Source: the human T2T-CHM13v2.0 reference genome, Homo sapiens. From it: a stretch of DNA of 64,000 nt. The translations under genes were made by a program, and so were the position numbers. Positions 1 to 64,000 of the stretch are shown here, in pieces. Under the pieces are notes generated by a model. That model searched no databases. It was not told where the DNA came from and worked only from the letters and a program-made list of their open reading frames with translations. Numbering within the stretch: position 1 is the first letter of the stretch; every line of letters starts with the position of its first letter. Location of the stretch: the NCBI RefSeq assembly GCF_009914755.1, contig NC_060927.1. The stretch is one strand, 5' to 3'.

Positions 1-50
1 GGTTGAACCTCTGGCACCTACTCTGGAGGCATCTGCCCTGGGCCTGCTGA

Positions 51-197
<147 letters not shown>

Positions 198-3100
198 GCC
201 CCAGCTGTGATCATCCAGCATGATGCAGCGTGAGGACAGCTGAGCAGGGACCGGGACAGCCCTCACCGCATGCGTGTGGAGTGTCCGGTGGTGCTCGGGC
301 CGCCGCAGTGCAGCGACTGCCCGGCCCTCCCTCCCCTGCCTCACCCGGTCGGGTCCCGGCTCTTCCTGTGTGGAGGTGATGGTACCTGCCACACCACAGC
401 TGCGCACACAGCTGCTTGCTCAGGGGCCGGGACAGCACTGGGTGCTCAGGCTGGCCAAGGACCTTCATTGCCTGGCAAGAGCTGCCCAGTGGCCTTCATG
501 GGAGAAGGGCTGACCTCTGAGGGGCTGAGGGGTGAGGCCAGGGCCCTCCAGGGGGAGGGGTAGCCAGCTTGGGCTGTCCCCTTGAGACCAGGACAAGAGG
601 CTGGGGGTGTCAGCATTCCCAGCTTTCCAAGCTGCCCCCAGGCGGCAGAGTCTGAGGGTCCCGGGGCCCGGTTGGCAGCTGGAGAAAGAGGCAAAAAGCC
701 CGTAGCCGGGCAAGAGGAGCTCAAGTCGGTCTGGGCCCGTTGCCACCGACTCCCACCTCCAGCACCCATGCCCGCTGCACCGCTGCCATCCTCAGATTCA
801 CCGCGTGCTCTGCGCGGCCGAGGCCGGAGCACCACATCCACCTCGCCCCAGAGAGGCTCTGCTCCCTCCTATGGAGGGGCTGTGGGCCAGGCTGCTCAGA
901 CTCCTGGGTGGCTTCCAGACGGACCGGGCAGCCCCTCTCCGTCCTCAGGGCTGTGCCTCTGGGAGCCACTGGGCCAGGGGCCCCGGGTCGCAGAGAGCAC
1001 GTTCCCGTTATTTATTCCCCTCCGCGTCCTACACAGGCTGCCCTGGCAGCTGTCTTCAAGGGTAGGCTGAGCTCCCCACCCTGGAGCCCCTGAGGGCGGC
1101 CCCTGAGCACTCCTCTCTCTCCACTCTCTCTGTCCCTGCCCCAGCGGCTTCCAGTGTGGCATCTCAGCAGTGTCCTGGCCCCTCCAGAGCAGTGGGACAT
1201 CTGGGGACTGTTTTTGTGTTTAGGGGAAAAAATTCTGCTGCACTCTGCTTGGGCCTTGAGGTCTGTGGCAGGGCTCCTCTGGCCCGCAGTGGCCTGGATC
1301 TATCTGGGCCATGAGTGACGGGCAGTGACCAGAGGGACTGGAGGCCAGCGGTGTCCACCCTTGCCCTCAGCAAGAGAGAATGCATTCTTAAAAGAAAGCT
1401 GTACATGTATATATATGCATATATATATATGTGGCTCTAGCCTCAGGCTCCAGCCCCAGTGGGGTACTGTACAGTTAACTGAAGAAGAATTTTAAAGACG
1501 ATTTGAACAAGAAAATGAAGGCAGTGGGAAAGCAATGCCAAATGGTTGTGGAGAAAGTGGCCGGAGCCTCCCTGGAGTGGAGCAGCCCTGAAGCCTGTGC
1601 CCCCCGACCTGCGGGCCGCTGTTTTGGTTTGACATGACAAGGAAAGGACTTCCTGCTGACCCTGAGAGCCTCTGGGGTGCCGCGGCACCACGGGGCATGC
1701 ATGATTGTGCTAGCGTTTAGTCTGAGTTGATCTTTTTAAAACTGCAAGTGTTGAATACTAGAGGTTGTTAGACCCTTTTTTATGTTTTTTAATTAATCAG
1801 TCACTTGTAAAAGCAAACAAGCGGTCCATCCCCTTTTCAAGGTCACTTTTTTGATGGTACCGAAGATCCCATGGACATTAAGGGACAGCTAACTGTGGCC
1901 AGACTCAGCCCCATGTCCTTGGCCAGGCCCAAGGAGAGGACTCGGCCCCATGGGGTGTGCCAGTCTTGCAGTCCGCCCCAGCTGAGTAGCGTGAGCCAGA
2001 TGACGCCACAGAGACCCGCCTCTTCCCTGAACGCGGGTCGGTGTGGAGTCAGTGACTGCTGACTCAGGGAGCTCCTTGGCCCCGTGGGCACTGTGCCAGG
2101 GCTGGGGCCTTCTGCTGCTGCCACACCCAGCTCAGGCCTGGGCCAGCCCCTGCCCCCAGCCCACTGAGGGGGTGGGCTTACTCCCTGGGCAGTCTTGGGG
2201 GCCAGAGCTGAGGCCAGTCCATATTACAGTGGCTGGGCTGTTTTTTTCAGTAGCCCCTAGCATTGGCTGGGATTCCTGTTCCTGGGTGCGCCTCCACCTC
2301 CCTTCTGATGTTTCCTGGCTATGGTGGGGTGGGAACCTCAGTTTCCCCCAAAGTCTTCCCTGGATGCTGGCTTCAGGTTGAAGTCCCTGGTTCTTCCAGT
2401 TCCTCACGGGTTAGGTAGGGGCTCCTGCATCACCTTCAGAATCCAGTTCCAACCCCCACTCTCCTTAGGCCTTGTGCTCTGCTCTGCCCTGCCAGGCTGC
2501 CCTTGTCCATGTGAGTAGCATGGGCGGGTGGTGGGGACGGCAGTGGTGATGAAGGGGGTGCACCACAGGCCTCATGAAGCAGTTCCCACATGGGCGTGTG
2601 GCTGGGGCGTGGCCACCACAGAGCACATGGCTGTGTCTAGGCGCAAGCACTTTAGCAGTATCTGTTTACATGCGCAAGGATCAAGCCGACTACCTGTGCT
2701 GTCTACTGGGACAGCAGTCTCCGAGCTACTCCGTACCTCCCTCTGCCAGGTCGTGGAGTTAGGCCCCAGTCCCTACTTGTCACTGGTTCCCACTGTGCTC
2801 CTAACTGTGCAGCACCTGGGAGCTCTGGCCTGGGGCTGGAGGCCCTGGTAGGAGCTGCAGTTGGAGGCCGTTCTGTGCCCAGCAGCGGTGAGCGGCTCCC
2901 ATGGGCCCTGTGTCTGCAGGGAGCCAGGGCTGCGGCACATGTGCTGTGAAACTGGCACCCACCTGGCGTGCTGCTGCCGCCACTTGCTTCCTGCAGCACC
3001 TCCTACCCTGCTCCGTGTCCTCCCTCTCCCCGCGCCTGGCTCAGGAGTGCTGGAAAAGCTCACGCCTCGGCCTGGGAGCCTGGCCTCTTGATATACCTCG

Positions 3101-3570
3101 AGCTTCCCCTGTGCTCCCCAGCCCCAGGACCACTGGCCCCTTGGCCTGAGGGGCTGGGGGCCCCACGACCTGCAGCGTCGAGTCCGGGAGAGAGCCCGGA
3201 GCGGCGTGCCATCTCGGCTCGGCCTTGCTGAGAGCCTCCGCCCTGGCTTTCTCCCTGTCTGGATTCAGTGGCTCACGTTGGTGCTACACAGCTAGAATAG
3301 ATATATTTAGAGAGAGAGATATTTTTAAGACAAAGCCCACAATTAGCTGTCCTTTAACACCGCAGAACCCCCTCCCAGAAGAAGAGCGATCCCTCGGACG
3401 GTCCGGGCGGGCACCCTCAGCCGGGCTCTTTGCAGAAGCAGCACCGCTGACTGTGGGCCCGGCCCTCAGATGTGTACATATACGGCTATTTCCTATTTTA
3501 CTGTTCTTCAGATTTAGTACTTGTAAATAAACACACACATTAAGGAGAGATTAAACATTTTTGCTAAAAG
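198..3570 (+). other. PLXNA1: PLXNA1 3'UTR (~3.4 kb)
   Basis: Largely repeat-free sequence from the stop codon to the first AATAAA I found, with AU-rich blocks at ~1370-1870 and ~3290-3570. The end is approximate. Confidence 0.85.
3526..3555 (+). terminator. Tandem polyadenylation signals AATAAA (3526-3531) and ATTAAA (3550-3555)
   Basis: Both hexamers are read directly. Upstream TGTA elements at 3473 and 3522; T/GT-rich sequence downstream of ~3570. Confidence 0.85.
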
Positions 3571-6259
3571 CTCTTGGCTCCAGGTTTTCCTTGCTGGGAA
3601 GCAGGGGCGGCCGCAGGAGTGCAGCCACATCCCAAACACGGAAGCATATCTCCCTGGGAGACTCAGCCACACCCAGGACAGATGGCCACACTCTGTGAGT
3701 TGGGTGCGCTCAGCCCAGGTGACACATTGGAGCCCTTGGCGGAGACTAAAACACCAGTGCCTGACCCCCACTGGAGCCTTGGAGCTTCAGGGGTCTGAGC
3801 GGTGGTCACTTTTAGATGCTTCCCAGGCGATTCTCCCGTGACCCCTAGCTCAGAGCAGTGGCTTCCAGCCCATGCCGTGAGGCAGGAATTCCTGGGTGCC
3901 TTGTTAACTAAAATCAGATTCTGACCCCGAGGGGCCCATGAGCGACAGCCTGGGGGAGCTGAGGCTGCAGTCCTGGGCCCCCCTGCCTTCAGTAGCCAAG
4001 GCTGGAATTGTGTTTCCCAGACTCGCAGCCAAGGAACCGGGTTTGAGAAATGTTGGTCTTTCCAGCAGAGACAGGCTATGCTGCTTCATCTCATGAAAAT
4101 GTGTACAGATACTAATGATGGAGGTGTGGATGCAGCTTCTGCCAGTGCATGGCTTTGGTCAGTGGCCCCGTCCCTGGGCTCATTTCATCCATGGCTCAAC
4201 AGGGGTGGCTGCTCCTGCCGCAGAGGGTGGGTGCAGGGTCAGGTGTGACACATCCCCAAGGGCCCTGGGCACCTGCTCTGCAGCTGCGCCTCCAGGCAGA
4301 CCCCAACCTGGACCGTCTGAGCACTGCCTGTAAGTGAACTCACTGGGACTTCCCGGCAACCCTGGGAGGTTAGGGGCAGCTGCACCTGCAGCTGAGGAAT
4401 TGAGGCACACAGAGGTTGCACAATGTGTCCCAGCCACATGGTGGTAAGCAGCAGCCCGCCCAAACGTAGGCCCTTGGGACCCCAGGCCCTCCCCACCGCC
4501 CCCAAGCTCCCACCTGTCTCCCACCAGCCTCTCCATGAACTCGTTCCCAGGGCTGACAGTGGCCCATAAGTCATCAACAATACCTCCCACTCTCAAACAG
4601 GCGCATCTTGACAGTGGGGCTGCAAGCACAAGCTCTGTGCCAGGCTCAGTAACTCAAGAGAAATCAGTGTAATCACCACGAAATTGTGTCGGAAACAAAT
4701 TTAGCAAATGTGGTCCCGTTTAGGGTGTGACGCAGCCTGTTCTCATGGCTCAGTCCCCTTCAGCTTTTTTCCGGCACAATCAGCCCATCCTCAATTACCC
4801 TCATTAGGCCTCCAAGGGCTCCAGCCCATCAGCCTGGAAGCTGAGCCATCTCTGAGCCGCAATCAGCGCTCGCTGTGCGAGTGATCGGGCGCAATTACAC
4901 AGCAGCGGTGATGGGGCCTTCTGATTGCTGCTTGAGTGCGCTGGCTCCTGAGGGTATTAAACCATCAGCTATTAATGCTGGTGGCTCTGAGCAGGGCACC
5001 TGGATGGGCTTGCTGCAGAGCAAGGGCGAGGCCAGCCTGTGGGCCTGGGTGGGATGGAGGCACCCTCCACCCAGAGCAGATCCAGAGGTGACTTCAGACT
5101 TCCCACCTGGACCCCAGAGCAGCCACAGCTCAAGAGCAAACACAGGCTCTGAGCAGAAATAAAAAGTAACAGGCCAGGCTAAAACCTGATACAGTGACTA
5201 TAGATGGTGTCTTGCCCTGAAGAAAACTGGTGGCATGGGAGGGTGCCCACCTGGCCAAGTGGGCAGGGAAGGCCTGAGGAGGGATGAAGGAATCGAGGCT
5301 TGAGAAACAAGGAGCCAGCTGAGGTGACATCGGAGAGAGCATTCCCTGTGTCCAGAGCAATGGAAGAGGCCAGGTCAGCTCTGTGCAGGGAGGTGCAGGA
5401 GGTGCTGTGCCTTGGGGAGCGAGGAGGGTGGGCTCTGATTCGCGCGTCTGGCAGTCGCGGGACAAGGCCAGAGGAGGCTGGAGACCAAGAGGCTCCTGCA
5501 GGTATCCCCAGGGCCCTTGGCCCGTGGCACCCCTTTGGGGCCTTCCTGGAGAGCCATCAGCCCTGATGGTGGAGCTTTGGGGGCAGATGTGTTCTTTCTG
5601 AGGACAACAGTCATGGAGTTGTCGGTGGAAGTGACTTGGGTCATATCCAGGCTGAGCCTCTAGTCCTGGAGCAGAGCCTCCAGCCAGCCTGCACTGGGCA
5701 CATAGGCAGGTGCACCATAGACCTTTGGGGAATGGGACACGGATGCTGGGGAGTGGTTTCTGCAGCATACAAGGCTGCCGGGCTGCAAGTCAGTACCAGG
5801 ACCAGCCCCATTGTAGAGGGGAGAACCTGGGAGCAGAGAGGTAAAGTCACTACCCTCAAGGACACACCGTTACCCATGGTGGGACCAGGATTCAAACTCA
5901 GACTCTCTACTTCATGCTGCAGCACTCCTCTAGTGGTCTCCATGCTGGAGACTCCTTGAGGACAACACCAGGGCCTGATACCCAGAGTCTGGACACAGAG
6001 CAGAGGGGCGTGAGCAGCTGGCAGTGAGCAATGCCCTGGGGCCTCGGGAACTTTGAGGAAAGCATGTTCTCAGGAGCATTTCCCCTGTAGCCGCCTTGTA
6101 GATGCCGTCAGCCCCTTGAGTCTGCCCCCATGGCTGGGAGACTCACGCACTCTGCCCAGCGTGGGGTCTGTTTGAGAGATGGGCGTTCCAGCCATCGTTG
6201 CTGCATCCGGCTAAAACCACCCTGAGAAGCACCTGAGCACATGTTCCCTGCTGGGTGCC

Positions 6260-6690
6260 CCCCTGCATTAGAAATGATAGAAACTTAAGCTGGCTGAAGC
6301 AAGAAAGGGAACTAGCAGGCTCTTGAAATCAAAAAGTCCAAGGGTGCATCTACCTCAGGCATGGCTGGATCCAGGGGCTCCTGGAGGTCATGAGAAGTCT
6401 GTCCTCCTTCTCTGTCCTCTGTAAGGGCTTCATTCTCAGGCCAGCTCTTCCTAAGTGGGGGGCAGCGATGACCACCAGAGGCTCTAGGTCTACCAGCTGA
6501 GCAGTCCTGGTGAAAACAGGACACCCTTGGTCATCACGCACATCCAGGTAGGGATTTCATTGGCCAATGTTTGGGGCAATGTCTTGATTTGCTATTTGAA
6601 CCAGTCATTCTGGCCTAAAGGATGAGGTACTCTGATTGGTAGGCCCAGGCCACATGCCAGAGGAGGGATTAGTCCATTTGAACAGCAGGG
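6260..6690 (-). mobile_element. MaLR LTR, old MLT1 group (J/K/L-like)
   Basis: Contains CTCAGGCATGGCTGGATCCAGGGGCTC and CTGATTGG...CAGGCCACATGCC, typical of reverse-strand MLT1. Boundaries approximate. Confidence 0.6.
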
Positions 6691-6734
6691 TTTTGCAGAT
6701 TGTGGAGAAGTGCGCAGGTGGAGGGGAGGGTCTC

Positions 6735-7383
6735 CCCACTGCTGGTGGGGAAGGAAAATCATACAGTTCCTGTGGACGAGGTGTGGCAGCTCCTGAAAAG
6801 TTAAGTATAGAATCACCATGTGACCCAGCAACCCCGCCTCTGGGTGAACACACAAAAGAATGGAGAGCAGTGCCTCAGAGACACTTCCACACCCACGTTC
6901 ACAGCAGCACTATTCACAGAGCCAGAAGGTGGAGGCACCCCAAGCATCCATCGACAGGTGAATGGACAAAAAGTGGTGCATCCAAACAATGGAATCCCAT
7001 TCAGCCTTTGAAAGGAAGGAAATTCTCACGCATGCGACGACATGGGTGAACTTGAAATAAGCCAAGCACAAAAAGGCAAATACTGTATGATTCCACTTTT
7101 GTGAGGTCCCTAGAGGTCCCTAGGTAGTCACAGTCATAGAGATGAAGATAGAATGGTGGGCGCCAGAGGCTGCAGGAGGAGAGATGGGAGTTAAGAGTTG
7201 GATGGGGACAGAGCTTCAGTGGAGAAGATGAACGTTCTAAGACGGATGGTGGTGATAGCTGCAGAGCAATGGGAATGCTCCTAGTGCCGCTGAGCTGCGC
7301 ACTTACAAATAGTTAAGATGTTATATTTTATGTTACGTGTGTTTTCCCACATTTAAAATTAATAATAAAGTTTTTAAAAAAGA
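6735..7383 (+). mobile_element. L1MB-type LINE-1 3' end
   Basis: CCATGTGACCCAGCAA, CACAGCAGCACTATTCACA, AATACTGTATGATTCCACTT, GATGGTGGTGATAG and an A-rich terminus. Confidence 0.85.
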
Positions 7384-9003
7384 GTTTGAGTTTCACTGTG
7401 TGGACGCGAATGCCACAGACTGTCCTCAAGCAGGAGACACGCATCATCAGCTGCAGCGATGCTGGCGCCCCAGACTCCCTGCAGCCCCGGCCTCTCCTTG
7501 CTCACTGCCCTAGGGACGCTGGCATCTCTGGCTGCTGCTCACAATGTCCAGGGCAGAGCCTCTCATCTCCCTGCCATGCCCCATCACGGGCTCCCCATCT
7601 TGGCAAAGCCACCTCCATATGGAACCCTCCCAACCCTGCAGAAGCTCCTGCCCCACCAAGCAGCCCCGCCTGGGTGACCTGCCACATGCTGTCTATGGCA
7701 GGCCTGTCCCTCGCTGGGCTGCAGTCACAGGCAGCAGGGCTACTCCAGGACCAGCACCATGGCCTCCACCCCAGGCAGGGCCAGGACGGAGAAGGAGCTC
7801 AGGACGTTCAGAATCCCAGACAGCACGGGTCCTGTCGGCTGTGCCCCTGCCCAGGGATGTCCCCAACTCTCTCCGAATCTGTGCCTCTGCTCAGAATCTC
7901 AGGTTCCAGTTTCCACCTTACAACTCATTGCTCCCAGGTGAACGTTCCTGAAGCCCAGCTTTGACAAATACCTCTTTCCTTTGTTTATGAGACTGTTTGT
8001 ATTTTTTCTAATGGATAGACATTTTCTCCTTACATAACCACTGTGTCATTATCACACTAACAAAATGAATGTTTGCATATTCCAATGTCCTTAACTATCT
8101 CCAACCTGAATTTTCACAGAGGGGTTGCTTGGATTTGGACAAGGCCCCCTGTTACGCTTGGTTTTCTGTCTCTCCTCTTTGGATCCCCCGCCCTCCCCTT
8201 CTGTTTTCCAGCCGTTTTAATTGCAGAGCCAGGTCATGTGTCTGAAGACTTGGACACAGCGGGCTTGGGTGGTGTTTGACAAGTGGCTCCATCCCTGTTT
8301 GCTGGGTTGCAGGTTCAATCTCCCAGCAGGCAGTGCTCCCTGCCACACCTGCCAGGAGGCCCTGGTGAAGTCAGGCTGATCAGGAGTTTGGGGCACAGCC
8401 TTGGCCTGCCCTCGCCTTGGTATCTCTCACTCCATGCACCCAGGTCTTCCGTCTACCTGGACTTTTTCTCTGAAAACACTCTCCTTTTTCGACCGGAAGA
8501 AATTATTCAAATGGAAAACTTGATGGCACTAAGTGGTTACCGTGAATGGGACAGAACCATTCCTAATAGAAGAGGTCTATACAAATAACTACAATAGAGG
8601 TAAAAATAATCTTAAATTCTAGCAAAAAGCTGTTGCTCACATAAAGGCTTTCCTCTGATCAATGGCGAGATGCTAGTGAGATGCTGAAGACCCTGGTGGG
8701 GCTCTGTTCTTGGTGCGTGGATCTCTGGGCTACATTCTACCTGCCGGCTCAGGGGTCTTTCTCTGGTCTACCCTTCTCTCTCTGCGGACATGTGACCTTG
8801 CAAAGTCCACTTCCCAGCCCCCTCCACTGGCTGCCTGGAGTGAGGTTGGGTGGGAGAGAGGAGCCGTTCTCGGCTCCCCTGGCCCTCCCTTGGGGTGGGC
8901 ATCCTCCTTTGTGCTGGCCTGTGCCGGTGACAGCCCCTCCTCCCCCTGCCCCTCTGGCCTGGGTGAGTATGGCTTCCGGCTGCGCCATCCCTTTGGGGTG
9001 CCC

Positions 9004-9424
9004 TGTGTTGGTGACTGGATGTGTCAACTTGCCTGGGCCTCGGGTGCCCAGATACGTGGCCAGGCCTTGTCCTAGTGCTTCTGAGGACGTTTCTGGATGC
9101 GATGAGCGTTTGGGTGGAGACTGAGTGAACCAGACCGCCCTCCCCAGGGCAGGTGCGCCTCCTACATCAGGTGAGGGCCTGGAGAGAACAAAAGCTTGAC
9201 CCTCCTCAGAGGAAGAGAATTTCTTCTGCCTGACAGCTTTTGGGCTGAGACACGGGTCAGACTCGAACTGAAACATGGACTCTTCCTGAGTCCCAAGCCG
9301 GCCAGCCTCCTGGCTCCACTCACGCTCGCCCTGCAGGCCCCGGGACTTACCCTCCATGAAACCACAGGCCAACTCAGAACGATCACCTGTCTGTCTATCT
9401 ACAGCTACTGAGAACCCTGACGCA
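9004..9424 (+). mobile_element. MLT2 (ERVL) solo LTR
   Basis: Begins TGTGTTGGTGACTGGATGTGTCAACTTGCCTGGGCC...GTGCCCAGATA and ends GAGAACCCTGA, matching MLT2 termini. Confidence 0.75.
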
Positions 9425-10839
9425 TTTCCCTCTGCAGATCAGCTTTCCTTCCCCCAGATGCTGCCTGCGGTGGGGGGTCCTACCTGAGGCTCTCACCAAC
9501 CACCCAGACGCTGCCTGGTGTGAGCGGAGCTGGGCCCAGCCTGCCCTGTGCATTCGCTTTCCCCTGCCATGCACTCCCCGGCACTTTTTCTCCTTTGTTC
9601 CACGTGGCTGAGCCTGCCCAGTGGCTTCCACCCCTCCCAGTGGGGCTCTGAGTGGGGCTCACCTCCTCTGGGCCTGGTTTCTCAGACAACTTGGCACCCG
9701 CAGGTGTGCGACATTCCTGTCATTCTTTGCGCATTTGCCAGCCTGAAAGGCTGGAGGGAGGGTGCAAAAACAGTTTTAAGTCCAAGAAAGAGAGCCAGAA
9801 GTCCTCTTGTCTCTTAGTGAAACAAATTCCTTAAAAAGTAGTTTTCAAGACGCAAATTCCTTTTTAAATGATCAGTCCATGAGAACAGAAGGAGCAGGCC
9901 TGGCCAGGGATCCTTGTCTTGCGGCCTGTGCCTCCTGTGATTCGGAGCAAGTCTCTGTCTCTTTCTCAGCCTCAGTTTCTCCACTGTAAAATGAAGGAAC
10001 AATTGTAATGGCCAGTGCCCTCCCCTGCAGGGTGGGGTGGAACTGTGTGATGATTTCGTGCCCTCTAAACCCATGTTTCCTGGAGGGTGGATGCCACCTG
10101 GGACAAAGAAGCCCTCATTCCTCCTGGCCACAGGCCATTGAGACAGAGGGAATGGGGGTCGCCCAACCCTTCTGCTGCCTCATCTGTCAAAAGCAAAGCT
10201 TTGATGGGAAGAAACTCAGTTAACCCTCTACATCTGGCAGGGTCAAGAGTCATGGTGAGGGAGGCCCCGGCTCTCCTGATGGGACTGAGAAAGGTGGGTG
10301 TGAAGGAGAGGCCTGCTTTCTCCCCTAAGAGACAGCACCCCTTGTCTCCTGTGGAGGGGTTAGTGACCCAGAAATTGCCTATGGCTCCTCAAGGGGTAGA
10401 GAAGTGCTGAGAAGCCTGCCAGTACAGCAGGGCCTGGAGTCAGGAGCAGGCTGCTGGGCGGGGCTGCAGAGCCAGCACACATCTAGAAGCCAGGGGCATT
10501 CAGGGCTGAGAAGCAGAGGGGAGAGACAACTCCAGGGAGTACCAAATACACTCTAGTCTATGCTGATGTCATCCCATGGAGTTGTGCAGTGCACAACCCA
10601 CACAGCTGTACATGGTGGCCCTGAGTGTGCTAAGGCACTCCCACAGCAGGCCCACAGAGCTGACCTCCCCTTCCCTACTGCCAAGAAGACCTGGGAGCTT
10701 TGCATTAGCCCCCAGTGTCATCTTGGGAAGAAGGAAGAAAAGGGAGAAAGATCCTGATAGGAAGTTTAACAGAGACCAGAACTTACCATTTTCCCACAAG
10801 AGACTATGAAAACAAGAGAGATCATTTAAATAGCACTAG

Positions 10840-11147
<308 letters not shown>

Positions 11148-11574
11148 AGATTAAGCTATTTTCAAAGTTTGGAATGTTGTTCCTGCTTCCCAGTAGGACA
11201 GAAGCTTGGGAGCAAAATTAGGTAAGTTACATACAATTAAGAAGCTCCATTAACAAAATGCCTGAGCAGAGCTGTGTACATTCTCAGCCCTAGAGAGTCC
11301 TGGCTCAGGTGCAGGTGGAGGGTGGGGGACACTGCTCCTCCTGCCCTGCCAGCAGCGAGCAAGTCACACCCCCAGCAGACACATGGGGCCCGATTGGCCA
11401 ATCAGAAGATCCCTTCCTCCAGTCAGGGCTCAGCATGCCACTCCATAGGGACATTTTCTTCCCCTGAAAAAGAGATTCCTCCTTTACATAGGGGGGAGTT
11501 GGTAAACCAAGAACTGCTGGAGGCCACTCCATGAGCCGAGGAGAGAAGATAATTCAGAGGAATTCAGAACCGAG

Positions 11575-11943
11575 AGATGGGGAGAGAGGGAGGGAGCGAA
11601 GGGAAGAGAGAAGGAGAAAAAGAGGCAGAGGAGGAGAGAGCGATGGGGAGGGAGAAAGGGAAGGAGAAAGGAAAGGGAGGGAAGGACAGAAAGGGAGAGA
11701 GGGAGGGAGGGAAGGAGAGAAAGGGAGAGAGGGAGGGAGGGAAGGAGAGAAAGGGAGGAGGGAGGGAAGGAGGGAGAGAGAGGAAGAGGGAGGGAAGGGG
11801 AAAGGGGAGAGAGAGAGAGAGGGAGAGGGAAGGAAAGAGAATGAGAGAGAAAGGAGGAGAGGGAGAGGGAGGGAGGAAAGGACAGAGGCAGAGAGAGAGG
11901 GTGGGTAGAGAGGAAGAGAGGGGAAGGGAAAGAGAGAGAGAAA
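11575..11943 (+). repeat. Polypurine (GA-rich) tract, apparently expanded within an old MLT1 LTR (~11290-12045)
   Basis: About 370 bp of almost only G/A, with the local repeat AAAGGGAGAGAGGGAGGGAGGGAAGGAGAG. Flanks resemble MLT1 (GAGAGATGG ... CTGGATCC ... TTCAGTTAC ... GCCTAAGCCAG). Confidence 0.85.
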
Positions 11944-12074
11944 GTTTAAACTTCTGGATCCGTGGTGTCTAAAGACTAGAACTGTCGGGGCATTCAGTTA
12001 CGTTTGCCAAGTCCCATTTCTCCCTTTGCCTAAGCCAGTCTGTCACTTGGGACTTACAGAGGGCAGCTCTCTGC

Positions 12075-12325
12075 TGTGGCTGTTGAGCACTTCAAATGTG
12101 CTTCGTCTGAATTGAGATGTCCTGTGTGTGCAAAACACACATCAGATGTAAAATATTAAACATTTTAAATGGGTCACATTTTGAAATTATAATGTTTTGG
12201 AGATATTGGATTAAATAAACTATGGTATTAATTTTACCTATTTATTTTGCTTTCTAAAATATGGCCACTAGAAAATTTAAAATTAAGCTCCTGGTTCATG
12301 TTGTATTTCCATTGGACAGGGCAGG
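12075..12325 (-). mobile_element. MER33 (hAT-Charlie) DNA transposon
   Basis: GTGGCTGTTGAGCACTTCAAATGTG, TGGCCACTAGAAAATTTAAAATTA and terminal ATTGGACAG match the MER33 reverse complement. Confidence 0.75.
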
Positions 12326-12516
12326 GCTAGGCCCATTTTCTGGGTATGAAAGAATATACGTTGTAATTTTGTGTGGGGAGGGGGTTGTCAGCTGCTTCTA
12401 AAGAGAATGATTTCTGTGAAGCAGAGTGGGGCTTGGCTTTCTGAGTAGATAATGGATCTCATATGCAAGTTTGGGGTTAGAACCGAGGAAGAGAAGAAAT
12501 GCTTTGCCTTTTTGTT

Positions 12517-14391
12517 TTTTCTTTTTTTTCTTTATTATTATTATTATTATTTTTTGAGACGGAGTCTGGCTCTGTTGCCCAGGTTGGAGTGCAGTTACGG
12601 TATGATCTCAGCTTACTGCAACCTCCGCCTCCTGGGTTCAAGGGATTCTCCTGCCTCAGCCTCCAGAGTAGCTGGTGAGAGGTGACAGCATGCTGGCAGT
12701 CCTCAGAGCCCTCGCTTGCCCTTGGCACCTCCTCTGCCTGGACTCCCACTTTGGCGGCACTTGAGGAGCCCTTCAGCCCACCACTGCACTGTGGGAGCCC
12801 CTTTCTGGGCTGGCCAAGGCTGAAGCCCACTCCCTCAGCTTGCAGGGAGGTGTGGAGGGAGAGGCGCGAGTGGGAACCGGGGCTGCGTGCGACGCTTGCG
12901 GGCCAGCTGGAGTTCCGGGTGGGCATGGGCTTGGCGGGCCCCGCACTCGGAGCAGCCGGCCAGCCCTGCTGGCCCTGGGCAATGAGGGACTTAGCACCCG
13001 GGCCAGTGGCTGCGGAGGGGGTACTGGGTCCCCCAGCAGTGCCAGCCCACAGGCGCTGTGCTCAATTTCTCGCCGCGCCTTAGCTGCCTTCCTGCGGGGC
13101 GGGGCTCGGGACCTGCAGCCCGCCATGCCTGAGCCTCCCACCCACTCCATGGGCTCCTGTGCAGCCCGAGCCTCCCCAAAGAGCACCACCCCCTGCTCCA
13201 CGGTGCCTAGTCCCATCGACCACCCAAGGGCTGAGGAATGCGAGCGCACGGCACGGGATTGGCAGGCAGCTCCACCTGCAGCCCCGGTGCAGGATCCACT
13301 AGGTGAAGCCAGCTGGGCTCCTGAGTCTGGTGGGGCCTTGGAGAACCTTTATGTCTAGCTCAGGGATTGTAAATACACCAATCAGCACCCTGTGTTTAGC
13401 TCAAGGTTTGTGAGTGCACCAATCGACACTCTGTATCTAGCTGCTCTGGTGAGGACGTGGAGAACCTTTATGTCTAGCTCAAGGATTGTAAATACACCAA
13501 TCGGCACTCTGTATCTAGCTCAAGGTTTGTAAACACACCAATCAGCACCCTGTGTTTAGCTCAAGGTTTGTGAATGCACCAATTGACACTGTATCTAGCT
13601 GCTCTGGTGGGGCCTTGGAGAACCTGTGTGTCGAAACTCTGTATCTAACTAATCTGATGGGGACGTGGAGAACCTTTGTATCTAGCTCAGGGATTGTAAA
13701 TGCACCAATCAGCGCCCTAACAAAACAGGCCACTCGGCTCTACCAATCAGCAGGACGTGGGTGGGGCCAGATAAGAGAATAAAAGCAGGCTGCCGGAGCC
13801 AGCATTGGTAACCTGCTCAGGTCCCTTTCCACGCTGTGGAAGCTTTGTTCTTTTGCTCTTTGCAATAAATCTTGCTACTGCTCACTCTTTGGGTCCACGC
13901 TGCTTTCATGAGCTGTAACACTCACCGTGAAGATCTGCAGCTTCACTCCTGAGCCCAGCAAGACCACGAGGCCACCGGGAGGAACGAACAACTCCAGACG
14001 TGCTGCCTTAAGAGCTGTAACACTCACCGCAAAGGTCTGCAGCTTCACTCCTGAGCCAGCGAGACCACGAACCCACCAGAAGGAAGAAACTCCGAACACA
14101 TCTGAACATCAGAAGGGACAGACTCCAGATGTGCCACCTTAAGAGCTGTAACACTCACCGTGAGGGTCCGCGGCTTCGTTCTTGAAGTCAGTGAGACCAA
14201 GAACCCACCAATTCTGGACACACTGAGATTACAGGCATGCACCACCACGCCCGGCTAATTTTGTATTTTTAGTAGAGACAAGGTTTCTCCATGCTGGTTC
14301 TGACTGGTGTCAAACTCCCGACCTCAGATGATCCGCTGGCCTTGGCCTCCCAAAGTGCTGGGATTACAGGTGTGAGCCGCCGTGCCAGGCC
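12517..14391 (-). mobile_element. AluS (Sp-like) split by an LTR12 insertion (Alu parts 12517-12675 and 14223-14391)
   Basis: The halves rejoin to GAGTAGCTGG|GATTACAGG. TSD ATGCTTTGC(C)TTTTTGTT at 12499-12516 and 14392-14408. GGTTTCTCC is Sp-like. Confidence 0.88.
12676..14222 (+). mobile_element. LTR12C (HERV9) solo LTR
   Basis: Termini TGAGAGGTGACAGC...CCAATTCTGGACACA. Tandem CCAAT-containing U3 repeats; CCAAT/CACCC/GATA/AATAAAA core promoter at 13743-13784; AATAAA at 13864. 4-bp TSD CTGG/CTGA. Confidence 0.95.
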
Positions 14392-14401
14392 ATGCTTTGC
14401 T

Positions 14402-15385
14402 TTTTGTTCTCAACAGTTTTACTCAGAATTCACATAACACCCAATTCCATCCACTTAGGTGTGTAACTCAATGGCTTTTTCTATCTTCACAGAGTTGTGC
14501 AACCATCACAGCTATTCAATTCCAGGACATTTTCATTACCCCAAAGAAAAACCATGTATGTCCCCTTTCCTCCATATCCCCCAGCCCCTGACAACCAGTG
14601 TTCTGCATTCTGTGTCTGCAGATTTGCCCATTCTGGATGTTTCATATAAGTGGAATCATAAATTAGTAGTTCTTTCCGACTGGCTTCTCTCACTGAGCAT
14701 GTTTCCAAGGTTCACCCGGGTTGCGGTATGTGTAAGTATTTCCCTTTGTATGGCTGAATAATACTCCACTGTAGGGTGCACCACATACTGTTTATCCACT
14801 TGGCAATTGATAGGCATTTGGGCTATTTCCACTTTTTTGCTAAACTGAATAATGCTGCTGTGAATATTCAGGTACAATTTTGGGGTGAACATTCATTTCT
14901 CTGTTGTAAAGAGCTAGGAGTGGAATTTCTGGGTCACATGGTCACTCCATATTTAATCATCTAAGGAGCTGCCAGTCTATTTTCCAAAGCATCTGCGCCA
15001 TTTTACATTCCACCATGTATGGAATCAATGAGGGTCCCAGTTTCTCTGCTTCCTTGTCAGCATTTGTTCTTATGGGTTTTTTATTCTAGCCATCCTAGCA
15101 GGTGTGAGGGGACCCTGCTGCAGCTTTGATTTGCATTTCCCCGAGGGCTAGGAATTTTGAGCATCATTTCATGTTCTTTGTGGCCACTTGTATATCTTCT
15201 TTGGAGAAATGTCTACTCAAGTCCCTTTCCCACTTTTAAATTTGATTATTTGTCTCTTTATTATTGAATTATAATAGTCCTATATGTATTCTAAATACCA
15301 ATCCATTATCAGATGTATGATTTGCAAAATTTTTCACACATTATGTGAATTTTTTCACTTTTTTAATGGTGCCCTTTCAATGCAC
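14402..15385 (-). mobile_element. L1MB-type LINE-1 3' fragment
   Basis: TTCACAGAGTTGTGCAACCATCAC, GGCTGAATAATACTCCA and TCTTCTTTGGAGAAATGTCTA are reverse-strand L1M 3' region signatures. Confidence 0.85.
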
Positions 15386-15479
15386 TGCTTCTAATAAGAG
15401 AATGATAAATCTGAAGTTAGTTTCAGTGGTGGGGTGTGGGATCCAAGAGAGGGAGAGTGGAGCCGCAGGCAGGGCAGTA

Positions 15480-15927
15480 CCCAGGGAAGACAGGAAGAGC
15501 TGAAGGGAAGACAGAGGAGGAGCAGGCAGACAGGGTGGGGCCCAGGGAAGACAGAGGAAGAGCTGCAGGGAAGACAGAGGAGGAGCAAGCAGACAGGGTG
15601 GGTCCCAGGGAAGACAGAGGAAGAGCTGCAGGGAAGACAGAGGAGGAGCAAGCAGACAGGGTGGGGCCCAGGGAAGACAGAGGAAGAGCTGTAGGGAAGA
15701 CAGAGGAGGAACAGGCAGACAGGGTGGGGCCCAGGGAAGACAGAGGAAGAGCTGCAGGGAAGACAGAGGAGGAGCTGGCAGACAAGGTGGGGCCCAAGGA
15801 AGACAAAGGAGGAGCTGGCAGGGAGGGCGGGGTCCAGGAAGACAGAGGAGGAGCTACAGGGAGGGCGATTCCCAGGGAAGACAGAGGAGGAGCTGCAGGG
15901 AGGGCAGGGTCCAGGGAAAACAGAGGA
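15480..15927 (+). repeat. Minisatellite/VNTR with a 63-bp unit that decays into ~39-bp units
   Basis: Unit CCCAGGGAAGACAGAGGAAGAGCTGCAGGGAAGACAGAGGAGGAGCAAGCAGACAGGGTGGGG starts at 15541, 15604, 15667, 15730 and 15793 (exact 63-bp period), with a 61-bp copy at 15480. Confidence 0.95.
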
Positions 15928-16699
15928 ACGCCAATGCTGGACACCAGAACGTGGAACACAAGTTCCTTTGACGTGTCTCTTGGTGATAAACCCTGTCTTT
16001 TTTTCTGAAGTTACCTTTAATTCGTTTCACCCTCTTTCTTGAAAGATAGTTTTGCTGGGTATGCAATGCTAAGTGGAGCCATTTTTGTAGCACTTTGAAG
16101 ACACCAATCCACTGTTCTGTGGCCTCAGTAGCTGCCCTGAGGAGGTGGGCTGCCAGTCAAACTTTTTCCTCAAAGGTGATTTTCTTTTTTACTGGCTATG
16201 TTTAGGATCTTCTTTTCATCTTTGGTGTTCTGCAATTTGGATACAATGTCTTGTCGACTCCTGCCTCACAGCTGGGGAAGAATGTTCTGGATATCAACAC
16301 TTCCAGTGGGGGTCTTCTGGAGAGCCCACCAGAGGTCATTTCTCAGCCTTCCCAGTGATGGAGTGAGCATGCCGTTCCCACTGCTCCATACCTTTCTCCT
16401 GAATCACTGCAGTGGTGTCTGTTTTGTGCAACAAACCCTTACTGGACGGGGGCCCTCACCCCCTGCCATGATCCTGTGAGCAGCATTTTGTTTTTCCTCT
16501 AAGTCCCAGAGGCCCTGACCCTGATGAATGTCTGGAGGGGTGGGGCTCACACTTCCCCTCAGGGTTTCTCCACCCCTAGGGTTTCCCATTCTTGCTCCCA
16601 CCCACTGAGGGAGCACTATGCGGGAGTCAGGGAGCTCCTCTTTCGCCCCTTTTGGAGCCTGGTCATGCTGCTTGATCACGGTCATTTCCTTAGAGATCT

Positions 16700-19600
16700 G
16701 AACCAGGGCGGGCATGATGCGGATGGGGAAGCATTACTGTCACAACCCCATCCCCAGTCTGACAGCTCCTCCTAACCAGCAGGGCTCCTCACTGGCCTTT
16801 TTCACAAGCATGGGTCTTTTCCAGCAGTCTTTAGCTCTGGTTACCGGCAGAAGCCCATCTCTGTCTGCAGTCTTGGACACTGCACCTGGGACAGGTGTCT
16901 GTTACCCAGAGCTGCTGTAGCCACCAACAGGTGAGAGATTGGCATGTTCCGTAGCTTAACCATCCAGTAGTTGAGATTGTCCCCTCTGCCTCCACCCATG
17001 GAGGTCGATGATGGCTGGGGGTGCCTGCTTGGACACCAATAAAAAGGGCAGGCAGCACGGCCCCTGCCTCCTGGCAGCGTAATCCTGGATTAGGAAGCTG
17101 CTGCATGGCTGCAGAGCCACTTCATTCCTGGGGCGAGTTCCCAGCACGCCCGATAAAGCCCCATTAAATCTCCCAGGTGGGGGCCCTTGAGGGTTGATAG
17201 GCAGTCATTCTTGGCTTTTGAATTCCTGCCAGTTGAAATACTTCCCATAGCAACTGACTCTCAAAATGCCTTCCATGGTGAGGATGGGTTGGAGTTTGGA
17301 GAAGAAATTTCCCCACTGCTCTGTGCCCTGGAGGCTTGCAGATCCGCAGCAAGGGGCACCATGAGAGTGGATGGCCAGTGATCCTGGGGCTGGGTTTCTG
17401 GGTTCTGACCACTGAGCTCTAGAAACTAAATAGCCACCAGGCCTAGGAATTCTAAGCTTTGCTGGTCTGAATTCTCCATCCACCACACCTACTCCAATGC
17501 CTTTTTCTCAGCGACTCCCTCCCTGTTTGAATGGCCGTTTCCAACAGTGGCCCCTGTCCCTCAGTCCTGCCATCTTTTCCCCAAAACACGCATTGCCATA
17601 GTTTTATCTATCTGATTTATTGGCCTGTGAGAACAAGGGTTTTGTCTGTCTCAGCTCCTGCTGTGTCTTTAGCCCTTGGGACAGTGCTCAGCACACAGTA
17701 GGTCCTCAGTAAATACCCAGTGAATGGAAAAATGAACGACAACTGAATGCTGGTCTTTGCACACACATGGCTGCGCTTCTGTGCACACACCCTGCCTATC
17801 TCCAGCCAGACAAGTGTGCAAAGTTGTCCCCCACTCCCCTGGTGCCACGGACACCTCTCCAAGGTGGCACGAGCTGTCTCCACAGCCATTCCCAGGGCTT
17901 TGCAAGACCCGAAAATTGGGTACAATGGACAATTTTTCACCTCCCAGGGTAGAACTTCTGTGCTTTAAAGAATCAGAGGCCTCCCCACCCCTCTGTGGGG
18001 CCATGACTGTGGTCACCAACCCTGCTGTGCCCACAGAGCTTTGAGTGCAGGCTTCACAGGACCTCCCCACGCAGAAGCCACCGTGGGCTTCAGGTTAGGA
18101 GGTGACAAGGCTGTCAGGGCCGTGATTGCAAAGCTGTCTCCATCACATCCCCTGCTGCTCCTTGCAGGAAGACACAGAGTCCATTTCCCATCCCATGAAA
18201 TCGGGCTGCTTCCATGACCCACTTTGGCCCATAAAGTGTGGCAGAAGTTCTGGTAGTCAGCCCCAAGGCGGTGCCACTCTGTCTGGAATCAGGAGAACAG
18301 GCCGGGAGCCGCTGGGGCTGAGTCTGGAATGTCCTCAGTGTTCCACTTCCCTGTCCGCTCAGAGTGCATCCAAAGGCCAAGGACCTGGAGACCTTCCCAC
18401 ACTTGCGGCTGCCGCTAGGACCGGCCTTGGAGTGCACAGTACTGCCTTGGCTTGGCTGCCCAGGATCTGAACTCCCTCTCGACCCCGGGCGGCTCTGCCT
18501 GCCGAGGCTCAATCTTCCCTTGCAAGGTTGGGCAGGTCCAGGCTCCCTTCCCAGCCTCCTTTGCAGCAGCACACCACAGCGTGGAGGATCTGGTCAGGGT
18601 CAGCCCCACCAGTGGCAGCCTGCTCGAGGTGAGCGGTGGCTATGCAAAGGCGCACCCACAGCTCCATGGCAGCACCAGGGGACTCCGCACCAGCCTGGGC
18701 TGGGGTGTGGTTTTTGGCTGTGGTCCTGGCTGTGGCTTTTCCTGCTTTGTCCCCATTTCCTCCAGGCCTCCTGAAGAGCCTCTGAGCTAGCCCTATCAGT
18801 GCATAGAGTCTCCAAGGTTTGCAACTAAGACCCCTGATGGTGTCAAGGTCCCTGCGTGGGCCAGGCCCTGGAGTCAGATTGACCAGGTGCTTGGCCAGAC
18901 AGCACTTCTCTCTGGGTCACCCAGGACACCCATTCTCTGCAGTTGGATAAGACAGGGTCAGGAAATAGGAGAGGACCTGTGTACACTCCCAGATGGCAAA
19001 TAATGTGCCCACATGTGTCCCCGTGGGGCAGCATAATGGCCCCTGTCTGCAGACTCTCCCCTCCCACTCAAGAGTCTTGAACCCAGGACTTGGTTTCTCT
19101 GAACCTAAGCACATTATCCCCAAACTCTGCCACTTCAGTCCTGCTGGCACCCCAGGCACTCTCCCCACACCTGCCTGGGGCTCCCCAGAGCTCCTGAAAC
19201 ATCCCAGCAAACAAAAATGTCCTCCTGGGCAAAGATGCTGGCTTTTCCTCCTCCACTTGCCCACCCCCAATACATAGTCCTTGCATCTCCTGCAGGCAGC
19301 CCAGTGGGTGCCAAGCCCCTGGTGGACCACAGCACATGGGATTTGTGCCGTCACTAGTGCATGTCCTGATTCCTCAGATTTCTCAGGCTCTGTTGTGCTG
19401 GGGTGCACGCTGGGAGGCTTATGTGTATTACACTGCTCCTCGTGTCTCCCTTTTGTACACTTACGTACCAGTGATGGGTCGGTCCTTCCAAGACACCGTC
19501 TAAGAGCCCAGGGGCCCTGCCACTCACCAGGGCCCACTCCATTGTCATAAGCCTGAGTCCCAGGTGGGTCTTCATTTGGGACTTCTCCCACTCCTTCAGT

Positions 19601-19975
19601 GTTGGGCCTTCATGAGTGCTAAGTTATCTACACACAGTTCCCTGGCACCATCCTTGGTGTGCATGCCCAGGAGGCCCAGCAGAGATGTTCTCATGGCCCG
19701 TGTAGTGACTTTGCCGTGCAACTTTGGCCAAAAACTGTTCCCTAGCCACAGAGCAACTGTGTCAGCCAGAGTTCCCAGCTGCAGGCAAACAGAAACGAGC
19801 TCTGATTTGAAGGGAATGAAATCTATTGAAAGGTTATAGGGGACCTCACAGAGCCTCCAGGAGTCCATGCAGCCAAAGTTGTGCTGCAAGGCTGGGCTGA
19901 GGCACATGTGGCTGCTGCCTTGTGCATTTGCCAGTGTCGCATGCTTTTGGCCTTCCTGCAGTCCCCGCTGCAACT
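16700..19975 (-). pseudogene. Fossil Ty3/Gypsy LTR-retrotransposon pol (RT - RNase H - integrase), frameshifted; MamGyp-like
   Basis: Ordered motifs on the minus strand: HTKDGARELCVDNL (19661-19620), GLLD and HWYVSVQKGD (19509-19444), IFAQEDIFV (19236-19210), AGLKW (19144-19130), KPWRLY/TD-AS (~18822-18785), DAL (18370-18362), HRGVGRPLIL/QKFYPG/GMAVE..ERC (17997-17851), GRHFESQLLWEVFQLAGIQKPRMTAYQP (17274-17191), GRFNGALSGVLGT (17174-17136), IIDL (17012-17001). Confidence 0.82.
17595..17748 (+). mobile_element. L2 3' end inserted in the Gypsy fossil
   Basis: GTGAGAACAAGGGTTTTGTCTG...ACAGTGCTCAGCACACAGTAGGTCCTCAGTAAATA...TGAATG matches the L2 terminus. Confidence 0.8.
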
Positions 19976-20169
19976 ACAGCAGCCTCTGATGCCCTCACAG
20001 TGGCCCTTGCTTGTGTCACCAGCTTCCTGGTCAAATTTGGGGCTGAGGGTCTGATGGTGGAGCCTAGGTCCTGCTCTCCAGCCCCGGGCACCACTGGGAG
20101 CTTGTTAATGCCCAAATCTGAGGCCTCAATGAGGCTTAGGGAGAACCTGCATTTTAACTAGATTCCCAT

Positions 20170-20600
20170 TGTACTAATTATCTTTTCCTGCATAACAATT
20201 ATTGCAAAACTCAGTGGCTTAAGACAACAAACGCTGATGATCTCACACTGCTCCTGAGGGCCAGCAAGTGGCTGGGCTGATGGCTCTGCTTCACTGTCTC
20301 ATTAGGCTGCAGCCACCTGCAGGTTTGACTGGGGCTGGTGGGTCTGCTCCCAACGTGACTTGCTCACTGCTGGTGTTGGCAGAAGGCTGTGGCTCCTCAT
20401 TGTGGGGACTCTCCATGGGACTGCTTGAGTGTCCTTGCAATATGGCGGCTGGCTTCCCTGGAGCGAGTGACCCAAGAGAAAGCCATGTTGTGGCCTAACC
20501 TTGCAAATCACATGTGTCACTACACAGGTTGGCCCCACTCAGCCTGGGAGGGACTGTGAGGTGGAGAAGGTGAGGACCTGGGCTTTTGTGGGGCTCTGCT
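20170..20600 (-). mobile_element. MLT1 (F-like) MaLR LTR
   Basis: TGCATAACAA...CAAAACTCAGTGGCTTAAGACAACAAAC and CTGCTTGAGTGTCC...ATGGCGGCTGGCTTCCC. Confidence 0.75.
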
Positions 20601-20644
20601 CATAGAAAGAGTATTCACCTTGCAGGACAGCCAAAAACAATGAC

Positions 20645-20930
20645 TAGGATTATTCTCTTGTCCTTTTTCTAACCTACTGAGTTGGATGTTTAATTCAATT
20701 ATTTGCATTGCTTCTTGTTTATTAATATAAACGTTTAAGGCTATGAATTTTCCTCTGAGGAACAATAGCTCCAATAGTGTTTTTATTATTTCTGAATATG
20801 TCAATTTGGAATTTTATTTCTTCTTTGATCCAAGTTTTGCTTAAGAGAGCTTTAAAATTTCCAAGCAAAGGGCCTTTATATTAGTTATATCTGGTTTTAT
20901 TGCATTGTGAATAGAGACTTTTTTCTGTAT
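20645..20930 (-). mobile_element. Ancient L1 ORF2 fragment
   Basis: Translates LRGKFIALNVYINKQE...IELNIQLSRLEK, resembling L1 ORF2 just after the endonuclease domain. Confidence 0.8.
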
Positions 20931-21418
20931 TTTTTTAAACAAAATAAAATGTATATGGCTTAAAAATTCAAATCGTAGCATTATCAAGCTTAAAACAAAA
21001 ATCTTCTGACCCCTCTCCTTCCCTTGAACACTCCAACTCCACTTAGTCCTTGAGGCAACTGTCTTCGGCCCTCTTCAATGGCTTTTCTGTTATGTCCCAC
21101 CCCAGGCCTGAGAACAGGACTGCACCATCAATTCCAGACATTCCAATATTAGGCACTATCTGCTATCATTGTCCTAAGACCAGGACGCAGCTTTTTATCT
21201 TCCCCTGTTTTTACACACGTCCCCCCTCCCTGTCCTATTCTCGTAGTCATATCACGATTTTTGGTGAAATGCATTTCTAGCACTGGTATTCCTCTGGTTG
21301 TGTAAATATTGTTCATAGATGAGTCCCATAGTGCACCATGATTACATTGATTTTCTTATGCAATTTTCCCTCTGGATTTGCCCCATTTTAGGGGTTTGCT
21401 TGGTTTTTATTATTGTTG

Positions 21419-23192
21419 TGGGTCTGGAATTCATGGGTTCTTGGTCTCACTGACTTCAAGAATGAAGCCGCGGACGCTTGCAGTGAGTGTCACACTTCTT
21501 AAATGCGGCGTGTCCGGAGTTTGTTCCTTCTGATGTTCAGATGTGTTTGGAGTTTCTTCCTTCTGTTCTGGTGGGTTCGTGGTCTTGCTGACTTCAGGAC
21601 TGAAGCTGCAGACCTTTGAGGTGAGTGTTATAGCTCATAAAGGCAGTGTGGACCCAAAAAGTGAGCAGCAGCAAGATTTATTGCAAAGAGCAAAAGAACA
21701 AAGCTTCCACTGTGGGGAGGGGGACCCGAGGCGGTTGCCACTGCTGGCTCGGGCAGCCTAATTTTATTCTCTTATCTGGCCCCACCCACATCCTGCTGAT
21801 TGGTCCATTTTACAGAGAGCCAATTGGTCTGTTTTACAGAGAGCTGATTGGTCCGTTTTGACAGGGTGCTGATTGGTGCGTTTACAATCCCTGAGCTAGA
21901 CACAAAAGTTCTCCATGGTCCCCACTAGATTAGCTAGATACAGAGTGTTGATTGGTGTATTTACAAACCCTGAGCTAGACTCAGAGTGCTGATTGGTGCA
22001 TTTACAAACCTTGAGCTAGATACAGAGTGTCGATTGGTGCATTCACAATCCCTTAGCTAGACATAAAGATTCTCCAAGTCCCCACCAGATTAGCTAGACA
22101 CAGAGCGCTGACTGGTGCATCCACAAACCCTGAGCTAGATACAGAGTGCCGACTGGTGTATTCACAATCCCTTAGCTAGACATAAAGATTCTCCAAGTCC
22201 CCACCAGATTAGCTAGATACAGAGTGCCAACTGGTGCATCCACAAACCCTGAGCTAGACACAGGGTGCTGACTGGTGTTTACAAACCTTGAGCTAGATAC
22301 AGAGTGCTGATTGGTGTATTTATAATCCCTTAGCTAGACATAAAGGTTCTCCAAGTCCCCACTAGACTCAGGAGCCCAGCTGGCTTCACCCAGTGGATCC
22401 CGCACAGGGGCTGCAGGTGGAGCTGCCTGCCAGTCCCGTGCTGTGCCCCTGCACTCCTCAGCCCTTGGGCGGTCGCCGTGGAGCAGGGGACGGCACTTAT
22501 CAGGGAGGCTCTGGAGGCGCAGGAGCCCGTGGCGGGGGCAGGGGAGGGGTGGGGGGCCAAGGGAGGGGGGCAGGGGGTGGGGGGGATGGGGGACGGGGTG
22601 GCAAGGGGAGGGGGCAGGGGGGGGAGGGGAGGGGGGCAGGGGCAGCAAGGGGGGGCGAGGGGAGGGGGGGCAGGTATGCGGGGGGGTGGTGAGGGGAGGG
22701 GGGCGGGGGGTGGGGGGGGCAGGGGGAGGCAGGAGGCCCAGGCATGTTGGGCTGCAGGTCTGGAGCCCTGCCCCACAGGGAGGCAGCTAAGGCCCAGCAA
22801 GAAATCGAGTGCAGCGCTTGTGGGCCGGCACTGCTGGGGGACCTGGCGCACCCTCCGCAGCTGTTGGCCCAGGTGCCAAGCCCCTCACTGCCCGGGGCTG
22901 GCGAGTTGGCCGGCTGCTCCAAGTGCGGGGCCTGCCAAGCCCACACCCATCCGGAACTCTAGCTGGCCCACAAGCGCTGCCCACAGCCTGGTTCCTGCCC
23001 GCGCCTCTCCCTCCACACCTCCCGGCAAGTTGAGGGAGCCGGCTCCAACCTCAACCAGCCCAGAGAGGGGCCCCCACAGTGCAGTGGCAGGCTGAAGGGC
23101 TCCCCAAGCTTGGCCAGAGCAGATGCCGAGGCCAAAGAGGCACCAAGAGCCAGCGAGGGCTGCAAGGGCTGCCAGCATGCTGTCACCTCTCA
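21419..23192 (-). mobile_element. LTR12-family (HERV9) solo LTR with an internal G-run expansion
   Basis: Termini TGGGTCTGGAATT...TGTCACCTCTCA. Perfect 4-bp TSD GTTG (21415-21418 and 23193-23196). ATTGG repeat array; TTTTATT at 21762. Confidence 0.95.
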
Positions 23193-23559
23193 GTTGGTTT
23201 CTCAAACATATTTAGTAATCCACCAACTTTAATTTTTTCTTGACAACATCACTCCTGGAGCCCCGGATGCTTACACTGGCTGTTGCTGTGTTCTTGGTCT
23301 CTCTGTCTTCACTGCCCTGGGAACCCCCTGGCCTTAGCTCTGGGCTCCAGCCTCAAGGTTGTTACCGAGCGAAGGGGCTCACTGCCTTGTGTGCTAGAGG
23401 CCAACATCGTGATACTTATGAGAAAATAAAAGCTTGACTCCCAAGAATTTCTGTTAGTCACTGGTTTTTAAAAAGCTCTTTGGGGCATAGTTTCAGGGTC
23501 TGATATCCTGGTGCCCCTTTCTGCCCTGGCTTGGGCATGCACATAGACCTAGCACATTT

Positions 23560-24150
23560 TCCAGTAGGCTCATAGTAAGTGTGCACAGGAGAGGCAACAT
23601 TTTTGAAGCCTTAAGTATCTGAAAATATTTTATTTTACATTTACATGTAAACATTTTTATTTTCCATGTATACTGAGGATACTTTGGCTGGGTATTGAAA
23701 TCTAGGTTAGAGCTATGGTGTCATCATCTTCTAGCTTCCACAGTGCTGTGGAGAAGTCAGATGCTGTTGGAACCTTATCCTCTGTGACCCGATCCTCTGT
23801 TATCTCCTTGACTTTGACATTTATGGAAATGTGCCTTGGTGAGAGTCTGTCTTTATTCATTGGACTGGACCCTTCGTGAGGCCCCTCAGTGCAGGAACCA
23901 ATGTCCCTCAGTTCTGTAATGCTCGTATTTATTGGATGATTTTTCTCTCCTTAGTTTTCTCTGTTCTGAGTGCCTGTTATTTAGACGGTGGACATCCTGG
24001 ACTAACCATCTGATTTTGTTTTGTTTCTTCCTTTTGCCATTTTGTCTAACTCTCTGGAGTGTTTCCTCACTCTTATCTCCCCCTCTTCCAACTGAATTTT
24101 CAAATTTATGCTCCACATATTTCATTTCTCAGAGCTCCTTTCCGTTCTCA
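23560..24150 (-). mobile_element. Ancient L1M internal fragment
   Basis: TCTGAAAATATTTTATTTT, TTTGGCTGGGTAT and CTTCTAGCTTCC...GAGAAGTCAGATGC. A similar fragment lies at ~16000-16250. Confidence 0.55.
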
Positions 24151-24344
24151 TCATTTTCTTTGCTAGAACCTCTTGTGCATGTTCTCTGGATCTTCCCTTC
24201 TCTCTCTGAAGACACTCCCTTCAGTTTCCTTCTGACACCCTTTGTTCTACTCCCTGTTTTTCAGACTGCAGGCTTTCTTCAGGTGATCCCTTGACTTTCT
24301 GTTCATATTTAAGAGGGAGGCACTAAAAGCTGATTAAACACATA

Positions 24345-24760
24345 ATATGTATTTGTAAGAGCCCAAATTGGAAACGACCCCAATGTTCATTAACAGTAGA
24401 GTGGACAATACTGTACCCACACAATGGAATGCTCTCCAGCACCAAGAATGGACCATATTTGTGCAAGTCACGGGGCGAATCTCAAATATGATGCTGAAGA
24501 GAAGAAGCCAGTCTTGAAACAGCACACCTTTGCCTAAAGCATGGAACCAGGCAAGACAAATCTGTGTGCTAGGAGTCACGATAGTGTTGTCTTTGCCTGG
24601 GGGTGGCGACTCAAAGGGGCTGAGGAGGTTTCTGGGATGCAGGTTTATTCTCTCTCTTGATCTGGCTGACTAAGGGCGTGTCCTGTTAGTGAAAAATCAT
24701 CATGCTAGACTCTCAGGATGAGTGCACTTCAGTGTCCAGCAATTATACGTTCAGCTGAAA
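24345..24760 (+). mobile_element. L1ME-type 3' end
   Basis: TTGGAAACGACCCCAATGTTCATTAACAGTAGAGTGGA and GAATCTCAAATATGATGCTGAAG. Confidence 0.65.
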
Positions 24761-26083
24761 CCATACAAGGGAAATCCGTGGGACTTGTGGGCTGGTGGGT
24801 GACCCCGTGGGGCCAAGCTGTTCCTCCAGAGAGCAATCTTCCATTCTCCTGCCTGGGTTAGCCATTTGTGAGTGGACTGGGAGTGGGGCAGGCGTCTCTT
24901 GACTCCCTGTGCAGGCTTCTCACACACTCCACTTTTTCAGTAAAGAGCCTCACTTCTGCCCTGAGAAAGGCTGAGCTCCCCACCTCCAGAGAGTCTGGGT
25001 TCACCCTCCACAGAGAATAAACCTCCCATCTTCAACTGGGATGGTGGGGGATAGGGATCCAAATGCCCAGACCCTACCTCCAGGGTATCTGGTGCCTCCA
25101 ATTCTGCAGGCTTGCTGGGCCTCGTGATTGGCCTGATTCTGCCTGGCTTCCTTAATTCTTGCTTCAGAACAGTTTTTGTTTCACTGTATTTTCTGGGCCT
25201 TCTATTAGTAAGTGAGGGACCATCTGGACTAATTTGTTAACATTTCTTTTTTCTCTCATATTTTCTCTCTCTTTCCTTTTGTTCTGCTTTCTTGCAGATT
25301 TCTGCAACTTTATGTTTTAATCCTTGGGTAGATTTTTAAAAATCAGCTATCATATTTTAATGTTGTTATTACATTTTTTATTTTGGGATAATTATATTCA
25401 CATGCACTTATAATAAATAATACAGATATTTCTGTGTACTCTGTACTCAATTTCCCCCAGTGGTAATGGTTTGTAAAGCTATGGTAGAATATCACAACCA
25501 GGATATTGACATTAATGCAGTCAAGATAAAGAACATTTCCATTGCTTCAGGTATCTCTTGTAGCCACCCTTGTTTATATCCAAAACAACTTTTCCTTCCC
25601 CCGTCCCTCTAACCTTGATCCTTGGCAACCACTAATCTGTTCTTCAGTTCTATAATTTTGTCATCTCAATGGTATTATATGAATAGAACCACAGAGTATG
25701 TAATCCTTTGGGCTTGGCTTTTTCACTCAGCAGAATTCTCTGGAGATCCATCCAAGTTGTTGCGTGTATCAATAGTTCATTCCTTTTATTGCAAAATAAT
25801 ATTGCATAGTACAACGTACTACAGTTTGTTTAGCCATTCATCTGGTGAAGGATATCTAGATTGTTTCCAGATCTGGGCTATCACGAGTAATGCTGCTATG
25901 AGTATTTATGTACAGATTGTTGCAGGAACATACTTTTTCATTTCTCTGGAATACAGTGCAGTTGTTGGGTTGTATGGTAGTTGCATACTTAGTTTTATAA
26001 GAAACTGCTGAACTCTTTTCCAGACTGGCTGTGCCATTTTACATTCCTACCAGGAATGTACGAGCAATACAGTTTCTGCACAT

Positions 26084-26258
26084 TTAGAGTCAGTATAAAT
26101 ATTGACGCATAGTCCTTTTGCAAGGGTGAGGTCTTGAGTTAAGGCAATGACTTCTGTTGGCTGAGAGGTAGTGGACGGGGGGCAGAGTGGTAGCCTCAAT
26201 GATAGATGTGGAAGATACGATAGCATAGCCTGCCTTTGCTAATGACTGGCGATTAGGA
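26084..26258 (-). mobile_element. Isolated HERV-H pol (RNase H) fragment, 175 bp
   Basis: Translates PNRQSLAKAGYAIVSSTSIIEATTLPP/STTSQPTEVIALTQDLTLAKGLCVNIYTDSK with one frameshift. Flanked by TGCACAT at 26077-26083 and 26259-26265. Confidence 0.85.
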
Positions 26259-27327
26259 TGCACATCCTCACCAGCATTTGGTGTTACCACTAGTTTCCAT
26301 TTTAGCCATTCTGTTAGGTCTGTAGCGTATATCTTTGTGGTTTAACATGCGTTTCCTTTATGGATAAGATGTTGAACATCTTTTTATATGCTTATTTGCC
26401 ATCTACATGTCTTCTTTAATAATATGTCCATTTGTGTCTTTTGTCCACTTTCTAACTAGATTGGCTTGTTTTTCTTTTTCAACTTTTAGCTACCCTATTA
26501 ACTGAAGGGATTTTTTTTTTATTGCTAAGTTTTGAGTGTTCTTTTTATATTCTAGATACTAGTCCTTTATTGGATATGTGGTTTGCAAATATGTCTCCTA
26601 GTCTGTAGCTTGTCTTTTCACCCTGTTAAAAGAGCCTTTTGCAAGCAAAAGTTTGTAATTTTAACAAAGTCCAGTTTGTTAATTTTTTTTTACGGCCCAT
26701 GCTTTCTGTGTCAGGTTGAAGAACTCTTTGCCTAGCTCTAGAGTTTCTGTTATGCTCTTTTTTTCCTAAAAGTTTTATAGTTTACATTTAAGTCTATGAT
26801 CCATTTTGAATTGAATTTTATGTAATGTATGAGGTGTAGGCTGATGTTCATTTTTTTGCAGCTATCATTTAAAAACTAAATAATAGACCACTTTTAAGTT
26901 TTGGATTTACAGAGAAATTGAGCAGATTGTATAGAGTTCCCGTGTAATCCCACCCCTGAACACAATTCCTCTGTTATTAACATCTTGCATTAGTGGCACA
27001 CTTGTTATAGTTAATAACCCAATATCGATACGTTATTATTAACTAAAGTCTATAGTTCACCCTTGGTTGTACTTCTCTGTGGGTTTTGACAAAGGCAGAA
27101 TGTGGTGCATCCCCTGTTACAGTGTCAAACAGGAACTTCACAGCCCTAAAATTGCCCTGTGCTTTAGCAACCATTGATCTTTTCACTGTCTCTATAGTTT
27201 TGCCTTTCCTAGAATGTCATACAGTTGGGATCATATAGTACACAGCCTTTTCATACTGGCTTTTTTTCGCTTAATAACATGTATTTAAACTTTCTCCATG
27301 TATTTTTGTGACATGGTAAATCATTTC

Positions 27328-27680
27328 TTTCTTTTTTTCAGAGACACGGTCTCACTCTGTCACCCCAGGCTGGAGTGCAGTGGTGCCATCACAGCTCACT
27401 GAAGCCTTGACATCCTGGGCTCAAGTGATCCCCCTGCCTTAGCCTCCCAAGTAGCTGGGACTACAGGCACATACTGCCACACCTGGCTATTATTTAAAAT
27501 TATTTTTTGTAGAGACAAAAACTTATTTTAAATAATATTTTTGTCTCTACAAAAAAATATTTTTCTTTTTTGTCTCTACAAAAGGCCTGTTATGTTGCCC
27601 AGGCTGGTCTTGAACTCCTGGATGCAAGCCATCCTCCTGCCTCAGGAGCCCGAGTAGCTGGGATCACAGGTGTGGGCTGG
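27328..27680 (-). mobile_element. AluJ with a rearranged central linker
   Basis: CACAGCTCACTGAAGCCTTGAC and CTCAAGTGATCC are J-type. Inverted duplications at 27503-27583. Confidence 0.85.
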
Positions 27681-28891
27681 ATCATTTCTTTTTTTTAGTC
27701 ACTGAAGAGCATTCTATTGTGTGGATGAACCTCATTTGTTTATCCATTTACCTACTGACAGACATCTTGGTTGAGTCCAGTTTTTGAAAAATATGAATAA
27801 AGCTGCTATAAACATAGCAGTAGGTTTTTGTGTGGACATAAGTTTTCAATTCAGTTGGGTAAATACCTAGGAGTGTGATTGCTGGATCATATGGTAAGAC
27901 TATGTTTAGCTTCATAAAAACTGTGTCTTCCACAGTGACTGTACCATTTCACATTCCCACCAGCAATGAGGGAGAATTTCTGTTGCTCCACATCCTTGCC
28001 AGCATTTGGTGTTTTTTTTTTTTAATTAGCATACTGTTCTTGTTTTATAGCTGTAGCATTTCTCTCATTTCTCGAAAACTATTAATTAGAATTTTTGGTA
28101 AATTTCCTTGTGTTTCCTGCTGTAATGTTGGTTTCTTTAATTTCCTTCTCTATGTTTACTTTGTTTTCTGTCTCTCAAGCTGGGGCTTTCTGCAGATGTC
28201 TGGTCATCCTCAGCTCCCCATTTATCAGCAAGAGTCGATTGGATGCTCACAGGCTGGGCTTCGCTTTTTGGTTAATTGCAAGCAAGAGCAGCTGTTTGAC
28301 TGCAGGGGGACCGCCGAAGGTCTCCTACTTGGTGGGGGAGTTGGGGAGTGGCCTCCTTCCTGCTGCCCTGTATTGGGTAGAGGAGGGGACTGGGCTGGTG
28401 GGATTTAACCAGTAGGTGTCCAGACTTTCAGAGAGTTACCCTTGTGTCTCCCATGTTCACTACATCCACAGAAGAATCTACAGTCTCCCGCTGGGGTTGG
28501 GGTGGCATCTGCCTGGGTGTTGAACATGGGCAGGGGCAAGCAATGGGCTTTTTCGAGTAAAGATTTCAACCGCTCCCTCTGTGGTCTTCTGGCCTTTTCA
28601 TCCCTTCCTTGTTGCTGCCATCAAGTCCTGAGCCTCCCAGGGCTTCTTCAGGGAAGATAAGCTCACTTCCCGTCTGCAGTGCTTGCCCTGGAGGGCGAGG
28701 CTTTCTGACCCATTAAGTCAGATGTCCTATCTCTATTCTTCCACAGGCAGAAGGTCTCTATCCACTGACATTCCCATTTATACCTCCTATGTGGGTTTAC
28801 AATTTTAAAACATTTTAATTCCTTAGGCAGAAGCAGAGATAAACTTATATGGTCAGTCAATCCATCACCTTTAACCAAAATTTCTCAATCA

Positions 28892-29257
<366 letters not shown>

Positions 29258-29954
29258 TTAAACAACATAGACACATGTAAAACAAAACAAACACACACAA
29301 AAAAGTGACATTTTCTTAGCACCTTCTGCCACCTTCCCCTTCCCTAGATGCCACACAGTAGCTGTCAGGAATGTGTCCTTTCTCTGTGCAAGTGGACAGC
29401 TGCAGACTGAGAATTTGTGCCTACATGTACACGTTCCCTGGCTGTCCTTGTAATCACGCTCTGCGTCTCGAAGAGCTCTCCTGGAAGGCACTTGCCACCC
29501 CACCGTGGTGTGGGGGTGGTGGTGGGGGGGCTGGGCTGTGAGCTCCCTTAGCAGGGGGTTCGCCTCAGGTGCTGAGACAAGGTCAGCAGTGACTGAGCAA
29601 GATGGAGGCCTGTCCGGTTCTGCCTGGCGCAGGCTCCCCTCCCAGCCGTCTTTGCTCTGAGCTCCCCGTCGGGCTGTCAGGTCTGCACCAGGGAGGAGGG
29701 CTCCCTGCCCAGTGCTGCTTCCGTCTGTCCTTTCCCATATGTGACTCCGGCCTCCTTCCCTGTCCTCGCTGTCTCAGTGTCAGCTCCTGGAGGAGCTCTG
29801 GACACACTCTTAGTCTGAACTCTGAGTTTTCTCAGGTCCCATTTATCAGGGATGCTTTTCTAAACCAAAGGGCATACATCTGCCCTATCCTTTTTAAGAA
29901 CTGTGTGGTATTTTATGGCAAGAATGTAGCATAAGTTACGTACAGTCTCTTGGG

Positions 29955-30260
29955 TTTTTGTTTGTTTTTTGAGATAGGGTCTCACTGTGTCACCCAGGCT
30001 GGAGTGTAGTGGTGGGATCTCAGCTCACTGCCGCCTTGACCTCCTGGCCTCAAGCAATCCTCCCACCTCAGCCTCCCTGTAATTCCTATAGCTGGGATTA
30101 TGTGTGTGTACCACCATGCCTGGCTAATTTTTACATTTTTTGTAGAGACCAAGCTCCCTATGTTGCCTAGGCTGGTCTCAAACTCTTGGGCTCAAGCAAC
30201 CTTCCTGCCTTGGCCCCCGCAAAGTGCTGGGATTACAGGTGTGAGCCAGTGTGCCTGGCC
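29955..30260 (-). mobile_element. AluJ
   Basis: J-type Alu dimer. Degenerate TSD CAGTCTCTTG / CACTCTCTTG. Confidence 0.88.
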
Positions 30261-30344
30261 CACACTCTCTTGCTGATGGAATCTTAAGAAGTCTAATTAT
30301 TCTTGTGAAAAACCTTGTGAAAAAAAGCCATTTTAAACATGTAT

Positions 30345-30535
30345 TTCACGTTATTTTGTGTGTATTATTATAACATATATCATTATGTATTACATAATAC
30401 ATATGTAATACAGATGATATGTATGACTTAATATGTATAACATATGATATAATAGATATCATGTTGTTATATGTGTATCACATGTTACATACATATACAT
30501 GTGTATCACATATTAAATATATGTTTCATAAGTAT
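30345..30535. repeat. AT-rich (TA/CATAT) low-complexity tract
   Basis: Direct reading. Confidence 0.8.
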
Positions 30536-31924
30536 TTCAACCCAACAGATTAGTTTGAAAACAATGTACGCCTATGTTTACTTTCTCTGTCCGCCTCTCC
30601 CTCAGGACCAGGTGCCTAGCTGACTTAGCACATTCTCTGGAGAGGAGTGTGTGGAGCGGGATTGTGTGGGTGCTGAGGGCCTGCGGGCCCAGGCAGGGCT
30701 GTTCACACAAAGGCAGACCAGATCATCACAGCCCATCCTGCCCTCCTTGAAGACCACCCTAAGGAGGCCATGGTACATGCCACTCTCTGAGTTCTGTTGG
30801 AATTTCTACATAAACCAGAGAATTAAAAAATAGACATTTTATTCTCCTGCAAGGTCTCTGTGGGATTGAGAGGTCCTTCTTGCACGTTGATTCTTAAGGA
30901 TGTTTCGCCTTCCTATTTTTGTCACGTCTCCCTTAAGTCAGTCGTGCGGTTTCTCCCTCTGGCCTCCTCCGACCCCTGCACTCTGAGTTCTCCTCTGAGG
31001 CTTGGAGCCCTCCTTCTCAGTGGTTTATGGGGGCTCCCTTTTCCCAACCCGCCCCTTCCAGCTGGGACAGTCTCCCTGGTCCCTGACATACTGGAGAGGG
31101 AGGCCGGGCATTGTTTTTAGCGCCCAGCACCCTCCCCTCGCCACCTTCAGTTCAGTGGGTGCCTTGTGGACACAGCTGTGACGCCATGCGATGCTGTCTC
31201 CATAGGACACAGCGTTATGTCTCAGTGCACATGGCCGATGACAAAAAATAAAACACACAGCAAGAGGCAAGGTTCGGGAGGTGCCACCCTCAGGACGGGG
31301 GCAGGGGTGGAGGTCCCACCCCTAAGTGCTGGTGGGCCATGCCTCTGGGACCAGATGCCCCCTCAGCTGACAGCGCATCACAAGGACCCGAGCTGAGGAT
31401 GATCTGGGGGTGCCTGGGGCCAAGGCTTGTTCCACTGGCAACACGGGCAAGTGTGCTGGCCAACAGCTGTCTCACCAGTGGGCAGATTAGCAGCTCCCAG
31501 GCATGGCTACAGATTCTGCAGGAGAGGACATGAGGGGCCCACATGGGTGTCACCAGTGGGTGACCAGCTTAGGACCTCATGACTCATAAGTAGCTCCTTG
31601 TGAGTCATGAGTATTCTCACTGAGCCAGGAGTATTCAATATGCTGCTGGCTCATGAATATTTGGTGTGCCATGAATATTTCTTGCCTACTTGGCCCTTCC
31701 CTGCCTTTATCCGTGTTCAGCCCCCATGTGCCCCTCGTGCTCCCCAGCGCGGCTCACGGGCCACTCACTAGCTTGCTTGTTTGTGTGTCACTCTTGAAGT
31801 CCACCTACTCCCTTGTTTTCTTTCTTTCTCTCACAAAATTGAGACAGCCCATTTGGGGGATATTTGAATATATTTATTCTCAAACAACAAATAGCAAATA
31901 TACATGGCAGTCAATCTTTTAAAA

Positions 31925-33200
31925 ATAATTTTATAAAATGATGTCATATACTGCTCACATCAAAGTGTGTATAAAATATATTTACATAGTTTTAGAATCG
32001 TAACAAAACAAATACCTGTGCCTCCTCTCAGGTTAAAAAAGGTGACACTCGTATTCCCCTAAAGCAGCCCCTCGGCCCTCCCCTTCCTCCTTCAGCGTGG
32101 CTCCCTCTTCTGTAGTGTGTTGCTAAACATGTATTGGCTTCTAGCGACAGTTCCATCCCTAAACAGTGTGCTGTTTGGCTTGTGCGTTTCCGAGTTGAGA
32201 GGAATGCAATCACACCACACACATTTTCTGGGATCTGCTTCTCTTGCTCAACATCATGTTTTTGAGGTTGATTGGGGTTGCAGGGATTCCTTCAGGCGAC
32301 CAGCTGCACATGCTTGCCTGGGATTGAGGGGTTTCCCAGGACACGGGGCATTCAGTGTGGACACCGGGAGAGTTCTGGGGCAGGCCCAGCTCATTTTGCC
32401 GCTGTAGGAGGTCCCGTGGTGCGAACCTGCCATAACTCTTGTCTGTGGATGTTTGGGCTGCTTCCATCTTCAAGCCATTTGAACAGGGCTGCTGTGTGGA
32501 ACATTCCTGAATGTGCCTCTGGGCACTGGGAGGCGAGGTGGGTGCATGCAGACTCCTCCAGATGACAGCACGCTGTTCTTCCAAGGGACTGCAGCCATTC
32601 ACGCGTCCTGGTGGAGGAGGAGCACGGCCACTCCTCCAAATCCCCGCTGACACAGGGTGTGGTCCAGTTTCTAATTCTTCCCCATTCGGTGGGGGAGAAA
32701 TTGATCTCACGTGATTGTCATTCAGATCCCCAAGGTTACTAACAAGGTTTGTTGGCCATTTCAATTTTCTTCATGAGGAATGCCTGTTCCTGTCTTTCAA
32801 TCACAGTCTCCTTACTGACTATTGTAGTCCTTTATATATTCTGGATATTAATGCTTTGCAGTTACATGGGTTACAAATATCTCCTTGCAGCTTGTCATTT
32901 GTGATTTCATTTTTTATGGGGCTTTTGGTGAACAGAGATTCTTTATTTTAATGGAACTGATTTTATCTCTTCCTTTGTTTCTGCTCATTCAAGGGCTCTC
33001 TCAAGACATTCCCCCATGTTGTGTTCTGGAAGTTTCATAGTTTTGCCTTCAGTCCATTTTGGTTGATCGTTGTGTGGGGTGTGAGGCAGGGGTCCAGCTT
33101 TATCTTGACTCTCATGGGATCACTGATGAACAACACTGGTTTTTGCACTGGTTTTGCACCATTCATATTCTGGTTCCCATGGCTGTTTGGGGCTGTCTCT
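31925..33200 (-). mobile_element. Old L1ME fragment with a MER81-like insert (~32295-32395)
   Basis: CAACATCATGTTTTTGAG, TTTATATATTCTGGATATTAA and IKLDPCLTPHT (ORF2). Insert GGGATTGAGGGGTTTCCCAGGACACGGGG resembles MER81. Confidence 0.6.
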
Positions 33201-34359
33201 GGGATCTCTTCTGTTCTCTGTGAATGGCTTTCCCTCTGCAGCCTGGTACCCACTCAGCAGACACCTCCAGAGGTTGCCTTTGGGAGGGGGTGCCTTTCCC
33301 CTTGGTACCAAGGGCAAGGAGGGGTGTCCAGGCCTCTCTGTCCACATGCAGCCTGGGCTGGGGAGACATGGGGGATGGTGTCCAGGGGCAGGGCTGGGAG
33401 CAGGCCTTGAAGGCCATAGTGAGGGTGTGGACTTGACAGCAGGTACAGAGAAGTGGTGGATGCCCTTTAGTTGGGGAATGTATGACAGATACATGGATGA
33501 CATATATGATAGGTAGGTATATGCACACATAAGTGTGAGTGTGCCTGCACCTGGCTGTAGGTATAGATCTTATGGAAGCCATTTGGCCATTTGGTGGCAC
33601 AGAGGTCAGTGCGGGCAGGAATGATGGCAAGGGTCAGGGGCTACCTCTTAAGGGGATGGCCAGCCTGCGGGCCTCCGTGTGTGGTTCACTCCTAGCTTTA
33701 CCTGTGCTCACTGAGCCCCACCATCTGACACACCATGTCATAGCTCCATTAGGTCCATGGCTCCTCCTCCCTGAGTGTGACTGACACATGCACAGTCAGT
33801 GGTCAGCACTCACCGAATGAGTGGATGAATGAGCAGGTGAGTGGCGGGTCCCATACAGGGACAGGCACTGAGAGGGCCAAGGGTTTGAAGGAGAGAAAAA
33901 CAGGTAATGCCAGGGCCAAGCTGTCCCCTGATGCGACTCAGGGAAACCCATCAGAGCTCTCCGTTACGTGGCCACAGCCTTTCAGGGCTCCAGAAGCATC
34001 ACGTGCCCTTGTTCCCATCTTGACTTCCCTGCCTCCTTTCATGGAAGACAGCTCAGCTGTGAGTCCAGTTTGATGTCCAGGGGGCAGCATGAGTTTCCCA
34101 AGGCCCCACAGCAGGTCTGTGGACCAACTGGAGCCCCCAACACCAGCACAGCCTGGACAGAGGATGTCCTGCATGCAGGCCTGGCCCAGCACCCACTGAC
34201 CTGTCTTTCCTCATCCCAGCCGTGGAGTATCTGTTTAATACCTTGACATCTCTTTCTGAAGAGCTGTTGCTTGGCAATTGTTGCTAGGCAAAATTCATCA
34301 TTAACCAAGAGTCAGGGCTCTTGATCGGAGGCCTTCAGGAACACTGTGGGCCTGCAGGA

Positions 34360-34887
34360 TGTGGTGGGAAGAATCCTGAGATGGCCTGGAGATTCCTGCC
34401 CCAGGGGCACACACCCTGTGTGATCCATCCACTAGAGCATGGGCAGGACCTGTCAATAGGATGGGACAGCTGTTCCCTTGATGAGATCACATTCAGTGGC
34501 CAAGGTGATGGAGCGTCACACCTGGGATCAGGCAGTATTAGATTAGACTCAGTAGTCCAGGGAGAGGAGCTCCTGCTGGCTGCTGATAGGCAAGTGCCAC
34601 ATTACTAGAGGGCTGTGTGCCAGGACTGGCGGGCACTGTCCATGAGTTGGGAGTAGCCCCCCTCACCAGCAGGAAGACAGGACGTCAGTGCCACCACTGC
34701 AAGGAGCTGAGTACTGCCAACACCCAGCAAGCTCACAGGAGGGCCCGGGAGCCTCAGCTGAGAACCATGCCCCAGTGACCCTGAGATCCAGCCTGAAGAC
34801 ACCTGTGCCGAACCCCGGCCTGCATGGGCAAGGCTTTAAGTCACTTCATTTGTGGTAACTTGCTGTGTAGCATAGAAAACGAATACA
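34360..34887 (+). mobile_element. MLT1E-like MaLR solo LTR
   Basis: Termini TGTGGTGGGAAGAATCCTGAGATGGCC...GCATAGAAAACGAATACA. 5-bp TSD CAGGA/CAGGT. Confidence 0.8.
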
Positions 34888-37800
34888 CAGGTCTGGGCGT
34901 GGGGAGAGGAGTCTGCTTTTAGGAGCAGCCTTGGTGCTGAGGTTGGCTGCCGGGACGAAGGAGGAGAAGAAAACAGGAGCCCAGAAGGATTGGGCCGTGG
35001 CCCTGTGCCCAGTGTCTCACACACAGATTCTCAGAATGTCCCTGCAAGGCGGGGGTCCTTGTCCCCCTTCACATATGGGCCCTGGTGGGCCCTCACACAT
35101 CCAGGTGATGAGGCTGGGACCTGAGCCAGAGGGACCCCAGCTGCCGTGGGGGTACCCGCAGAGGTTGGTCTGTGGATAGAGTGTTCACAGGCCACGGGAC
35201 TGACACTTATAGGCACTGTTGGGAGGCTGACGGCTCCTGTGCCCCCACCCACATCCTACCATGCCTGGGGAAGTGCAGCTTCCCAGCCACTCCCGCCCAG
35301 GCTTCCTCACTGGGGCTTCCTGGGGTGCTCCTGGTTCTCGTGTTTGGTGTAGCTCTCATCAGGGAAGAGGATCTCCAGCTCTTCTGTTGGTCCCTCTGGC
35401 TTTTAGGGCTCAGCCCAGGGTCCCATGGGTTCAGGCCTCTCTCCACAGGGTGTCAGCAGGCTCGGCCACTTGCCTCCTCACCCCATGTGGCTTCTGAATG
35501 TGGGATGATGGGGTGGCCACCTCAGGTTGAGGCCAGCTGCCCCTGGAGCCCTGCGTGCAATGTCAGAGCCTCTTGGTCCTGGAAAGCCGTGGGGCCAACC
35601 TCCGAGAGAGGGTGTCCTGGGCTCTCAGAGGACAAGTGTCTCAAAGAGCCTCGAGCAGCCCAGGAGAGGAGCAGGTAGAGTGTGTGGAGGTGAAGGGGCC
35701 CTGTCCCACCCATGTTGGCCCCCAGCCCACACTGCCCGTCTGCCAGCGTGAGCAGCAGCGCGAGGCCTACCAGCAGGTGAGAAAGGGTATGCAGACGAGA
35801 GGGATCATCCCAGGAGGCTGCAGAGATGAAAATAAAGAATCAGGCATCACAGCGTAAGAAGTAATATTGTTACAGTGCATGACACAAGATCTAGAAACAA
35901 GAGAGTCACAGAAACCTAACAAAGATGAGAACTTTAGAATGTAAATGTAATAAAAGATAGGAAAATGAGATGCAGGATAAGGAGATAAAAGGTGAGAAGC
36001 CAACGAGCTGCCAAGCAGAAGGCTGGAAACACAAAAGAGCGAAGATTAAGAACAAGGGTGAAGCTCATCGCCACGAGGTAATTTTTTAAGTAGATGAAAC
36101 CATAGGTCAAAAATGAGAATTAAGGGCTAGGGAGTTATGAGTAAAAAGGAATATAACAACCAAAGAAAAAGTATAATCACAGAGCAACATTTTAAACGAT
36201 TCTCTCCTGTCCAAAAACACACAAGTTACCCAACCGCCTTCCAAGTAAACAGGACCAGGAAGGAGAGAGGAAGGGGAGAGGGAGAGGCAGAAGGCAGGGA
36301 AGGTCAAGTTAACATACAAATCAATACAGTAACATGAGGGTCACGAACTGAAAAGTTGCTAGTAAAATCTCAGTTTCTTCCTTCAAAAAGCACAGACCCC
36401 ATTCCTAAAGAGGAAACTTCTGTGGATAACCAGACCCCTCTGGCCAGGGGACTCCAGGAGCTGCTGCTGGTCCTCCAGTGTGGGCTGAGGGTGCCCCGAG
36501 CCCTGTGCCCCGCTCCCGAGCTCGCAGCCTGTTGTCGATCGCCTGCACACTGGCCCTGGCTGGTCTTGGTCCAGTGCACAGGGTCCCTGGCATGGCTGTC
36601 CACGTCTCCCCAGCTCCCACGCCGCCCCACACTACCTGCTCACTGCTCTGCCGTCCTCCATCCTTGCTGCTCAGAACCCTGTAGCCCTGACACTGCCACC
36701 CCCAAGCATGGAGGTGGCAGAAGTCCCCACCCACAGCCACCCCCAGGCTGTCCTGGTTACGGAGGGCAGAGGCTCTTAGACCTAAGCCTGCACAGAGCCT
36801 CAGGTCTGGGCTTGCTCCAGGGTGGGGCCCCAGCGCACAGGGCTGGGTAGCTCCAACAAGTCCCCAGGTGACAAGCACGCCACTGGCTAGGACCATACTT
36901 TGAGTATGTTGGGAGTTGCTACTCAGGAAAGGAAACCTTAAAACCAGCTTCTAGGAGAGCCTGCTCCCACACTGTTTTGGCCACGAGTCCCTGGCCCTGC
37001 CACACCGTGGGACTCTCATCCTCACCATGAGAATTCCCTCAGCTGAGCCAAAGACTCTCATCTGCCCACTCCTGCCCCAGCACCCAGACAGAGTGAGCCA
37101 GTCAGGGGTGCAGGTAACTGCCCCCACAGCCCTTCTTATCCACAAGGAAGCCAGACACTGCCTTCCAGAAGGGACCCTGGTTTGTCCTTTGCTGATTCAA
37201 AAGACTTAGAAAATTGTTCCTCAAAGGAAAGACCCGTCCTGGTTCTGCTCCTATAAAGGCACAGACTGCTTGTAGCCAGGCTGGGAGGATTGGGAATGCC
37301 GGGGTTCCATCACTGCACAGCAAATCCTCCACCTCCACGTAGTGGCACCAACTTGAGCCATTTTGTTGCACTCACAGATGCTGTGGCTACAGTTCGGAGA
37401 GGGCATGGCAGGCGATGGCTGGCTTGTACTCCAGGCCCGGCTGGGAAGACTCCAAGGCTGGGGGAGATGGGATGGGAAGTGAGTGGGGGCTCCTTTGCTC
37501 ACACATCTGGTGCCAGGCCTGGGAGAACTTGAAGGCTAAGACAGGTGACTCGTGAGTGGCCTTGAGGTGGTGGAGCCTCAGCTGCAGTGCTCCAGGGAAC
37601 GAGAACAGGCGGTGTGGCTGTCCTGACCTCACCATGGCATCACACAGCGCCACTTCCAGCACTTTCTGCTGGCTGCAAGCAAGGCTCCATCCTGCCCACA
37701 TCCAAAGGGCACGACGGGAGGATGGGAAGGCCACGCTGCAGAAGGGTGTCATATGGAAAGTGTCATTACGGTTGTCTCTGGAAAATTCCATCTGTACAGG

Positions 37801-38534
37801 ACCCTGCTGAGATGCTCAGAGAGCTTGGAGAACAATTGAAGGAGCCGCAGTCATCCTGAGAAGGGACATTTAAGTTGGAGCTTGGAGGATGAAGGGATCA
37901 TCTTGGCAAGGGGTGAGGGCAGTGGGCAGAGGAAGTGAGGATGGGGTAGAGTGTGGGGTGAGGACCAGGTGGCCCTGTGACAGTGGAGGCATCAGCAGGG
38001 GGTGGACCATGCAACCTGGCAGGCCAGGGTAAGGAGGGTGAGGGAAAGCCTCATGAGGCTCTGGAGTAGAGACATGCCATGAGCTGAAGCAGGAAATATG
38101 TTGTAAAAGAGTGGCGTCAGGAGATCTGCTTTGATGCCCTTGCAATTGGCCAGACAAGAGAAGATGGTGGCAGGGACAGGGTGGGGCAGGTGGCAGCTGT
38201 GCAGAGGGAAAGGAATGAGTGATTCAAGAGAGAGGGGCCGAGCCAACAGAGCTCAGGCTGAAATGGGCCTGGGGTGCAGGAGGGGCGTGGTCACATGATG
38301 CCCAGGTATAACTGGGGTGCGGGGGTGCCACTTAGAGCCCAGGCATTGGTGCCACTTGTGGGCAGAGTGCCTGGGGCAGCAGCGTGTGCCCTTGCCACTC
38401 CAGCAGATGTGGGTGTCGTCCAGAGGGGTCTGCTCCTTAGACAGCCAGCGCCCCGGAGTCCCTGAGCAGCCCCACGGAGGCTGAGTCGGCGCTTGTCCTC
38501 CAAGGGGGTTTCAAACATGGTGGCTGGTGTGAGA

Positions 38535-38720
38535 CAGGCCCAGTTTCAGCCCTGGCTCCACTCTTCATTGGCTGGGAGACCTCAGGCAAGTCACCTTGGC
38601 TCTTTAGGCCTTGGTTTTCTCATCTGTAAAAGGCAGTGAGGGTATGTGCCTTGCAGGGGTGTTGGCAGGATTAGTTAGTGCTGTTACTTGGCCGGAGCTG
38701 GGTAATGTTTGCTGAATTAG
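38535..38720 (+). mobile_element. MIR
   Basis: GGCAAGTCACC...CCTTGGTTTTCTCATCTGTAAAA core. Further MIR cores near 9950, 45010, 49700, 51880, 55010 and 59950. Confidence 0.75.
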
Positions 38721-41364
38721 CACATGCAGGGTTCGTTGCCGCCCCACATGGGCTTAGCAAGTCTGGGGCAGGAGGCGAGAGGAGGGAGGGCCCAGCAAGG
38801 CAGCCAGTGCAGACCCCCGGGGAGTGGCAGAAGTGTCTTCAAGGTAGGAGCTGGGATAGACTCCCCCCATCTGCCAAGAGCAGCTTCCCAGGGACAGTGG
38901 GAGCTGCCATTGCAAGCTCTCAGTGGGCACAACTGCATGACCAAGTGCTTCAGGGAGGAGAAGAGCAAGCAAACGCAGCCGGAGCCCTGTGCATAGTGCT
39001 GGCCCCAGCCTGAAAGTCGCCAGAGCTGCTCAACTTCATGCACGCATGGCAGGGTGGAAGTGCCAAGGACAGACCCCACACGTGACCCTCAGAAGTCTCT
39101 GGTGTCCACGGGACTGAACCTCAGCCACCTGCAAGTGGCCACCCGCCTGTGTCGAGCCCTTCCCAGCAGGTTCCCTTCCCCCTCTCATTTCTTCACAGCC
39201 CTCCAGGGGGTCTTGGGCTCAGCCCCCATGCACACTACTGGCACTGGAATCCTTGCATAGCCTTGAAGGAACCCATATGGAGACTGTGGGGCTGGGCAAG
39301 GCTGGGAGGTGTGGGCCTGCCCTGAAGCTGGGTGAGGGTCCCACTTGTGCAGAGTAGCCAGGCCCAGGCATGGAGGACCTCCCTTGTGTCGGATCACACA
39401 CCTGTTCACTCCCAGGAGAAATGGGAGAACTGAGAACAGGATTGGGAAGCACAGGGACTTTCCCAAGCCAAATGGAGGGTGGAGACAGGGCTGGAGCAGA
39501 GAGACAAAGAAGAGAGACAGACATGGATGGGGCAGAGTGACCCTCTGCTCCCCAGCACGTACTGGGTGTGGAACATCTGGCAGGTAGGTGTGGTGCCCCT
39601 TCCCAGGTGGAGACGCAGGCCTGGCAGGCAGGGAGGGTGGGGACCAGACTCCTCCAGCCTCTGAGGACACAGGTAACTGGGAGCTGACCCTCTGTCCATC
39701 TGCTGCCAACATCGTGTGCCAGTGCAGGGCAAGGACTGGGGAGAAGCCTCACTCTTGACCACTGCAGAGTGGAGACCAGTGGTCAGAGGGCCATAGCCGG
39801 CTGCTGTGAGAACGAGAGGTGACTGCTCCCCTCCTAGGCCTTCCTCTCCTGCCTGGTATGGCCAGTGGGGGTGGGTGGAGGGCTGGGGCTTGCTGGTCTA
39901 CCTTCACTGATGTGGTCCCAGCCCCTAGGCCCAGCCCTAGCATAGAAAGCATCTAGGGAGCTTCCCTCTCCACTCCCCACCCAACTCCTCCTCCTGAAAG
40001 ATGCATGGAGTGTGAAAATTTCATCAAAGCAGCTTGCTTCCTGGGCTCACAGGCGGGGCTGGCGCTGGGAGCCCTGGGGCCTCAGGCCGCCCTGCTGCTC
40101 AGTCAGCCCTGGACGCCCCTCTGGGCTGCTGTAGAACTGGGACGAGCAGCGGGTTGATGGCTAGAGTCCCTTTGGCGTGTGTGCTAGGAGGGGCTGGGGA
40201 GGGACAGAGGAGGCGTCAGGCCAGCTTTGTGGGGTGGGGCGGTGCTGACACCCGCAGGAGGGGCTGCAGCTGGGCAGGCATCAGAGTGGGGTTCGGAGTG
40301 TTCCCAACGTCCCAGTGACCATGACTGCTTGCTTGACCAGCATGCATTCACTCATTGACTCTGCAGCTTTTCATTATTGTTATTTTTGTAAAACAGATGC
40401 TGCATTTGCAAGGTTTTAAAATGAGATGGGCATTTCGGGCTATTCCTGTTCTTTTGCTGCCAGAAACAATGTGGTGTGGGTAATCTTGCTCAGAGTCTCT
40501 TGGAATGTGGGTAGGTACACCTGCAGGGCAAAATTCCGCAGGTGGGATTGCTGGGTCAGTGGATAATGTTGATGGGAATTGCCACACTGCCTTTCATAGA
40601 GGCCATGCCACGAACCCTTCCAGCAGCAAGGCAAGCAGTGCTCACTTTCCTGAGGTCTGGCCCACAGAGCAGACTGAAAACACTTGGAGTCTGGCCAATC
40701 TGATAGAGAAAACATATTTTGAAATATATAAAAAAGCTGGATTTTCTTTTGTCCTCTCTGAGTGGCTTTCTTAGCAAACAGCTACAGGGTAAATTGTCCT
40801 GCGGCCAGAGTATAATGAGCTTATTTTAACTGTGTGTGGTGCCTGTAGGAGCATATCCGTGTGCATGTGTGTGTGGTCATGTGCAAGTGTTCGTGTGTGT
40901 GCATGCATGTGCTAGTGTGTTTGTTTTACTTGGAGCATCCAATCCAGCCCTGGTCACTGGGCAGGAGGAAACTCAATCTGAACACAGCCAGGTACCCTCT
41001 GGGAAGACAAGGCTCATTCCCATGGCTCTGCTCCCAAAGAGCTGAAGTTAGTGAGACCTGGCTGGTGAGTTAATGACAGGGCCAGCTCCAGAGCAGGGCA
41101 GTGAGGGGCAATGACTGCAAGTTAGGGGAGCTTGGGGGTGAGGCAGGCTCAAGCAAAGGCTTGGCTGTGGCAGACAGCGTACTTCCAACGGGTGCTCCTA
41201 AACACTTGGAGACCTTGGAGGGTAAAGGCAGAACCTACCACAACTCTGCAGAGAGCTGGGCTAGTGGGGGAGGTGTCCCAGGAAGCTGAGCTGTGTACCA
41301 GCCACCTCTAAACACAGGGGCCTGAAACAATATCATATACTATTTTCAGACTTTAAGTATTGGC

Positions 41365-41850
41365 AAGCTGAGCTGGGAAGTCTAGGCTGAGCTTAGCTGG
41401 TCTGGGCTGAGCTCTGTGGTCTGGGCTGTGCTTGACTGGACTGGGCTGCGCTACATGGTCTGGGCTGTGCTTGGCTGGTCTGCGCTGTGCTCTGTTGTGC
41501 TGGGCTGAGGTCTGTGGTCTGGGCTGAGCTCTGTGAGCTGGGCTATGCTTGGTTGGTCTGGGCTGAGCTCCACGGTCTGGGCTATCCTTGGCTGGGCTGA
41601 GCTCTATGGTCTGAACTGAGCTCTGTGGTCTGGGCTGTGCTTGGCTGGTCTGGGTTGAGCTCTGTGGTCTGGGCTGTGCTCTGTTGGGTTGGGCTGAGCT
41701 CTGTAGTCTAGGCTATGCTTGGCTGGGCTGGGCTGAGCTCTGTGGTTTGGGCTGAGCTCCATAGTCTGGGCTATGCTTGGCTGGGCTGGGCTGAGCTCTA
41801 TGGTCTTAACTGAGCTCTAATGCCTGGGCTGAACTCCGTGGTCTGGGCTT
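41365..41850 (+). repeat. GAGCT/GGGCT pentamer-based minisatellite (19/20-bp units) within an old MLT1 LTR
   Basis: Alternating GGTCTGGGCTGAGCTCTGT and GGTCTGGGCTGTGCTTGGCT; about 16 AGCT counted by eye. Confidence 0.9.
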
Positions 41851-41902
41851 GTTCAAGAACCAGTGTCCTGTTGCTGACTTTTCCGGCTGGCTGCTGTAGA
41901 CT

Positions 41903-43329
41903 TGTGTCCGGAATTGGTGGGTTCTTGGTCTCACTGACTTTAAGAATGAAGGCACAGACTCTCGCAGTGAATGTTACAGTTCTTAAGAGCGGCCTGCCCA
42001 GAATTTGTTTCTTCTGATGTTTGGATGTGCTCAGAGTTTCTTCCTTCCAAGGGGTTCGTGGTCTTGCTGACTCAGGAGTGAAACTGCAGATCTTCGTGGT
42101 GAGTGTTACAGCTCATAAAGACAGTGTAGATACAAAGAGTGAGCAGTAACAAGATTCATTACAAACAGCAAAAGAACAAAGCTTCCACAGTCTGGAAGGG
42201 CATGCAGTGGCTTGCCATTACTGGCTGGGGCAGCCTGCTTTTATTCTTATCTGGCCCCACCCACATCCTGCTGATTGGTCCATTTTACAGAGAGCCGATT
42301 GGTCTGTTTTACAGAGAGCTGATTGGTCCGTTTTGACAGGGTGCTGATTGGTGCGTTTACAATCCCTGAGCTAGACACAAAAGTTCTCCATGGTCCCCAC
42401 TAGATTAGCTAGATAAGGAGTGTCAATTGGTGTATTTACAAACCCTGAGCTAGACCCAGAGTGCTGATTGGTGCATTTACAAACCTTGAGCTAGATACAG
42501 AGTGTCGATTGGTGCATTCACAATCCCTTAGCTAGACATAAAGGTTCTCCAAGTCCCCACCAGATTAACTAGATACAGAGTGCCAATGGGTGCATTCACA
42601 AACACTGAGCTAGATACAGAGTGCTGATTGGTGTGTTTACAAACCTTGAGCTAGATACAGAGTGCTGATTGGTGTATTTACAATCCCTTAGCTAGACATA
42701 AAGATTCTCCAAGTCCCCACCAGATCAGGAGCCCAGCTGGCTTCACCCAGTGGATCCCACACCGGGGCCGCAGGTGGAGCTGTCTGCCAGTACCATGCCA
42801 TTTGCCGGCACTCCTCAGCCCTTGGGTGGTCGATGGGACTGGGCACCGTGGAGCAGGGAGCAGCACTCCGCCGGGAGGCTCAGGCCACGCAGGAGCCCAC
42901 GGCGGGGCAGGGAGGCTCAGGCATGGGTGGCTGCAGGTCCTGAGCCCTTCCCCGCGGGGAGGCAGCTAAGGCCCGGCGAGAAATTGAGCACAGCAGCTGC
43001 TGGCCCAGGTGCTAAGCCCCTCACTGCCCGGGGCTTGTGGGCCAGCCAGCTACTCCCAGTGCGGGGCTTGCCGAGCCCACGCCCACCCAGAACTCAGGCT
43101 GGCCCGCAAGTGTGGCGCGAAGCCCCAGTTCCCGCCCGTGCCTCTCCCTCCACACCTCCCCCCAAGCTGAGGGAGCCGGCTCCGGCCTTGGCCAGCCCAG
43201 AAAGGGGCTCCCACAGTGCAGCGGTGGGCTGAAGGGCTCCTCAAGCGTGGCCAGAGTGGGCGCCAAGGCCGAGGAGGCGCCAAGAGCGAGCGAGGGCTTC
43301 GAGGGCTGCCAGCACACTGTCACCTCTCA
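41903..43329 (-). mobile_element. LTR12-family (possibly LTR12D) solo LTR inserted in an MLT1
   Basis: Termini TGTGTCCGGAATTGG...TGTCACCTCTCA. TSD GACT/GAAT. MLT1-like sequence on both sides (~41290 and ~43330-43570). Confidence 0.93.
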
Positions 43330-45789
43330 GAATGACCTCCACAGGGACCACCTGGCTCCATAGGGCCTCCCATTCTCCAGCAGCCTCCAGGCCAAGTTTG
43401 TGGTCAAGCAGAGGCAGGGCTCTGAGGGAGCGTGAAGTGTAGGCTGAGCAGTGGCATATCACTCCCACCCATGCTAGTGGTCAAAGCAAAATCTGGCCAG
43501 CCAGAATCACATGGTGGGGCAAGGGACTCCAGAGGAAGGATGGAGCCTTGTGGCCAATTTTGCAATCCATCTTCTTCAGGAGGACAGAGTCCATGGGGGC
43601 CATGTCCCTGGGGCCATCTGTGCAAAGCTGGCCACCAACAACATTCAACTCACAGCACCTAAGCTGGGGGCTGGGACCCAGGAATGGGCAGCAGGTGGCT
43701 CTGCCCCCGGAGCATGCGAGCCAGTCACACCAGTGGTGGGAGCACCACGAGCCGTACCAGGAAATGTGGGAGAAGTACTCCTGGAGAAGTAGTCTGGGCC
43801 AGGGTTGAAGGGTACTTAGGTGTGCACCTGGGCAGTAGGGGTGAGGCGGGGCACTTTCTTTCTCCCGGTCCTCCCTCCTGGCCTAAAGGCAGAAGGCAGA
43901 GGAGACCCAGCCCTGGAGCTGAGAAGGGAGGGGATCCCAGCGTTTGAGCTGCAGGCCCACAGCCCCGCACGGGCTGTTCCTGCGTGGGCAGCCCAAGGAT
44001 TAAACAGATTTTGTTGGGATTACTGCTGCCAATCAAGTTCAAGTGCATTTTTAAGAGCTTAATTTGTGGCCCTAGGTTTCGAATAAAATCGTCAAGTCCA
44101 GTCGATTAAACTCATTAAGGCGGGTGGACTGGCTGGTGTTCACACTGCCATCAGATTTGGAGAATTAATTAGGGGCCTGTTATCCTTTGTCGGGATTAGC
44201 AGAGCCAGCCCAGAGGCCCAGGGTTTCTGCTAAAAGACAGGCCCATAATCTCTTTAGTGGGGCCTTGGGAGACAGAGATCTGGGCAGCTTTGAGCAGGAA
44301 GTGCCACATGGGTGTCTTTGATTCTGCCGTGTGCAGACTGGCCGTGGGTCGGGGGTGTGGGCAGGCTTTAGGGCTTGGGCCATCCTGAGGGTGGCTGGCC
44401 CAGACAGCACTTCAGGCCACATAACCCTGCATACTATCCATGACCTATTCCCCCATCTCACAACAACTTAGGAGGAGGGCGCCAAGAGGACTTCTGCTGG
44501 TTCCTTTGCCTTCAAAACCACCCCCGACCCCAACTGCTGGAGTCTCAAGGCTCTATCTCCTTGTGAACCAGGTGGTGTGAGCAAGCTGGCCACCAAGAGC
44601 ATTCTAATCCCTTGGGGGACATTGATTGGTCTCTGAGTGGGTGGGTATGTGACCCAAGAAGAGCCAGTCAAGGCCATGTCAGGGGGTGGTTGGGGTTTCT
44701 GGTATAGCTAAGGGCAAAAATATTAAGCCTGGAGCTGCCAGGCCCTGCAGGCCCTGCCTCAGGATGGAGAGAGAAGACAGATGAGTTTCTAATGACACTG
44801 GGTGAGCCGCTGGATCTAGCCACACCTAAAGTTTACCCCTGGACTTTTCAGTGACCTGAGCCAGTCCATTCCTCCTTGGAACAGGGTCTCTGTCACTTGC
44901 AACCAAGGGACAAATCAGCCCAGGTCTCAGGTCTCTTGCCTTCCAGAGCATTAGGGCTGAGAAGAAATTTAGAGGGTCTTTTTTCTTTTCCCGCCCATTT
45001 ACAGAATGGGGAAACTAAGGCCCAGTAGGAGAAGGACTTGCCCAAGGCTGCTGCAGATATTAATGGCTTCTGGTCTTCTAATGCCTCCTGGGAAAGAATC
45101 CTCCCCGCACCTCCCTGGTGGGTCTGGCCAGGCCAGTGCTGGGTGGGGTTTACCAGGTGTCCATACCAAAGGCAGACCGTGGTCAGAGCAAGTGGATAAG
45201 CTGGAGACATTTCCAGGAACTGGGGGAAGCAGAGTGCCCCACACACACGGGTCCCAGGTGATGGCTCTTACCCAGCTCAGGACCCTGGCTGGTGTCTCTG
45301 GGCCCGGCACTGGGCACTGAGTCTTTGCTGGGGTCTTTCTGTCCTGAGAGACCCCAGCAGGGGGGGTAGGGGAGGGACTCAGAGCCAGATTACCAGGGTT
45401 CAAATCCTTCCTGGCCAGTCGCTCGCCCTGTGACCCTGGATTGATCATTTGGCTTCCTCGAGTGCACGCTTTCTTCGTCTGTCTGAGGGGGTGGTGGTGA
45501 CAATGGGGCTGCAGGAGGCCTGGGAGGCAATGCAGGTCTAGCAGGGAGCTTCGTGAGTGTCGTGGTCCACATTGCACCCTGCCCCTCAGTGCTGCCTACT
45601 GGCCTCTCTGCCTCCACTCTTGCCTCTCCCCCATCAGTTCTCAGCACAGCAGCCAAGGGCATCTTTTAAACGTTAAAAGTCAAATCCTGCCACTTGCATG
45701 CTTAAAGGCTGCTGAAGAAGCTTAGAATGCAGCTTAAATGCCTCACTGTGTCACATGTCCTGGCAAATACGGACAGGTGACAAACCCTG

Positions 45790-46240
45790 AGTAGCTGTGC
45801 GGTGGAATATGCCAGCCATGTTGTTCTGCTCAGGCATTCTGTGTGCAAGGACTCTGGATGGGACCTGAGCATGTGGCTTGCTTCTGCTGTACCAGGTCTG
45901 GCTCAGTGGAGCCTGTAGACTGGAGCGCCTGCCCACATGTCCCCAAGGGACTCTAGCTTCCTCACAGCATGGCGGACAGGTGCTGAGAGGGGTTTCTGGA
46001 GAGCATGGGAGGAAGCAGGAGGAAGCTGCATGCAGGCCTTTTCTGACCTAGCCTGGCAAGTTACATAATGTCGCTTCCACTGGACTCTAGTGGTCCAAGA
46101 AGGCACAAGTGCATGCTGTTTCAAGGCCAGGAGACATAGATGGAGAGTGGCTGTGTCACTTGCAGAAGAGCATATGAAATGAGAGACGCTGGTGAGGCCA
46201 TTTCTGGAAACCATGGACTCTCCAGTCCACATGGTCTGGG
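45790..46240 (-). mobile_element. MLT1 LTR nested in an L2 (L2 at ~45600-45750 and ~46300-46480)
   Basis: GGCCTTTTCTGACCTAGCCTGG...GCTTCCAC is MLT1-like. GCAGCCAAGGGCATCTTTTAAA and CAGGGCCCTTGCACTTGCTGTT are L2-like. Confidence 0.65.
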
Positions 46241-46486
46241 CATGGCCCATATGTCTGAAGGAATTGCCTCTCCCTCTCCCTCACTCATATGCAGGCAGCT
46301 ACCTTCTCTCTGTGCCTCAGACATGACAAATGCACTCTGCTGCAGGGCCCTTGCACTTGCTGTTTCTCCGTCTCCACATGACTGGCTCCTTCCACTCCTG
46401 AAGTTCTCAGCTCCAGTGTTCCCGCCCTAGAGAGGCTCTCCTTGACCCCTGGTCTAACCACTGCCCCCTCCAAGAATGCTCTAGAA

Positions 46487-47032
46487 AAGCCCCATCCAAG
46501 AGAAAGATTATGCAAGTCACAAATGTAATTTGAAATTTTATGGTAGCCACATTAAACAAGAAATTAATTTAAATGTATGGATATATTTACATGTCTGTTT
46601 GTATTTACTTATCTTTCATATATTTTTAACCCAATTTATCCAAAATATTATTATTCAATATGTAATCAATATAAAAATGTCAGTGAGGTATTCTGTGTTC
46701 TCACTTTTTTTTATTGTACTATCTTTGAAATTTCATGTATTTTACATGTATAACACATGTCAATTCAGAAGCTAAATTTTTGTAGGAAATACTTGATCTG
46801 CTTTTAGGTCTGATACAACTTACTGTTGAAAGAGACTACTTCCATAGCCACCTTGTTCCAAAATAACTGAACTGATTTGAACATCCATTTTAACATTTAA
46901 ATGACTTAAAATTCAATACAATGAAAAACCCAGGTCCTCAACCTCAGCGGCTGCCTCACACGTGCTCTGTAGTCATATTTACCCAGTAGAGACCGCTTCT
47001 ATCATTGCAGAAGATTCTATCGGGTTGTGCTG
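46487..47032 (+). mobile_element. hAT-Charlie non-autonomous element (MER33/MER3-related) with both ends
   Basis: Degenerate TIRs AAGCCCCATCCAAGAGAA / TTCTATCGGGTTGTGCTG. 8-bp TSD CTCTAGAA (46479-46486) / CTCTAGGA (47033-47040), fitting the NTCTAGAN target preference. Confidence 0.75.
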
Positions 47033-47390
47033 CTCTAGGACAGTCCCAGCCCCTGTCCACATAGCACTCACCGCTGTCTGCGAAGATCTCACGCTGCTTG
47101 TTCAGTTGTTCACCTCCTTTCCCTTCCTCTGGAGCATAAGGACCTTGTTCCTGCCCAGAGAACCATGCCTGGCCCATAGAAGGCACCAGAGAATAACTTG
47201 GTAAATGAGTAAGTAAAAATTGAATCCAGGTGCCACGCTACATCTTCTCAGTCAATCCTCAGCCCAGCTTTGAGGGAGGAGCTGAGGCCCGGAGAGCCAC
47301 AGCTAACACCCAAGGTCACATAGCCATAAGGGCCAGTGCAGAACTGAGGTGTCTGCATCCAACGCAGAATCCTGCTCCACCTCCCCTGTC

Positions 47391-47935
47391 TGTACCCGAG
47401 TACCTCAGCTTTAAAATCCATTTTAGAACTTCTTTTCTCTAATCTTAGAATATGGCCTTGAAATGTACTTTGAAATTCTTTGTTTCCCTCCCTTTCCCAC
47501 CAGACCCTTCCTTGTGCCATGCACGCTCATCTAACTATGAATACATACTTGCTTAGAAACTCAGGCTAAGCTTGAAACAAGCCAGCATGCAGGTGCAGCT
47601 GTGGCATTCTCCCCCACCTAGAGATTACCTCAAGGTGGTTAATCTGCAACCCAGCGGCCGTTGAGACAGTGTCAACTGGTATCCAGAGGGACTCAAGATA
47701 ACCCTTGGAAGGAGTGCAGACCTGCGCCCTGCACTGCTCCGGCATGTTTCCCATACCAAGTTTCCCATTTAAACCCCCTCAGTCAGCCCAAAAATTTGGG
47801 TTGGCTTCTTTGAGGCTGATGCCTGGCCAGCTCCTCATCTGCTGGCATTTGAATAAGGCCACTTTCCTTCCATCACACCTGGCCTCTTGTATATTTGGCT
47901 TTTTGAGCAGTGAGCAGCCAAACTGGAGTTTCTTT
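47391..47935 (+). mobile_element. ERV1-class solo LTR (MER34/MER39/LTR48-like group)
   Basis: Start TGTACCCGAGTACCTCAGCTTTAAAAT; end TTGGCTTTTTGAGCAGTGAGCAGCCAAACTGGAGTT. Subfamily uncertain. Confidence 0.6.
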
Positions 47936-48527
47936 CCAAGACCACATGGCTTCACAGCTGGTGGGGACGGGACCCCTGCCCTTGGGCAGCTTATGACCTG
48001 TCACGGGAGACGAACATGCAAGAAAACGGCATTAGCAGGACAGGGAACATGCTGTCGTGGGTGTGAGCAAAGCCTGCAGAAACAAACTTCATCCTGGCTA
48101 TTGCCAGAGGCTCCACTGAAGATGTGGCGATTGTCCTGGGCAGCTGTGTTCACCAGAACTCTTCTGGTTCAACGGGCAGCAGGGACAGCATGCTGGCTCA
48201 AATTGGCCCAAGGAAAGAGGCATGTATGGGCGCCCACAGCAGAAGAGGGCTGGGCCTTGGGTGTGGCTGGGCCCCAGCACTTCAGTGATGGCCTCAGGCC
48301 CTGTCCCTCTCCAGCTCTTGGCTCTCTCTTCCTCTGTTTGGGCTCTGGTCTTGGGCAGGCTCTCTCTGTGGCATCACAACTCCAGGCTGTGGCCTCTCTT
48401 CAGCCACACCGGCGAGAGAGATGTTTTGTTTCCAACAACTGCTGCCAAAGTCCGGGATTTTGCCTTATTTGTGTCTGCCGAGGTCAGGTACCCATCACTG
48501 AACAATGGAAAGAAATGCAGTGATTAG

Positions 48528-49205
<678 letters not shown>

Positions 49206-49740
49206 CCAGCTTGTTTTGAGGGAAGGGATGAGAAATGTGCCTGCAGACATTGGGGGCATCTTGTCAGCCATGAGGAGAAGCCAGTGTGAAGGGTGAGGCT
49301 GACCCAGGAGGAGGGAGGTCAAGGTAAGAAGAGGGTGTGTGGCCATGACAATACTACTGAGTCATACCTGAAGTTGATGTCCCCCATCCATGCCCTAGAT
49401 CCATGAGCCAGTAGTGAAGGACCTGGCTCTGCCATGCAGGGTTAGTGTGGACCAGATTGGGCCTTGAACCTGGGGTGGGATCTGGCACCCGACTTACCTG
49501 TGTGAGCCTGGAACAGTGTCCCAGCTCCCTGCCCAGCACTGCATGCATGGAATCATGTATGTAATGTGCCAGGCCTGTGTCACATGCTCAGTAATGTGAA
49601 TTCCCATCCCCCCTTCTTCTGCAGGCATCTTCCCACGGGGTCTGCCCCAATCTCCCTGCCCACATCACAGCACCAGAAATCCCACAAGCTCCCTCATCTG
49701 TAAAGTGGGGATAACGATTCCTCCTGCACAGGCAGGAGGA

Positions 49741-49992
49741 ATGTCTGCATGCATGTAACATGTGTATACGTGTTATGGATGTTATGGATGTCATGCTTGC
49801 GTGTCGTGCATATGTTATGTGTGTGTTGTGTCTACGTGTCATGTATTATGCCATGTATGTTTGTGTGCTACATATATAGTAGCGTGTATGTTTATATGTA
49901 TGATATACGTGTGTGGTATATGTATGTGTGCATGCACGTCATGTATGCATGTGTCATGTATGTCTGCATGTGTGATGCATTATTTGCTTTGT
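49741..49992. repeat. Degenerate (TG/TA/CATG)n simple repeat
   Basis: Direct reading; lies within a MIR-like context. Confidence 0.85.
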
Positions 49993-50036
49993 GACGTGCA
50001 CCTCACAGTGAGGAGTGGATGGCACAGAAGCTAGAA

Positions 50037-50454
50037 TGACATAGTTTGGATTTGCGTCCCCTCCAAACCTCAAGTTGAAACTTGATCCTCGGTGTTGGAG
50101 GTGGGCATGGTGGGAGGTGTCTGGGTCACGAGGGATCCCTCATGAGTGGCGTCGTGCCCTCCCCACAGTGATGCGTGAGTTCTCGTTCCATGAGTTCCTG
50201 CGAGATCTGGTTGTCAGAAGGAGCTTGGCACCTCCCCTCTCCCTCTCTCTCTCTTTATCTCAGTGCGACCTCTGCACATGCAGCTCCACCTCACCTCTGC
50301 CATGAGTGGAAGCTTCCTGAGGCCTCCCCAGAAGCAGAAGCTGCTGCTGTGCTTTCTGTGCAGCCTGCAAAACTGTGAGCCAAACAAACCTCTTTTCTTT
50401 ATCAATTCCCCAGACTCAGGTGTTCCTGTATAGAGACGCAAATGGTCTGAGACC
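50037..50454 (+). mobile_element. MSTB-like MaLR solo LTR
   Basis: TAGTTTGGATTTGCGTCCCCTCCAAACCTC, GAGTGGAAGCTTCCTGAGGCC and AACTGTGAGCCAAACAAACCTCTTTTC. Confidence 0.85.
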
Positions 50455-52752
50455 TAGCACTGAGCCTGTGCATGGTGAGTGCTTGGAAACCGCACTGACC
50501 ACCAGCACCCATGTGTGGGCACTGTTCGAGGCACGTGCTGTCTGCTGGCTCCTTTAGTCCTCATTGCAGCCGAGGGTGGTGTGATCAGTATCCATGGCAA
50601 GGATACCGTGGCTCCACATATCAGTAAGAGGCGGGCTTGGGGGCCACACTGATCACCTGCTCTGCCTTGATGCAGGGCACAGCCACCGTTACCCTGTGGA
50701 GCAGCCTGCACTGCTTGTCTTGGTGAGGCTGGCCTCGTGCCCGTTCTCTCTTTGTTCTCTCTGGGAAGTTCTCTCCCAGGTCCTTTCCTCTCAGCTGATC
50801 AATAGCATCTTGAGCGGACTCAGCCTGGAAATTCTCATCCAATGGTTTCCTTAGCAACCAGCCCACAGGCAGCTGCCCTCGGTCAGCCTGCTTTCTGATC
50901 TGAAACTCAACTTAGAGCCCAAAGGCTTTCCTCAGATACCCTTTCCAGCACGTCCCCTGCCTGGCTGGGGGCTACAGGGTCCCTGTCCATCCTCCCTTCA
51001 AGTAGGTGATGCTGATGGGGCTTCCTGCAGAGCCGGGTGAGCACAGCTGGGGCCCTAGGCAGGGCTGCAGGTAGACCTGGGTTCAGAGGCTTGGGCCGGG
51101 GTGTTTATGAGTGGGATGATGACTAGGTGTCTGTTTTAGACCAGGGCAGGCACGTAGTCCCGGTTATGTGACCACCGATGTGACCTGGCCACTGGGCAAC
51201 CAGAACAGCAGCCAACCATGCGCAGTGGGTGCTGGGCCACCCGTAACACCCTGGGAGTCAGGGCTCCTGTTATCCCCTGCAGAGAGGAGGAAGCTGACTG
51301 AGGGAGCAGGGCACACAGGGAGGGAGGCCAGAGCGGGAGGTGAACCCTGTTGTGTTCGAGTACAAAACTCAGGTCCTCCTGGAAGGGTGGCCTGAAGTCA
51401 GTGGGCCCCAGAGGGTGTCTAGAGAGGCTGTGACATTGACAGGCCCAGTGGACAATGCCTGGGATATGGGCCAGAGCTGGGAATTGCAGCCCCCAGCCTG
51501 GAGCTCCTTTGTGGCCACTGCCTACCCCACGTGCATCCAAGCACTCCAGGCTGTGCACAACCTGAGCAATCCTGTGCAGAAGAGGCACGGCAACCCAACA
51601 GGGATGTGCCAACTGGGAATTCACGAAAAGCAGGGGTAAGGAGAAACAGAGCTCCTGATTCCCAGGAACCACTGGAGGTGTTGCGTGGGTGCCTGGGATG
51701 AGCCACAGGGGCTTGCAGGACACACAGGCCATGTCAGAAGATGGGCAGCTGGGGCTCCAACCCCCATGTGCTTGGTCCAAGCCATGGCATTTAGAAGCAA
51801 AGGCTCTGGAGTCAGGCTGGAGATTGAATTCTGGATCTGTCCTGCCTTGCTGGCTGTGTGTCCTCAGGTAAGCTACTTCCCTCTCTGTGCTCTGGTTTCC
51901 TCACTGTTGGGAACATTAAGAAATTTAATATTAGAAAAGCCTCCCAACAGTACTTGGCATACAGTAAGTGCTTCCCGGTGTTGGTTAAATAGAATGAGGC
52001 GGCCCCAGGGCCACTCTGGGTCACTCTGGCTCTGGACCTGGCCTTGTCCAAGCAGGCACCAGCAGCACTGTGTCCCAGCCTGTTTCCTCATGCATAGCTG
52101 TTCCCGGAACGGTCTCCCCTCAGAGCTCATAAACCCATGGGGGCTGTGCAGGGAGAGGGAGTCTGGAGACCGGGAACACCGGAAAGGACTCTTTCTGCTG
52201 CCTCCCTGGGCCCACCTTAAACACATACATGAACACGCACATACGTGCACATCCCTCGAGTGTGGGCAGGTACGTAGACTAGACTTACTGCGAACCCAGC
52301 AGTGCTGGGCGCTGGCAGGCCAGGCATTCGAATATCCACCAGAGACCCTTCGAGGGCCCTGATTTTCCTGTGTGTGGCTCTAGGACAGGACTGGCTGTCA
52401 AAGTTGTTTGGACCTTGGCATCCCACCCTTGCACCCTGCTGCACCAGGAGCCACCACCCAGGCTGGAGAGACGGGGCTGCTGGTAGGGTCCACCTGCAGC
52501 TGGCTTTTCTTAGCTAAGCAGCAGTGGTGTGACTGCCTCCCCAACCACCGCCACCCCCCACCAGGCAAATTAAAGTCACAGGATGACACTGGTATTTCCC
52601 ATTCATTAGCAAAGATTAAAAACCTGAGGACACCCAACATGAGTGAAGGTGTATTCAGATGGGCATGCTTGGCCTTGGCAGGTGGGCATGTGAATTGGCC
52701 CAGCCTTTCTGGTGGTAATTTGGTTAATCTACCAATGCCTTGAAAACGTTAA

Positions 52753-52941
52753 GGCTGGGTATGGTGGTGCACATTTGTAGTCCCAGCTACTCAGGAGGCT
52801 GAGGCGGGAGGATTGCTTGAGCATAGGAGGTCAAGGCTGCAGTGAGCCATGATCAAGCCACTTAACTCCAGTCTGAGTGACAGAGTGAGACCCTGTCTCA
52901 AATAAAATTAAAAAAAATAAAAATAAAAATAAAAATAAAAA
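52753..52941 (+). mobile_element. Alu monomer (FRAM/AluJo right arm) within an L1 fragment
   Basis: Single arm plus (AAAAAT)n tail; AAAACGTT/AAAATGTT flanks. Confidence 0.8.
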
Positions 52942-53039
52942 TGTTTATACCCTTGAATCTAGAAATTCCACATCTGGGGATCGGTTCTAAGGCGATCGTT
53001 TTCTTACCCCACTCCTCCATACAAAAGGCGATCTGTCTT

Positions 53040-53245
53040 CTGGGCTAGAGCCAGCTTATTCTGGCTCTTGAGAGATGAGTGTTAAGTATTCTGGACAATT
53101 CACCAGTCAGTTGTTAGACTGTTGGTAGCTTGGCCCAGCCACGGTGCGATATTTACACCATGAGCATTGGCAATGGCTACGGCTCAGAGCTCTGCATTTT
53201 TCTGGAGAGCTGGTTTGTCAGCTCACCAGGCGCTCACCAGCCATG
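53040..53245 (+). mobile_element. MER63-like hAT element
   Basis: GAGCCAGCTTATTCTGGCTCTTGAGAG...GTTGGTAGCTTG...ATTTACACCA. Confidence 0.6.
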
Positions 53246-54656
53246 CTATTCTGTAGCCACTCACTCATCTCGACGTCCCAGTGAGGACAAGGTCCAGTGC
53301 GTATGTGAGGTGGACACAGCAGGCTGCATGCTGCGGATTGTGGGGAAAACGGAGCGAGTGTTAGAGTGTGTGTGTTTAGATGTGTGTGGAAAGCCTCTTA
53401 GAGGAGACACAGTGCCCGGGACCGGATGCTGCCTTGGGACACGAAGACAGTGGGAATGAGGGAGAGAAACTCACTTTTTCTATATATCCTTTTGTAGTCT
53501 TTGAATTGTTTCCACATTCCAATTTTTTTTTTAATGTAAAAGACAATAAAAAAGAAAAATCTTTTTTCACAGTTATGTTCTTGTTGTGAGTTGTTTGTGA
53601 GTGTGAAAAATAAGACAACATAGCTGTCCGTGTAAAAGGGAAGACTGAGTAAATCCAGCACAGTGGCTCCAGGCTGGGACACCGTGGGCTTATTACAAGT
53701 GGGTGTTCACGATTATTATCGCAATGGGGAAGCTGCTACTGAGTTTACCTGCAGTAAAGCCTGTTCGACAGTTGTATACACAGTATTATCTTGATAGCAA
53801 AAAAACCCCAAACACATTGGTGGGAAATATTCCAAACCATAAACAGGGTGTTTCTGGTTGGTATTGTTATGAACAATTTCAATTTTCTTTTGTATTTTTT
53901 TCCTGTACTTTTCCAATTTCCTATGTTGACTATGAGTTACTTTTGTACCCACTCCCCCCAAAATTCTGTGTTTTGGTACAAGAGCTGAGGCCAGGCAAAT
54001 TGTATCCGCCACAATCCTGGCAGGTCACACCACCCTTGCTGCTGGCCTGGACCTTCCACAGCCTTCCTGGTGCAAGGTCTGTGTTTACGTGTCCTTCCGA
54101 CCACTGCGCCCTCACCTGCCCTGACTGCGGTCCTGGCCCCATCTCTCCCCTCTTGGTGTGCCTGTGACCACAGGGGCCACTCCTTCCACCCTGGCTCAGC
54201 CCCTGGGAGCACCCTGGGCCTGGAGCGAGCCTCTGGGCCAGGCTTCCCTCAGTTGCAGAGGGGACGATGACAAAGCCTCCCCTCCTGCGGTGCCATGACA
54301 GTGAAGCACAGTGTGTGGGCCATGCCACAGGACTGGACAGACACATGGCACAGTTCAACGAACCAAATGGAACCTGGCTTGGCCAGAGGTGGAAGGAAAA
54401 TCCCATTTCAGGCATTTTTTGGGGTCTCCCTCCCTAGTGTCACATGAATCCCAAGGAAGAGGGGCTGAGGGTCTCACAGTGACCCAAGAGTCTGCCGGGA
54501 GTTTTCTGGGGCTTCTCCTTGTCTACACTGATGGGTCCTTTTAAATGGGGTGTCTCTAATGGGGGCTTGGAAGATAGCAATTCCAGAATGCAAAAAAATC
54601 CACCACAAAACCCACAAAACACTGTCTTTCTGTTATGCCCGAGTCACATAACGGGG

Positions 54657-54920
54657 GGTAGTTCCTCCTTATCCACAGTTTCAGTTACCCGTGGCCAATC
54701 ACCATCCAAAAATAGGTAAGGGTAGTTCAAGAAGATATTTGGAGACAGAGAGAGGCCACATTGGCGTGATTATGCCATATTGTCATGATTGATCTGTTTT
54801 ATTATTGGCTGTTGTTATTCATCTCTTACTGTGCCTAATTCAGAAATGAAACCTTGCCACAGAAATGTAAGTGTAGTGGATGTGGGGTTTGGTGCTAGCC
54901 AGATGAGGGGGAACCACTGT
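54657..54920 (+). mobile_element. MER44A (TcMar-Tigger)
   Basis: CCTTATCCACAGTTTCAGTTACCCG...CCAAAAATAGGT...ATCTCTTACTGTGCCTAATT. Confidence 0.75.
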
Positions 54921-57889
54921 ATTTAGGAAAATTTGCCAGGCGTCCAGTCCCTGGGATCTGGGGTTCAAGCCTGGCTTTACCAAGGCCACTGTGTGCCTCT
55001 GTGCCAGTGACTTCACCTCCTTGTGCCTTAGTTTTCTCACTGTGAAAGGGGACCTGGTGCACTCACCACAGAGAGAGGTTGTTCGGATTAAGTGAGGTGA
55101 CGCAGGCACCCTGCCATGCAGCCGCCTGGGCCTGTGCCCTCCTGGTCTGGAGTCCACCTCTCCCAGGAGGGGTCACTGCTGCTGTGTGTGCCCTGGGGGC
55201 CCCCAACTCCTGCGCATCCCTTCTTCCCGAGCCCTGGCGGTAGGCCCGGCATTGCTGTCCCCTCCCACACGTTTTGTCTCTCATTTCTGGGGTAACATTT
55301 GAACATCTGTGTATTTCACATAAGAATCTTGATTTCTAGTTTCTCCTAAACTGTCAGAGCCACCTGGCCGGACTTGGCTACTGGGACGCTCACTAGGTTA
55401 GGGAGGGCCGCCTCCTTGTGGGCGAGGGACCTGCAGGCTGGCCTCCCGCCTGGCCCCTGGGGCCTCTGGGCCCTCACCTGATAGCACTTTTCCTGAATGG
55501 AGTGGGCTGGCTTCTGGATGAGGTGGGGACAAATACCTCACAGGCTTCTCCTCTTTCCTGACCCCACACCCAATGCCTAGGCTGAAATTGGCCTGGGGCG
55601 ATCTCAGGAAATGAAAGGCACACTTCCTAGAAGGGCAGTGGGGGTGGCCTCTGAACTCACTCCCTGCCACAGGCTCAGCATGTTGCCTGTGTGCGGAGAG
55701 GAGCAGACGTCCTCAGGCCACTGCTCTGAGTGTCCTGGAGCCTGGCAGAGTGCTCACACTGACCCCGCGGTGAAGGGAGGGTTGGGGGACAAGGCATGGG
55801 CCTGGGGGACGTGAGCTCGTGCCTGGGACTCCAGGCTGGCAGGCAGCTGGCAGGCCACCCCTCCCCAGCCTGGAGGGGACCAGCAAGGTTCTCTCTTGCA
55901 TCCCTCTGGAACCTGGGTCCCTAGCTCCTGCCTGCCCCACCCTCTGTCCACAGGTCCCTTGACCAATACCTGACCTTGACATCCTGTCACCATCCTTTGC
56001 GTGTTAGTGGCATCATTTACATTGATTAATGACACCAGAGAAGCCCCTGTGTTTCTGTCTCACTCTAAAATCTTAATTACGCCTCTGGAGGTCCTACAGT
56101 CTACATCTGTGATGGGGCTTCATTTCTGCCAAGGCCTGCAGGCAGCATCTGGCCAGTGGTCCACTGGGACCTCTGACTCATTCTTTCTGTTGTCTGTTCT
56201 GTTCCAAGCTCCAGGCTGGGCTGAGGACACAGAGGTGAACACAAAGTTCTATGCCTGCCCTCAAGGAACTCCCAGGGTGGTGGGGTTGGAGGAGACACAC
56301 GTGTGTACAAATAATTAGAATTCAGAGGGGCATCGGGTCCTTGCTGTAAAAGAAAGAAGCCCGGGTCTGGGGGACGCTGGAGGAAGCACCTGGCTCAGGC
56401 TGCAGAGCCAAGAGGGCTCCCTGGAGGAGGGGACACCTGGGCTGGTGTTGAAAGACATGTTTGCAGGCTACAGGGAGAGAGCTGTGCAGTGGGCACAGCA
56501 GCTGTGAAGGTGATGACTGGGGGCAGGGAGGAAGGGGCCGGGAGGCGAGGGTGTGGAGGAGGGCTGAGGCTGGGTCCAGTCTCACAGATGGCTGGCTCCT
56601 CTTTAAGGTGCCTTTATGGTGTTACCAGAGGCCAATGCCAGGAGGGGTGGGACAGAGAGCCCAGCTCAGGACTCTGTCAGACCAGGGCCATGATTCCAGC
56701 TCCTCATTTCCAGCCAAGTGACCCTGGTGCATCATACACCTCTCTGGGCTGCAGCGTCCTCATCGGTGAAATGGAATCTATGAGAGTTTCAGGTGGGGGC
56801 TGTCCACACAGGGACGGCTGCAGGAGGGGGTCTCTCCTCTGTCCCCCAGCTGAACCCTGAAGGTGGCCCTCATTGGTGCCCTCCTCCCTCTCAGGAGACT
56901 GTGTCAAATGCCACAGGGAGCTGAGTTTGGCCCTGTCCCCTGGTTGGGGAGTTCTATGTATTTTTCGGGGCTATTGCCTGCAGAGGCCCTGGCAGATCTG
57001 CTCACCCTAGGCCCCCCAGGGAGGAAGAAGGGAGATGCAAGTAACTGCCCTCTCCTCTCTCCACCCAGGGCCAGCCCAGCTCTGTCCCTGCACTGGGCCC
57101 CCAGGGAGGGCTGCTCCCACAGGATCTAGGTCACAGGGCACGGCAGGAGGCTGGGTGAGTGCCCAGGGCTGGGGGCCACCTTCTCAAGGGCCTCTTGTAT
57201 CTGACTGAGGGCCATACCCAGTCCGCTCGGGTCACTATTACCATATAGCAAACTTCACGGTGTAAACCCAGATCACCTTGCTCCTGGATGTTCTGGTTCT
57301 AGGATTCCAGAAGGGTGCCTGGAGACAGCTCATCCGTGTTACGACAGGGGACAGAGAGCATACCTGCAAACCTGAGATGTGGGTTAATGGTTCCGAGATA
57401 AGCTCTGAGGCCAACTGGCCCTGGCTATAGTCACAGCCACAGCACGGGGGCCAGTTGCAGCATCAGTTATACAGTAATGCTGTGTCACAGCTGCCCCAAG
57501 CGCCAGGCCTCATAGTTGGCATTTACCCTCACCTCGGGCCCTGGCTGGGTGGCCCATCCTTCCTGCTCCTTGGACTGACAGCTGTCTGGGCAATCCTCAT
57601 GGCAGATTTTGGATGTTCCCTGAAGGTGCCTCTTAAAGCCTCAGCTTAGAACTCACACCTTCCACCTCTGACCATGTTCCAGTGGCCAGTGCAGGTCACA
57701 CCGGTGAGCTCCACATCACTGGGGTGGGGAGGACACTACACTCATGGAGGGGGAATGAAAATGATGAACAAAGGCTAATCCACCCCACTGGCTGTGTCAC
57801 CTCGGCCAGTTGCCTACCCTGTCCGTGTCTCTGTTTCCTCTCGTATTAAGTGGGGACATTAACCAGCCGTGACAGACCACTGTGGGAAA

Positions 57890-58200
57890 TTCACCTCCAA
57901 ACATTTCTCCTGTTTCCCGTGGTCGGGAATTCAGACAGGGCAAGGTGAGGATGGCTTGTCTCTGCTCTGTGATGTCTGGGGCCTCAGCTGGGAGACCTGA
58001 AGGCGGGGGTTTGTGGGCTGAGGGCAGAGCCATGTGAAGGCTTGCATGCACGCATGGCTGGCAGCTGTGCTGGGCCAGAGGGGGCTTTTAGCTGGAACAC
58101 CTGCATGTGGTGTCTCCATGACCTGGGCCCCCTTGTGATAGGGTGGCTGGGTTCCCAGGGTGAAGGTCCCCAGGGAGAGAGGGAGACAGCAAGGCGGGAG
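57890..58200 (-). mobile_element. MLT1 (G/H-like) LTR; further MLT1 fragments at ~57210-57780
   Basis: GGGAATTCAGACAGGGC...GATGGCTTGTCTCTGCTC...TGTCTGGGGCCTCAGCTGGG. Confidence 0.65.
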
Positions 58201-60522
58201 GGCGCCACAGGAGGCAGGAGGGCGCCACACCGTCCTTTTAGGACCTTGGTTTGGGAGATGCTCAGTGTCCTTCTGAGCCTTCTACTGTTTGCTGCTCCAA
58301 GCAGTTTCCTGTGGGTGTCGGGTGTAGGGTGGACCCCAGATGGGCTCTACTACCATCTGCTACCACAAGGTTACCTTCCTCATAGGGTCATTGTGAGGCA
58401 TTAATCTGTTAGATGATCCTCATAATGGACTTAAACCAATGCCTCATATGCAGTAAGCGTCTATTATGTTTACTATCATGATTATGAGAGAGAGCTGGAA
58501 GGAGTGGTCCCTGGTACTGTGGGAGCTTAGTAAGGGAGCCGTCACCTCATCTTGGGGAGGGGCAGTCAAGGAAGATTGACCTAAGGAGGGGCTATTTCAG
58601 CAGCAATCAAAGGCAGAGTGTCAGGGAACGGACTCCAGCCAGAGGCACAGCACATGCAAAGGCCCTGAGGCTGGCAGGGTGCGAGAGAAACAGAGGGGGA
58701 GAGAGAGAGAGAGAGCAGAATGAACTGAACAGAAATCTGGGTTCCAAGCCTGGTTTTCTCAGGACTAAATGAAGAAATGAAGCTTTGTGTCATCTGAGGA
58801 GGGGCTACCAGACCATGATTTTGCTGTGGCTGGGGCCTAAAGTAGGTCAGCCAGCCTCGTGTGGGGAGCAGCTAAGGAGGCCACAATGACCTGCTCCCTC
58901 CTGGCTAAGGGGGTAAGAGTGGAGGCTGCAGCTGAGAGCCCTCTCACCTGAGGAGCCTGCAGGCACTATGGCAACCCCACCCTGAACACCCCAGGGTGAG
59001 GCAGAGGACTGGGGTCCCCTGCCCCCTAACCTAGAGGCCCTAGCCTCCCAAGCCGACCTTCCACTGGGATGGCCTCTCGCCTCCTTAACTGTGGCCAACC
59101 CCGAAGTCTGAGGGCAAAGTCCATCCCCGCCTTAGTTTGGGCTCTGGTTGCACAGGGAGTGGGAAGACCCCATCTCTGAAGGCCTCCTCCCAGACCCCCA
59201 GACCTTCACCTGCCCTACCCTCAAGAAATACCCTGTCCAGTTCCATGGACATCCCCTAGGGACTGGGGCACAGTAGCTCAGCCCCCATGGGTGGGAGTGA
59301 ATGACACGGAGCAGCCCCTCCCTGTCCCTCACGCCACTGCCCAATGCAGCAGACGGGAAGGCTGCTCTGTGGCCTGCCTGGAGGGACAGCAGGAGAAAGA
59401 TTTAATTGCAGCCTGGCCCGTAGCCTCCTCTGCACTGACCTCCTGCCTCCTGCCGGCCACACCCCAGGCTGGGCATGCTTTAATTAAAGACCAAGAGCTG
59501 CCGAGAGGAGGCCCTGCTGTCCGCCTCCCACTGGCTGGTGCAGCTGCCACGTGATTACCAGCTGACCCTCTGCAGGGGTGAGGGGTCTGTGGCCTCGCAG
59601 AATCGATAGGGCAGTGGGCCACACTCTGGCTGGTGGGGGCCACAGTTGCTGGGCTGTTCTCTGATCCATCGACCCCAGACAGCAAGACACATGCCCTGGA
59701 GTTGTCCTTTGTAGAAAACTGGCCTTCCTGGGGGTACTCCGCTTCCTTTTCATCTCTGGGATGTCTGTGAGCCACATGGGTCGGGTGTAGGGCAGCTGTG
59801 CAATGAGACTGTGGCCAAACGATGCCAGAAGCCAGCATTGGTGGGTCTTCATCCATGGGAGCAGCACAGCGTGGAAGCTAAGAGAACAGACTCGGAGCCA
59901 CCACCTGGGTGCGTGTCTGTGGCTTCTTAACTGTGCAACCTTGGGCAAGTCACTCAACCTCTCTGAGTGACGCTCCTCATCTGTACATTGGAGAGATCCA
60001 CAGTGGCCTCTTGTGAGGACTGAATGAGTGGGCAGAGCGCCAAGTGGGTGGGTAGGCCCTGAGAATGCCCACTGTGTGTCCTCAGCCACCTCTGCGAGGC
60101 CCCGGGCTGGGGTGCATGTCCTGTACACGTGCACACTGACTGCTCACCCCTTTGAGCACCTGCTAGAGGGGCTCAGCCGCCTGGGGACAGGGCAGCCTGG
60201 AAGTTCATGGATGGAGTGCCCTGGGAACAGTCCTCGGTCCATGAAGAACAGAGCTGATGGATAAAGACCCCAGTTTCTCTGTCCTGTAGCCTCACAGGGG
60301 GCACTTCTTTTTTTAAAAAAAGTGTTTATACTGTTTTTATTTTATTTTGCACAGTTCTTTTTATCCTTAAGTTATATGTCATTAAGGATATACTATCTAA
60401 TGACTATTTTAAAATTTTGATTGTGGCAAAATACATATAATATTTTTCATCTTAACCATTGTTATGTTTGGTAGCGTTAAGTACATAATCACTGTTGTGC
60501 AACCCAACTCCAGAATTCTTTT

Positions 60523-60807
<285 letters not shown>

Positions 60808-61197
60808 CATAATTCTTTTTATCATGTAAAACTGAACCTCTGTCCCCATTAAACAATTTCCCCATCCCCCTGCCCTAGCCCCTGACACCCCCCAATCTAC
60901 TTTGTGTCTCTATGAATTTGACCACTCTAGTACCCCATGTAAGTGGGATCATACAGTGTTGGTCCTCCCGTGGCTGTCTTATTTCACCCAGCATAATATC
61001 CTCAAGGTTCACCCATGCAGTAGCAGGGGTCAGGATTTCCTTTCGTTATAAGGCTGAGTCAGTTTATTGTGTGTATACACCACACTTGAAAAAATAAATT
61101 CAGTCATCCATCAACACTTTTGGCCATTGTGAAAATATGATTATGAAAAATACTGCTTTTATATTGTGTACAAATATCTGATTGAATCCCTGTTTTC

Positions 61198-61532
61198 TTT
61201 TCTTTTTCTTTCTTTCTTTCTTTCTTTTTTTTTTTTTTTGAGACAGTGTCTCACTCTGCTATTGCCCAGGCTAGAGTTCAGTGGTGTGATCTCAGCTGAC
61301 CACAACCTCCGCCTCCCAGGCTCAAGGCTCAAGTGTTTCTCCTGCCTCAGCTTCCCGAGTAGCTGGGATTAGGGGTGCATGCCACTACCACCCAGCTAAT
61401 TTTTGTATTTTTAGTAGAGACAGGGTTTCACCATGTTTGCCAGGCTGGTCTCAAACTCCTGACTTCAAATAATCCAGTCACCTCGGCCTCCCAAAGTGCT
61501 GGGAGTACAGGCATGAGCCACCAGGCCCGGCC
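61198..61532 (-). mobile_element. AluS
   Basis: Dimer with (TTTC)n tail. Perfect 15-bp TSD TGAATCCCTGTTTTC (61183-61197 and 61533-61547). Confidence 0.92.
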
Positions 61533-62621
61533 TGAATCCCTGTTTTCAATTCTTTTGATCACACACCCCAAAATGGAGTTTCTGGGTCAAATAGTAATTA
61601 TATTTTTTGAGGAACCACTGTACTGTTTCCATAGCGGTTGCACCATTTGACATTCCCACCAACAGTGCACAGGGGTTCCTATGTCTCCATATTCTCATCA
61701 ACATCTGTTATTTTCTGCTTTTTTGATAGCAACTATCCTAATGGGTATGAAGTGGTGTTTTATTATGGTTTTGATTTGTAGTTCTTCAATGATTAGTCAT
61801 ATTGAGCATGTCTTCATGTGCTTTTTGGCCATTTGTATATCTTCTTTGGGGAAACATCTGTTCGAATCCCTTGCCCATTTTTGAATTGCTTGTGTGTGTT
61901 GTTGCTATTGAGTTGTAGGAGTTCTTTATATATTCTAGATATTAACCCCTTGTCAGATATATGATTTGCAAATATTTTCTTCCATTCTGCTGGTTTCCTT
62001 CTCACTCTGTTGATTGTGTTCTTCGATGCACAGAACTTTTAAAACTTAATGTAGTCCAGTTTATCAATTTTTGCTTTTGTAGCCTGTACTTTTGGTGTCA
62101 TATCTAAGAAATCATTGCCAAAGCCAATGTCATGAAGATTTTCCCCAGTGTTTTCTTCCAAGAGTTTTACAATTTTAGCTCTTACGTTTATGTCTCCCAT
62201 CTATTTTTGTATATGGTGTGAGGTAAGGGCCCAAATGTATTTTTTTTTGTATATGTATACAAAAATGTAAATTTTTGTATATGGTGTGAGGTAAGGGCCC
62301 AAATGTATTCTTTTGCTTTGGGAGATCCAGTTTTCCCAGCACCATTTGTTGAAAGGGTTGTCCTTTCTCCATTGAGAAGTCTGGGCAGCCTTGCTGAGGA
62401 GTACTGGACTGTATATGTGAGGGTCTGTTGCCATGGCAGGGGATCTGGGCATGTGCTCCAAGGCTTGTAGAGGCCCCAGTAGGATGGACCTTGGCCGCCC
62501 ACAGTGGTTGCTTGCTCAGAGCAAACTCTGTGCTGCCTGCTTTCCTCTGCATTTCACTCCCCCTCCCTTACTTACGTTTCCTGGATAGTTTCCCAAAAAA
62601 CCAACTACACCCAAGCCCTTG

Positions 62622-62728
62622 CTCACTGTGTTGCCCAGGCTGATTTTGACCTCCTGGACTCAAGTGATCCTCCCGCCTTAGCCTCCCAAAGTGCTGGGAT
62701 TACAAGTGTGAGCCACCCTGCCTGGCCC
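62622..62728 (-). mobile_element. Partial Alu left arm
   Basis: CTCAAGTGATCCTCCCGCCTTAGCCTCCCAAAGTGCTGGGATTACA. Confidence 0.85.
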
Positions 62729-64000
62729 AAGAAATGTTTTTTTAATTTGTCTTTTTGTGATAGTAACCATGGATATTTTTAAGTATCTGGCATTTCTAAG
62801 GCCTCCAATTGGCTGCTTCCACACATTTTGCATTCTTTATTCATCACAATTACTCTGAAAGGTCCCTGTTACAATCTGTGCCTGATCAGAGAGAAGAGAG
62901 GGGCCTGTGGAGGTTGAGTGCCAGCCCAAGGTCATGGCTGGAAGTGGCTGAGCTGGGACTGCACTGGGACTGTCTGATCCCAGATCTGGTCTCGTTCCTG
63001 CCCTGCATCAGAACCCATGGAGCTCCTGCGAAGTCTGCTTAGTGCTTCTGGGCACATCAGGAACTGGATCGTGTGCCTGCCCTCAAGGCACTGCTGCATC
63101 TCCATGAGGGGGCCCGTCTTTCTCAGCAGGGGACACTGCAGGCCCAGCCAGGCGTGGACACTAGGCATGCCCTCTCTGCAGGTAAGCAGGGTTTGGGGAA
63201 GGCTCAGAAGCTCGAGGAGCCATGCCCTCTACTGTGACCGTCAGCAGCAGAAGCTGTCATCCCCCAACTCTGAACACTGCTGTTCCAGCCTCCCCCATCA
63301 CTCCCTGTCTCCCACCCCCAGGACACAGCCCTGGTCTGGGCTCGAGGTTCTCTGCAGGCAGGAGGTAGATGAGGCCCACATTTGCTGCTGCAAGCCTCCC
63401 CCTGCAGGCTCCTTCTCTGCTAGCTGGATGGGCTACTGTTGCCTTTTCACAGCTGACAACTCCAGATGGACTTGATACACACACTTCTCCACGTCAGAGT
63501 GAGAGGTCACAAACGGGGTGTGTGTGGAAGGGAATCCCTGACCAGCCGGTGGCTGCAGGAAGCCTCCCAGGGTAGCCAAGAAAGTATGCAGTTGACCTGC
63601 AAGTGCAATCAGAAGATGAGTGTTCCAAGCAAAGGGCTCAGCGTGTGCAGAGGCACAGACCAGATGCCCCTGGAGCAGCAGGACCAGCCCTGCAAGGTTG
63701 GATTGTGGTGGCGGTGTGAGTGCTAAGCAGTCATGCAGTTCATGAGCTCAGCAGTGGCAGCTGTGAGGGGAGCCTGTCCACTTCCATAGGCTCAACCAGC
63801 AAGGACACAGCGAGCCCACATGATTCAGTCTGTTACACAGATGGCAAAGGCAAGATCAGCCTGGTGTTAGCCCCTGCAACCCCCTGGTCCTCCAGCACGA
63901 CACTGGGCCAGATGACACAGTGGTGGGTCCTTAACTACAGGCAAGCAGTCCTGTTGTTCGCTGCTGCATCTGGAGGAGGAGGACCAAGAAGGACCCTGGC

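What the first reader, a model, noticed from the sequence alone, without database searches (positions are those of the whole stretch)
16700..19975. Near-complete fossil Ty3/Gypsy pol gene (RT-RNase H-integrase) downstream of PLXNA1
Seen: joining frames on the minus strand gives more than ten motifs in Gypsy order and at plausible spacing. RT: QHNFGCMD..IDFIPFKSE (~DFGCT..DDTPFR), HTKDGARELCVDNL (~KKDGSLRLCVDYR), ALVSG..LLD..HWYVSVQKGD (~LSG..LDL..YWQV.V..ED), AQEDIFV (~YLDDIIV), AGLKW (~AGLKL), QVLGS (~YLGH). RNase H: KPWRLY/TD-AS (~PF.LYTDAS), SWAAK (~RWAA), DAL (~ADALSR). Integrase zinc finger: HRGVGRPLIL/QKFYPG/GMAVE..ERC (~GHLGV.RT..RFYWPGM..C..C). Integrase core: WGNFF, GRHFESQLLWEVFQLAGIQKPRMTAYQP/QG..GRFNGALSGVLGT..FLIQDY..PFLL..IIDL (~[20 protein letters not shown]...ERFN.TL..MLGT..P.IDL). 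The comparison motifs are recalled generalised Gypsy consensus. Established: Gypsy elements are extinct in mammals and survive mostly as short MamGyp fragments or as domesticated genes (PEG10/RTL, PNMA, GIN1, NYNRIN). Inference: a ~3.3 kb collinear pol is unusually complete. The catalytic residues look lost (YxDD to AQED, SDQG to PHHG, ERFN to GRFN). It is either a neutral fossil or a once-domesticated gene that was lost on the human lineage. It may already be annotated as MamGyp-int or MamGypsy2-I.
Basis: partly seen in the sequence, partly recalled or inferred. Interest (0 to 1): 0.85.

Follow-up and report, generated by a model that had tools for sequence, protein, structure and literature searches.

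The report
Decayed Gypsy retrotransposon pol relic
A short stretch downstream of PLXNA1 is a genuine, long-dead remnant of a Gypsy-type retrotransposon integrase, perhaps with a trace of its reverse transcriptase upstream, but it is an ordinary genomic fossil and not a near-complete gene.

Summary
Only one part is clearly more than chance. About 30 codons at 17186-17274, extendable to about 17409, match the C-terminal half of the integrase core of Ty3/Gypsy pol proteins. The best tblastn hit is E 8e-7 against the whole 64-kb window. My frameshift-aware profile alignment gives 43.1 bits against 21.5+-1.7 for shuffles. An unnamed 138-aa protein from another genome is 67% identical to this stretch, so the relic looks older than one lineage.

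A collinear chain of reverse-transcriptase motifs at 18978-19814 is suggestive. None of 200 shuffles reaches it, but 18 of 538 natural human tiles do. RNase H, the zinc finger, and the N- and C-terminal parts of integrase cannot be told from chance.

I found no LTR pair, no open frame and no paralogue in the genome. Pfam and PDB searches of single frames found nothing.

Verdict: a heavily eroded, probably neutral Gypsy pol relic. This kind is already described in human DNA (MamGyp-int and relatives, PMC5753468). "Near-complete" is not supported. Interest is low.

The parts
17186..17274 (-). Integrase core relic, C-terminal half of rve (profile nodes 949-978), with one +1 frame change at 17195
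   Evidence: Frameshift-aware profile alignment scores 43.1 bits. hmmsearch on the single frame covers 17286-17191 with i-E 9.9e-6.
17275..17409 (-). Weaker upstream continuation of the integrase core, in the same frame
   Evidence: tblastn aligns P0039 764-844 to 17409-17191 and P0018 914-985 to 17382-17191 at 33% over 72 aa. On its own this part is not above chance (10.4 bits).
17130..17185 (-). Possible continuation of the core (GRFNGALSGVLGT) past the frame change
   Evidence: Anchored extension test: 0.05-0.14 of 300 shuffles and 0.17-0.34 of 300 natural decoys do as well. Not significant.
18978..19814 (-). Candidate reverse-transcriptase remnant. The six best-looking of the chain's collinear segments here lie at 19814-19788, 19655-19626, 19287-19242, 19224-19191, 19133-19089 and 19010-18978 (profile nodes 332-507); a seventh, weak-looking one lies at 19602-19561 (nodes 373-386).
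   Evidence: Chain score is 41.0. 0 of 200 shuffles reach it and 18 of 538 natural tiles do. The opposite strand scores 21.4, and only 1 of 269 tiles is as strand-asymmetric (a post hoc statistic). The strand-specific peak is at tile 18800-19799. Segments are listed.
17898..17997 (-). Candidate H2C2 zinc-finger remnant (HRGVGR.., QKFY..)
   Evidence: Best local alignment is 16.0 bits and needs 5 frame changes in 33 codons. The 90th percentile of control intervals is 16.2. Not shown to be real.
17430..17760 (.). Stretch between the zinc-finger candidate and the integrase core that, from memory, looks like an old interspersed repeat. Boundaries are by eye.
   Evidence: Unverified. blastn found no second copy in 152 kb of local human DNA. 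The N-terminal part of P0155 seems to derive from the same stretch (my reading).

Best explanation
This is the eroded internal (pol) part of one ancient Ty3/Gypsy-type LTR retrotransposon that inserted on the minus strand and has since decayed neutrally. What can still be recognised is the C-terminal half of the integrase catalytic core. It is shown at 17186-17274 and is likely to run to about 17409. About 1.7-2.5 kb upstream, in the expected order, there is probably a chain of reverse-transcriptase motifs at 18978-19814. I put the chance that this RT trace is real at about 0.55. RNase H, the zinc finger, the integrase ends and the LTRs are eroded beyond detection, deleted or overwritten. The element encodes nothing now: every frame is broken, and the second catalytic Asp of the integrase is replaced. 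The integrase homology, the loss of coding capacity and the existence of a similar sequence in another genome are shown. The single-insertion history, the RT remnant and neutrality are inferred.
For: - Integrase core: tblastn with 137 Gypsy pols against the whole 64-kb window puts 123 of 258 HSPs (E<1) at 17191-17409 on the minus strand. The best is P0082 at E 8e-7. Identity reaches 62.5% over 32 aa with P0127.
- The frameshift-aware profile scores 43.1 bits, against 21.5+-1.7 for shuffles. 0 of 352 control intervals reach it.
- The matching proteins have the RT-RNaseH-H2C2-rve architecture.
- Integrases in the 32 human ERV/NYNRIN loci I fetched reach at most 25.4 bits at this site.
- The three nearest named ESM Atlas clusters all carry rve, at scores 0.87-0.89. 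By that tool's own standard this is a lead only.
- RT: the chain scores 41.0, with 0 of 200 shuffles and 18 of 538 natural tiles reaching it. The signal is strand-specific and localised.
- Decay: 35-40 stops per frame in 1333 codons. SDQG in P0018 aligns to PHHG in the window.
- Age: P0155, an unnamed protein from another genome, is 38/57 identical to the human frame and itself matches P0018 at 15/33. It keeps some residues shared with P0018 that the human copy has lost, and the reverse is also true.
Against: - Only about 30 codons carry the significant signal. On their own, nodes 860-948 and 979-1110 score 10.4 and 12.0 bits, which is noise.
- The full collinear chain for nodes 300-870 is not above natural tiles: 82.5 against 70.8+-10.4, maximum 91.9, n=36.
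- The RNase H chain is at or below the null. The fraction of controls reaching it is 0.35-0.81.
- RT is the best-conserved Gypsy domain and should be at least as visible as integrase under equal decay, yet it gives no tblastn HSP at E<1.
- No LTR pair was found in 14400-23500.
- No second copy was found in the genome by DNA or by protein.
- Pfam and PDB searches of single frames found nothing.
- At E about 1e-6 per window, roughly 0.1 chance hits of this strength are expected across a whole human genome. This is my own estimate, not a tool result.
Confidence: 0.72

Rival explanations
1. This is an isolated integrase fragment only. A short piece of a Gypsy-type element, or of a DNA transposon with a Gypsy-like integrase such as Ginger, survives at 17186-17409, and all upstream 'RT, RNase H, zinc finger' motifs are chance matches picked by eye from three frames.
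For: The whole-pol chain is not above natural tiles. No tblastn HSP with E<1 lies on the minus strand in 17500-19975. 18 of 538 natural tiles match the RT chain score.
Against: The RT chain beats all 200 shuffles. It is strongly strand-specific, with only 1 of 269 tiles as asymmetric. It peaks where pol order predicts. The closest integrases all sit in RT-bearing polyproteins. Ginger and GIN integrases were not available for comparison.
Confidence: 0.2
2. This is a relic of a once-domesticated pol- or integrase-derived host gene, or an exapted conserved element, rather than neutral junk.
For: A 15-residue block (SQLLWEVFQLAGIQK) is identical between the human frame and P0155, while overall identity is 67%. 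By my estimate a run that long has a chance of about 0.03. The hub's annotation lists a RefSeq enhancer at 19600-20100, which overlaps the RT candidate.
Against: No open frame survives, with 35-40 stops per frame. A catalytic residue is lost. No annotated gene lies here (hub table). GIN2, the known integrase gene lost in placentals, lies between OGFOD2 and ABCB9 and so not at this locus (passages of PMC3424704). No human gene or paralogue resembles the ORF, the best non-self hit being 23 bits.
Confidence: 0.05
3. The integrase block is a fragment of an endogenous retrovirus pol, or a pure chance match, and not Gypsy.
For: Retroviral and Gypsy integrases are homologous. Human ERV frames do hit the same spot weakly, for example L030 to 17316-17182 at 23.9 bits. 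The significant stretch is short.
Against: Gypsy pols score 40-44 bits against at most 25.4 for the ERV loci I sampled. The shuffle and interval controls exclude chance at the scale of this window. P0155 independently matches P0018.
Confidence: 0.03

Closest known systems
MamGyp-int and other Gypsy traces of the human genome (MamGypLTR1-3, LTR85, LTR88, LTR104_Mam, X1_LR to X4_LR; Repbase, reviewed in PMC5753468)
   Same: An ancient, non-functional Ty3/Gypsy remnant in a mammalian genome. The review's passages state that only a small fraction of mammalian DNA consists of such traces.
   Different: I could not compare the window with those consensus sequences, because no Dfam or Repbase library is on hand. 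Whether this copy is already annotated as one of them is therefore unknown. I found no other copy in the human genome.
P0018-like Ty3/Gypsy pol polyproteins (unnamed metagenome and eukaryote records; named relatives include fish and frog 'uncharacterized proteins' and arachnid 'K02A2.6-like')
   Same: The integrase core motif matches. P0018 ..[22 protein letters not shown].. aligns to the window's ..PHHGRHFES..GIQKPRMTAYQP.
   Different: Those are intact 1200-aa RT-RNaseH-H2C2-rve proteins. Here only about 30-70 codons align significantly.
Domesticated integrase genes: NYNRIN, GIN1, GIN2
   Same: They are integrase-derived sequences fixed in vertebrate genomes.
   Different: 14 NYNRIN proteins give no hit at the integrase block. 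GIN2 lies at another locus. GIN1 was not tested directly, but no human locus resembles the ORF. Here there is no open frame.

Membership tests
Ty3/Gypsy (Metaviridae-type) LTR retrotransposon pol | Integrase catalytic core (rve) homologous to Gypsy integrases | tested here: met
   tblastn E 8e-7. Profile score 43.1 bits against a shuffle maximum of 26.9. Only the C-terminal half of the core is covered.
Ty3/Gypsy (Metaviridae-type) LTR retrotransposon pol | Intact DDE catalytic residues | tested here: not met
   The second Asp is replaced: P0018 SDQG aligns to PHHG. The first Asp and the Glu lie in stretches that do not align significantly.
Ty3/Gypsy (Metaviridae-type) LTR retrotransposon pol | Reverse transcriptase upstream of integrase, in the order RT-RNaseH-IN | tested here: inconclusive
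   RT chain 41.0, with 0 of 200 shuffles and 18 of 538 natural tiles reaching it. A strand-specific peak lies at 18800-19799. No single HSP has E<1.
Ty3/Gypsy (Metaviridae-type) LTR retrotransposon pol | RNase H domain between RT and integrase | tested here: not met
Chain score 20.6-27.8, with 0.35-0.81 of controls reaching it.
Ty3/Gypsy (Metaviridae-type) LTR retrotransposon pol | H2C2 zinc finger N-terminal to the core | tested here: inconclusive
   16.0 bits at 17997-17898 with 5 frame changes. The null 90th percentile is 16.2.
Ty3/Gypsy (Metaviridae-type) LTR retrotransposon pol | Flanking long terminal repeats | tested here: not met
   The repeat finder on 14400-23500 found only tandem arrays and no distant direct pair. 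LTRs diverged below about 65% identity would be missed.
MamGyp-int (Repbase/Dfam) | Nucleotide or protein similarity to the family consensus, and multiple copies in the genome | not testable with these tools
   No Dfam or Repbase library is available. Own-genome searches found no further copy.
GIN2 pseudogene | Position between OGFOD2 and ABCB9 | tested here: not met
   The window lies downstream of PLXNA1 on chr3 (hub annotation). The GIN2 synteny is from passages of PMC3424704.
Endogenous retrovirus pol | Closer to retroviral than to Gypsy integrases | tested here: not met
   Six-frame translations of the 32 fetched ERV and NYNRIN loci score at most 25.4 bits, against 40-44 bits for Gypsy pols. 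Only those copies were sampled.

The most novel reading that the evidence does not exclude
The integrase block, and perhaps the RT trace that overlaps a RefSeq enhancer, is not neutral. It would be the last conserved piece of a Gypsy pol that was co-opted in early mammals, as a gene later lost or as a regulatory element. That would explain why about 45 bases are unchanged at the protein level between human and the genome behind P0155 while the rest of the element has vanished.
Probability: 0.06. Interest if true: 0.5.

Novelty: new member of a known kind. Interest (0 to 1): 0.18.

Why it matters
It matters little beyond annotation. Gypsy traces in mammals are rare but already catalogued, so one more eroded copy adds a data point for dating the extinction of Gypsy elements in the mammalian lineage. 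It would matter more only if a mammalian alignment showed constraint, which would point to exaptation or a lost domesticated gene. The case also shows that motif matching by eye across three frames overcalled a fossil. One block of the claimed pol was real and one region was suggestive. The remaining claimed motifs were not above chance.

Tried and rejected
- Pfam hmmscan of 18 stop-to-stop ORFs and of the three whole frames with X at stops found no pol family at E<=10.
- PDB phmmer with one frame, P0002, found 0 hits.
- Own-genome scans with PF00665, PF17921 and a 233-aa part of P0018 were swamped by ERV copies, so the window was never scored.
- A word-indexed protein search with the integrase block found no candidate.
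- A first whole-window run of my frameshift-aware Viterbi gave scores up to 89 at 23-27 kb on the minus strand. With a tile-specific background this fell to 24.1, against 21.5+-2.0 for shuffles. I rejected it as a composition artefact.
- A 'pre-RT' hit at 20648-20942 fell to 23.0 bits with a local background. The stretch is AT-rich and not part of the element.
- A second peak of the integrase sub-profile at 17022 was only the tail of the main alignment.
- The idea that 17430-17760 is a MIR-type insertion could not be verified.
- The weak pol-like HSPs at 13552-13779 on the plus strand lie in tandem or Alu-like repeats and have no Pfam match.
- A GIN2 pseudogene was rejected on synteny.
Full report
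**What was checked.** The window is human chr3 downstream of PLXNA1 (hub annotation; one search confirms G000:C3:129766001-129830000). I listed all stop-to-stop ORFs over 16000-20500. I also translated the three minus-strand frames of 16200-20200 with X at stops. Each frame has 35-40 stops in 1333 codons, so nothing is open.

**Standard single-frame searches fail.**
- Pfam hmmscan of 18 ORF fragments and of the three whole frames gave no RVT, RNase H or rve match at E<=10.
- phmmer of one frame, P0002, against PDB sequences gave nothing.
- Scans of the whole genome with PF00665, PF17921 or a Gypsy integrase segment returned only the 150 best ERV copies, so they never scored the window.

**Getting references.**
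- The best PF17921 hit of the genome is the large NYNRIN exon.
- Using it as a query returned 14 NYNRIN proteins and 19 Ty3/Gypsy pol polyproteins.
- tblastn of these against the window singled out P0018, whose residues 942-985 align to 17322-17191.
- P0018 carries RVT_1, RT_RNaseH, Integrase_H2C2 and rve.
- A search with P0018 gave 120 listed relatives of the same architecture. A few are named: fish and frog 'uncharacterized proteins', and arachnid 'K02A2.6-like'.

**The integrase core is real.**
- With 137 Gypsy pols against the whole 64-kb window, 123 of 258 HSPs with E<1 fall at 17191-17409 on the minus strand. The best is P0082 at E 8e-7 and 43.9 bits. Identity is 59-62% over 32 aa with P0047 and P0127.
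- P0018 ..[33 protein letters not shown] aligns to the window's ..THPHHGRHFESQLLWEVFQLAGIQKPRMTAYQP.
- I built a profile HMM from the 137 proteins and wrote a local Viterbi that allows frame changes.
- With a background taken from the tile itself, the best alignment in 16200-20200 on the minus strand is 43.1 bits. It covers profile nodes 949-978 and window 17274-17186, with one +1 frame change at 17195.
- 30 dinucleotide shuffles give 21.5+-1.7 with a maximum of 26.9. The reversed sequence gives 20.4 and the plus strand 21.4.
- 0 of 352 same-size intervals in the window reach the observed score.
- Six-frame translations of 32 fetched ERV and NYNRIN loci reach at most 25.4 bits here. The block is therefore closer to Gypsy than to the sampled retroviral integrases.
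- The three nearest named ESM Atlas clusters all carry rve at 0.87-0.89, which that tool rates as a lead only.

**How far the integrase extends.** It does not extend far.
- Nodes 979-1110 alone score 12.0 bits downstream and nodes 860-948 alone score 10.4 bits upstream. Both are noise.
- An extension anchored at node 978 into GRFNGALSGVLGT.. does better than most shuffles (0.05-0.14 reach it). It does not beat natural decoys (0.17-0.34 reach it).

**The rest of pol.**
- No tblastn HSP with E<1 lies on the minus strand in 17500-19975.
RT scores 18.7 bits, at the KDGARELCVD string, and 0.31 of control intervals reach it. The fractions for the other parts are RNase H 0.38, linker 0.81, H2C2 0.23, integrase N-terminal half 0.44 and C-terminus 0.44.
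- A collinear chain with a jump penalty of 9 bits, for nodes 300-870 over 17400-20200, scores 82.5. Shuffles give 67.2+-5.8 with a maximum of 86.7 (n=40). Other tiles of the window give 70.8+-10.4 with a maximum of 91.9 (n=36). This is a hint only.

**Domain by domain.**
- The RT chain (nodes 330-512, window 18900-19900) scores 41.0 against shuffles at 24.6+-3.5. 0 of 200 shuffles reach it, and 5 of 114 natural tiles do.
- RNase H: 0.35-0.81 of controls reach the observed score.
- H2C2 plus the integrase N-terminal half: 0.08-0.25 of controls reach it.

**More on the RT signal.**
- With 60 kb more flanking human DNA (L044-L049) and nine other fetched human loci (L035-L043) as controls, 18 of 538 tile-strands reach the RT score. 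Several of those 18 score high on both strands at one place, which is the signature of low complexity.
- The real tile scores 41.0 on the minus strand and 21.4 on the plus strand. Only 1 of 269 tiles is that asymmetric. I chose this statistic after seeing the data.
- Sliding the tile shows a strand-specific peak at 18800-19799.
- The six best-looking chain segments are: 19814-19788 (PFKSELVSV), 19655-19626 (KDGARELCVD), 19287-19242 (DARTMYW..), 19224-19191 (EDIFV.., the YxDD site), 19133-19089, and 19010-18978 (GHIICHLGVYT). A seventh, weak-looking segment lies at 19602-19561.
- I rate a real RT remnant at about 0.55.

**The zinc finger.** The candidate at 17997-17898 reaches 16.0 bits only with five frame changes. 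That equals the 90th percentile of the null.

**Context.**
- No LTR-like distant direct repeat exists in 14400-23500.
- The 4-kb DNA and the 84-aa ORF have no other match in the genome. The best non-self hit is 23 bits, and those nine loci show no Gypsy similarity.
- An exhaustive phmmer search of 1.84 billion representative proteins with the 84-aa ORF found two hits at E<=1e-3. One of them, P0155, is an unnamed 138-aa protein.
- P0155 is 38/57 (67%) identical to the human frame. It aligns to P0018 at 15/33.
- I read P0155 as a spurious ORF from the orthologous locus of another species. If so, the relic predates that split. The two copies retain different residues shared with P0018, as expected for independent neutral decay.
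- The source of P0155 is unnamed, and I did not look for it.

**Comparison with what is known.**
- Passages of PMC5753468 state that the human genome holds a few Gypsy traces: MamGyp-int, MamGypLTR families, LTR85, LTR88, LTR104 and X1-4_LR. [quoted passage not shown]
- Passages of PMC3424704 place GIN2, which was lost in placentals, between OGFOD2 and ABCB9. That excludes a GIN2 pseudogene here.
- I could not test whether this copy is already annotated as MamGyp-int, because no Dfam or Repbase library is on hand.
- I did not search for this locus by name. Supplements of these papers were not consulted.

**Verdict.**
- There is a genuine Gypsy-type integrase relic, probably with an RT trace upstream in the right order and on the same strand. 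It is dead and apparently single-copy.
- It is not a near-complete 3.3-kb pol.
- It belongs to a kind already known in mammalian genomes, so interest is low.

Noticed in passing
window 15429-15946: A tandem array with a 63-nt unit, about 6-8 copies at 93-98% identity in the centre. It gives long stop-free frames on both strands (195-211 aa ORFs) and spurious low-complexity protein hits.
   Followed up: no
window 21860-22370 and 22533-22736: Tandem 41/78-nt repeats (GATTGGTG..TTTACAA..GAGCTAGA units), followed by a G-rich 8-14-nt microrepeat. Both lie in stretches that the hub lists as masked. From memory the first resembles LTR12-type repeats. This is unverified.
   Followed up: no
window 13552-13779 (+): About 60 weak tblastn HSPs (best E 0.012) to the RT-thumb/RNase H border of Gypsy pols, inside the masked repeat block 12484-14388. 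The translation shows tandem units and Alu-like ends, and Pfam finds nothing. Probably spurious.
   Followed up: partly
window 20648-20942 (-): An AT-rich stretch rich in K, I, L and E gave composition-driven scores with the pre-RT part of the profile: 31.4 bits, falling to 23.0 with a local background. From memory its translation resembles L1 ORF2. Pfam finds nothing.
   Followed up: partly
window 23000-27000 (-): This region has 42% GC against 55% in the finding. With a window-wide background it produced false profile scores up to 89 bits, and these vanished with a local background. A cluster of weak HSPs (E 0.13-5) to the rve core lies at 26117-25947 and is not significant.
   Followed up: partly
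L009 (G000:C14:18613593-18616763): The best Integrase_H2C2 match of the human genome is the large NYNRIN exon, with RT_RNaseH_2 and H2C2 domains and 94% identity to named NYNRIN proteins. It served only as a route to Gypsy references.
   Followed up: yes
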